Assembly (NCBI RefSeq): GCF_963921235.1
Contig: NC_086104.1
Span: 45,570,001 to 45,634,000 of the forward strand
Source of the DNA: Mobula hypostoma
Taxonomy: Eukaryota
Direction of reading: 5' to 3'
Length of the DNA stretch: 64,000 nt
Positions 1-64,000 of this stretch are shown piece by piece; the first letter of the stretch is position 1; each line of letters opens with the position of its first letter. The position numbers and the translations under genes are program-made. Below the pieces are notes generated by a model. It saw only the letters and a program-made list of their open reading frames with translations, did no database searches and was not told the origin of the DNA.

Positions 1-3000
1 GGGTAGATTTTTTTATTAGTTCTTAGTTCTTTTTCTGGCCTTTTCTGGCTTAGTCTCGGAACTTTATGCATGGAGGGTGGGGGGGTTCTTTACTTTTACT
101 ATTAGTCTTTTCTATTGGGCTGATTCAGAACTACAAAGATATCTGTAGTGTCCTGACTTCCGGTTCCTCTCTGAATATTTGTTCCTCTTCCAATTTCATG
201 AGTTTACATTATGGTTAACTCTTTATATACCAAAGGGATGACTTTAAAATATGGCTCAGTTTATTAATTTTGTCTCTTGGAATACAAATGGTTTAAACCA
301 TCCAATTAAACGGAAAAAAGATTTTGAAAGTGTTCCAAAGACCGAATGCTCATATTAATTTTTCACAAGAAACTTATGTAAGGAAAGAGGATAATCAATG
401 TTTCTTTAGGTTTTGAGGGACAACAGTATCGCTCGAACTCTCAGGCCAAAGCCAAAGTGAAGGAGTTTCAATTTTTATAGATCCCTCAACTACATTTGTT
501 CATCAAAACATCGTTTCAGATCCGAGTGGTAGATTTTTGTTAATCTCTGGGTTACTTTTTAATAAAATATTTCCTACAGTCAATGTTAATGCTCGAAACC
601 TGGATTATCCTGAATTTTTTTAAGCATTTATTCACTTCTTTTCCTAATTTAAATGAGTATATGTTGATAATGGCTGATGAATTTAATTGTTGTTTAAATC
701 CCCTGACGGATAGATCCATATCTGGTCAGGCTTTACCGAATAAGTTGGCTACTCTTATCGACTCTTTTATGATTGACTCTAGAATTTCAGAAATTTGGAG
801 ATCTTTACACCCTAAGGATAAAGATTTTTCATTCTTCTCATATGTTTATCATTCTCATTCTCGAATTGACTACTTTTTATTGATTCTTGTTTAATTTCAT
901 CTGTAATTGACTGTAATTATGATATTATCGCCATTTCTGATCATGTCCCAATGAAACTTCCTAGCAAGTTAATGGATACTTCTCCTAGTATTAAACAATG
1001 GCGATTTAATTCTAATCTGCTTCAAGACCCGGATTTTGTTAAGTTTATGAAGGAACAGACCGATCTCTTCTTTTCAACTAATATTATGGAAGAAATCTCC
1101 AACGGGATAGTATGGGACACTTTTAAAGCATATATCTGTGGACAGATTATTTCTTATTCTGTTGGTTTGAAAAAACGTATTAAGAATGAAACACTTCTGT
1201 TGGTTGATAAAATTAAAGAAATTGATAGGAAATATTCTATTGCTCCTAGTAAGGAGCTTTATAAACAGAGTGTCAAACTTCAAATGGAACATAGCTTACT
1301 ATTAACATCCTCGATTGAAAATCAATTAATGAAAACTAGAAGTGAGTTTTATATACATAGTGACAAATCGGGTAAATCATTGGCTAATCAATTGAAAACT
1401 GCTTTGGTTAAACGTCAAATAATCAAGATGTGCAAACATGACACCTTGACTAGTAATCATGACGAGATAAACAAATCTTTTCAAGAATTTTATACTTCCT
1501 TGTACCATTCTGAATGTCCTCACGATACAAACACCATGCATGACTTTTTAAGGAAATTGAATTTTCCGAAATTATCACCCAAGAATGTTTAACGTTAGAA
1601 ACTCCTATTACAGATGAAGAAATAACAGCTGTTATTTCCTCAATGAATTCTGGCAAAGCACCTGGTCCAGATGGTTTTACAGTGGAATTCTTTAAGTTTT
1701 TTTCTTCTATTCTTTCTCCTTGGTTGTCTAGAGTTTTTAAAGAAGCAACCAGATTAGGTAAATTACCACAATTATTTTATAGAGCTTCTATTTCTTTAAT
1801 TCTTAGAAAGAATAAAGATCATACTGATTCTGCATCATAAAGACCGATATCTCTCCTGAATGTAGATTCTAAGATTTTTTCTAAAGTATTAGCAACTAGG
1901 TTAGAGAAGGTATTACCTCAAATTATCTCTGTGGACCAAACTGGATTTATTAAAAATTGATATTCATCTTTTAATATTAGGAGGTTAATGAATATTGTTT
2001 ATACTCCTTCACTTAGTATTCCAGAATGTGTTATTTCATTAGATGCTGAGAAAGCTTTTGACAGAGTTGAATGGCCATATTTATTTAGTGTGCTTGAGAA
2101 ATTTAATTTTAGTCGGATATTTATATCTTGGATTAAATTGATATATCATACCCCTGTAGCTTTGGTTTTTACTAACAATCAAAGATCTCCCTTTTTTCGC
2201 TTATCTCGGGGTATTAAGCAGGGATGTCCTCTTAGTCCATTATTATTTGATATTGCCCTTGAACCTTTAGTAATTGCTATCCGAGACTCGCCTAACATTC
2301 TTGGTATTACCCGTGGGAATGAAATACATAAGTTATCATTATATGCAGACGATTTGTTATTATATTTTTCTAATCCTGAGAAATCCATTCCTGCTGTTTT
2401 ATGCTTGTTGGCTCAGTTTAGTAATTTTTCTGGTTATAAATTGAACCTTAATAAGAGTGAACTATTTCCCCTAAATATGCAGGTTCCAATTTATGGATGT
2501 TTACCATTTAAATTGATTATTGACTTTTTCTTACATATTTAGGGGTTAAAGTTACCAAAAAAAGCATAAGGATTTATTTAAGGCTAATTTTTTTACCTTT
2601 AATTGATCAGATTAAACTTCTGTTTACTAAATGGTCACCAATATCTCTGTCATTGATAGGTCAGATCAATGCTGTCAAGATGATTATTTTACCTAATTTT
2701 TTATATTTATTTCAATTTGCCAATTTTTATTCTGAAATCCTTTTTTGACAATGTCGATTCCAAAATTTCTTCATATATATGGCAGAATAAAAATCCTAGG
2801 TTAGGTAAAAGATACTTACAGTAATCTAAAACAGAAGGGGATTTGGGATTGCTGAATTTTAGATTTTACTATTTGGCAATTAATATTCAATATTTAAAGT
2901 TTTGGTCATGGGACTTGGACATAACTTCAAGTCTACATTAGGTAAATCTTGAATGTAAATCTTTACAAGGGTTTTCATTGGGTTCTATTTTAGGGACTTC

Positions 3001-4413
3001 GTTTCCCTTTACTCTTTCTAAATTGTATAAACAAATGGATAATCCAATAGTAAAATATACTTCACGAATATGGTTTCAATTTCAAAAATTTTTTGGGTTG
3101 AATCAATTTATTATAGCAAGTCCTATTATATCTAATTTTTTCTTTCAACCCTTTATTATGGATCAAGCCTATCTGGCTTGGAAAACTAAAGATATATTAT
3201 GATTTTGTGATCTATTTGTGGATAATTGTTTCACATACTTTGAACAATTATCTAATAAATATAACTTGCCTAGGTCCCATTTTTTTTAGATATCTACAGA
3301 TTAGAAACCTTTTAAATACTGTTCTTCCTACCTTCCGGAATTTATATTCAACGGATACTTTGGAAAAAATTTTAGATTTAAATTCTTTTCAGAAAGGTGG
3401 AATAGCAACTATTTATAATATAATTATGAAAATACGTCCAGATGTATCTAATAAAGTTAAGATTGATTGGGAAAGGGAACTTAAGATTACCTTACCTGTT
3501 GAAAAATGGGGAAAAAAAATTCTTCAATTAGTTAACTCATCCTCTATATGTGCTGACCAGACGTAGATACAGTTTATACTCGTGCATAGCGCTCATATGT
3601 CTAAGGATATATTAGCTCGTTATTGCTCTCATATAAATCCTGTATGTGATAGATGTCACTCTGAGATAGCTTCTTTAACTCATATGTTTTGGTCATTTCC
3701 TTTTTTGAAAAAATACTGGAAAGATAATTTTTGATATTATTTCAACTGTTCTGAATATTGATTTACAACCTCACCCTATTACCACAATTTTTGGGTTACC
3801 AATGATAGAACCAAGTCATTTAACCTCTTCAGCTCGTTAGATGATTGCATTTCTTACATTAATGGCTAGAAGATCCATTTTGCAGAATTGGAAAGAGATC
3901 AATCCTCCCATCACATTTCATCAGTTCTCTCAAACTATGTTGTGTTTAAACTTAGAAAAAAATTAGAAGTTTTATTTATGATCCCTCTATTAAATTTGAA
4001 AAGACTTGGAGACCATTTATTCAATACTTCCATATGATATAATTTGATCTTTTCCAAACCTATTCTATTTCTTTTTAATATATGTCGAGAGGAGCGGAGT
4101 CAACGTCTCTAATGGTTCCTTTTTTTTGATGTTACATAACAGTCCATGTCTTTTTCTTTCTTTAGTTTGGTTGGTTAGCATTGTTTAGATTAGTTTTTCT
4201 TTTGGGGTATATATATTTTTTTCCTTTTTCATGTTTTTTTATATATTATATTTGTATCCTGTACGATTGGGAGGTTTAATACCTGCGTGTCAATTGGGTT
4301 TATATTTAAATATGTTAATTATAACAATGTAATCCCAATAACTGTATCAATACTATGTTATGTTTATCATTATGAAACTACAAATGTATGTAATAAAAAG
4401 ATTGAAAAAGAAA
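1..4413 (+). mobile_element. L1-clade non-LTR retrotransposon (inter-ORF region, ORF2, 3' UTR, A-rich tail), decayed; 5' part lies outside the window
   Basis: ORF2 remnants run in order: APE endonuclease (SWNTNGLN, SRIDYFL), RT (KAPGPDGF, SLDAEKAFDRVEW, QGCPLSPLLF, LYADD) and C-terminal CDRC..H zinc knuckle near 3645. T-rich 3' UTR, AATAAA at 4392-4397 and A-rich tail to 4413. Confidence 0.93.
251..4042 (+). pseudogene. L1 ORF2 (EN-RT-CCHC) pseudogene with many stops and frameshifts
   Basis: ATG at 251 (MAQFINFVSWNTNGLNHPIKR) to TAA at 4040-4042; ORF-track pieces 583-894, 951-1592, 1643-1840, 1988-2542, 2978-3566 are colinear fragments. Confidence 0.9.
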
Positions 4414-4937
4414 TTTCTGGTTGCCTCACTACAGGAAGGATGTGGAAACCATAGAAAAGGTGCAGAGGAGATTTACAAGGATGTTGCCTGGATTGGGGAG
4501 CATGCCTTATGAGAAAAGGCTGAGTGAACTCTGCCTTTTTTCCTTGGAGTGATGGAGGATAAGAGGTGACCTGATAGAGGCGCGTAAGATGATGAGAAGC
4601 ATTGATCGTGTGGATAGTCAGAGGCTTTTTCCCAGGGCTGAAATGGTTAACATGAGAGGGCACAGTTTTAAGGTCTTTGAAAATAGATACAGAGGAGATG
4701 TTGGGGTAAGTTTTTTATGCAGAGAGTGGTGAGTGCGTGGAATGGGCTGCCGGCGATGGTAGTGGAGGCAGACACGATAGGATCTTTTAAGAGATCCCTG
4801 GATAGGTACATGGAGCTTAGAAAAATAGTGGGCTATGTGTAACCGTAAGTAATTTCTAAAGTAAGTACATGTTCGGCACAGTATTGTGGGCTGAAGGGCC
4901 TGTATTGTACTGTTGGTTTCCATGTTTCTATGTTCTA
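4414..4937 (+). mobile_element. CR1 LINE 3' fragment, abutting or interrupted by the L1
   Basis: Encodes decayed CR1 ORF2 C-terminus (EKVQRRFTRMLPGL, RGHSFKV) and ends in tttccatgtttctatgttcta; similar to the minus-strand copy at 42545-44000. Confidence 0.88.
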
Positions 4938-5049
4938 ACCAGGTTGTGCTGCAATCTGTCTAAGTGCTCTCCAGTGCTGCATCACTGCCTGTTATGGGAA
5001 CTGTACAGCACAGCGCATCTGTAGATGTGAATTTCACACTATTCAGGAC

Positions 5050-5821
5050 ACTTACAGAGGCAGGTTTGTAAAAAGGGCACGAAGGATCATTGGGGACCTG
5101 AGTCACCCCAACCACAAACTGTCCCAGCTGCTACCATCCAGAAAACAATACCGCAGCATAAAATCTAGAACCAACAGGCTCCGGGACAGCTTCTTCCACC
5201 AGGCCATCAGACTGATTAATTCACACTGGTACTCTACTTTATATTTTATACTTTATTGTCACCAAACAATTGATACTAGAACGTACAATCATCACAGCGA
5301 TATTTGATTCTGCGCTTCGCGTTCCCTGGAGAACAAATTGATAGTAAATATTAAAAATTTAAATTATAAATCATAAATAGAAAATAGAAAATAGAAAAAT
5401 GGAAAGTAAGGTAGTACAAAAAAACCGAGATGCAGGTCCAGATATTTGGAGGGTATGGCCCAGATCTGGATCAGGATCCGTTCAGCAGTCTTATCACAGT
5501 TGGAAAGAACTGACCGTACAAGTCTTCAAGCTCCTGAGCCTTCTCCCAGAGGGAAGAGGGACGAAAAGTGTGTTGGCTGGGTGGGTCGTGTCTTTGATTA
5601 TCCTGGCAGCACTGCTCTGACAGCGTGCTGTGTAAAGTGAGTCCAAGGATGGAAGATTGGTTTGTGTTTCTATGTTATATTGACTGTCCTTTTGTTCATA
5701 CTATTTATTACAAATTACTATTAATTGCACATTGCACATTTAGATGGAGACATAATGTAATGAGGATTTTTACTCCTCATGTATGTGAAGGATGGGAGTA
5801 ATAAAGTCAATTCAATTCAAT
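5050..5821 (+). mobile_element. Rex1/Babar-like LINE 3' end, split by an insertion at 5233-5664
   Basis: RTNRLRDSFFHQAIRL-like coding end; tail aataaagtcaattcaattcaat. The uninterrupted paralog at 45925-46258 (minus) joins both flanks. Confidence 0.75.
5233..5664 (-). mobile_element. LINE 3' end (Rex1/L2-like, AAGTAT-type tail), nested insertion
   Basis: Nearly identical to 54983-55346; the minus strand ends in aataaagtat repeats. Confidence 0.75.
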
Positions 5822-6036
5822 GTACATCTATCAGTGACATACCAAATCTTCTCATGCTCTTGTTGAATCACGTATGTGCCTTTTTTGTGATTGCATTATT
5901 GTGTTGGGTCCTTGACAGATCCTTGACCAATTTTGTACACAGGAACTAAAGCTGTGATCCTCAGTCTCTGCCTGGTTTTGAGGGGATCCATTTTTCTTCA
6001 ATGACAATTGGACACATTGCAGCCAATATGAACAGA

Positions 6037-6259
6037 AGAAGAAGAAAGAAGAAAGCCCTTAACTCCGAGTGGAGTCATCAGGACGCTGTCATGACGGCAT
6101 TTTTTTAAGCAGGCTTTTTTATTTTTAAGAGGCTGAGTTGCTAGCTCGATGCTCAACCCAGCCTAGATGGAAAGCATGCAAGGGAGCCGGCTGGATTCGA
6201 ACTCAGGAACGTTCGCTCCAATGTCTGGCGCTGATGCCACTACGCCACCAGCCGGCTAC
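6037..6259 (-). mobile_element. tRNA-derived SINE with (TTC)n tail
   Basis: Minus strand has A box TGGCGTAGTGG and B box GTTCGAATCC; 10-bp TSD tatgaacaga at 6027-6036 and 6260-6269. Confidence 0.9.
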
Positions 6260-7760
6260 TATGAACAGAGCTTCTACATTATTACTGTAGACCTGTATCC
6301 ACATTTCTTGTTCTATATTCAAGTATCTTACTAGGTTTGTATAGTTACCTCACCACTGTCTAGACCGGGAGCAATGAGTTAACTCAACTCAGTCAATTCA
6401 TGTTGCATATTGTTTTGCTCAATATTCAATACTTTGCATTTCTATGTAATAATTTTCATTTGCCATATGTCTATTTGCATAATTGATTCAAATCTTCTGC
6501 AAAGTCCTAGATGCATTTGCAAATTTGACAATCGTGCAGTCAGTTTTTAGCATTTACGTTATGTAAAAGTCAACAAAGGTATTAGCACTGACCCAATATT
6601 ACCTGCCTGGCACTGACAGGAAACAATCTGCTTCCTGTGCTGATTTTAGCTCTTCTACAGTAGCATTTATTTTAATTTCAGAATTTACATCATGTTGCCT
6701 TAATCTATTCCCATTATGAATTTTGAATGGGAAAAATTATAATTCTTTTAAGTTTTGTCTTTGCTTTTCTGCTGAAAATCCCACATTTTTGCTCCAGGAA
6801 TGGAGAATCCAGAATTCAGCGTAAAAAAATGGGGACAATTTTAAACCCTGTGAATGAATGGGTTTGCAGCAGGTATTAAATCTGAAAACAGCTGAACTGT
6901 GTGTATAAAACAAAATGTAAACCAATCAACATCCGTGCTTGTCCTTATTATGTTAGACAGTGAAAATAATTTCTAGTCAAAGAGAAAATGGAAATTTAAA
7001 GAGAAACAAAAGACTGGAGCCTAAAATAAACTCTGGAAGAACCTAGTTAAACATCATCTGTGGAGGTAAAACAGTCGTGTAAGTATTTTGGGTTGAGCTC
7101 CTGCATTCAAAACTTTAAATATGCTAGTCAGTCTTTTAATGTGATTTAACTGAGTTTTTGAACCTAACCGAGGTCCCAGAGGTTCTATTAATTTCATTTA
7201 TTTGGGGAGAGACAGAGTGACATTGGATATAGGGCTGATAAACTGACAATAGCATGATGCACACTATTGTTCCACAGCTTCTCTCTTGAATGTGTCAAAT
7301 GCTACTTTTCACAGGTGTTGTTATTTCCATCGTAAATCTTGGACTGTTTTGTGAGAATTAAATGCTATTTTTAGGTAGTATTCTCATAATTCTGGGTGTG
7401 CCTACTTGCATACTTCAACTAGCTGATCTCTGCAAGACTTGATTTCTCTGTGTGTGTATAAGATACCTGGATAGATGTCATGATTCCTTTATTGTGAAGC
7501 ACTTCCCACTCTGATCTTTTGAATTGTCCCAAGTGGATCCATAGCCCATTGTGGGGCACCTCAACACCTGTGCCCCCCACCTCGCCTCCCCAGTGAATGG
7601 ACAGTAATCCTAGTATTTTTTTTTCCAGAGCAGGCTCTTTACTGGCTGATTTAAATTAAAATAATTAACAACTAAAGAAAATATAAGCTGAAAACAAAAT
7701 AAAATTAATGGTCAACCATATATTACTCAGCATATAATTTTAGTGAAGGCTAGGAGCACA

Positions 7761-8165
7761 TACACTCAGTGGCCACTTCGAAGTGTTATGCTTTCAGAGA
7801 TGCTTTTCTGCACCCCAGAGCTGTAATGTTACTGTTGCCTTCCTATCAGCTTGAATCAATCTGAACATTCTCCTCTGATCTCTCTCATTACCAAGCCATT
7901 TTTGCTGACAGAACTGCCACTCACTGGATGTTTTTTTCTTGCATAATTCTCTGTGAACTCTAGAGACTGTTGTGCAGGAAAATACTAGATCAGCAGTTCC
8001 TTAGACACTCAATCCACTCAGTCTAGCACCAACAGTCATTCCATTGTCAAAGTCACTTAGATCACATTTCTTCCCCATTCTGATGTTTGCTCTGAATATC
8101 AACTGACCATGTCTGCATGCTCTTATGCATTGAATTACTGCCACATGATTGGCTGATTAGATACT
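7761..8165. mobile_element. Tc1/mariner-like non-autonomous remnant (one end only)
   Basis: Begins TA+cactcagtggccactt, resembling a Tc1-type TIR; the other end is not found and is cut by the LINE at 8166. Confidence 0.4.
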
Positions 8166-9650
8166 TCAAAGTTCAAAGTAAATTTATTATCAAAGTACAT
8201 GCAGTATATGTTACAATATACAATCCCAACATTTGTTTTCTTACTGGCATACATGGTATATTCAAGAAACACAACAGAATCAATGAAAGATTGCACCCGA
8301 CAGGTGGACCAACATCGAATATGTAAAAGACAACGAACTGTACAAAAAAGAGAAATTAAAATAAAACAATAATAACTAAATAAACAATAGATATCGAGAA
8401 CATGAGCTGAAGAGTCCTTGAAATAGGGTCCATTGTTTGTGGGATTATTTCAATGATGGAGCAAGTGAAGTTATCCCCTTTGATTCAAGAGCTTAAAGAT
8501 TGAGGGATAATAACTGTTCCTAAACCTGGCAGTGTAAGTCCTGGGATTCCTGTACTACCTTCCTGATGGCAGCAGCGAGAAGAGAGCATGACCTGGGTGG
8601 TAGGGGTCCTTGATAATGGATGTCACTTTCCTGCGACAATGTTCTGTGTAGATGTGCTCAGCTGTGGGGTGGGCTTTACCTGTGATGGACTGGGTATATC
8701 CACTACTCTTCGTAGGATTTTCTGTTCAAGGCCATTGGTGTTTCCATTCCAAGATGTGATGCAACCAGACAATATACTTTCCACCGTACATCTATAGAAG
8801 TTTGTCAATGTTTTAGATGTCTTCACACAATCTGAAAGAAGTAGAGGGACTGATGTGCTTTCTTTGGAATTGAACTGAAGTGCTAGGCCTAGGGCAGCTC
8901 CTCTGATATGATAACACCGAGGAATTTGCAGTATAACAGCGGTCTAGTGTGTTGGGCCCTCTGGTGTTACAGGTTATACGCTGATTGTAATTGGACAGAG
9001 ATCTCTTCAAACAAGCCTTGCTGAAGTTCCCAACTATGATTTGAAATGTGTCAGGGTGGACTGTTTCTTGTTTGGTGATGGCAGCATGCAGTTTCTCAAG
9101 TGCCTGATTACATTTTGCTAATGATGGTGTGTAAACTGTGGTCAAGATCAAGGAAGAGAACTCTTTTGGTAAATGGAATGGTTGGCACTTGACCATTAGA
9201 TGTTCCAGGTTGAGGGAACATGAATATAACAAAACTGCCACATCAGAGGACCACTGAGAGTTTATCATAGAACACATACCCCCACCTTTTGCCCAATCTG
9301 ATTCAGCAGTTCAGTCCATCCTGTGTATTGAGAAGTCTTTGGGTGTGATTGACGTATCTGGCGTGCTGGGAGTAACCATGTCTCAGTAAAACACAGAGCA
9401 ATGCAATTTCTTATTTTTCCCCCGATAGAGTAATCTTGCTCTCAGATCCTTAATATTGTTCTCCAGCGATAACATATTTGCTAACAAGATGCTGGGTAGA
9501 GGGGGTCTTTTTCCTTTGCGTTTCATCCTGGCTTGGAGTGCACTCTCCTTGCCTTGTTTCCGGTCATGGCAATGAGCCTTCATCCACTTAACTGCTTGCA
9601 TGAGAGTGAAGTCCACTGAATCCTGCAGGAGATCATGAAATCTGTCATTC
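8166..9650 (-). mobile_element. Rex1/Babar-like LINE, internally deleted (endonuclease joined to post-RT region)
   Basis: Minus-strand peptides LPSILLANMLSLENNIKDLRARL and TRGPNTLDRCYT (EN) are followed directly by KFLGVIISE and LTNFYRCTVESILSGCITSWNGN; tail (ttgaac)-type at 8166-8180. Confidence 0.82.
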
Positions 9651-9693
9651 ATTAGGTTAAAAAGGATCTAGAGCTTTCCTGTTGAATATGACA

Positions 9694-9854
9694 AATAAAA
9701 TCTTCTTGGGTTTCCAGGTGGGTACAGGTATTGATTATAACTGGCATTTGAATAACAAACTCTGGCATCCCTGAAGAAGATGGCAGAGTTTGTCACTGGA
9801 GCATTGATTATAATCGATAACTGTACCTGGCTCAAAGCCTGAGAAGAGTTCATT
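9694..9854. mobile_element. Fold-back remnant of a second PLE-like family with a degenerate hammerhead core
   Basis: Imperfect ~75-bp inverted arms around CTGAAGA at 9771-9777 (acaaactctggcatc / gatggcagagtttgt; aataaaatcttct / agaagagttcatt). Confidence 0.55.
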
Positions 9855-10549
9855 CATTCACTAGGTCAGTTCAAAATTGCATTGTTTATAGGGAAATTTA
9901 CATGCTGCAGAATGCAGTGAGGGAAATTCAAAAGAGGTATATTTAGAAGTTTTGTAGGAAGCCCACAGAACATCGTCATGGTTCACCAACGTCAACTTAT
10001 TTCATTGTCAAAGAACTAGAAATTTGCTTGCTTTGTGCAAAGTTTTAGTGTTGAGTGAAGGACTTTAAATAAAAGTTCTAATGATAAGCTCATAGAAGTT
10101 TTTTTACAATTATTTTACATTAAATCCTATTCAAAACATCTTGAAACATCTTCATATTTAATATAATTTTGAATTATACGACCACTGATAGACATGAAAC
10201 TAGTTTGTGAAGAAGATTACCCCAAGATGACTGAAATGGCAAATTTCAAATACTACAATTACATTCATGATATCGAGCTGAATGATACCATTTTCTTTCA
10301 ATTTGCCACATGGAAAGAATGTCTTTTAAAAATAAAACTCCACTCCCTCTTTGCTAAACCACAGACAAGACACTTCATGAGTTGATGAACTAGCATGATG
10401 AACAGAAAAAGTGATAAGAAAACTAACAAATAGTGAAAGGTTCTTTCACACCCCATTTATTTAATAATTTTAAAAGAATAACAATTGATGTATTTAGAAG
10501 AATTAGAATATTTATTTTTTAATACAAAGCTGTCTAACCTTAATTGTTC

Positions 10550-10920
10550 GTTCATTATGTGTCATGTCTTACGACATAGGCTATCATGGTCTTTCCATGA
10601 CCATGATTGTTCTTGGCAAATTTTTCTACTGAAGTGCTTTGCCATTGTCATCTTCAGTGCAGTGTTTTTACAAGACACCCATTATCAATATCCTTCAGAG
10701 ATTGTCTGCCTGGCATCAGTGGCCACAAAACCAGGACTTGTGATATGCACCATCTGCTCATACGACCATGCACCACCTGCTCCTATGGCTTCACATGGTA
10801 TTGATTGGGGATGGGGAAGGGCTAAGCAGGTGCTTGACTTTGCCCAAGAGTGACCTGCAGGCGAGCCAGAGAAGGAGAACCTTATACCACCTTTGGTAGA
10901 GACATATCTCCACCCTGTCA
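10550..10920 (-). mobile_element. Probable RTE-derived short non-autonomous element
   Basis: Contains gaagtgctttgccattgtcatcttc, resembling the RTE/Bov-B-type 3' motif; non-coding. Confidence 0.4.
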
Positions 10921-13900
10921 CCCTGTTTAATCTTGATACAAAGTATTACATGATAATTAGGTATTAAAAAGTAGTTGTTTGGAGATGGCCCTTCACGGTT
11001 TTTAATAATGTAGTAAGAACTAGGTTTTTGAGGGGACTTCATTTCAAAGTAGTTCGGCCATATTAGTTATATAAGCAATTGATCACATAAATAATTTTTA
11101 AACTAGCTTTCACCATTTAGTCAGTAACTTTTGCTCAGTTACGCTTACATAAAATTTGGCATACATTTGGTAAAATAGCTGTTTCAGCCTTGTCAGCAAA
11201 TACGGTATTCTGCCATCAAATTGAGACCCTTTATCAGAATAAATGCTTTCCTCTATTATTAATAGCAATTCTTGACATTTTCATCAGCAAGGAAAAAAGA
11301 TGGAGCATCAGCTCTGACTACATTTGGCACAATTTGAATAAATTGAAAGTAAATGCTAATTGCTAGCGTTCAGAGACTGCTACTTTGTGAGGACATCTGC
11401 CTATAATTAATCATCAAAGGGATGATTGGTGATTCATGCTTGGCTACTTTTCCTAAGAAATCCGTCATCCACTTGGAGAGTAAAGGTGTGAGTAATATGC
11501 TCTTTAAAAGTTGGAAATAAAATTTCTTGTTGGATCCAACTCCACCAGGTTAAAATATGGAAACAATGTAAATCGCCATGGCTGGCAGTTTCCCACAAAA
11601 GTAAGATCCATATTTGAGCAGAGCTGCTGTAAATTTGAGAGACAGATGCCACTCTGTCACTAGGCGCCACATGGAGTAAGATATAGCGGACCCAATCTTG
11701 CTGGGATTACCCTGCATTAGTGTGGGGAATTTGTCTTTCTGATCCTAAACCAGTCATACTGGGGATAAGACTAGACATCCTATTCATTTCATTGGGAATG
11801 CTTGACTTGCAGAAAGGTGATAAGTACAGTATGCTTTAACTTTTTATTGAGATTTAAAAGTATTTTAATTAACTGTTTTTAAAATAATTTGTTAAGATTA
11901 TGTAGATCACTTTTAGTAGCATTTAAGTGTCTGTGAATACCAGAATTATTTAAGAAACATTTTAAAAGATCATCCCAGTGTTGAGGAGAAATGAAACTGT
12001 TGTCGTGGGCTGTCAGGGTGCTCTGATAATGGGAACTCAGCCCTATGCTAAATGAAGCCTTGCTGAGATGCATGATAGAAAAATGGAGGGGCATATGTGA
12101 GGGAAGGATCGGGTTAAAAGGTCAGCACAACATTGTGGGCCAGAGGGCCTCTACTATGCTGGAATGCTCTATGTCAATTTCTTCTGTGCGAGTAAAGCTA
12201 TCTACTTTCACACCATCCTCCTTGTCAGGATAGCTCTGTTTATAACGCAGGGGTTAGAGGATTTTGAAATCATAGAAAGGAAGGATGTTAAAGCTAGTGA
12301 ATACATCTGAAACAAAAATCAGCTTTATTTATTCAATGACAAATGAGTATAAACCTTATATTAACAATGTTGGACCTGAAGTATTTTGTTTTCTATATCA
12401 AGAGTTCACAACTGTATTTATTTAGGTATTATAGCCTGGATATTCTGTTCTGGTCTGAGGTTACCAGAAATGTGTACAGAATGGGTTGATTTTGACTTTG
12501 CCTGACATCCTGATGGAACAAGTTTGCCAGAGTCCTGGGCATTCTGAACTTTGCAGCCACTACTGCCAGCTGTGAGCTCACTGATGTTGCATCTTGAAAT
12601 GGAAGTGTGTGTGATCAATTGTGATGGAAGTTTGCTCAACATATTCCATGTATTATATCATCCACATTTGGAAAGCCGGTATATTAATGTGTTATGGAAC
12701 AACATGTGAGAGATTGGTAAAATCTCAAGCATTCAGCCAAGATCATCTGAACCCTTCACAATCACCTGTCCTGCTGCTGCTTCATCATTCACTACCACAC
12801 TAGTTTATACATATTACTGAATAATAGGAATGTTTTTTTGTCCAGGCTACCAATTGAAGTGTTCAAATACAATTCTTACTCTGTTAAATGGTGCTGTTTG
12901 AAACTGTTTGAGACTTATTACAGACCACTTAATACATCAACTGTCCACTTCCCTCTAGTAATGCTGCCTGAACTTTGAATTCCTCTATCAGGTTGCTTTT
13001 AGCTCCAGATTCCAGCATCTGTTGCCTCTTGTGTCTTCTCTTAGACTAATTGTTTTACAATTGGGAATATTGTACAGATTGTATAATGTAATACTTAATA
13101 TGTGGTCTGTCAGTATTCTTAACCTACACTCTCCAGTAAATCTGCTTTAACCTGCTTTTGATACGATTCCACATTAAGCTTACTTTTTGTTCTCATTAAA
13201 GCATTCTACGCTAAATTGTGAGGAAAGATTGCAAAAAATATAATTCCAATTCCCTTGAATATAAACAATTGACATTTGATCTGAATGAATATATGAATCT
13301 ATAAAGCTGTGACTGAGTAGAGTACCACTATTTTCACTTTTGGAGTAACAAAGAACAAGGATACATAATGCTATAATTAGACCCAGGCCATTTGGGAGCA
13401 AAATCAGGAATAACTTTCTACCAAAGGTTTGTAGGCCTCTGGAATCCACACCTTCAAAAGCTGAACTGGCAGGTTAATTTGGCCTCTTGAGCTTGAGATT
13501 AGTGCAATCCATTGGCAGAGGACATTGTATAAAAATTGGGAAGTAATGTTGAGCTGCGGTCCAGTTATGCTCTTCGTTAAACGGAAAGCAGACACAAGAG
13601 GCTAAATACCCTTCTCTCTGCTACAGTATTATGTTTCTATTGACTTTATTCAATCTTCAGTGAAAGTTACTTCTTAAGCTGTAGAAGCAGAGTGATATAA
13701 TAAAACTGACATCAGTTGGCAAGACAATCAATTATTAATTTATCTATGAATATTTAATTCGTAAAACTTTATAAGATTGCCATTTAAAACTGTCAAATAT
13801 GCCCCTCACATCATTAAGAAAATGTATTATTCTTGCTTTACCACAGAATGTTTTAAGCCTGTGAAACTTCTTTTGGATCTTTCATCAATCTGTGTGATGA

Positions 13901-14236
13901 TGGATCTTCGATTTAACCTGCAGGTAGTTTCCAGCCAGCTGCAAACCTGAAATCAAAGCATCATCCCAAGTTCATGGGATAATCCTACTCCAGATCTTTG
14001 CTTCTTGGTAGCTCTGTTTAGCCATTCAGCCAAGGCTAAACATGCCTTTTTGGATTTTTTTATTAATCAGTCAAGTTCAATTATTTTTTCTGTACTTTAG
14101 AGAATGTAAAATGACTTTGTTGCATGTGGGATCTCATTGTCTAGAATCTAGACAATGCCAGTGGTGACTTTTTTTCTGAGAGAAATCTCTTAACTCAAAA
14201 ACCCGGGCCAGGGCTCTCACCCTTGATAGCCACCTT

Positions 14237-14417
14237 GATCATGTGGGTACTGACCTTGCGTGCGTTCAAGTTCAACAGTGGGCGTGACAAGGAATGAGGA
14301 AAGGTGCAGCTGACCCATATCGTTTCATATTGCCAAATCATATCGTTTCCTCGCGTCCCGGTAGCACATGCTTTGCGGCCCAGTACTGGTCCGTGGCCCG
14401 GTGGCTGGGAACCACTG
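14237..14417. mobile_element. hAT (Charlie/Buster) terminal fragment
   Basis: Matches 56985-57162; ends in TIR ggctgggaaccactg followed by gtctagat (NTCTAGAN-type target). Confidence 0.85.
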
Positions 14418-15924
14418 GTCTAGATGGTCTCTATTAATGCCAGTGAGTTCTCAAACTAACTTGACTCTGTAAGTAAAATGATATTTAGAATTGTTTGCTA
14501 AATTTTACAAAATGCATATTATTGACCTGCTATCCACTAAGTATTGAAAGTATAATGAATCAAATACAGTTAATTTAGATTTGCAAGGCTTCACCGTTTT
14601 AATGAAAATAATGTTGATGGGGATTCCATATGGTTGCCGTTCCTGCTTTTGGAATGTGTCCACTGAATGAGAATTAAAAGATGAACAAACCTATTGTAGC
14701 AGCTGTACGTGATGTTGTCCAGCACGAGATATTGAATGTAGTGGCTCTGGATGTGTTTGTGTTATTTCTAAATGGCTCATCATTCAGCTAATTTTTATGA
14801 ATTCAATTAAGTTTAGCACTCTCATGGTATAGTTAGCAATGCTCTCACATAGTTGCTGTTAGCGGTACTGAACCACGCAGGCCAAGAAAAGCAAGGTTCG
14901 TTCTCTGATTTGTGTATTGTATGAACTAAGCTCATATGGTGGTGTTGTGTTGAATTGGCACTGAGGAGACCTTAATACTAAGGCTAAGCATAAAGCAAAA
15001 AAAAATGTTTTCTTTATAATAATAATTGATACTTTCAATTCAAGATGATGTTGGTTAAGGACAGCACCATACATGCCAATGAGAAAGCTACACTATTTTT
15101 CAAGATTAAAAAGATATTTGAGTGGAAACTGCAGGAAATACAAAAGAGTTTACTGTTTTTCTCTTATTACTAAGTGCCTGTGTAGGTAGGAAAGCCTTGA
15201 TCAATTCTGTTTTCCTACACTCACTGAGATATTCTCAGGGCTGTATATGGATTATCCTTGCCACTTTTTATGGGCGTGGAATATAAGAATATGGAGATGT
15301 GAGACAAGGTAACCCCTCTCTCATCATTACCACAAAGAGTTTACAGGAAATACCGTTCTTATGAAAAACTTAACAAGGAGTGTTTTGTTGTACTACTCGT
15401 GAACATTTGTTACCATGGTCATTGATCTGCTTATCGCTGTCACTGTCTACAAAGCTCATGTCAGCAAATATGCAGTTAGGTCATTCCAAAATGCCCCAGG
15501 GGATTTCAGCAATAGCAGCCTGGATATTATACCTGACACACTTTCTCCGAATGTTTGCAAATTTATCTAGTCTGACATCACAGAACAGTAGCAGCAGATG
15601 GGATCATCTATTTGTGTGCGGTTGTACTTTCTCTCCCTTTGTCGGTTAGAAGGGACCTTGTAGAATGTGCAAATTCACGACTTCAGCATTAACCCAGCAT
15701 AATAGCACTGCATAACTTTGCCAATAAAAAATGCCTGGACATAGAGTGGGTATCCCCTAGAATTTGGATTTAGTTATTTAGTTACTTCAGAGAGAGGACT
15801 ATGTGGAGGGAAAACTGCGACTGAACTTGTAGTTAAGTATTTCTCAGTGCTTTTTTTTTACTAAAATTATCAAAAGCCCACTGATGAACAGAACTCTTAT
15901 ATGTATGAAACACAAAGCAGATGC

Positions 15925-16665
15925 ACGTGGTGTCATAACCAGGTTTTGAAGAGTCTGGCAGCAGCAATCGAGACCAAGGAGAGAGAAAACTAGAATTACT
16001 GACCTTGCCCTCGAGAATGACTAACACTCTAACAGCAGCTACATTCATCTGGGAGGCAGAGGAAAGTCTAACTAATCTTCTTTCAAGCCAGAAACAGGAC
16101 AGATGAGCATGGCCCGTGACTGGAAAAATGCTGGTGATTTTCAATAAACTACTCACCATTCTACTGGAAATTGCTACCACCAACTTAGGCCAGACTTGGT
16201 TCTCTGGTCCAATTCATTACAGGTCATCTACGTTGTGGAACTCGCAGTCCCATGGGAGGATTCAGTGGCTGAACCATATGAGTGCAAGAGGCTATGCTAT
16301 GCAGATCTAGCAGCTGAGCTCAGCAATGGAGCTGGAAAACCAAAGTTTGTTCTGTGGAAGTGGGTTGTAGCCACATCCACCATCAAGTTGCTGCAGGAGC
16401 TAGGGATCCATGGTCAAACATCAGAGGTGGTGGAAGGAAACATCACTGGATCAAGCGAAGAGACCTCTCCTGGGTTCCAAGATACCAAGATAGCATCTAG
16501 AGAATGGGAAGACACAATGGGGGGTGGGGGGGAGGGGGGAGTGGGGAGTGACTCTTGGGATACCAGAAGTCATCGTCGAGCCCTCTGGAGACGTAGTGGG
16601 CTAACTGATGAAACATCAAGGAAGGAAAGTGTCCATTCGAAAACCCCAGCATGTCAACCCAGCAT
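15925..16665 (+). mobile_element. HERO/R2-group non-LTR retrotransposon 3' fragment (restriction-like endonuclease), decayed
   Basis: TW(R)HNQVLKSLAAAIE, then PDLVLWSNSLQVIYVVELAVPWEDSV..YE.KRL.YADLAAE, i.e. the RH..PD..E..K..Y motif series of RLE domains. Confidence 0.82.
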
Positions 16666-16912
16666 CAAGGCAGTCTTGATAAAGTGCTCAGGACCCTGCG
16701 TTTTTGATTTTTCACCAAATACCCACTTCAGTCCCACAAAGGAGGATTTCTTCCATCCAATAAATGTCCTAGAATATAATATTAGACTTGCTTTATCCTG
16801 TGTAACAAAGTAATATTATTTATATTTGCCATAAGGAAATTGCTACAAAAGAGCAATCTTTATTATATGTGATTTAATAGCCATATATTTCAGAGCACAG
16901 CATAAATTAATA

Positions 16913-17368
16913 CAAGACCATAAGATATAGGAGCAGAATTAGACCATTTGGTCCATTGAGTCTGCTCTGTCATTTCATCATGGTTGATCCATTTTTCCTC
17001 TCAGCCCCAATCTCCTTCCTCCCCTCCCCACTCTCCCGAATCCTAATCAAGAATCTATCAATCTCTGCCTTAACTGCCTGTGGCAAAGAATTCCACTGAT
17101 TCACCACTCTCTGGCTAAAGAAATGCCTCTCCATCTCCATTCTAAAAGGATTCCCTCTATTCTGAGGCTGTGTCCTCTGGACTTAGACTCTCCCAGCATA
17201 GGAAACACCTCTCCATATCCACTCCATCAAGGCCTTTCACCATTTGATAGGTTTCAATCAGGTCACCCTTCATTTTTCTGAATTCTTGTGAATACAGGCC
17301 CAGAGCCATCAAACGCTCTTTACGTGATAAGCTGTTCAATTCTAGAATTATTTTCGTGAACCTCCTTT
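16913..17368 (-). mobile_element. CR1 LINE 3' fragment
   Basis: ERLMALGLYSQEFRKMKGDLIETY; tail seen as agaccataagatatagg on the + strand. Confidence 0.88.
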
Positions 17369-17837
17369 TATGAAATTGCCTTTAATGCTGCACCATAATT
17401 AACTCATGCCTCCGATGTGCCCTATATTGATTGACAAATTTATATATATCATTAAGTAATATTTGATTGAGCCACAAAGGGATCTAAGGACAGATGACCA
17501 TAAACCTGATTGAATAGTTGTGTTTTATGAAGAATGAGGGACAACGAAAAGAAGAGATGTTGGAAGTGAGAATGAATTATAAACCATCCATCTCCATAGA
17601 TGCTGCCTGACCTTCTGAATATTTCCAAGTCTTTATGTTAAACTTTCAAATCATAGTGCTTTGTTAGCTGAAGACATGGCTGCCAATGGGAATGAAGAGA
17701 TGTTGAAATTATAGGGGAATAGGTGTCTTCGGAGTTTGTTTTATATTAGATTATTTGCTGATGGATTTAAAGACGATTCAGTAATCCATCCCTACAACCA
17801 TATGATTTGTTCATGTAAAAACCCTGAGGGAACCCAG

Positions 17838-18455
17838 AGAAACACACGAAATGCTGAAGGAACTCAGATCAGGTTTCATCTGTGGAGGGGAATAAACAGT
17901 TGATGTTTTGGCCTGAGATCCTTCATCAGGTCTAGATAGGAAGGGAAAGCCAGAATAAGAAGCTTGGGAAGAGGGTGGGGATACAAGCTGGCAGGTGACA
18001 GGTGAACTGAGGTGAGGGAGAAGGTAGGTGTGAGGGGTCAGGGGATGAAGTGATAAACTGGAATGTGATAGGTGGAGAAGGAAAAGGGCTGAAGAAGATG
18101 GAATATAATATGAAAGATTAGGACATGGAGAAAGCAAAGGAGGGGGATAATGGGCAGGTGAGAAGAAGGGAAGATGTAGGAGGGGAAACAGAATGGGAAA
18201 TTTAAAAAGAGAAAAGCAGAAGGGGTGGGGAGGGGAAGAAATTACCAGAAGTTAGAGAAGTCAATATTCATGTCATCAGGTTGGAGGTTACCCAGATGGG
18301 ATGTGAGTGTTGCTTGTCCAACCTGAGAGTGGCCTCATCATTGCAGTCGAGAAGACTATGGACTGACATATCAGAATAGGAATGGGAAGTAGAATTAAAG
18401 TAGAAGTAGAGAGGCCATTGGGAAATCCTTCCTGTTGCAGCAGACAGAGAGAGGT
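17838..18455 (-). mobile_element. Penelope-like element 3' fragment (GIY-YIG C-terminus plus pLTR, degenerate hammerhead)
   Basis: FNSTSHSYSDMSVHSLLDCNDEATLRL; minus strand gacCTGATGAaggatctcaggccAAAAcatcaactg at about 17896-17933. Confidence 0.85.
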
Positions 18456-19596
18456 GTCCTGACATGTCAAAATTAAGTGAGTATAGGGTAAAATATAAAT
18501 TTAAAACTTTATCTGTGGATAGCTAGCATCTACAAAGCTTAAATCTGGTTTTGAAAGTGTTAAGTTAATTAATAGAATGCAAGGGTAAATATTTCCCTTT
18601 GTGCAGCTTTTATTTCCTTTAACGTGTAATGTGTCCTAAATGTTCCATGCTGGGGAATTCATTTTCTTTGCTACTTGAGAGAACACAGTAGGGACTATTT
18701 CTACCCATCCAGCAACTACTTAATCTTTTTTTGAAAACATGCTCACCACGCAGCCTTAGTGTCCTCCTGTGCCTCTAAATAAAGAAGGATGCTAAAGTAT
18801 GATGTTGGTTTTAGTGAACTTCTTGCAGTAATTAAAATAAGATGAGCTCTAAATACTCCAGTGAATATGGTGCTAGACAAATATCTGACCAAGAGATGTA
18901 ACATTGGTTACATTGGGTCGTTGTGTGTTCCTGACATAGTTCATCATGAGCACATAAACAGGAGATTTGATCAGCCATTTTCTTGGGCAGAATTAACTAG
19001 TTAAACAGAGAAAGAAGACACTATTCCCCAAATCACCCAATGATTCTTTATCAACTGTGTCTATAAATATAAAAACATAATAAAATGGGACAAGAACAAA
19101 ATAAAAAATAATCATCAGGTCAGGCAACATTTGTAGTGAAAGTTAAGTTTCAAGTCAATGATCTTTCACATGGTGAATGGTGTCAGATTTACAGTATCAA
19201 CAGTATATTGAATTTAGAGAAATATCACATGGATGTAAGAAAAAGAAAATAAGAGCAGGACTAGGCCCCTAAGTCTGCTCTACCATTCAATTTGATCAAG
19301 GCTGGTCTATTGCGAGGGATATTACATAGGTCGTAATTTTTGCTCCTTAAAATGATCTACCTCTGCTTAACTTGCTTCAAATGAGACTGCCATTACAACT
19401 CTCTGGGATAGAGCATTCCAAAGATTTGCTACCCTCTGCAAGAAAAAATTTCAAAGTACTCTGTTTTTAAATTATATAATCTCACTTGATTTAAGGCCCT
19501 CTAGCCAGAAGTCTGCGTAATTCTGACCCTTGCATCTCTCTAGGTATCTTCGGTGCTTCATTGAGATAATGTTTCATCTTTCTAAACACCATAAAG

Positions 19597-19676
19597 CAGG
19601 GGTTCCCAACCTGCTGTCTACAGAACCCGTGCTTAATGCTATTGGTCCATGGCATGAAAACGGTTGGGAACCGCTG
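19597..19676. mobile_element. 80-bp hAT MITE inside an old CR1 3' remnant
   Basis: TIRs caggggttcccaacc / ggttgggaaccgctg; 8-bp TSD ccataaag (19589-19596) / ccatagag (19677-19684). Confidence 0.9.
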
Positions 19677-20602
19677 CCATAGAGGCAGCTTGACCCTCAT
19701 GCAACACCAACGTCATCTCAGGGATCAGTCTGGTAAATCTACACCTGCACAAAGTAAAGTCTCGAGTATGAAGTGAAAAAAAAATATGGTGCAGTTTTAC
19801 AAAAGAACCATATAATTCTAAGAAGGTGAAATGTTGCCTTTCCGATTCATTGCTATATTTTTATGCAAAATATTTAAATGAAGGATCTGTCTCCGGAGAC
19901 CAGTTGGACCTCGATCTCCATTTAAACTACAAGTGGGAAGGTGCAGGCTTGTTTGGAAAAGGTTTGATTTTTTTAACACCAGAGAATGCAGGATCATACC
20001 AAAACAAAATATTCCTCTATGTATACCAGAATGTAAGGAACACAAATCTGTCCGTTTTGGGGAATTAAAATTTCTCGCTTTATCATCTTCTTTATAATCT
20101 AAATGATCTCCTTTTCAAGAGTGTCTCTAAAGTTTTGGATAAAATGTCAGTTTATAAAATATGTGTAACTAAATATGTTACAGCACCATGAGTTAGCAAA
20201 TAATTAGCACCTGATTAAATAAAACAATAATGTTCAATAAGTGATCAGAAAGCCTTTTTTAAAAAAACAATAGTTCTATAATAACCAAAACCTTTAAGAC
20301 GCTCTACTGAACTACAAGAGATGAGTATAAAGAATTCAATCATCTTTTCTTCCACAAATCAACAGTGACATGTACCTTTCTGCTTGTCACCATATTACTT
20401 CGGGCAGGTTTCGGAGTAAAACAGGTCCCAGCTGACACACATTATTCAAACTGCCTGATTGCAGCAGTGTTTTTCAACACTATAACCTGGATAAAATATT
20501 CGTAGCATATTCTGATGTGAAGCTTGCCTGTAACAGATTCAGTGTCCGAAAGGAAAGAAAGTGAGATTGCAGAGTTCATACAATCAAGAAACTGCATCAA
20601 TA

Positions 20603-20720
20603 TACCAGTCCGAAACATTGACTGTGCTCTCTTCCACTAATGCTGCCTGGCCTGCTGAGTTCCCTCAGCATTTTGTGTGTGTTGCTTGGGTTTCCAGCAT
20701 CTGCAGATTTTCTCTTGTTT
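20603..20720 (+). mobile_element. Short PLE pLTR-derived insertion
   Basis: ccgaaacattgactg...gctgcctggcctgctgagttc...ctgcagattttctcttgttt; 15-bp imperfect TSD gaaactgcatcaata / gaaaatgcatcagta. Confidence 0.85.
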
Positions 20721-20748
20721 GAAAATGCATCAGTAAATGGCTTCCGAA

Positions 20749-21013
20749 GTTGCGTTTTAAACTTCTGTTGTATATTTAATATTTTAGTAATATTCTAAAT
20801 ATATTGATTGATTAAGCACTTTTGATCATTTAAATAATTCATTCCAGGTTATATGTAAAAGTACGTGAATGGCATACGTCATCACGCCTCTATGTCATAC
20901 AGGCATGCCTTGCTTAAAGTAAAAATTAATGTATATGTGTTATCTCCCAGCCTCCTCTATTTCCTTTCAATTAGTTTTTATATTTTGGAGTTTTTGGAGT
21001 TACAAAATCTCAC
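20749..21013. repeat. Possible solo LTR or MITE
   Basis: Weak inverted termini (gttgcgttttaaacttc ... ggagttacaaaatctcaca), with cttcc near both ends. Confidence 0.3.
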
Positions 21014-21446
21014 ACTTCCCATCTGTTATGTCTTACGGTCACTGCTCCCACTCAATTTTTCTCCCTTAATTTTGTTTCTATTTTTTATTTCAATCCACAA
21101 TGGCAATGACCCTCTGAAATTTCCTCATCAGCTCCTTACAAAGGTTTGAAGGTGCTGTCCTGCTCTCTTATATTCCTTGTATTTTGCTGCAGATAAACAG
21201 GATTTTGGAATCTAACAATGCACACCAAGACGTTCAGATCTGTGATTTTCATCTTCTCATGTGAATGGTATAGGTGTCCTGTGCAGAAGGGGGCCATGAC
21301 AACACATGATGCTTGCTCCCTTTTATTGGAGAACTGCTCAAGTTGGACCAGACTGTGGAGTCCAACACCAAAAGCTTTTATTTGAGTATTGGGCAAGGAG
21401 AGATTAGAGGGGTCAGTTTTCTCCTGCAATCCTCCAGTACTCCTGT

Positions 21447-22061
21447 TTGAGTACTGTTGGGGGGGACAGCTTACCTGGGGGAAGCGACAGTGGCCGTGCC
21501 GCCGGCACAGAGTCCGGCCCTGTAGCTCAGAAGGGTAGGGAAAGGAAGAGGAGGGCAGTTGTGATAGGGGACTTGATAGTAAGGGGGTCAGATAGGCGAT
21601 TCTGTGGATGCAGTCCAGAGACCCTGATGGTAGTTTGCCTCCCTGGTGCCAGGGTCCGGGATATTTCTGATCGTGTTCAAGATATCCTGAAGTGGGAGGG
21701 TGAGGAGCCAGAGGTTGTGGTACATATAGGTACCAATGACATAGGTAGGAAATGGGAAGAGGTCCTGAAAGGAGAATATAGGGAGCTAGGAAGGGAGTTG
21801 AGAAAAAGGACCGCAAAGGTAGTAATCTCGAGATTACTACCTGTGCCACGCGACAGTGAGAGTAGGAATGCGATGAGGTGGAGGATAAATGCGTGGCTGA
21901 GGGATTGGAGCAGGAGGCAGGGATTCAAGTTTTTGGATCATTGGGACCTCTTTTGGCGCAGGTGTGACCTGTACAAAAAGGACGGGTTACACTTGAATCC
22001 TAGGGGGACCAATATCCTGGCAGGGAGATTAGCGAGGGCTACTGAAGTGACTTTAAACTAG
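21447..22061 (+). pseudogene. CR1 ORF1 fragment, SGNH/GDSL esterase-like domain
   Basis: VIGD(L)IVRG, CLPGA, VHIGTND, DGLHLN blocks; the catalytic Ser position reads TTG (Leu), consistent with TCG CpG decay; no native start. Confidence 0.9.
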
Positions 22062-25000
22062 AATGGTTGGGGGGTGGGAATCAAATTAAAGAAGCTAGGC
22101 GAGAGGAGGTTAGTTCACAAGAGGGGGATGGGAACCAGTGCAGAGAGACAGAGGGGTGTAAAGTGAGGGTAGAAGCAAAAAGTACAAAGGAGAAAAGTAA
22201 AAGTGGCAGGCCGACAAATCCCGGTCAAGCATCTAAAAGGGCCACTTTTCAACATAATTGTATAAGGGCTAAGAGAGTTGTAAAAGAGCGCCTGAAGGCT
22301 TTGTGTGTCAATGCAAGGAGCATTTGTAACAAGGTGGATGAATTGAAAGTGCAGATTGTTATTAATGATTATGATATAGTTGGGATCACAGAGACATGGC
22401 TCCAGGGTGACCAAGGATGGGAGCTCAACGTTCAGGGATATTCAATATTCAGGAGGGATAGACATGAAAGAAAAGGAGGTGGGGTGGCGTTGCTGGTTAA
22501 AGATGAGATTAACGCAATAGAAAGGAAGGACATAAGCCGGGAAGATGTGGAATCGATATGGGTAGAGCTGCGTAACACTAAGGGGCAGAAAACGCTGGTG
22601 GGAGTTGTGTACAGGCCACCTAACAGTAGTAGTGAGGTCAGAGATGGTATTAAACAGGAAATTAGAAATGTGTGCAATAAAGGAACAGCAGTTATAATGG
22701 GTGACTTCAATCTACATGTAGATTGGGTGAACCAAATTGGTAAAGGTGCTGAGGAAGAGGATTTCTTGGAATGTATGCGGGATGGTTTTTTGAACCAACA
22801 TGTCGAGGAACCAACTAGGGAGCAGGTTATTCTAGACTGGGTATTGAGCAATGAGGAAGGTTTAATTAGCAATCTTGTCATGAGAGGCCCCTTGGGTAAG
22901 AGTGACCATAATATGGTGGAATTCTTCATTAAGATGGGGAGTGACATAGTTAATTCAGAAACAAAGGTTCTGAACTTAAAGAGGGGTAACTTTGAAGGTA
23001 TGAGACGTGAATTAGCTAAGGTAGACTGGCAAATGACACTTAAAGGATTGACGGTGGATATGCAATGGCAAGCATTTAAAGATCGCATGGATGAACTACA
23101 ACAATTGTTCATCCCAGTTTGGCAAAAGAATAAATCAAGGAAGGTAGTGCACCCATGGCTGACAAGAAAAATTAGGGATAGTATCAATTCCAAAGAAGAA
23201 GCATACAAATTAGCCAGAAAAAGTGGCTCACCTGAGGACTGGGAGAAATTCAGAGTTCAGCAGAGGAGGACAAAGGGCTTATATAGGAAGGGGAAAAAAG
23301 ATTATGAGAGAAAACTGGCGGGGAACATAAAAACTGACTGTAAAAGCTTTTATAGATATGTGAAAAGAAAAAGATTGGTTAAGACAAATGTAGGTCCCCT
23401 ACAGACAGAAACAGGTGAATTGATTATGGGGAGCAAGGACATGGCAGACCAATTGGATAATTACTTTGGTTCTGTCTTCACTAAGGAGGACATAAATAAT
23501 CTTCTGGAAATAGTAGGGGACAGAGGGTCCAGTGAGATGGAGGAACTGAGCAAAATACATGTTTAGTAGGGAAGTGGTGTTGGGTAAATTGAAGGAATTA
23601 AAGGCAGATAAATCCCCAGGGCCAGATGGTCTGCATCCTAGAGTATTTAAGGAAGTAGCCCAAGAAATAGTGGATGCATTAGTGATAATTTTTCAAAACT
23701 CTTTAGATTCTGGACTAGTTCCTGAGGATTGGAGGGTGGCTAATGTAACCCCACTTTTTAAAAAAGGAGGGAGAGAGAAACCGGGGAATTATAGAGCAGT
23801 TAGCCTAACGTCGGTGGTGGGGAAACTGCTGGAGTCAGTTATCAAAGATGTGATAACAGCACATTTGGAAAGCGGTGAAATCATTGGACAAAGTCAGCGT
23901 GGATTTGTGAAAGGAAAATCATGTCTGACGAATCTCATAGAATTTTTTGAGGATGTAACTAGTAGAGTGGATAGGGGAGAACCAGTGGATGTGGTATATT
24001 TGGATTTTCAAAAGGCTTTTGACAAGGTCCCACACAGGAGATTAGTGTGCAAACTTAAAGCACACAGTATTGGGGGTAAGGTATTGATGTGGATAGAGAA
24101 TTGGTTAGCAGACAGGAAGCAAAGAGTGGGAATAAACAGGACCTTTTCAGAATGGCAGGCAGTGACTAGTGGGGTACCACAAGGCTCAGTGCTGGGACCC
24201 CAGTTGTTTACAATATATATTAATGACTTGGATGAGGGAATTAAATGCAGCATCTCCATGTTTGCGGATGACATGAAGCTGGGCGGCAGTGTTAGCTATG
24301 AGGGGGATGCTAAGAGGATGCAGGGTGACTTGGATAGGTTGGGTGAGTGGGCAAATTCATAGCAGATGCAATTTAATGTGGATAAATGTGAAGTTATCCA
24401 CTTTGGTGGCAAAAATAGGAAAACAGATTATTATCTGAATGGTGGCCGATTCGTAAAAGGGGAGGTGCAACGAGACCTGGGTGTCATTATACACCAATCA
24501 TTGAAAGTGGGCATGCAGGTACAGCAGGCGGTGAAAAAGGCGAATGGTATGCTGGCATTTATAGCGAGAGGATTCGAGTACAGGAGCAGGGAGGTACTAC
24601 TGCAGTTGTACAAGGCCTTGGTAAGACCACACCTGGAGTATTGTGTGCAGTTTTGGTCCCCTAGTCTGAGGAAAGACATCCTTGCCATAGAGGGAGTACA
24701 AAGAAGGTTCACCAGATTGATTCCTTGGATGGCAGGACTTTCATATGAAGAAAGACTGGTTGAACTGAGCTTGTATTCATTGGAACTTAGAAGATTGAGG
24801 GGGGATCTGATTGAAACGTATAAAATCCTAAAGGGATTGGACAGGCTAGATGCAGGAAGATTGTTCCCGATGTTGGGGAAGTCCAGAAGGAGGGGTCACA
24901 GTTTGAGGATAAAGGGGAAGCCTTTTAGGACCGAGATTAGGAAAAACTTCTTCACACAGAGAGTGGTGAATCTGTGGAATTTTCTGCCACAGGAAACAGT

Positions 25001-25100
25001 TGAGGCCAGTTCATTGGCTATATTTAAGAGGGAGTTAGATATGGCCCTTGTGGCTACGGGGATCAGGGGGTATGGAGGGAAGGCTGTTGCAGGTTTCTGA
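22046..25100 (+). pseudogene. CR1 ORF2 (APE endonuclease + reverse transcriptase), one frameshift and one nonsense codon
   Basis: NARS, GITETW, VYRPP, MGDFN, SDH (EN); [32 protein letters not shown] (RT). Extra T near 23562; TAG at 24360-24362 in place of Trp. Confidence 0.95.
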
Positions 25101-26668
25101 GTTGGATGATCAGCCATGATCATAATAAATGGCAGTGCAGGCTTGAAGGGCTGAATGGTCCTACTCCTGCACCTATTTTCTATGTTTCTATGTTACTCAC
25201 TCTGAGACTGAAAGCTACACACCTCTTCACATCGGGCACTCTGAATTTTTTCATAGGCATTCTCCAGTAGGGCTTCCAGCACGTTTAGAGGTGTGATTGA
25301 CAGTCTTTTGCATGGCAGCACATTAACCACATTTTATTTCAGGAGCCTCACATGAACCACAGAGCAGCCTATTCTATGTGGCATTTAAAGTGACTTGCGC
25401 ATAACTGCAATTAGTAAGGAGCAAGTAATTTGAATTAGTTTGAAAGTGCTTTTGCATGCATTGCAGTAAATAACCTGCATCTTTGCTTTCTGGGTTCCAT
25501 TAAAGAAAACAATTTTGAGGTCTCATCTGAATAATGATCAGAAATGTTGTCCACTTTTGAAGCTGATCTGGCCCCCATTTTCTGTAATGGATTCAAAACC
25601 AAATAGAAGAAACCTTTTAAGTAGGGCAAGGTTTGGCCTTTCTGAAATGATCGGCTTTCATGTGTGCAGCCTTCACTATTTTTTGCAGCATGGCCCAGGC
25701 CCATTGTTAAAGACTTGGCTTCAAAAATGCTTGCACAATGATTGATGTCACTGCTGCACACCAAGTGTCCTTCATGCATATGCTTATTACACAAATAAAA
25801 AAAATCCCAAATTTTAATATGCCCTAAAATTAATTTAACAATTAATTTTAATACACTATTCATTCCAAACACAGAATGATGATTTCCAGCATTGACCTAA
25901 TAAATTATTCAGAATGAGTCCCAGCACATATTGAACTTTGTGGGAACAGGTCACCAAGTTGGGGCAGGAAAATCCATATAGAGGTGCAAGAAAATTTAAA
26001 GAACTGCAGCAGCAATTACAGGAATGTGGCTGCACCGGATGATAAAAATTGTTGCAGCCTTTCCAAGGGCTGAAAATATTTGAAAACTTGGCCAAATATT
26101 GAAATGTAATTGCCAAAAGCTATTGCTGGAAAAATAAATGTCCAGGAGAGTGATGGAGTAGTGGAGACCCTGAACCTCGCATTTAATGATTTGGTGAAGT
26201 AAAGATCTAATGAGATTGATTCAATTTGGCAATTCCAAATAACTTTTTTCAGAGGACGCCAGTGCAACCTGACTGTGCACACTAATCACAGGACTTTGAA
26301 ACAGATGGTGTGCCTTAAGGAAAGTTTCATGTGTTGACTATCCAACAGCCCTATTTACCAGATAATTATCTAGTTATTAATGCCATTAGTATTGCCTGTT
26401 CCATTGCGTTTTGCCCTCTCAGGCAAGCTCTCGCACAATCATGCAGCTGTTTCATTTCTCATGCACGTATATTTTACAACAGGAAGCAATATTAGATCCG
26501 CAACTGAGGGCTGATATTATAAGCACAAATGGATTCGTGCAAAACAGTGTAACAAAAGCTCTGTCCCTAGTTAATATGTGGTCCATTCGGCCCACAATGC
26601 TGTGCCGAACATGTACTGACTTAGAAATTTCCTAGGGTTACCTATAGCCCTCTATTTTTCTCAACTCC

Positions 26669-26695
26669 ATATATATATATATATATATATATATA
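26669..26695. repeat. (AT)n microsatellite next to a CR1 tail remnant (26581-26668, minus)
   Basis: Direct reading of the sequence. Confidence 0.95.
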
Positions 26696-27309
26696 GCATT
26701 TAAAGCAAAATCAAAAACTGTCATTTATTCCATTAGGTCCAGTCAGTGGTTAAGCTGCACACTAGCCTCCCATCCTTCTTCATTTAACTCTGTAACTTTC
26801 ATTCCATTTTATTCTCTCTTGTGCTTTAGCTTCTTAAATACGCATGTCATTTACCTCAACCGTTTCTTATTAACAAAGTCCACAATTTGAATGCTTAACT
26901 GGTATGGTGTGTTTTCATTTCTTCCTTGACTCCTGTGTTGTGTCTCACAAAGTCACAATCAGTAAAAGCATCATGGTTGCTCAACGGTATATTGTGGCAT
27001 TCCAATTTTAACAAAAACGAGAAGCACCCTAATCAATGTTGTAGTGATTAGCCACGTTACATTGTCTGAAAGGAGACTGCAATCCAGTGATCTTAAAGTC
27101 ACAATTACTATTGCAGTTATTGTCACAAATCAAACTACTACACAAGAAAAGGCAAAGGTGGAAGGGCAGCACAAGTGTGATAGGCTGGACTGAGTACACT
27201 TAACAGGATGAAGAGAGACAAACAAATTTCAAAACATTAACAGGAAAAGTATTTTTGGTAATAAATAATTTTCTATCAGACTCCTGAATGGACATTGAAC
27301 CAAAAGTTT

Positions 27310-29108
27310 CTTCATACACATACAGTGTAAAAAAGAGGTGAGAATGGCTCTCAGACCACAGGAAAACAATGCCAGAGAAGTAGTAATGGGGGACAAGGAA
27401 ATGGCGCATGATTTGAATAAGTATTGTGCATCAGCCTTCACTGTGGAAGGTATTAGCAGTATGGTGGAGGTTCCAGGTGTCAGGGGTCATGAAGTAAGTG
27501 ATGTAACCATAACTAGAGAAAAGTTTCTTGAGAAAATGAAAGATCTGAAGGTAGATAAGGCAACTGAACGAGATAGTGTACAACATAGAGTTCTGAAAGA
27601 GGTGGCTGAAGAGATTGTGGAGGCATTAGTAATGATCTTTCAAGAATTGCTAGATTCTGGAATGGTTCCGGAAGACTGGAAAATTACAAATGTCACACCA
27701 CTCTTCAAGAAGGGAGAGAGATAGAAGAAAGGAAGCTATTCACCAGTTAGTCTGACCTCAGTGGTTGGGAAGATGTTGGAGTCGATTATTAAGGATGAGG
27801 TCTCAGGGTACTTGGAGGCACATGATAAATTAGGCCGTACTCAACATGGTTTCCTCAAGGGAAAACCTTGCCTAATAGATCTGTTGACATTCTTTGAAGA
27901 AGTAACAAGCAGGATAGAGAAAGGAGAATTGGTTGATGGTATGTACTTGGATTTACAAAAGGCCTTTGACAAGGTGCCATATATGAGGTTGCTTAACAAG
28001 CTATGAGCCCATGGTATTACAGGGAAGATTCTAGCATGGATAAAGCAGTGGTTCATTGATAGGAGGCAAAGATTGGGAATAAAGGGAGCCTTCTCAGGTT
28101 TGCTGGCAGTGACTAGTGGTGTTCCACAGGGGCCGTGTTGGGACTGATTCTTTTTACATTATATGTCAATGATTTGAATGATGGAACTGATGGTTTTGTT
28201 CCAAAGTTTGCAGATAAATATGAATGTAGGTGGAAGGCAGGTAGTTTTGAAGAAGTCGAGAGACTATGGAAGGTGTTAGCCAGATTAGGAGAATGGGCAA
28301 AGAAGTGGCAGATGGAATACAGTGTCACTAATTGTATGATCGTGCACTTTGGCAGAATAAATGAAAGGGTGAGTATTTTTTCTGAATGGAGAGAAAGTAC
28401 AAAAAATGGAGATGCAAAGGGACTTGGGAGTCCTTGTGCAGGATTCCATAAAGGTTAATTTTCAGGTTGAGTCTGTGGTGAGGAAAGCAAATACAATGTT
28501 AGCATTAATTTCAAGAGAACTAAAATATATAAAAGGAAGGATGTGATGTTGAGACTTCATCAAGCACTGGTGAGAAATTTCCTGGAGTATTGTGAACAGG
28601 TTTGGCCCCTTTATCTTACAAATAATGTGCTGAAGCTGGAGAGGGTTCAATGGAGGTTCACAAAAATGATTCCAAAATTGAATGGTTTGTCGTATGAGGA
28701 GCTTTTGATGGCTCTGTACCTATATTCACTAGAATTCATAAAAATGGAGGTGACCTGATTGAAGCCTATTGAATGGTGAAAGGCCATGATGAATGGATGT
28801 GGATAGGATGTTTTCTATGGTGGGAGAGTCTAAGACCAGAGGACACAGCCTCAGAATAGAAGGGTGTCCTTTTAGAATGGAGATGGGGAGGAACTTCTTT
28901 AGCCAAAGGGTGGTGGATCTGAGGAATTCATTGCCATATGAAGCTGTGGCAGCCAAGTCTTCATTTATATTTATATCATAGCTTGATAAATTCTTGATTG
29001 ATCAGGCTATGAAGGGATTTGGGGAGAAGGCAGGAAACTGGAGCAGAGAGGAAAATTTTATTAGTCATGATGAAATGTCCTAATTCTGCTCTTGTATCTT
29101 ATGTTCTT
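27310..29108 (+). mobile_element. CR1 ORF2 RT-to-tail fragment, decayed
   Basis: VPEDWKITNVTPLFKKG, QHGFLKGK, YLDLQKAFDKVP, KFAD, RNFFSQRVV; tail tcttatgttctta. Confidence 0.93.
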
Positions 29109-30469
29109 AATTTAACAATTTAATATATATCTATATATACTTGCTGTAATTCATGTTTTTTCTATATTATTATCAGTTGCATTGTTCTATTGCTACAAAT
29201 TTGGTGACAATTAAATCTAATTCTGATTCTGTTTTAAAAATGAAATATTCAACGATTTCTTGACCTAAAAAAAATGAACAAAAATTAAGCTTTGGTCAGT
29301 TGATAAGGGTATATGATGTTTTATCACTGGGATCAATATTTCACATGTACTGCAAGCACCTGTGATTTACAGAGTTGACCTTGCATTATAGTACAACTTT
29401 GTCTCATTTACATATTGCCATGATGCTCCCAGTGAACAGTAAATAACACACATAAGGAGCACGGGTTAAACTTCAGGACTTAGGTTATCTAGAAGGAAGG
29501 GCATTTAAATCCACTTTTCTTAAAAAATGTATGTTTTGAAGTTGTATTAATATAGATGGGTGTGGAGAGGCACAATGAGCACAATAGGAATTACCTGTTG
29601 CAAGACAAATTGATAACAGAATAATATTTCTCAGAGGTCTGAATTCTACGAGATGCTGACTGTTGCATAGAGCAATCAGACAACTTTTTGATAAGCAAGA
29701 GGTGAGAGTAATTTGGATGTTATTAGCAGGAAATATCAAAATCTTTATTCTTTTTTTTTAAAAAAAGGTTCGGATTCAATGTTAAAAGTTATAATTGGGC
29801 TAAACAGCATCGATCCAAAAACTGTTGATAATGCAGGAACAATAGAGCTTGTTTGACCTACTGCTGGCATAGTACCAAACTTCTGCAACCAGCTTGTTGT
29901 ATTGATTTCACTGTCCATTGACCACAAACCAGACCATTCATTAACTTAAGACCTCAGTTTGAAGCCCTATTTTCTGTGTGGTTGCCACCAATTAAAAGAT
30001 AGTCTGTATCAATTAAAGGAAATGGCCTTTGTGCAACAGATGCTGGCAGGCATCCTAGAAAAGAAGCTTACCTGGAAGGCATTTCAGAATGGTATTAAGA
30101 TGGAATTCTCTGATTTTTTATTTGATGTTGTACAGGAGGTCATTGTGCAGAATGCAGAGAAGAGTTAAAGGTTATGGAGTGATGTGGCAGCCAGGAAGCT
30201 ATCCAGCTACACACTCCAAAGAAAGTGGCTGGCTGTTTCCTACTAGAAGCATGATTTATAAATAAGTTGAACTTGCAATTTGTATTAGAATCAGCTCAAT
30301 ATACAAGTTAGAAATAAGAGAACTATCTTATTTGTCTTTGCAGTCTCTTTTGATCTTTGCAAATTGCAGAAAATTGCATCAAAATTTGTTTAAATAATTA
30401 TTTTTAAATACTAACATTAATTTATTCTAAGTACAAATTCTTCTAAAATTATTCTATATACAGTATAAA

Positions 30470-32068
30470 CTCACAGGCATCTTTGAGATACCAGGGACAG
30501 ATGGCACATGTGGCAATGCGTACAACAGATTGCAAGTCCACACTGCCCGTCACCAAGCTGAATGCCTTCTATGCACAATTTGATGCAATGAATGATGTGA
30601 TATCGAGGAAAGTCCCCTCTCACCCTAAGAAGCAGGCATCCTTTCTGGCTGCAGCCAAGGTGAGGAGGATCCTAGCCAGGGTAAACCCATGCAAAGCTGT
30701 GGTATTAAGCAACAAGCCTGTTGGGTGCTGAGGGATTGTGCGGTCCAGCTAACAGAAGTCTTAAGGGATATTTTAGACACCTCTTTCCAATAGTCCACTA
30801 TTCTGCAGACTTCAAGGCAGCCACCATCATTCCAATGGCCAAGAGAGCAACAGTATCTGTCTAAACAATTACCATCCAGTGGCACTGACCTCATGAAGTG
30901 CTCTGAGTGGCTAGTAACGGATCATATGAAATCTTACCATCCTGCTTTATTAGACCCTTTCCAGTATGTCTACCACTCAAATTAGTACGCTGATATAAAG
31001 CAATAGCCTTGGCTCTCGATTCCATCCTGTCCCACCTAGAAAAAAATGCCTCATATGCCAGGTTGTTGTTCATTGACATCAGCTCAGTGGTTAACATGAA
31101 CACCCCTCTGAGGCTGGTGGGTAAACTGTCTTTGTTGGGATGGGACTCAGCACCTCTCTCTGTAACTGGATCTTGGATTTCTTGACAGAAAGACCCCAGT
31201 CAGTCTCAGTTGGCAGTAACATCTCAGTCTCTATCACACTGAGCATGGGTGTCCCCCAGGACTGTGTGCTTAGTCCGCTGCTGTTCACGCTGCTGACTCA
31301 CAGCTGCACTGGCAGATCTAGCTTAAATCATATCAAGTTTGCTGAGAATACTACAGTTGTTGGCCTCATCAGTGATAATGAGTTGGCATGGAGAGCAGAG
31401 GTAGAGAAACTTGTCAAATGGTGTAAGAACAACAACCTGAGTCTCAACAAGGAGAAGACAAGAGAGATGATTGTGGACTTCAGGAAGATGAAGTTCGACC
31501 AATCTACATTGCACATCCGACTGCAATTTTCTACAGGAGCACTAGTGAGAATGTCCTATCTGGCTGCAAATTTATGTGGTACGTAAGCTGGAAGGCACTG
31601 AAATGAAAGACCCTGTAGCGAATAGTAAAATCTGCTGAAAGGATCTCTGGGATCTCCCTCCCTGCTATTTTGAGACATTTGCCAGGAGTGTTGTATGCAA
31701 AGGACCTGAGGAATTGTTGAGGATCCCAGCCACCCATCCTACAATCTCATTGACACAGTCCCATCAGGAAGGAGGTACAGAAGCACCAGGACTTGGATTG
31801 CCAGAATGGGTAACAGCTTCTTCCCTCGAGCTGTGTGACTAATGAATACTCTGCCACCAATGGGGCCTCGTTACTAAGGCAATGAGCCTGTTTACTGTTT
31901 ACCTGCACTGCGCACTACCTGCACTTGAATTATATTTTATCAATTTATTTGTTGTAATATTTAGTTTTTATGTGCTGTGTGTAACATATGTTTTGTGGGT
32001 GCACGTGGTCTGGAGAATGTTGTTTCGTCTGGCTGTATATGTTTACCGTCAGATGAACTTGAACTTGA
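30470..32068 (+). mobile_element. Rex1/Babar-like LINE RT fragment, decayed
   Basis: [62 protein letters not shown]; tail gaacttgaacttga. Confidence 0.9.
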
Positions 32069-32359
32069 TGTATTATTTTTTCACAAATGCTGTTAAATAG
32101 AAACTAAATTAAGCATTCCTAGTTAATTTTTAAGTAACACCTTTCTTGTTTCTAGATGATTGGACTGAGTATAGGGTCTTCAGTTAGATTACATCATCGT
32201 ATAGATTTGCATCCTCAATAACATAATTTTGGTCTCCAATTCAATGTACTACTAAACCACACCTACACGTTCTTAAAGCCAGATAGACTTACCATGAAAT
32301 TATATTGTGAATTTATAGTGTTCTGAGTATTTGGGGCTCTCCAGATATCAACATTCTTA

Positions 32360-32583
32360 GCAACACATATAAAATGCTGGAGGAACTCAGCAGGCCAGCC
32401 AATATTATGTAAAAGAGTAAACAGGTCGATGTTTTGGACAGAGACCCTTCATGATGAGGGTCTTGGCCTGAAACGTCGACTGTTTACTCTTTTCCACAGA
32501 TGCTGGCAAGCCTGCTGAATTCCTCTAGCATTTTGTGTGTATTGCTTGGATTTCCAGCATCTGCAGATTTTCTCTTGTTTGTG
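32360..32583. mobile_element. 224-bp PLE-derived fold-back element
   Basis: Inverted pLTR arms meeting at ccttcatgatgaggg (about 32452); 13-bp TSD atcaacattctta (32347-32359) / atcaacattttta (32584-32596). Confidence 0.9.
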
Positions 32584-33504
32584 ATCAACATTTTTATATA
32601 CGCAGAAAGACATAAGTACTCAGTGCCCAACAGCAGTAGGAGACAGCATTATGCTGGTTAAAAGGCTTTTTGAGAATCTTTATTAATATTAAAGTGATAT
32701 AAATGTGGCCATATAGATCAAAGCCAAGGTTTCCACTCCACCAGCATCAGATCTTCTCCTGTACCTTTGGCCATAGTAATTTGAAAATAGGGCCTGCCTT
32801 TGAACTAAAACATTTTTGTTTTGTCTTTATTCTTGCACTTCTCCAGGGCATCAAAACTGAAACTTGAAGTTCAGTGTTCTTTCAAGGCTGGCTGAATTAG
32901 AAATTGGTGATTTATTTTATATTCTGCTATTTTTGTCCATGGAAATACAAAATAAAACAAAGTAAATACTATAGCTTTCGTCTGACAGAATGGATGCTGA
33001 CCGTGACAGATCTTTGGCATTTGTTGCAGCCAAATTACATCTCCTGGTATTCACTTCCTAAATGATAAGTAGCAGCTCTGTTAGAAATGGAAGTTATTCT
33101 AGACACCCCAAAATACCCAGGTGATTTTTTGCAGAATATTTAATAATATTTGTGGCAATAAATATTAAAATGATTTTGTAAAAAGTATACAGTATTAGTA
33201 AATAAGGTATATTAATCCAATATTTATAGAATCATTCAATTTATTCTGCAAGAAGGAGCCATTCCACAAATTATGTCAATGGTGGTCCTTTAGCAGATGT
33301 CTAATTTAATCCCAGATTTGAATTTCTCCCCATAACAATGTAAATTAATTCTCTAGGTATAACAAAAAACAGAAAAATAGAAGATATGAAACAAAAATAC
33401 AACTGAGTTTTTTTATGTTTCCCTGAAACTTCATCCTACAGCGCTATCAGGTAGTTTTTCCCCATGTCACAATAAACCCTTCTGTAAAGAAATTTTGTCT
33501 CAAT

Positions 33505-33745
33505 TTTAGAGGTGTGCACGATGATAAGAGGCATAGATCAAATGGACAGCCAAGACTTTTTCCCAGGGTAGAAATGGTTTATACAAGGGGGTGATTGGAG
33601 GATATCAGAGGTACATACTTAGGGGGATGTCAGAGATAATTATTTTTAGACAGCGAGTAGTGGGTGCATAGAATATGCTGCTGGGTGTGTTGATGAGGTC
33701 AGATTCATTCAGGTCATTTAAGAGTCTCTTAGAAAAGACCTTAAC
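33505..33745 (+). mobile_element. CR1 3' fragment (old)
   Basis: gataagaggcatagat...tttttcccagggtagaaatgg, similar to 4590-4800. Confidence 0.7.
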
Positions 33746-33749
33746 ACTA

Positions 33750-34870
33750 AGAGACCTAAGATATAGGAGCAGAATTAGGTAATTCAACCCATCGATCTGA
33801 TCCACCATTCCATCATGCTGATTTATTATCCTTCTCAACCCCATTATCCTGTTATCTCCCTGTAACCTTTGACATCCATATTTAACAGAAACCTATCTAC
33901 CTCTGCTTTAAGTGTACCCAATGACTTGGTCTCCACATCTGTCTGTGGCAATGAATTCCACAGACTCACCACCCTCTGGCTAAAGCAATTCCTCCTTATC
34001 TCTGTTCTAAAGGGGCATCCCTCTTTTCTGAGGCTATGTACTCTGGTCCCAGACTCCCCCACTATAGATATCATCCCCTCCGCATCAACTCTATCTAGGC
34101 CTTTCAATAGTTGATAGGTTTCAATATGATCCTCCCCCATTCTTCTAAATTCCAGTGAATTATCAAACACTCCTCATGTATTAACCCCTTCGTTCCCATA
34201 ATCATTCTTGTGATCATCTTCTGGGCACTCTCCAACAGCAGCGCATATTTTCTTAGATAAAAAATCCAAAACTGCTCACATTTCTCTAAATGTGATCTGA
34301 CCAATGCCTTATAAAGCCTCAGCATTACATTCCTGCTTCTATGTTCCAGTCCTCTCAAAAGGAATGCTAACATTTGCCTCCCACAACACCGACTCAACCT
34401 ATAAGTTAACCTGCATGAGGACTCCTAAGTCCCTTTGCACTTCAGATTTCAGAATTTCCTCTGTTTAGAAAATAACAATGCTTTTAATCCTTCTACCAAA
34501 GTGCATGATTATACACTTTCCTGCACTATATTCCATATGCCAGTTCTTTGCCCATTTCCTAACCTGCCTAGATCCTTCTGCAGCCTTACTGTTTCCACAA
34601 AACTACCTGCCCTCCATCTATCATTGTATCATTAACAGACCTAGCCTCAAAGCTATCAATTCTTTCATCCGAATCATTGACATATAATATGAAAAAAATG
34701 TTCCCAATACTGAACCCTGTGGAATACTACTAGTCACTGGCATCCAACCAGAGAAGACCCACTTTATTCCCACTCTTTGCCTCCTGCCTGTCAGCTAATT
34801 TCTCCTGCTAATATTTTTCCTATAATATCACGAGCTCTTATCTTGTTTGCAGCCTCATGTGTGGTATCTT
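33750..34870 (-). mobile_element. CR1 3' fragment
   Basis: LRLYKALVRSHLE, RRNCFSQRVVSLWNSLP; tail at 33750-33770. Confidence 0.9.
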
Positions 34871-35503
34871 TTTATGTGGTGGATGTTTACTGTCTTGTTT
34901 CTTTGCCAAGCTCAGATTTCTAAAAGCAGCCGTTGGACCTTTTAAAGATCAAACAGTTTTAAGTTAAACTTCCAACTTATATTCTTCAATTAGCTTCTGG
35001 TTGTAAATGAGAGCCAATGTTCAGTTCTCAGTGGAAATCCAAAGCAGTAATCAGTTTGAAGTTAAAAACACAGATTTGAAAACAAGCACTTTCTATAGAG
35101 TAGGATGTTGGTTCACAGTATCTGGACTATTTCTCAAGAGGTGCAGTATAAAACAGTGGCTTATTTAATTTGGCTTGTTTCAAAATAGACAACACTGGTT
35201 AAGTTGTTTAGTTGAAGGAAGCATGCAGACCAGATGCATAATATCACTTAGCCTTAAAATAGCTTATCCATTAATAACCTGGAACTTTTATGTACTCATA
35301 GAGTCAGATTCACAGCATTAATTGTGGGTTCCTGAGATCTCTGTCTCTAGAAGCTTTTGGATGTTTGTGTTTAAAGGTAAGATAGTTGAAAAGATACAAT
35401 AACTCAAACTGCCATTTAACTGAGGAACAAAATAAGTGTATAAATAAAATACAGAACAAATTAGAACACTACCTATTCTACTAGAGTACGATAAAACTGT
35501 GCA

Positions 35504-35598
35504 ACACACACAAAATACTGGAGGAACTCAGAAGGTCAGGCAGCATCTCTGGAAAAGAGTACAGTTGACGTTCTGAGCCGAGACTATTCAGCAGGACT
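35504..35598 (-). mobile_element. 95-bp PLE pLTR-derived insertion starting at hammerhead stem I
   Basis: Minus strand agtcCTGCTGAatagtctcggctcaGAAcgtcaactg; 13-bp TSD ataaaactgtgca / ataaaactttgca. Confidence 0.85.
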
Positions 35599-36712
35599 AT
35601 AAAACTTTGCATTAGTTACTAATATTTAGCAATGGAGGAACTCATCTAGTATACACTGCAGTGTTCTTTTGAATGGCTAAATGAACAAACTCAGCACAGA
35701 CACCTGAAAAATAAGACCATAAGATATAGAAGCAGAATTAAGCCATTTGACCCATTGGGATGCTCTGCTATTTCATCAATTTTCCTCTCAGCTCCAATCT
35801 CATGCATTCTCCCTGTATATCTTCATGTCCTGACCAATCAAGAATCTATCAACCTCTGTCTTAAATATACATAAAGACTTGGCTTCCACGTCTGCCGGTG
35901 GCAAAGAATTCCACAGTTTTACCACCCTCTGGCTAAAGAAATTCCTCATCTCCATTCTAAAAAGACACCTCTCTATTCTGAGGTTGTGTCCTCCGGTCTT
36001 AGATTCTTCCATCATAGGAAACATCCTCTCCACATCCACTCTATCCACTTCATCATTTGATAGTTTTCAATCAGGTCACCCCTCATTGTTCTGAATTCTA
36101 GTGAATACATTTCCAGAACCATCAAACATTTTTCATATGACAAGCTATTCAATCCCAGAATTATTTTTGTGAACCTCCTTTGAACGCACTCCAGTTTCAG
36201 CACATCCTTTCTAAGATAAGGATTCCAAAACTGCTCACAATACTCCAGCCGAGGCCTCACAAGTGCTTTATGAAGTCTCAACATTACTTCCTTGCTTTTA
36301 TATTCTAGTTCTCTTGAAATGAATGCTAACATTATATTTGCTTTCTTCATCACAGCAGACTCAACTTGCAAATTAGCCTTTATGGAATCCTGCACCAGGA
36401 CTCCCAAGTCCCTTTCCACCTCAGTTTTTTGTACTTTCTCTCCATTTAGAAAATTCAACCCTTTCATTTTTTTCTGCCAAAGTGCATGAACATACACTTC
36501 CTGACATTGTATTCCATCTACCCATTCTTGGCTATTTTCCAAATCTGGCTAAGTCTTTCTATTGCACCTTGTCTTCCTCAAAACTAACTTCTCCTCCACC
36601 TATCTTCATGATGTCTGCAAACTTTGCCACAAAGTCATCAATTCCATCATCCAAATCATTGACATATAATGTAAAAAGAATTGGTCCCAACACAGACTCT
36701 TGTGAAACACCA

Positions 36713-37280
36713 GCAACACACATCAAAGTTGCTGGTGAACGCAGCAGGCCAGGCAGCATCTCTAGGAAGAGGTACAGTCGACGTTTCGGGCCGAGACCCT
36801 TCATCAGGACTAACTGAAGGAAGAGCTAGTAAGAGATTTGAAAGTGGGAGGGGGAGGGGGAGATCCAAAATGATAGGAGACGACAGGAGGGGGAGGGATG
36901 GAGCCAAGAGCTGGACAGGTGATTGGCAAAACGGATATGAGCGGATCATGGGACAGGAGGCCCAGGGAGAAGGAAAAAGGGGAGGGGGGAAACATCTCAG
37001 AGGATGGGCAAGGGGCATAGTCAGAGGGACAGAGGGAGAAAAATGAGAGAGAGAGAAAGAATGTGTGTATGTAAATAAATAATGGATGGGGTACGAGGGA
37101 GAGATGGAGCATTAGCGGAAGTTTGAGAAGTCAATGTTCATGCCACCAGGTTGGAAGCTACCCAGACGGAATATAAGGTGTTGTTCCTCTAACCTGAGTG
37201 TGGCTTCATCTTTACAGTAGAGGAGGCCGTGGATAGACATATCAGAATGGGATGTGGAATTAAAATTTAATTTAAAATTA
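36713..37280 (-). mobile_element. PLE 3' fragment with intact hammerhead motif, inserted in CR1
   Basis: Nearly identical to 48840-49382; 8-bp TSD aaacacca (36705-36712, 37281-37288). Confidence 0.93.
36776..36811 (-). ncRNA. Minimal type I hammerhead ribozyme motif
   Basis: agtc-CTGATGA-a-gggt ctcg gccc-GAAA-cgtc-gact. Confidence 0.8.
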
Positions 37281-38199
37281 AAACACCACTAGTCACCACT
37301 GTTCAACCAGAAAAGGCTCCCTTTATTCTATTCTTTGTCTCCTGCCAATCAGCCACCACCTTATCTATGATAGAATCTTCCCTGTAATACTATAGGTTTG
37401 TAGCTTGTTAAGAAGTCTCATGTGTGGCACCTTGTCAAAGGCCTTTTGAAAATCCAAGTACACAACGTTAACCAATTCTCCTTTCTCTATCCTGCTTGTT
37501 ACTTCTTCAAAGAATGTCAACGGATCTGTCAGGCAAGATTTTCCCTTGAGGAAACCATGCTGATTATGACCTATCATGTATCTCCAAGTACCCTGAGACC
37601 TCATCCTTAATAATTGCCTCCAACATCTTCCCAACAGCTGAGGTCAGACTAACTGGTGAATAGCTTCCTTTCTTCTATCTCTCTCCCTTCTTGAAGAGTG
37701 GTGTGGCATTTGCAATTTTCCAGTCTTTTGGAATCATTCCAGAATCTAGTGATTCTTGGAAGATCATTACTAATGTCTCCACAATCTCTTCAGCCACCTC
37801 TTTCAAAACCCTGGGATTTATACCAGCTGGTCTAGGTGACTTATCTGTCTTCAGACCTTTCAGATTCCCAAGAACCTTCTCTCTAGTTATGATAACTTCA
37901 CACACTTCATGACCCCTGACACCTAGACCTTCCACCATACTGCCAGTGTCTTTCACAGTGCAGACTGACAGAAGATACTTAATTCAGTTTGTCCGCCATT
38001 TCGTTGTTCCCCATTACAACCTCTCCAGCATATTTTTCTAGCAGTACAATATCCATTCTTGCCTCTGTATTACACTTTATGTATCTGAAAAAACATTTGG
38101 TATCCTCCTTAATATTATTGGCCAGCTCACTTTTGTATAATGGACTACTTTCATACAATACTTTTGACAATTGTATCCTCCAAATTTTCATTTTCTTTG

Positions 38200-38696
38200 T
38201 AACATTCAAGATGTTAAAATACCTTTAAATTCTCTATAGTTTCTAACTTGTTGACGCAGTGAAATTGTTTCAATTTTCCTCCTGGCCATGTTTGGCATCT
38301 CCAAGCCTGAATACTTGAAACCGTAGTGAGCAAAACAGTTCTGAATTTTCTAATTGCTTATTTTGCGCCAACTATCAGTGCCAAAATTGACTGCTTTTTG
38401 AATACAAACACGCACTTGACACAGTTTAAAACTCAAACAAAGGAAAACCTGCAGATGCTGGAAACTCAGTTTGCTCTGAGTATGTTGTAGTTTCTAACAG
38501 CCTCAAAAGTGCACGCAATTGACACTGGTTAGAAACAGTTTGGTAGCATTCTCTTGTCCCAATTAGGCCACATAGAGCCCTAAATAAGCAAAGGGAATCC
38601 CAGCTACTTTCTTAATTAGTCTTTGTTCTTTAAGAGTTGTCCCAAATAAGTGGTACCCTGATTAACTAATGGCCCAGTTAACCGGAACCCACTGTA
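38200..38696. mobile_element. Tc1/pogo (Tigger-like) remnant
   Basis: Ends ttaaccggaacccactg+TA with repeated tgtcccaa(a/t)ta subterminal motifs; contains a small PLE piece at about 38435-38470. Confidence 0.45.
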
Positions 38697-39269
38697 TTAT
38701 AAATTTAGAGAACAGTTCAGGCTTTTTAGGAATGGTCCAGGAACATCAAGAAGAATGAAAGAAACACAAGGTGAACTAGAATCAATTCCTCTGTCTTCGA
38801 TTTCTGTGGCAGATGACTGCTCTGTCTGCAGCTCATGTGTATGTCTTTTTATCTTAATGGAATTGCACCTGTGTATTCAAAATCCTTTGTGTTTTAGCAA
38901 TGGTTTGTAACTGTAAAGTCTTTTATTAAAAAGAAATCTTTTGTGAGTACCAAATGTGTTTAATATTGTTGTTTGAATTTAAACATGTACCACTGAAAAT
39001 AAATGAACTGTGTTTAAACTACTTTGTTAGTTGGAAGAATCTCCAACTTTGTTGGGACGGGGGGATCCACCAATCAAATAGTGGGTGTTGACAACTAATC
39101 TCCCTGTGGAGGATCAACAGGAAAGTGAACTAATCTTTGAAGATTGTGTAGTTACAGTATAACCTCTCTTTAGTGAGGGTACTTGTAGCTATTTATATTG
39201 GATAGGGCTTAAGGTCTTTATTTGAATTTAGAACTTTCCGGTCAGCAAAGCCAATACCATTACAAACAA

Positions 39270-40340
39270 AGGCCTTCTGAAAATCCAGATAAATAACTTC
39301 GACTGACTCTCCATTGTCTATCCTGCCTTTGATTTCCTCAAAGAATTACAATAGGTTTCTCAGGTAAGGGAATCATACTGACTTCAGCCTATATCATCAT
39401 GTGCCTCCAAGTACCCCAAAAAATCATTCTTAGTAATAGACTTTAACATCTTGCCAACTGCTGAAATCATGCTAACTGGCATATAATTTCCTTTCTGTTG
39501 CCTCCCTCCCGTCTTAAAGAGTGGAGTGTCATATGCAATTTTCCATTCCTCATTAACCATTCCAGTATATAGTGATTCTTGAAAGATTACTGCTAATGCC
39601 TCCACAATCTCTTCAGCTGCCTGTTTCAGAACCCTGGGCTGTAGTCCATCTGGTCTTAGTGACTTATCTATGTTCAGACCAACCATCTTCTCCTTTGTAA
39701 TACCAACTGCACTCACTTCTGCCCCCAGACACTCTCACATTTCTGGCATATTGCTGTTGTCTTCCACAGTGAAGACTGATGCAAAATACTTAAACATGAG
39801 ATAGTCTGCAGATGCTGTAAATCCAGAGCAATGCACATTTAATGCTGGAAGATCTCAGCAGCCCAGACAACATCTCTGGAAAAGAATAAACAGTTGATGT
39901 TTTGGGCAAATACCCGTCTTCAGGACTGAAGAAGGTCCTGCTGTGCAGAATACTTATAAAGTTTGCTTGCCATTTCTTTGTCCCTCCTTACTATCTCTCT
40001 AGCATCATTTTTTAACAGTTTGATGTCCACTGTTGCCTCTCTTTTACTCTTTATATATCTGATTTTGTATCCTCTATTGGCTACCTTACCTTCACATTTC
40101 ACTTTTTCTCTCTTTGCTTATTTTGTTGCCTTCTGTTGGTTTTTAAATGCTTCCCAATCCTCTAACTTCCTACTAATTCTTGCTATATTATACACCCTCT
40201 CGTTTGCTTTCATGCTGTCTTTGACTTCCATTGTCATGAACGAATACCTCATCCTCTTTTAAAAATATTTCTTCTTTGAGATGTATCTATGCTGTGCCTT
40301 CCGAATTGCTCCCAGAAACTCCATCCATTGCTGTCTGAAA
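39270..40340 (-). mobile_element. CR1 ORF2 fragment (old), interrupted by a PLE insert
   Basis: DKSLRPDGLQPRVLK, EWKIAYDTPLFKTGG. Confidence 0.88.
39793..39943 (-). mobile_element. Short PLE pLTR-derived insertion
   Basis: 13-bp TSD tgcaaaatactta (39780-39792) / tgcagaatactta (39944-39956); degenerate CTGAAGA core. Confidence 0.85.
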
Positions 40341-42211
40341 AGAATTTCACTATCCTACACCAAAATGAGTGACTGGCAAGTCCTGTATATGACTGTATAC
40401 AATGCTGCATGCATTGAAGACACTTACGCATCGCTGTGCAAGTCTGGAGAACTCTTTGCAGAGATCCCTTGGACTTCCAGAGATGATCTCCATTATATAG
40501 TTAGTCGCATCACTAAAGTGGTGGATTTTGGAGGTAGCAGTACAAAGAACAGATTGATTGGTTAGCTAAATGTGTGGACCCAGCTACTGATGGAAAAAAT
40601 GTGTAAACAGATGGGTCTGTCAGATTTCTTAACTGAAGTAGCTAAGAATGAACTAACACTACTGGATAGCAGCATTCCATCATGCGGTGTCAACTTTATA
40701 CCCCAACTGGATTTCTTCCAACTATTCCATGCCTTCCAAGCATTGACAACAAGGATGATTTTGAAATAGAAGGACTAGATTTCATGTTTTTGTATGAGGG
40801 TAGGCTTCATTATGGAAGACAAGCGCATGGATGAAAGAAAAATAGAAGACTATGCTGGAGGGAAGGGTAAGAGAGATCATCGAGTAGGTTAAAAGGTTGG
40901 CCAGCAACATGGCCGAAGAGCTGTACCGTGCTGTAATGTTCTATGTTCTATCTCTTTCTCCCAGTCTCTTGCCTATTTTTTAAAATCAATATATAGAATA
41001 TGGAACAGTAGAGCTCAGGAAAGGTCATTCGGCCCACAGTGCTATGCTGAACTAATTAAATCAGTACCAAATGCCTAGTTAAACCAATTCCTTCTGCCTA
41101 CATTTGATTACCAACCCATTTGTCAGATTGAATAGTTTCTCCCTATTTCATCACAGCTCTTGAATATCACTTTTAGGATTTCTCTTAATTCTCTGGGCAC
41201 TAAAGGGCTAATTCTCGCTTCTGAAGTATATGCACTTATCTAATTTTGTTCTCATCATAAACATTCTTCAGGGCTTTAAAAACCTTCTTAATAGTGCTGT
41301 GCCCAGAAAAGTGCTGTTTATTCACTGAGGCCAGTCAGAATTATAAATCTTTCCATTTTAGCAATGCTGTTTGTAAATCCAAATATCTCTCACAATTTCT
41401 TAACCACTTTTTTAACTTATTTTGCCCTGTTGCCTTCAAAAAATTATGCAAATCCACTGCAAAGCTTACCATGTGCATGAAACTTTTCAAATTGTGCTGT
41501 CCCAATCAAAGGTCATTAAAATACAGTCATTGTTGCACAAATGGAGTGCAATTTCAGGAGGAATTCTCAATACTTTCATTTTGTATTTCAGGTTTGCAGT
41601 GTCTGCAGCATTTTCCTTCTGTGTCATTTAGATTATACTGCCTTGATTCTGTTGATCTTATCAGAATACACATTAAATGCATGTTACGATACATATTAAA
41701 TTATTAAAGGTGTGACACTTTTACAATTAAAGCTGTAACTCATATCATTCAGTAGGGAATGTATGTGTATATATGGTAATCAGAATTTAAAGAAGTACTA
41801 TATAGTTATTGAACATGTTATTATTAGAGTAGCTGTAAACTGACATCTGGTAAAGGTGATACAAAGTATACAAAATTATCCCATTTTATTAAAACACAAA
41901 CAACTGAAAAGGTAACTATTTTTGTGCAAATGTAGAACATTTGGTTTCCTTTTATAAAGCTTTATATTGATTAATATATAAGTAAAAGTTATTCTTTTTG
42001 TCTAATTTAAAATACTACCTGATTTAAATGTGTACATGTTTTAATGTGGAAACGCTTTCACTTGCAGAATCACTATGCTGACACCAGCAGGTATCATTTA
42101 TGCCTTGCATGAACTGCACATTGATGCCTTTGATAATCTGCTGTAATTAAAGCCAACAAACGGCAAATAGGAATATAATTATTTAAATCAAAGTTCACAA
42201 GGTACTGACTG

Positions 42212-42279
42212 ACATTTCTAAATTAACAGAATGAGGATAGAAAATTTAACATTTCTAAATTAATAGACTGAGGATAGAA
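42212..42279. repeat. Local tandem duplication, period 37
   Basis: acatttctaaattaa(c/t)aga(a/c)tgaggatagaa at 42212 and 42249. Confidence 0.85.
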
Positions 42280-42544
42280 GAAATTGGATGAAACTTTCAA
42301 TTTTTTCAAATCGTAAAATCAATTCTTTTGTGCTAAACCAAGGGAAGCTGAAGGGTACCTGAATTTCAATCTAGTTGCACGTCTCAAAATTTATTATTTT
42401 CTGGTTACCTCTTCCCTTGCTCAGTTTCCACCTTTAAGGAGTAGGCATCACCCTACATGCATCCGGAGCATTTGTGAACCCAGTTTAGGCAATATGATCT
42501 CCAGAACTGTTTTATACTGAGTTGCCAGTTTTGAGATATAGAGC

Positions 42545-44000
42545 ATAGAACATAGAAAACCTACAGCACAATACAGGCCCTTCAGCCCACAATGCTGTGC
42601 CGAACATGTACTCACTTGAGAAATTACCTAAGGTTACCCATAGTCCTCTTTTTTTCCAAGCTCCATGTACCTATCCAGGAGTCTCTTAAAACAGTGGTTC
42701 CCAAACTCCGGGCCGCGGACCAATACCAACCTGCGAAGCATGCAGGGATGCAGCGGTAGCCAGAACGCACCCAGCACATCTTTAATAAAAAAGCCGAAAT
42801 AAACAAGCTAATTAATTTGGTGCCGCCCGGCACATGGATGTCGGCCCTCGTGCCGGGCGGCACCAAATTAATTAACTTGTTTATTTCAGCTTTTTTCTTA
42901 AAGGTGTGCTGAGTGCGTTCCGGCTCCCGCTGCACCTCTGCATGCTTCGCGGATCGGTATCGGTCCGCGGCCCGGAGGTTGGGGACCACTGTCTTAAAAG
43001 ACACTATCGTATCTGCCTCCACCACCATCACTGGCAGCACATTCCAGCACTCACCACCCTCTGCATAAAAAACTTAACCCCTGACATTTCCACTGTACCT
43101 ACTTCCAAGCACCTTAAAACTGTGCCGTCTCATGATAGCCATTTCAGCCCTGGGAAAAAGCCTCTGACTATCCACACAATCAATGCTTCTCATCATCTTA
43201 TACACCTCTATCAGGTCACCTCTCATCCTCCGTCGCTCTGAGGAGAAAAGGCCGAGTTCACTCAATCTATTCTCATAAAGCATTCTCCCCAATCCAGGCA
43301 ACATCCTGGTAAATCTCCTCTACACCCTTTCTATGGTTTCCACATCCTTCCTGTAGTGAGGCAACTAGAACTGAGCACAGTACTCCAAGTGGGGTTCGAC
43401 CAGGGTCCTAGATAGCTGTAATATTACCTCTTGGCTCCTAAATACAATCCCACAGTTGATGAAGGCCAATGCACCATATGCCTTCTTAACCACAGAGTCA
43501 ACCTGCACAGCAGTTTTGAGTGTCTGATGGACTCAGACCCCAAGATCCCTCTGATCCTTCACACTCCCAAGAGTCTTACCACTAATACTATATTCTGCCA
43601 TCATATTTGACCTACCAAAATGAACCACCTCACACTGATCTGGGTTGAACTCCATCTGCCACTTCTCAGCCCAGTTTTGCATCCTATCACTGTCCTGCTG
43701 TAACCTCTGACAGCCCTCCACACTGTCCACAACACCCCCAACCTTTGCGTCATCAGAAAATTTACTAACCCATCCCTCCATCCAGGTCATTTATAAAAAT
43801 CACGAAGAGTAGGGGGCCCAGAACAGATCCCTGAGGCACACCACTGGTGACAGACCTACATGCAGAATATGACCCGTCTACAACTACTCTTTGCCTTCTG
43901 TAGGCAAGCCAATTCTGGATCCACAAAGCAAGGTCCCCTTGGATCCCATGCTCCTTGCTTTCTCAATAAGCCTTGCATGGGGTACCTTATCAAATGGCTT
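42545..44000 (-). mobile_element. CR1 3' fragment interrupted by a hAT MITE
   Basis: SKFSDDAKVGG, WAEKWQMEFN, RRMRGDLIEVYK; tail catagaacatagaaaa. Confidence 0.93.
42692..42991. mobile_element. 300-bp fully palindromic hAT MITE
   Basis: TIR cagtggttcccaa / ttggggaccactg; arms of about 140 bp; perfect 8-bp TSD tcttaaaa (42684-42691, 42992-42999). Confidence 0.95.
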
Positions 44001-44639
44001 GCTGATCCAGCTGCTGGCTAATCCAGTGAGTGCGTGTTTAGTTGAAAAATTAACGTTTTTAACTCTGTGGTAAATAGAGCAAGACTGAAGCTAATAACTC
44101 AAGTCCTGATATAGCTTATACTGACTACACCTGAAAGTATGCACAGAAGTCATCTGGACAACTGAGTGGCCAGGCAGTTAGCATAAAGGGGGAAAAAACT
44201 GCAAAAGGAAAGAAAAAATTTGGAACACTGAAATTGGAGCAACAAAAAGTATGTTAGAGATACTCAACAGGCCAGGTAGTATTTGTTGAATATGTAACAG
44301 GGTTAATATTGTATCATGATGATCTTTCATCAGAACATTGTTAGGCAGTTATAAATATTGAGAAATGCAATTTAGTTCATTAAGCAATGGTCTGAGCATG
44401 TCCAGAAGACTCATTTGGTCAAATAATTTTCTTAAATTGATGAAGATGCCATAACTTTCAGAAATTTAAAGGCACTGGTAAAAGAAACTGTGGGCAAAAA
44501 TTGTATTTTTTTTCCTAGTGGAACAGTTTTGCTGCTCGATAAACAATATTTAATCTTCCTGGCTCAGTTTCCATTCCTTATCACTCCCCACCCCCGCACC
44601 TTTTCATGAACCCTATATCCTGTTACTCAAAGGTGATCA

Positions 44640-44945
44640 GAATCAAGTTTATTATTTCATGAAACTTGTTGTTTTGTGACAGCAGCACCGAGAAAAACAT
44701 TAAAATTACTATAAGTTACAAGAATAAATAAATAAATGTAAAGGAAGTGGCGCTCATGGGTTCTTGGACCATTCAGACATCTGATGGAGGAAAGGGAAAC
44801 AGCTTCCCTGGATCATAGAGCGTGGACCTTCAGACTCTTGTACCTGCTCTCCGATGGTAGCAATGAAAAGACAACATGTCCTGGATGCTGAAAGTCCTTC
44901 ATATTTCTCCCTTCTTGAGGCACCGTCTTTTGAAGATGTCCTCGA
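44640..44945 (-). mobile_element. Rex1/L2-like LINE 3' remnant
   Basis: aatcaagtttatta tail and ctgatgg...cagcttccctg motif shared with other Rex1-type ends here. Confidence 0.6.
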
Positions 44946-45924
44946 TTCTTCGTAGAGAGTCAGAATTCAGACTTCAAATGAAATTTATGAGTTTAAATAT
45001 CCTAAGCTTCATTACTGATGACTAACTTTCCTTTGGAGTGGATTAAAGAGACATGGGCAGGTGAAATTTGGGCCAGAATGCCTGGTGCTGATACAAACCT
45101 AAAACCAAGATGAAATCTCCCTGCAGCTCTGTTATTCCTCTGTATCATGCATTTTATGTAGCTTCAAACCAATTTTTTAGATTTGCTTCAATTTTGTTAA
45201 AAACAGCCTTTCCTCAGGGTAAGATGATTTTTGCAGGTGCATAGAAGGATTATAATGAGAAACAGTATTTCAGACATCCAACATATGAGGTAGAGATTTG
45301 CAAGGAAACAATTTGCATGCTAGTTCAGCATAAAGCAATTTCATATTTTTTTCTATTTAAACCCTACAAAGAGGAAATTATCAAATATATTTCTTGTTAC
45401 AGAAAATTTTAAAGTTGTAATAGCCATCAGATGCAAATGATAGGACATGTTGGAGAATGTGCTTTCAATTTATAAAGTACTTAACAACTCCTGCATCCTA
45501 CAGCACTAAATGATATTGCATTTAAACCAGACTTTGTATTTTTAAAAAATGTGTTTTCCCTGTTTCTCATTCCCTGTCTATCGTTCTTTAACTAGGCCTT
45601 ATAGAACCCAGGGAATCTCAGTTCTCACTTTGTTATGGGAAGTGTCTCCTAATGTGGCATAAATAAATTTGGCAATTGCTGCTTTGCTGGTCAATCATTT
45701 GATGAAAACCCACATCTCTTTTTTCTGCAGTAAAGTGAACTGAGGTCACAACTGTGCAATGTTATTCAACTAAACATTGTGTTTGTTCTACGAGGATAAA
45801 TCCCATAGGGACACTTTATTAGAAGACAGATCTCTGGAGATTCAACAAAGTGCAAACTGATTGTCCTTCACTGAAAAATAGCAAGAGATCCTTGGAGCAC
45901 TATATTGGCTAGTTTCCACTGAAT

Positions 45925-46258
45925 CAAATTGAATTGAATTGAATTGACTTTATTTCTTACATCCTTCACATATGTGAGGAGTAAAAATCTTTATGTTACA
46001 TCCCCGTCTAAATGTGCAGTTTATACTAATTTGTACTCAATAATATGTACAACAAGACAGTCAATATAGCATAGAAATACAATTGTATCAGCGTGAATTA
46101 ATTAGTCTGATGGCCCGGTGGAAGAAAGCTGTCCCAGAGCCTGTTAGTCGTGGCTTTTATGCTGCGGTACCATTTCCCGGATGGTAGCAGCTGGAACAGT
46201 TTGTGGCTGAGGTGACGTGGGTCCCCAGTGATCCTTCGGGCCCTTTTCACTTGCCTGT
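45925..46258 (-). mobile_element. Rex1/Babar-like LINE 3' end
   Basis: (attga)n tail; paralog of 5050-5821. Confidence 0.78.
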
Positions 46259-47010
46259 AAGTATATCCAAGCTAATTCATGGATGTACTTCTCTAAAACT
46301 ACTGATCTGAGACACACTAACGTCACTGTATACCCGTAGAGAAAATGGTTATAGCTGACCTTGGAAACACTGCCAAAAAAAGAAAGCAACTTAGTCAATG
46401 GATAGACAGATTATCTGGATAACTCAGTTCAGTAAGTTTAGAAAAGTAGATCCTCCAGTTAGCTTGTACTCTGCCTGCACATAATGAAGCAAAAGCCAGC
46501 TAATGATGTGCAATGTTATACCAACAAGAAATTTCATGCTTGACTTTAAGATGACCTGTCTGCTTATACTCACTCGTGAAATAGCTGTCATTCCAACATG
46601 TTGCAACCTGGGAATATACCTTGGTTCCTGGCTGGGGCCAGACTGAGAGTCCTGGAAATGGAGATGAAAGCCACGTGAGCCAAGCAAGCACCAGGTAATA
46701 TTTTGATGGCTATTCTAAACTGCAGATGTTCATCCATTTAACTGCAGTAAGTCCCATTTCTTTCTGCGTATACTATTGAATCTGGAAATCTGAATCTTGT
46801 TGCGAGATCTGAACCCTAATTGATTTCAACAATGATTGTAGGGCTGAAGATCCAATGACTAAGGAAATAGTGGAGTAAGTTATTTCATTCGATTTATTTT
46901 CATGTTATTAATTATTTGTGATTTTATTTTAATCACTTAAAATTAAATTATTTGATTCAATTTTTATTTTTTCAACTGTTTATGCATGTAATTAAAAATT
47001 GCATGAAAAA

Positions 47011-49382
47011 CCACTTCTCCCATCTTCAACCCTCCTCCTCCTCATGGTCACCCTGCTCTGGTCTTCTACCTGCTCTGGATCTCTTTATTACTAACTGCCA
47101 ACGGGACATCAACTGTCTCGACTTCACCACACCTTTTTCCCATTCCAACCTCACTCCTTCCGAACGCTCTGCTCTCCACTCCCTCCGCACTAATCCTAAC
47201 CTTACTATAAAAACCGCCGATAAGGGGGGTGCTGTTTTAGTCTGGCACACTGACCTCTACCTTGCCAAGGCACAGCGACAACTCGCGGATACCTCCTCTT
47301 ATTTACCCCTCGATCGTGACCCCACTAAGGAGCACCAGGCCATTGTCTCCCACACAATCACCGACTTTATCTGCTGAGGGGATCTCCCATCCACTGCTCC
47401 CAACCTTATAGTTCCCACACCCCGCACTTCCCCGTTTCTACCTCCTACCCAAGATCCACAAACCTGCCTGTCCAGGTAGACCCATTGTCTCAGCTTGCTC
47501 CTTCCCCACCGAACTCATTTCTGCATACCTCAACTGTTTTATCCCCCCTTGTTCAATCCCTTCCTACCTATGTTCATGACACTTCTCACGCTCTGAAACT
47601 TTTCGATGATTTTAAGTTCCCTGGCCCCCACCGCTTTATTTACACCATGGATGTCCAGTCCCTATATACTTCCATCCCCCATCAGGAAGGTCTCAAAGCT
47701 CTCCGCTTCTTTTTGGATTCCAGACCTAACCAGTTCCCCTCTACCACCACTCTGCTCCGTCTAGCGGAATTAGTCCTTACTCTTAATAATTTCTCCTTTG
47801 GCTCCTCCCTCTTCCTCCAAACTAAAGGCATAGCCATGGGCACCCGTATGGGTCCCAGCTATGCCTGCCTTTTTGTTGGCTTTGTGGAACAATCTATGTT
47901 CCAAACCTATTCTGGTATCTGTCCCCCACTTTTTCTTCGCTACATTGACGAATGCATTAGCACTGCTTGTTGACTTCATTAACTTTGCCTCCAACTTTCA
48001 CCCTGCCCTCAAGTTTACCTGGTCCATTTCCGACACATCCCTCCCCTTTCTAGATCTTTCTGTTTCTATCTCTGGAGACACCTTATCTACTGATGTCTAC
48101 TATAAGCCTACTGACTCTCACAGCTATCTGGACTATTCCTCTTCTCATCCTGTCTCTTGCAAAAATGCCATCCCCTTCTCGCAATTCCTCCATCTCTGCC
48201 GCACCTGCTCTCAGGATGAGGCTTTTCATTCCAGGACGAAGGAGATGTCCTCCTTTTTCAAAGAAAGGGGCTTCCCTTCCTCCACCATCAACTCTGCTCT
48301 CAAACGCATCTCCCCCATTTCACACACATCTGCTCTCACTCCATCCTCCCGCCACCCCACTAGGAATAGGGTTCCCCTTGTCCTCACCTACCACCCCACC
48401 AGCCTCCGGGTCCAACATATAATTCTCCGTAACTTCCGCCACCTCCAACGGGATTCCACCACTAAGCACACCTTTCCCTCCCCCCCCCACTGCTTTCCGC
48501 AGGGATCGCTCCCTACATGACTCCCTTGTCCATTCGTCCCTCCCATCCCTCCCCACTGATCTCCCTCCTGGCACTTATCCTTGTAAGCGGAACAAGTGTT
48601 ACACATGCCCTTACACTTCCTCCCTTACCACCATTCAGGGCCCCAGACAGTCCTTCCAGGTGAGGCGACACTTCACCTGTGAGTCGGCTGAGGTGATATA
48701 CTGCGTCCGGTGCTCCCGATGCGGCCTTCTATATATTGGCGAGACCTGACGCAGACTGGGAGATCGTTTCGCTGAACACCTACTCTCTGTCCGCCAGAGA
48801 AAACAGGATCTCCCAGTGGCCACACATTTTAATTTCTCGTCCCATTCCCATTCTGATATGTCTATCCACGGCTTCCTCTACTGTAAAGATGAAGCCACAC
48901 TCAGGTTGGAGTAACAACACATTATAATCTGTCTGGGTAGCCTCCAACCTGATGGCATGAACATTGACTTCTCAAACTTCCGCTAATGCCCCATCTCCCC
49001 CCGCACCCCATCCGTTATTTATTTATTTATATACACACTTTCTTTTTCTCTCTCTCCTTTTTCTCCCTCTGTCCCTCTCACTATACCCCTTGCCCATCCT
49101 CTGGGCTTCCCGTCTCCCCCTTTGTTTTCTCCCTAGGCCTCCTGTCCCATGATCCTCTCATATCCCTTCTGCCGATCAACTGTCCAGCTCTTGGCTCCAT
49201 CCCTCCCCCTCCTGTCTTCTCCTATTATTTCCAATCTCCCCCTCCCCCTCCCACTTTCAAATCTCCTACTTGCTCTTCTTTCAGTTAGTCCTGACGAAGG
49301 GTTTCGGCCCGAAACGTCGACTGTACCTCTTCCTAGAGATGCTGCCTGGCCTGCTGCATTCACCAGCAACTTTGATGTGTGT
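47011..49382 (+). mobile_element. Neptune-type Penelope-like retroelement, 5'-truncated (RT + GIY-YIG endonuclease + pLTR)
   Basis: [59 protein letters not shown]; linker CKRNKCYTC; VIYCVRCSRCGLLYIGET; stop at 48984-48986; several frameshifts and stops. Confidence 0.94.
49287..49322 (+). ncRNA. Minimal type I hammerhead ribozyme motif
   Basis: agtc-CTGACGA(49291-49297)-a-gggt ttcg gccc-GAAA(49311-49314)-cgtc/gact; predicted cleavage after 49318. Confidence 0.82.
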
Positions 49383-52129
49383 CTCTTACAGCTGTATAAG
49401 CCTGTCCCCCAACTTTGCTGTCAATGCTCTCACTAACTTTTCTGGGGTGAATCTCACCCTCCTGTCCAAAGCCTGGATACCACTGATAGCGTATGGTTCA
49501 GCTCCACAACACAGAGTCAATGAGACCTGCCCCTTTATCAGTAGAAGGTTTGTGCAGAGGAGGAGTAATGTAAGTGATAGTCCCTCGGCAGAGGGATCTG
49601 GTGTCTGGTGTCCATTTGCATATATGCACTTATCCCAGTTTTGTAGTTAAGAAAGAAAAAATATGAAGTCTATATTTATAGAGTGGTGCCATGTGAAATG
49701 CACTTTATAAATTGTTCAGCAAGTTTTATAAAACTGTTCTCACCTGCCATATCTGCATGAAATATTTTTAAATTGATTAAGATCCACTTAAAATAAAGTC
49801 AATTCAATAATCCTGTGAACAAGTTACACTGGATCTGTTGATGATGCAATAAATATCTTGAAATTATTTTATCTTGAAAGTAAAATCCTTGTGGCCAATG
49901 AAGTGCATCATGCCACCTTCTGAGAAGTTTAACTGCTACTTAGTGACATCATCTTTACTTGAAGAGCTTGTCACGTGACTGGCAGACTGAAGTGCATTCA
50001 AGGCCATGTATTTCATGATATAAGAGACAGAATCGTAAGCAGTTCAGCTTCTATGGCTTACCGTTCAATCCCCCATCCCACACCTCGCATATCTCCGCAC
50101 TCTCCCTGCGCATATTTGTGACTCCAGTTGCCCTGGGCCACAGTTGCCATAGTTCTGAGGCCCGATCCTCCAAAGCTCTTGAAAAATTCTGAGAGGCTTT
50201 CTTGGACTTTAAATGCCTCTTACAGAACAGTTTAAAAACTGTAAAAATTGCTTTAAATATGAAAAAGTAATATTATAAACTGTAACATTTATGAAACATA
50301 TTACACTATCAATAAGATAAAAAGGAATAAATATCTAAAACAGTAAATAACTGAACTTTCCTTTCTCAGTTAGGTTTGACTGACATTTGTCCATAACATT
50401 TGTCACCTCACACAGATTGAAGGAAAGGTTGTCTGTATCCAAGCTATAATTCCTGGGTGAATTTGAACACTAGTGCGACTATCTGATTCATTTCACTGTG
50501 TGTCACATTACATTTACTTAATAAACGCTCCCTTAGGGTGGCCTTCCATTATAATTGGATTAATATGTATACTAAAAACAATGATTTGAGTTAGCCAATA
50601 CATTTCCAATATTTCCATTGCTTTCTATTGGAAATATGAAATGAAAATAAAAATGGTATGTAATACTTGTTATAGGACAAATAACTCTTATGGATATATA
50701 TTTTTCACCACTGAATTAAAAATATGTTCCAGAGTTTTATTTCAAAGTAGAAGCACCTTCAATTCATTTTACTGAATGCAGTGAACTTACCTGACGCAAC
50801 TGCATATTAAAAAAGCTATGGGCACTTTATTTGTAATTTTTCATGCACTGACTTTAATTAAAAAATCACAAGCAGAACCCATATGATTTACCATTATGTG
50901 CCAGCAGTGGGTGTGGTCCAGGGCAAGTAGAAACTTGAAAAATTACCTCCTTTATAATTCCAAGCTAATAGATGATTAATGAAAAATGAAAGGAGAAATT
51001 TCAGCTAGAGGTTATAAATAATTACACTATGTCTCTGTGACTTGTTTGCATGTACTGAGAGATGGTAGCATTAGAGTGCTCCTGGTTTCGAATAAGATTA
51101 CGCTTTTCAACTATATGTTTTACATATTTATAATTTACCAGCAGCATTATATTTTTGACATTTCAAGGTGCATGTTAACTTTGTATAAAATGTGAACTTT
51201 TCTCTTAAACTGTACACTGATAATTTGATACAATCTGTGAGCTCTCTGCAAGCTTTGATAATAGATACTTGATGAAAAAAACACATTTGCAAAAATGGAA
51301 TGGGGCAAAGCAAGAATAAAATGTTAAGAAAATATTTACAATTAAAATATTTTCTTTGTATGTTTTTCGATGTGTGGGTTAAATACATTTGAATAGGGAA
51401 AGCTAAAGAATCCTAGTTGAGATTAACTTGTTTTAGAGATTTATGAGTTCAGACATTTAGTCTAGAAGTTAATATATCTGCATGGCTAATACTAATACAT
51501 GGCTTAATTAGGAAATTAATGATCAGTTGCAGATTTTGTCCTTTGAATGAAATGTTAAAGTAAGATCTATTTTGCAGTTTCAGTGGATGTTATAAAGTCC
51601 ATGATACTGATTGAAAACTAGTTTTCCTGATTGCCTAGCAAATATTTCTCTCTGAACAAATACTGTCACCAAAAAAAATCAGTTGGTTGATTACTTGCAT
51701 TATTGATCCACAATGATTTGATGTTTGTTTTACATGACAACAGTTGCTAAATTTCAAAATTAGAATATCAGGGAAATACTTTAAGGGTGAGAATGTGCTA
51801 TATAAGCACAAGTAGCAATTTAAATTAGAAAACAAAATAGTAAACTTGTTTCATCTCACTTTCTGTCTCTTCTAATTAAGTGTTTCCCTTATGTAAAAAT
51901 AAATATAAATTATAGAGAAACATACTCTATAAATTACAAAGCTGGACGTTGTGGAATGATAAAACTGAGGGATGGATATGTACCATTCACAATATGGAAA
52001 GGTCTACAAAGTGCAATATCGAGAGATGTCACTCCCTTAATGAATGTCGATGCCCCCAGTATGATACGATGATCATGATGATCAATTTTAAAAACTACTA
52101 AATGCAAAGCAAAAAAAATCATTTTCAAT

Positions 52130-52352
52130 GGTACAAATCTGAAATAAACACTGTTGATATTCAGGAGATTAACAGAATCTAAGAAATGAAACAAGCCAAG
52201 TTAATGTTTCAATGCAATGATCCTGTATCAGAATGACGATTGATGAAGATTCCAATGATCTGTGTCCTGATGCAGGATTTTGACAATCCTTCCCTGCCCG
52301 TAGATGTTGCTTGGCCTGCTGAGTTTCTCCAGCAGATTGTTTGTTATTCCAA
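52130..52352. mobile_element. Highly decayed PLE pLTR remnant(s)
   Basis: gtcCTGATGc...agatgttgcttggcctgctgagtttctccagca. Confidence 0.55.
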
Positions 52353-52689
52353 TGTTCACCCGCCCTGCCATGCCCCAGTTTTCGCCAAAATCTAAAAATG
52401 TAACAGTAGATTAATTTGCTGTTATAAATTAATGTTTGTCAGAAAGGGACAACAATTTTATCACTTCTGTGAATCTTACTCTATTTAACTTTCACTTTGG
52501 AGCATTACTTCTCAGGAAAGGGTAGTTGGAATTTGAACACAAGAGTCAGAGAACTGTCTGGCAAGAGAGATTTAAAATATCTTTTATGTGAGTTGCATTT
52601 TCTTTTCTGGAAAACAATTTTAAGAATTACTAATAAGAATTTATTGCAGCATCTCTATTGTTACAATCTGTGATTCAATCAACACAATA

Positions 52690-53210
52690 TTGTGTAGAAT
52701 GTTGGTCATCTTTTACCTGGAAAGACATTGTCAAGTAGAAGAGATTTATGGGGATGCTGCCCAAACTGAAGTGCCTGAGTTTTGGGAGAGGTTGGCCATG
52801 TTGCATTTTTATTTTTATTCCTTAGAGTGCTGGAGAATGAGAGATGACCTCATAGAAGTTAGGAGTATAGATAAAATGGATGGTCATTGTCTTTTCTCCT
52901 GGGTTTGGGAATCTAAAACCAGAGGACACATATACAAAAATAAAAGGGGACAGATTTGAAAGAGATCTGAGAAGTAACCTTCTTACACAATAGGTAAAGA
53001 GTCCCTGGAAGGAGCTGCAAGAGAAAGTGATCAATATGGTACAATTGTAACATTTAAGAGGCATTCAGAGGAGAAAGACTTCAATGGCTATTGGCAATTT
53101 GTGTAACTAGTGTAACTAGGATTAGCTGGGAGTGTGCTGTGGTCGGCATGGACCATTTGGGCCAAAAGGCCTGTTTCTCTGCTGTATCACTGTTTGACTC
53201 TTTGACTCTG
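52690..53210 (+). mobile_element. Old CR1 3' fragment
   Basis: YSLECWRMRDDLIEV, ESKTRGH. Confidence 0.8.
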
Positions 53211-54449
53211 AATTGCACCTACTGTACGTAAAGGGCAAAATAATTAAGAGAAGTTAATAGGCATGTAAGATAGAAGAAATTGCTGGGCTACTGGTGAGAA
53301 GGGGAATAAGACTGATGAATTGCTTTCTGTGTATCAGCATGGACTTGATAGGGCAAGTGGTTTCCTTCCATGTTGCAATAAATAAGTAAAGTATTGTTTG
53401 TTCTAAAGCAGAGACATGCCCAACTTTAATTTATCCTAAATTCAAACCTATAGAATTCAAAATTTGTTTTAAATTAAAGTGCTATGTGATATATTTTTGA
53501 ATTCTAAGCTAAACAAAGATCAACTTATTTATAGCAATATTAAGCTACCCAGAGGTTTTGTTAATTACAACTATTTCATCCAGATACAATTAAAAGCAAA
53601 CGCTATCTCATTTCACAATTAGAAGTTTTCAATTGACTGATGTAACGGTAAATTTACATCAAGATCCCATTATATGTAATGATCACCTAAACAAAATATA
53701 CTGGTACATTGACAGAATAATGTTGGTAAAATAATGTTGCATGGTTTGGCAATACTGTTGCTTTGCTGAGATCTGCAACAGGAAGTATATCTAGAATCTA
53801 TTACAATGTTATCCACCTCCTGCATCCCTGAAGAGATGATGAGGGTCTTTATTTTACAAGAAGCCTGTAATCAATTTACATCAAAGCTTAAATTCAAGGA
53901 TATGTTTTGCATAAATTTTGTGTTGATCACCTGACCCTTAAGGTGCAACTTTAATCCTTCTGTGCTGTGAAGGAGACAGAAGAAATGGCAGGGTTATTAA
54001 CCATGCACACATGTGAAACTTAACCCTAAACTGTTACATTTGCATTTAGTTCCTGTTAAGCACAGTTAGATTGGATGGCATTTATGCTACACTCATTAGG
54101 TATATCTGTAATTAAATTATTACAAAGAGGAATCCTTCCTCAGTTTTGTTTTGTAGCCAATTGAATTTATTTTTTGTAGCTCAGGTTTTCCAGAGCTTGT
54201 CAAATGGAAGGGAGGTGGGAGCTGTCAGATGTAGCAGCCCATTGCTTTTCCAGGAAGGATGTTTCCTGGATCATATATTGTTCTGTGATTTTCTACTTCC
54301 TACAATTTGCACACGATCCTTTTTCTCCTGTAAACTTTAGTCCTTCTATGATGCTGGATTCTACAACCTCCTCCCTCTCTTTTTCAAAGACCTTGTTCCT
54401 CCTCTGTTCTCTCTTTCTCACCTTGCTGTCACACTTAATTCTTTCAGAG

Positions 54450-54850
54450 GCTCTTTGGTCCATGATGTTGTGCCAACCTTTTAACCTACTCTAAGATCAA
54501 TTTAATTCTTCCCTCCCACACTGCCCTTCATTTTTAAAAAATCATCCATGTGCCAATTTAAGCGTCTCTTAAACGTCCCTAATATGCTTTCCTCTACCAT
54601 CGTCCCTGATAAGCATGTACCACACACCTACCACTCCCTGTGTAAAAAAAAAACTTACCTCTGACATTACCCCTACACTTTCCTCCAATCACCTTAAAAT
54701 TATGCCCCCTAGTATTAGTCATTTCCACCCTGAGAAAAAGTCTCTGGTTGCCCATTTGATCTATGGCCCATCTTCTTCTACACATTTTATCAAGTCACCA
54801 CTTGGCCTCCTTCATTCAAAAAAGAAAAGCCCTAGCTCTCTCAGCTTATC
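54450..54850 (-). mobile_element. Old CR1 3' fragment
   Basis: LFLRVEMTNTRGHNFKVIGG. Confidence 0.8.
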
Positions 54851-54982
54851 CACTTTCCTTACACTAAATATCCAATTTTCTTTGTATTCGGGCCCAAGGC
54901 CCTTAGAAGTAATTATTCTGCATGGTCCACAAAATGTAAAATTGCATTTTCAGTGCCTTATTGTTCAGCAGTAAATAAGTGC

Positions 54983-55346
54983 TATACTTATACTTCATAC
55001 TTTATTGTTGCCAGACAGTTGATACTAGAATGTACAATCATCACAGCGATATTTGACTCTGCGCTTCCTGCTCCCTGGAGAACAAATCGATAGTAAATAT
55101 TAAAAATTTAAATTATAAATCATAAATAGAAAATAGAAAATGAAAAGTAAGGTAGTGCAAAAAAACCGAGAGGCAGGTCCTAATATTTGGAGGGTACGGC
55201 CCAGATCTGGGTCAGGATCCGTTCAGCAATCTTATCACAGTTGGAAAGAAGCTGTTCCTAAATCTGGCTGTATGAGTCTTTAAGCTCCTGAGCCTTCTCC
55301 CGGAGGGAAGAGGGACGAAAAGTGTGTTGGCTGGGTGGGTTGTGTC
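54983..55346 (-). mobile_element. LINE 3' end, second copy of 5233-5664
   Basis: Direct high similarity between the two copies. Confidence 0.78.
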
Positions 55347-55369
55347 AAGTTTAACTGATTTTTGATGAA

Positions 55370-57255
55370 ATAACAATGCATTGATGTCCGTATATAGACA
55401 TTTTAAAAGTTGTTTGATGGAGTTTTACGTAATAGATGTCATTTAAGATTGAAGATCTTAGAATAAAATTGATTATAGTTACATGGATAGATCAAGATGT
55501 CAGGAAGCAGAATAAATTGAACATATTTTTTAACAGAAGGGTTAACAGTGGTCTCCAGGGGTGGAGACTAGGACAACTGCTTTGTTTAACATGTGTTAGT
55601 GACTTGTACTTGGTGTTTGCATTCATCATGCATCATTTTCAAAGTTATGGATGGCTCCAAACTTTGAAGCATAATGAATTGTAGAGACAATTTTAATGGT
55701 TGCACAAATGGATATAAGCAGCTGGTGAAATGGGTGGACATGTGGCAGAGGAAACTCCTTACAAAAGTCTTGGGAGGGAGAAATACGAGACAGTATATAC
55801 TGTACCAGAGGTCTCAAATTAGGCTTCTGGAGATATTGCATATATATTTGAAAGAATGGATTGATAAAGGGATTTTAAAATACATTTGGGAACTTACACT
55901 TATAAATGGAGGCATAGAGTACATAAGGAAGGAAATAATCTCAAGTTTTTTGGTACACTGGTTTAACCACAACTTGAGTATCATGCTCAGTACTGGGCAC
56001 CACATTTTAGGAACAATATGAAGATCTTGGAGAGGGTGAGGAAGAACTCTAGGTGAATGATTCTCAAGATGAGGGACTTCTCAATAGCCAGGGAAACGGG
56101 AATTGTCGTAATTTCAGTAGCAGAAGTTGAGGGAAGATCTGACAAAGCTACTAAAAATCATCAAACGAAGAATGAGTTGACCAAGAGAAACTATTCCCAA
56201 TGTTGTAAAGGTCAAGAATCAGAGACATCAAATAAAGGTGGTGTTCAATAGAGCAAGGTATGACCTGGGGAAAAGCCTACTGCGTGTTAAGTGGTTAGGA
56301 TCTTGAAAGCATTGTGAGATGGCTAGGGGAAATATATTCCATTGTTGCATTCAAAAGGTATATGTGCTTAATAGGAAATAAAACAAATTAGGGCTATGGG
56401 GAAAGAGGGTGGCGTAATGTAGGGGTCCCCAACCTTACTTGCACCGTGGACCGGTTTAATACATGCGGACTACTGACCGGTGGCGGGGGGGTGTTAATCA
56501 CGACCGGAATATAGGTGATAAGTCAACTAAGTCACCTGTAAGTGGCTAATAATTTCATTTCTAAAAGGATTTATCTGAAGAATTTAATATTAAACATACA
56601 GGGCATATTTTCCCTGTATGAATATATAAAATCATTGCAATACACCAATATCGCTGAATCAGTGGGAGCACTGGGCTTGTTTTCCTGCAACAAGACGGTC
56701 CCATCGAGGGGTGATGGGAGACAGCGATACTCGAAGGGGGTTCCTTGTGTTCAATCTATTCCGCAATTTAGTTTTCATTGCATTCATTGCAGAAAAGCCT
56801 GCTTCGCAGAGATATGATGTTGGAAATGGAAGCAATGTTTTCAGTGCTTTCGTGGTTCTCTCAGGATAATCAGCCTTGACTTTGATCCAGAATGCCAGCA
56901 GAGATGTTATGTCAAACATACTTTTCAGTCCGTCGTCATTTGCAAGCTCGAGGAGCTGATCTTCTTCCCGCACTGACATGGATGATGCATGCGTAATGAC
57001 CTTATGTGCGTTCAAGTTCCAACAGTGCATGACAGGGAATGAGGAAAGGTGCGGCTGACTCATATGGTTTCATATTGCCAAATCATATCATTTCCTTGCA
57101 GCCCAATAGCACATACTTTGCGGCCTGGTACCGGTCCGCGGCCTGGTGGTTGGGGACCACTGGCGTAATGGATAGAGAATGAGACAACCTGCATTGCTCT
57201 TCTGCTCTTGTATTGAGCTGGAAAGGACATGATGGGCTGACTTCCTTTCATGCTT
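55370..57255 (+). mobile_element. Very old CR1 RT-to-tail remnant interrupted by a hAT element
   Basis: Faint motifs (agtggtctccaggg, tgggtggacatgtggcag, cttgagtat, gggctatggggaaag). Confidence 0.65.
56420..57162 (-). mobile_element. Internally deleted hAT (Charlie/Buster) element retaining the transposase C-terminal dimerisation region
   Basis: TIRs taggggtccccaacc / ggttggggaccactg; perfect 8-bp TSD gcgtaatg; ORF 56659-57063 contains FWIKVKADYP..KALKTLLPFPTSYLCEAGFSAM..KTKLRNRL. Confidence 0.95.
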
Positions 57256-58419
57256 CCATCTTTCATCATTAAAAACTCAAGTACACCAGTTTTACAAGGT
57301 CTAACACTTTTCATGCTTTTTTAAACATCAGGAATTGTAGACAGATTGAATTTCCCATTAATTCACTGTTCATAATCTTAGCAAAGGTTGCAACAACACA
57401 CACACTGGAGAAGCAGGATATCACTGATAAGAGTTTCTGGATTTTACATTCCACTATCCATAAGCATGCTCTGCTGCAGTCTAATTTTCTTGAATGAATA
57501 GTGAACAAAGCACAATACAGCATTGCGCCCAAATCATTGTGCCAACCTCTTAACTTACTGCAAGGTCAATCTAACATTTCCTTCCCACATAGGCCTCCAC
57601 TTTTCCTTCATCTACGTGTCTACCTAAGAATGCTGCTTTCCTTACTATTTTTTATTGTGAATCCTAGATCTATATATTGATTCCGATTTACCTTTTGCAC
57701 ATCAGATGAAGCAGCAAACATCACAATCTGATGTTTTAAAAATTCATTTGCTAGATTGCAGAAAAACAGAACCAATTTTGACAAATTGCGTTCAGATGTT
57801 TGGAACACCAGTAAAATCTAAATATTGGATGAGTCCCATGTTTCGTCTTCATAAGAAGGCAACAGCAGTTAAAGATTGAGATATAGAAATCCACTAGTGC
57901 TATAGAAGAAAAAAATGTTTGCTTTGGTTACTTATAATGCACAACTTAGATTCTTTTAAGAAAAGAGATTCTCAAACTCAGTGGAATAAAGTTGTGCAGT
58001 CTGGAATGAGGTCTTTCTTTTTGTCAAATACTAAGCTTTCTAATTATTAAGATAGGTCCTTTGTGGACAACATTAAAGACACAAGCATGTTCTTGTTAAT
58101 GCTTGACTGGCTATTAAAATCAATACACCTTTGGATCCGGTTGTCTAGGGACTGGTGCCGCACTTTGTCTTTTCAGGTAGCTTCCTTACATGTGAAAGTG
58201 GTGTAGTTTTGAGTCTTACCTCTCATTGCTTTTATAGGTGAATTTACTTTTAATTTGTATGAATATTGTTTGGGAAAAATATGAAGAACTGGACAACATT
58301 GCTTTTTGGTTTCAGATTATTTTTTCCCAGTTGAATTTCAATTTGTATTTCATGCTGATTTGAATATTTTGTGCGAGTGTAGGCCATAGAGTATTGTGGA
58401 GTAATCAGCTTACTGAGGT

Positions 58420-59170
58420 AAACACAAAATACTCTGCAGATGCTGGGGTCAAAGCAACACTCACAACACGCCGGAGGAACTCAGCAGGTCAGGCAGCATC
58501 CATGGAAACCATCAGTCAACGTTTCGGGCCGGAATCCTTCATCAGGACTGAAGAGGGAAGGGGCAGAGGCCCTATAAAAAAGGTGGGGGGAGGATGGAAA
58601 GGAGGAGGCCAACCTGAGTTTAGCCTCATCATGGCAGTACAGGAGGCATATCCCACTTCAACCCTGCTTCCCATTCCCATTCGGATGTGTCCATACATGG
58701 CCTCCTCTACTGCCATGATGAGGCTAAACTCAGGTTGGAGGAGCAACACCTCATATACTATCTAGGTAGTCTCCAGCCCCTTGGTATGAACATAGAATTC
58801 TCCAACTTCTGGTAATTCCCTCCCCCTCCCTTCCCCTATCCCTATTTCACTCTGCCACCTCCCCCAGCTGCCTATCACCTCCCTCATGGTTCCGCCTCCT
58901 TCTACTACCCATTGTGTTTTCCCCTATTCCTTCTTCACCTTTCCTGCCTATCACCTCCCTGCTTCCCCTCCCTCACCCCTTTATCTTTCCCCTTACTGGT
59001 TTTTCACCTGGAACCTACCAGCCTTCTTCTTCCCACCCACCCCCACCTTCTTTATAGGGCCTCTGCCCCTTCCCTCTTCAGTCCTGACGAAGGGTTCCGG
59101 CCTGAAACATTGACTGATCGTTCTACGGATGCTGCCCCACCTGCTGAGTTCCTCCAGCGTGTTGTGAGTG
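58420..59170 (+). mobile_element. PLE fold-back element (inverted pLTR + GIY-YIG tail + pLTR) with hammerheads on both strands
   Basis: Perfect 14-bp TSD cagcttactgaggt (58406-58419, 59171-59184); inverted arms; cores at 58513-58550 (-) and 59079-59116 (+). Confidence 0.94.
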
Positions 59171-60049
59171 CAGCTTACTGAGGTCTAGGGTCCCGCATGA
59201 GTGGCCAACTAGGGTAAGGGACAAAAATGTGCACTGCTTTGTGCAATTGATTAATTTATTGCTGCAAAATAGCATTTAATTTAATAGCTTTATTTATGCA
59301 TTAACTTGTGCTTGATATCATGTTGAAATTAAGTGTATTAATAATCAATAATCTGTAATATAGGCAATATCCTGGTGAACCTGGGGTTGTGGGGTGGGAA
59401 CATTGTTTAAAGCTATCACAGGCCATAGCCTCTTAACACTACTTGAAATGAATACACACATCCAAATTTTACACCTAAAAAGCTGAGCATCCAATTGGTG
59501 TCGATGTTGGGTCTCAACTGCATTCCTGAACTTTGAATTGTGTACTTACATTTTTGCACTCCTGGCAGATGCACATGTCTGCTTCTGTATGTTCACTATT
59601 AAACATTTATTTTTTTGCCAAGAGAATTTTCTGCTGTCAAATGTATTTCAGTTTTGTCTTATGTAATTGAAGTTGTTTTATTTGTAAGATTTATCAGTTC
59701 ACAGGGATATTTTTCAACTCTTGAAAATGTAGAAATATACAAAAAATGCATTTACTGTACCATCCTGGTGATTTTTGAAATATCATCGAGCAGCACATTC
59801 TGTTTTATCACATCTGATGTTGGAACTGGAATGTCCTGTACCCAACAATCTTGCATCTGGATGCCCTAATGAATCTTTCAATCCCTCCTTTGCCAGCGTT
59901 TTCTCCAAGAGCTTGTGTTATACGGGACTAAAATGATTTAGTAATAAGGTAATTAAAGAATGCCACTAACTTTAAATTTTGAAATCAAACAGATTGTTAT
60001 ATCCATGATGTTGAAAGAAAGATTAGCTTTATTCGTCAGATTTACATTG

Positions 60050-60335
60050 AAACATATGGTGAAATACATCATTTTGTGTCATGTCAAATCAAATCAGCGA
60101 GGATTGTGCTGGTCAGTCCACAAGCGTGGCTACATTTCTGATGTAAACAAAGCATGCCCACAACTTATTAAACCTAACCCTAGCTATATGTCTTTGAAAC
60201 TGGGAGGAAATTGGAGCTCCTAGAAGAAGCCCACTCAGTCACGGGGTGAATGTATAAACTCCTTACAGACCGTGGCATGAATCTAACACCAATTTTACAG
60301 CCAGTGCTGCAAAGCATTGAGCTAACTGTGACACT
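60050..60335 (-). mobile_element. HE1/V-SINE-like element, decayed
   Basis: cccactcagtcacggggtgaatgtataaactccttacagac core on the + strand; weaker relatives at 61765-61960 (+) and 62390-62660 (-). Confidence 0.6.
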
Positions 60336-60350
60336 GCTAGGCCACACTTA

Positions 60351-61294
60351 GAAACAAGAGAAAATCTGCAGATGCTGGAAATCCGAGCAACACACAAAAA
60401 AATTGCTGGGGGGACTCAACGGGTCAGGCAGCATCAGTGGAAAAAAAGGTACAGCTGATGTTTTGGGCCGATGTTTTCTCCAGCAGTACTGGAGAAAATA
60501 AGCTGAGGAGTAGATTTCAAAGGTGGGGGGAGGGGAGAGAGAATCACCAGGTGATAGGTGAAACTTGGAGGGGGAGGGATGAAGTAAAGAGCTGAAGAGC
60601 TGCCCCTATACCTCCTCCCTCACTACCATTGAGGGCCCTAAAGAGTCCTTCCAGGTAAGGCAACACTTCACCTGTGAGTCTGTTGGGGTTATATACTGTG
60701 TACGGTGCTCCCGATGCATATCGGTGAGGCCCGACATAGATTGAGAGACCACTTCACCGAGCATCTATGCTCCGTTGGCCAGAAAAAGTGGGATCTCCCA
60801 GTAGCCACCCATTTTAATTCCACTTCCCATTCCCATTCTGACATGTCCATGCACGGCCTCCTCCACTGTCATGATGAGGCCACACTTTGGTTGGAGGAAC
60901 AACGTCTTATATTCCGTTTGGTAGCCTCCAACCTGATGGCATGAACCTCAATTTCTCAAACTTCTGGTAATACCTCCCATCTCTCCATCCCCTTTTCCCG
61001 CCCTCACCTTATCTCCTTGCTTGCCTATCGCTTCCTCTGGTGCTCCTCCCCACTTTTCTTTCTTCCATGGCCTTCTGTCTCTTTCACCCTTTCCAGATCT
61101 TTACTTCATCTCTCCCGCTCCAAGTTTCGTCTGTCACCTGATGTATCTCTCTCCCCTCCCCCCACCTTTTAAATTGACTCCTGAGCTTTTTTTCTCCAGT
61201 CCTGTCAGAGGGTCTCGGCCCAAAACATCGGTTGTACTTTTTTCCAAAAGATGCTGCCTGGCCTGCTGAGTTCCTCCGGCATTTTTTGTGTGTT
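60351..61294 (+). mobile_element. PLE fold-back element (inverted pLTR + GIY-YIG + pLTR)
   Basis: 11-bp TSD ggccacactta / ggccacattta; IGEARHRLRDHFTEHL; degenerate hammerhead at about 61197-61235. Confidence 0.9.
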
Positions 61295-63069
61295 GGCCAC
61301 ATTTACATTTACTTTTCACAGCAACTATTGCATTTTTAACTACATACTTCCTAAAAAAAAATTCCATAGCTGCAGGTCCTGTTTACTAGTTAGTATAATC
61401 AATCAAAACATTCCCGAATGTCATCTATGTAAGAACACTTTGCTGCCATTCATGATTGCATTTTGGAAATTACTCCATTCCTTTTTGAATATTACCTTTG
61501 GAGTTTTAGTACTGAACTACCAGTTTCACAACTTGGATCACAAATAACAGAGTTTTTTAAAACCCTCTAATATTTTTACAGATGTATTTTTTTAGTTTCA
61601 TGCATTTTTTTCTTAATTTTTTTTTGGTCTCCTCAAACAGGGCACTTCATCATTAGTTTTAGTTCTTTCTGAGTCCCTATTTGCAGTCGGTAGGTAGATT
61701 TCCATTTGTAAATGCGGTATTCAATTGCAGGCATGAGTCAAATACTTACTCCCAGTCTCACGGATATGGGGTGGTACGGTAGTATGGTAGTCCAGCATCA
61801 CACTATTACGGCACCAGTGATCTGGGTTCAATTCTGCCTTTGTAAAGTGTTTGTATCTTTCATCCATTCCAAAGATGTATAGGTTAATAGGTGACATGGG
61901 TGTAATTGGGCAGCACAGGCTCATGAGACCAGAAGGGCCTGTTACTGTGCTGAATCTCTAATGTATGATGTTTTTATACTGTAAACACTGCCTTGACATC
62001 ATGTATTACTTCAGATCAACTATGGCTGAGTTATATTGCTAGATGCTTATGGTACAGCTTAAATAGATCTATAGCAAGGAAATGATATGTATTCCTGAAA
62101 CTTGATTCCTTTTATTAACAGTAAAATATAAAGATCACTTTTGATGACTTAGTATTTTTATAACATCAAGTTTAGGAAGACAACTTGCATCAATAACGGG
62201 TGGCCGCAAAAGGCATAAATGTAATAACTAATAAATCAGGAAAAATTAAAACAAACATGTTTATTGAATGATAAGTTAGAATTTAGAATCTATCACATAT
62301 AATAAATGAAGTAAATAATTAGATTTTGTACATTTCAGTGTTTATTTTTGTAATAGTATTTGAGGCTGTTTGACACATCATGTCTATGCCTGCTATCAGA
62401 GAATCCCCATCAATCCCGTTCCTCATTTATTTCACTGGGATCTATTCTCTCTTATATGATCAACCATAATCCCTGAATCACCTGCGGCTCACACTGAGGG
62501 CAATTCACAGCAGCCAGTTAATCTGCCACCATCTCTTTGGGATTTAGAGAAAAAATGATTACCTGGGGGAAATTCACACAATCAAAGGAGAAGCATACAG
62601 ACTCCACATAGGGAGCAATGGAGGGTGGCCTTCAATCCAAGTGACATTTACGGTGTAGCTGGATCAATACATTAGGAAGGTACATTTGGATTAGGATTTA
62701 TTGAGCCTCATGTGGAAAGTAAATTCTGAAACCATTTAAGTTTAAATAGCTTGTTCCAATGATTAAAGTCTACTTGATCGAATGAAATCTTAATTTCTAT
62801 GGAATTATCTGTCATAGTCAGATAGCATAGATAGAGGCCATTTGGCCCATGACCTCCATGCTGACCTTTCTTCCCACATATACTCATGCCATTTGTCTGC
62901 ATTAGGTCTGTATCCTTACATAATTTGCATTTTTAAGTGTCTGCCAAAATTCTTTGCCTCATGACTTCAACACCTCTATTTCTGTGAGAATATTAATACA
63001 AATGGGCAAGAGCTACCCAAAACTGTACTGAATGTCCCCAAAACCATGGAGATGTGTATCGACTTCTGG

Positions 63070-63720
63070 AGACATGTGTCTCCTCTCCACGCACTCATCT
63101 TTAACAACTTTGATGTTAGCACCGGTTCCACATTCAGGTTCCCAGGCATCATTACTTCACAGGACCTCAGGTACGAGAAACATGTATCTTTCATTCACAT
63201 AAAGGCTTAGCAGAGGGTGTACTTCAAGTAGCAGTAGATAAAATTCCATTCTTCCCCAGAATATAATGGTGTAATTCTAAACTGCCATCATAGAAATCCT
63301 TCTCACCTCAGCTATTCCTGTCTGGTTTGATGCAGCATCTTCTCACAATACTTGTAAACTACAGCAAACAATCAGGTCAGCTGAAAAGGTCATTGGCTCC
63401 TGTCTACCATTACTGCAGGACTTGTATGCGTCAAGGTCAAAGAAGCAGGCTGAAATATCATTGCAGACACTACCCATCCAGCAAACTACCTTTTCTAAAA
63501 GCCCCCTTCTGGAAAGTGATAGGGGGCTATTAAAACAAAAAATTCACGCCATCTTAAAAGTTTCTTCCCAGGGCAGTTGGTCTGACCAACCATTCTACTT
63601 CACTACCTCCGTCACCCTCTATCTAATAACTCAGTCATTGAACTGTAACCCCTTTAAACCATTTTTATAATGCTGTTTACATTGTAAATCCATGATAGGA
63701 TTTATGTATTTATGCACATT
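63070..63720 (+). mobile_element. Rex1/L2-like LINE 3' remnant
   Basis: ttcaggttcccaggcatc (FLG-like), aaaggcttagcagagggtgtacttc (KAQQR-like), actgccatcatagaaatcct (TAIIESIL-like). Confidence 0.7.
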
Positions 63721-64000
63721 TAATTCTATATGGACAAAGTGTTGGGATGGACTCTAGATCATGGTCTCTGGCGGCTTTGCTATTGCTTGCATGGTGGGTG
63801 GTGGGAAGTTGATGCTTTTGCTGTTGCCTGTGTGTGGGAGGAAGGAAGGAGGCTTTGGGCTTCTAACAACCTCTGTCATTCACTCTTTGGATTTTTTTCT
63901 GTTTTGTGGAAGTCTGTGAAGAGTAAGAATTTCAGGTTGTATACAGTATAAATTCTTTGATATTAAATTGAATTATTGAACTATATCCATACTTTAACTT

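Follow-up and report, generated by a model that had tools for sequence, protein, structure and literature searches.

The ORF1/ORF2 junction of a CR1-type LINE family in Mobula hypostoma carries a virus-like slippery heptamer, T_TTA_AAC, directly in front of the ORF1 stop codon, and a short G-rich motif behind it. Judged by comparison across families and species, this junction signal is a real, deeply conserved feature. ORF2 is probably translated by programmed −1 frameshifting at the heptamer, which would yield an ORF1-ORF2 fusion protein. The shift is supported by conservation at synonymous sites, by a frame that stays fixed over seven linker lengths, by the absence of an AUG in 5 of 8 families and by probable heptamer swaps in distant relatives.

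The CR1 copy and its junction in the window

The window is the whole stretch of DNA that was analysed, 64,000 nucleotides of contig NC_086104.1 (positions 45,570,001 to 45,634,000 of the forward strand, assembly GCF_963921235.1), and positions are counted from its first letter. The features of the element are as follows.

21437..25192, + strand: dead CR1-type LINE copy, 5′ end lost within ORF1
21437..22061, + strand: 3′ part of ORF1, SGNH/GDSL esterase (PF13472, E 1.5e-15)
21438-21442 and 25194-25198: TACTC, 5 bp, possible target duplication or microhomology
22043..22045, + strand: TGA ending the −1 frame, two codons 5′ of the heptamer
22052..22058, + strand: slippery heptamer T_TTA_AAC, in ORF1 phase
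22058..22294, + strand: hydrophilic linker, open in the −1 frame alone (41–103 codons by family)
22059..22061, + strand: ORF1 stop TAG, directly 3′ of the heptamer (TAA in other families)
22063..22065, + strand: ATG in the +1 frame, followed by TAA after six codons (no such ATG in other families)
22069..22079, + strand: conserved, unstructured G5-N2-G3-A motif, candidate stimulator, beginning 11 nt past the heptamer
22123..22133, + strand: second G motif, the donor family's junction motif at the recombination point near 22119
22295..22909, + strand: APE endonuclease domain (PF03372), in the −1 frame
23769..24302, + strand: reverse transcriptase domain (PF00078), beyond the frame break
25177-25192, + strand: 3′ tail, TTTCTATG twice

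The element displays the traits of CR1, namely an esterase ORF1, an ORF2 with APE and reverse transcriptase, a short tandem 3′ tail, 5′ truncation and no LTR. Its 5′ boundary at 21437 is common to 11 of 29 sister copies, and the start codon and the N-terminal third of ORF1 are absent. ORF2 suffers from a frame break near 23560–23566 and a stop at 24360–24362. The window copy cannot be active, and the question is therefore about its family. The named protein nearest to the window ORF1 is from Mobula (91%), followed by those of skate, sawfish and stingray, and named CR1 elements from both rays and sharks have the same junction.

The window family is a chimera, with 88% identity to one family up to 22118 and 90–95% identity to another from 22119 on. 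The join near 22119 adds 54 nt in frame, retains the −1 frame and has left the G motif of the donor at 22123. The nearest relatives of ORF1 and ORF2 of this family differ (L187, L191; recombination at the G motif). More decayed fragments of CR1 ORF2 lie on both strands of the window at 17067–17303, 27533–28973, 33894–34790 and 35847–37851, with 64–74% identity to the main copy.

ORF1 ends in ACT TTA AAC TAG, which places TTTAAAC (22052–22058) in X_XXY_YYZ phase, and all coordinates given for this end by the first-pass annotation were verified. The TGA at 22043–22045 closes the −1 frame, thus a start of ORF2 further upstream is impossible. ORF2 occupies the −1 frame, opens past this TGA and overlaps ORF1 by 16 nt, also as described before, and the reading TTT AAA CTA GAA TGG TTG GGG continues into the endonuclease (PF03372). 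Among the 16 ATGs in 21900–22760, just the one at 22697 is in the ORF2 frame, in agreement with the annotation; it stands 210 codons past the TTG at 22067 and deep within the endonuclease domain, past the first endonuclease motifs. The two G tracts that had been pointed out were located at 22065–22078 and 22123–22132.

A family consensus with one fewer G had been considered, since this would bring the ATG at 22063 into the ORF2 frame. The G-run length is constant in close copies and the genome-wide spacing counts agree, showing that this ATG is out of frame throughout the family and not just in the window copy. The heptamer is unchanged and the G run has the identical length in 30/30 close junction copies, which are the best 30 of 986 candidates (40 scored). 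Heptamer, stop and G motif together occur 18,101 times genome-wide at the spacing of the window. The same motif one base shorter, counted with a looser pattern, occurs 1,630 times, and one base longer 853 times, while reversed-pattern controls give 0–1 matches. The junction feature exceeds chance.

Conservation of the junction in this genome and beyond

Copies were collected by the esterase motif 5′ of the site, which avoids circularity and gave 12,110 matches genome-wide. Sampling took the 30 that come first along the genome, 50 hand-chosen for diversity from the 70 after them, and 10 from protein searches; a further sample of 60 loci was obtained with two divergent protein queries. A usable segment came from 157 of 180 loci, and the segments matching the endonuclease fall into 34 clusters, 9 of them with at least 3 copies.

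The conservation check that had been suggested for the junction was run across these families, and TTA and AAC are the last two ORF1 codons in 9/9 multi-copy families. The codon preceding them encodes T, D, G, S, A or V, yet it ends in T in 9/9 families. The remaining 14/14 invariant columns other than Trp and Met in the last 54 ORF1 codons use 2–3 codons each. Synonymous variation is thus present in 14/14 other columns, compared with 0/4 for the two heptamer codons and the two G-motif codons (Fisher p 3e-4, a guide only as the families are related). The stop is at the expected place in 22 of the 34 clusters; with one vote per cluster, these keep the seven letters of the heptamer 22, 22, 20, 22, 22, 21 and 20 times. 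The stop adjoins the heptamer in 8/9 families and is TAA instead of TAG in 3/9; in one three-copy family, decay hides the stop and the modal linker length.

Downstream of the heptamer, a T at +6 and G5-N2-G3-A from +11 are conserved. The −1 reading of the G motif is Gly-x-Gly, in which both Gly codons are GGG in 9/9 families, and the flanking codons end or start with G regardless of the residue encoded. The GGG invariance and the flanking G indicate a constraint on the RNA. The heptamer and the G motif are conserved at the nucleotide level, beyond protein coding.

Single copies are less regular. Of 79 sampled copies, 51 have the heptamer exactly in place and in phase, 8 have it out of phase and 20 lack its intact sequence, and the endonuclease is in the −1 frame in 43/69; such counts fit the decay of the copies. 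One old family, at roughly 45% ORF1 identity, retains the exact in-phase site in 7/15 decayed copies; 2 others have it shifted by one base, and the frames of this family are scrambled through decay. The LN residues lie 22–39 residues downstream of the DxxH motif. Since this distance varies, LN tracks the stop and not the fold.

A constant −1 frame had been proposed as a further check. The modal distances from stop to endonuclease are 125, 125, 128, 140, 182, 194, 236 and 308 nt, all 2 mod 3, and the −1 frame is therefore preserved throughout eight families with seven distinct linker lengths. Among copies of modal length, 70/82 have a linker open in the −1 frame, 1/82 in frame 0 and 0/82 in +1. 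On the other side of the heptamer, the −1 frame is closed 3–6 codons upstream in 7/8 families. No in-frame ATG exists ahead of the endonuclease at the family level in 5/8 families; the other 3/8 have one in the linker, at differing positions, in one case as TAATG. The family L065-L094 combines a TAATG stop-start overlap in the ORF2 frame with an intact heptamer, and it could use both mechanisms, a frameshift and a SART1-like restart.

Read-through of the stop and +1 or −2 shifts were rejected because those frames are closed. Slippage on the G run as a way to fuse the ORFs was rejected as well, as the stop precedes the run.

The ORF1 proteins of other species extend the comparison. In the first search set 42/52 reach the ORF1 end, and 38/42 terminate in LN*. 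New representatives of 50% clusters reach the end in 94/144 cases, with LN in 51, QGN in 9, SKN in 2, other N in 3 and otherwise in 29. The LN* proteins that carry a species name belong to turtles, a lizard, a swallow and an eel. The residue before LN is E, Q, K, M or W, whose codons never end in T, in 0/38 and 1/51 of these proteins, versus about 15% nearby. The QGN* and SKN* ends fit G_GGA_AAC and A_AAA_AAC and, as read from the proteins, are probable heptamer swaps in distant relatives. Passages of PMC5009743 list both of them, together with U_UUA_AAC, among the shiftiest heptamers. Four distant ORF1s (P0097, P0145, P0151 and P0144) end in FFH*, FFR* or LEN*; their protein ends suggest that they may use U-rich or G_GAA_AAC sites.

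The supplement of PMC13343379 was also searched for the site, over the opening 400 letters of each of its sequences. TTTAAAC followed by TAG or TAA occurs there 20 times, a raw count without denominator, and 17 of the sites are at the ORF1 end by eye. The species are tortoise, alligator, crocodile, bowfin, bullfrog, elephant shark, coelacanth, stingray, sawfish, catshark and dogfish. The bearded dragon, with a CR1 in which the heptamer precedes TGA, brings the total to 12 species. A G run mostly comes next, and two sites are clearly without it. Five synonymous alternatives of the heptamer gave 13 matches in the same 400-letter stretches, with 0 at a CR1 ORF1 end. Two dogfish elements of this supplement, SquAca_CR1-3 and CR1-18, have TTTAAACTAR and then a purine-rich stretch also in the 5′ region, ahead of ORF1. 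Such an upstream copy was not seen in 21 longer stretches of the present genome, except one TTTAAACTG.

Other searches added little. The searchable files of the PMC4316615 supplement gave two matches, both within ORF2. A metagenome scan for DNA of non-shark relatives found 4 loci, none with an ORF1 C-terminus; two viral scans gave no match, nor did the protein query P0069 against this genome at E 1e-60. A weak search of longer homologues (2 matches) contained no whole natural fusion of esterase, endonuclease and reverse transcriptase.

A stingray gene model, P0216, runs from the esterase in frame via the −1 reading of the junction to the start of the endonuclease, and it probably represents a mutated single copy. 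Among the proteins P0013, P0036, P0037 and P0016, pieces of CR1 ORF1 pass as isoforms of the host genes RPS24 and TMEM204, and one bears the label Pseudomonas aeruginosa, likely a contamination.

Proposed mechanism and alternatives

During translation of ORF1, tRNA-Leu and tRNA-Asn would slip from UUA/AAC to UUU/AAA, and the product would read ...EVTLN-LEWLGGGN.... The pause would probably arise from slow termination at the adjoining stop and/or from a protein on the unstructured G5-N2-G3, rather than from a pseudoknot. The expected output is much ORF1 protein and little fusion of ORF1, linker, endonuclease and reverse transcriptase. Through the fusion, the enzyme would enter ORF1 particles in a constant, small proportion, in the manner of Gag-Pol.

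The first-pass annotation had suggested both a −1 shift and a G-quadruplex stimulator. The shift is well supported by the comparison, but the quadruplex is not. Just the G5 and G3 runs are conserved, instead of four G tracts, and GG at 22065–22066 is not kept across families. Two conserved runs do not allow an intramolecular quadruplex. G4Hunter-type maxima are 1.1–1.5, and the whole strand is rich in G. The second tract, which had been noted near 22122, turned out to be a recombination relic of this family alone.

A stem-loop or pseudoknot is a usual part of canonical −1 sites, therefore its absence here counts against a frameshift. For a stem-loop 3′ of the site, 10/11 representative copies have z values near 0 or positive, no better than shuffles. 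The alignment of junctions yields 0 consensus base pairs and no stable first stem with folding tools, which omit pseudoknots, and Rfam has no match in 21900–22400. The best duplex sites for a long-range partner of the G motif do not recur over 21 longer stretches, of which many are truncated. Binding of a protein to the G motif is a fair guess, suggested by a distance from the heptamer equal to that of the PRRSV CCCANCUCC motif. It is plausible that the adjacent stop codon, which adjoins the heptamer in 8/9 families and in the LN* protein ends, adds a pause.

Other observations also speak against the frameshift or the fusion. The 29 of 94 distant ORF1s that do not end in N count against the frameshift reading. 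In passages of PMC3708506, ORF1 functions are argued to need separation from ORF2p, which is a point against a fusion. According to parts of PMC13343379, ORF1 is lost in many CR1s, thus the fusion is not required for the function of ORF2p.

Termination at the TAG or TAA, followed by a restart few bases on at an AUG or near-cognate codon of the −1 frame, is an unlikely alternative; it would produce a separate ORF2p, with the conserved motifs as the restart signal. In its favour, the G motif contains UGGGA, which is similar to the restart motif of caliciviruses, but calicivirus restart motifs lie upstream of the stop, whereas the CR1 G motif is 3′ of it and lacks the U in 3/9 families. A −1-frame ATG or near-cognate codon (TTG, ATT, AGG or ATG) is found 1–3 codons past the stop in 9/9 families (ATG 1/9, near-cognate 8/9), and one family has an in-frame TAATG, for which the UAAUG of SART1 is a precedent in passages of PMC3894237. 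However, the candidate start shifts its position and is AGG in two families. Reinitiation also does not predict the in-phase X_XXY_YYZ, the T that ends six different codons, or the QGN* and SKN* ends.

It is very unlikely that there is no recoding at all, with Leu-Asn kept for the esterase fold, Phe-Lys-Leu-x-x-x-Gly-x-Gly kept for the overlapping ORF2 N-terminus, or everything kept by shared descent. In favour of this, the families share ancestry, and most of the seven letters would be fixed if they had to encode both FKL and LN. Yet the window family has just two codons, neither of them a start, between the −1 stop and Phe, which rules out a translation of FK from upstream. Neither does LN, at 22–39 residues from DxxH, hold a fixed structural position, and the neighbouring synonymous sites vary.

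Least likely of all is a separate ORF2 message made by splicing (TAG or CAG|G as acceptor) or from an internal promoter (TTTAAA as a TATA-like box): an acceptor-like TTTGCAG|G does follow the stop in several families and TTTAAACTAR recurs in the 5′ region of the two published dogfish CR1s, but CAG is present in just 5/9 families and absent from that of the window, the stop is TAA in 3/9, 0/15 listed joints in four public contig sets (RNA status of the runs guessed) are GT..AG into the junction, and both models would work without a heptamer in ORF1 phase.

The frameshift reading can be widened, which we do tentatively. Esterase CR1s may have been using the −1 shift since before the split of sharks and bony vertebrates, swapping U_UUA_AAC, G_GGA_AAC and A_AAA_AAC. 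The shift would be driven without structure by the adjacent stop and by the G motif, to which a protein of the host or the ORF1 protein would bind; this type of stimulator would be new, and the product would be an uncut, Gag-Pol-like fusion.

Comparison with known systems

The window element shares the SGNH esterase ORF1, the APE-RT ORF2 and the short tandem 3′ tail with the canonical vertebrate CR1 described in parts of PMC13343379. CR1-group elements dominate most vertebrate genomes, according to the same source, and passages of PMC3894237 describe the way in which LINEs translate ORF2 as important and still open. If the frameshift is true, CR1 ORF2 is misannotated wherever it was started at an internal ATG, and the CR1 enzyme carries the esterase module of ORF1. 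A very old, high-copy vertebrate element would then use virus-style recoding, perhaps with a structure-free stimulator.

The main text of the 2026 survey (PMC13343379) does not contain frameshift, overlap, translation or start codon. The word frameshift is absent from passages of PMC13343379, PMC3905857, PMC4120745, PMC3708506 and PMC3894237, and CR1 is absent from the first 300,000 of the 449,034 characters of PMC5009743. No earlier report of a CR1 frameshift was found in a literature search that included passages of PMC11835228; an earlier mention is possible in the first papers on chicken and turtle CR1 or in Repbase Reports, which lay outside this search.

SART1, with its UAAUG, and mammalian L1, with reinitiation, are bicistronic LINE RNAs like that of CR1, in which translation of ORF2 depends on translation of ORF1 (passages of PMC3894237 and PMC5009743). 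In both, ORF2p is a separate protein that begins at a start codon adjoining or following the stop, whereas 5/8 CR1 families have no AUG. TRE5-A and TRE3-A of Dictyostelium are APE-type non-LTR elements that are said, in a passage of PMC5911963 that names no shift site, to need a −1 frameshift for ORF2. They belong to another clade, have another ORF1 and reside in an amoeba. The gag of HeT-A likewise depends on a frameshift.

The ORF1a/1b junction of coronaviruses and arteriviruses and retroviral gag-pol resemble CR1 in the in-phase X_XXY_YYZ (U_UUA_AAC) at the end of ORF1, the short overlap and the polymerase ORF in the −1 frame (passages of PMC5009743). CR1 differs from these sites in having no pseudoknot or stem-loop 5–9 nt downstream and a stop that adjoins the heptamer, and its host is a non-LTR retrotransposon without a protease to cut the fusion. 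The nsp2 shift of PRRSV, in which nsp1beta and PCBP act on CCCANCUCC, relies on a short, unstructured motif of low complexity 11 nt 3′, the same distance as that of the CR1 G motif (passages of PMC5009743). The CR1 motif is G-rich and the PRRSV motif C-rich, and their likeness is positional only. Recoding by a −1 shift is itself known, with TRE5-A and TRE3-A as the non-LTR precedent.
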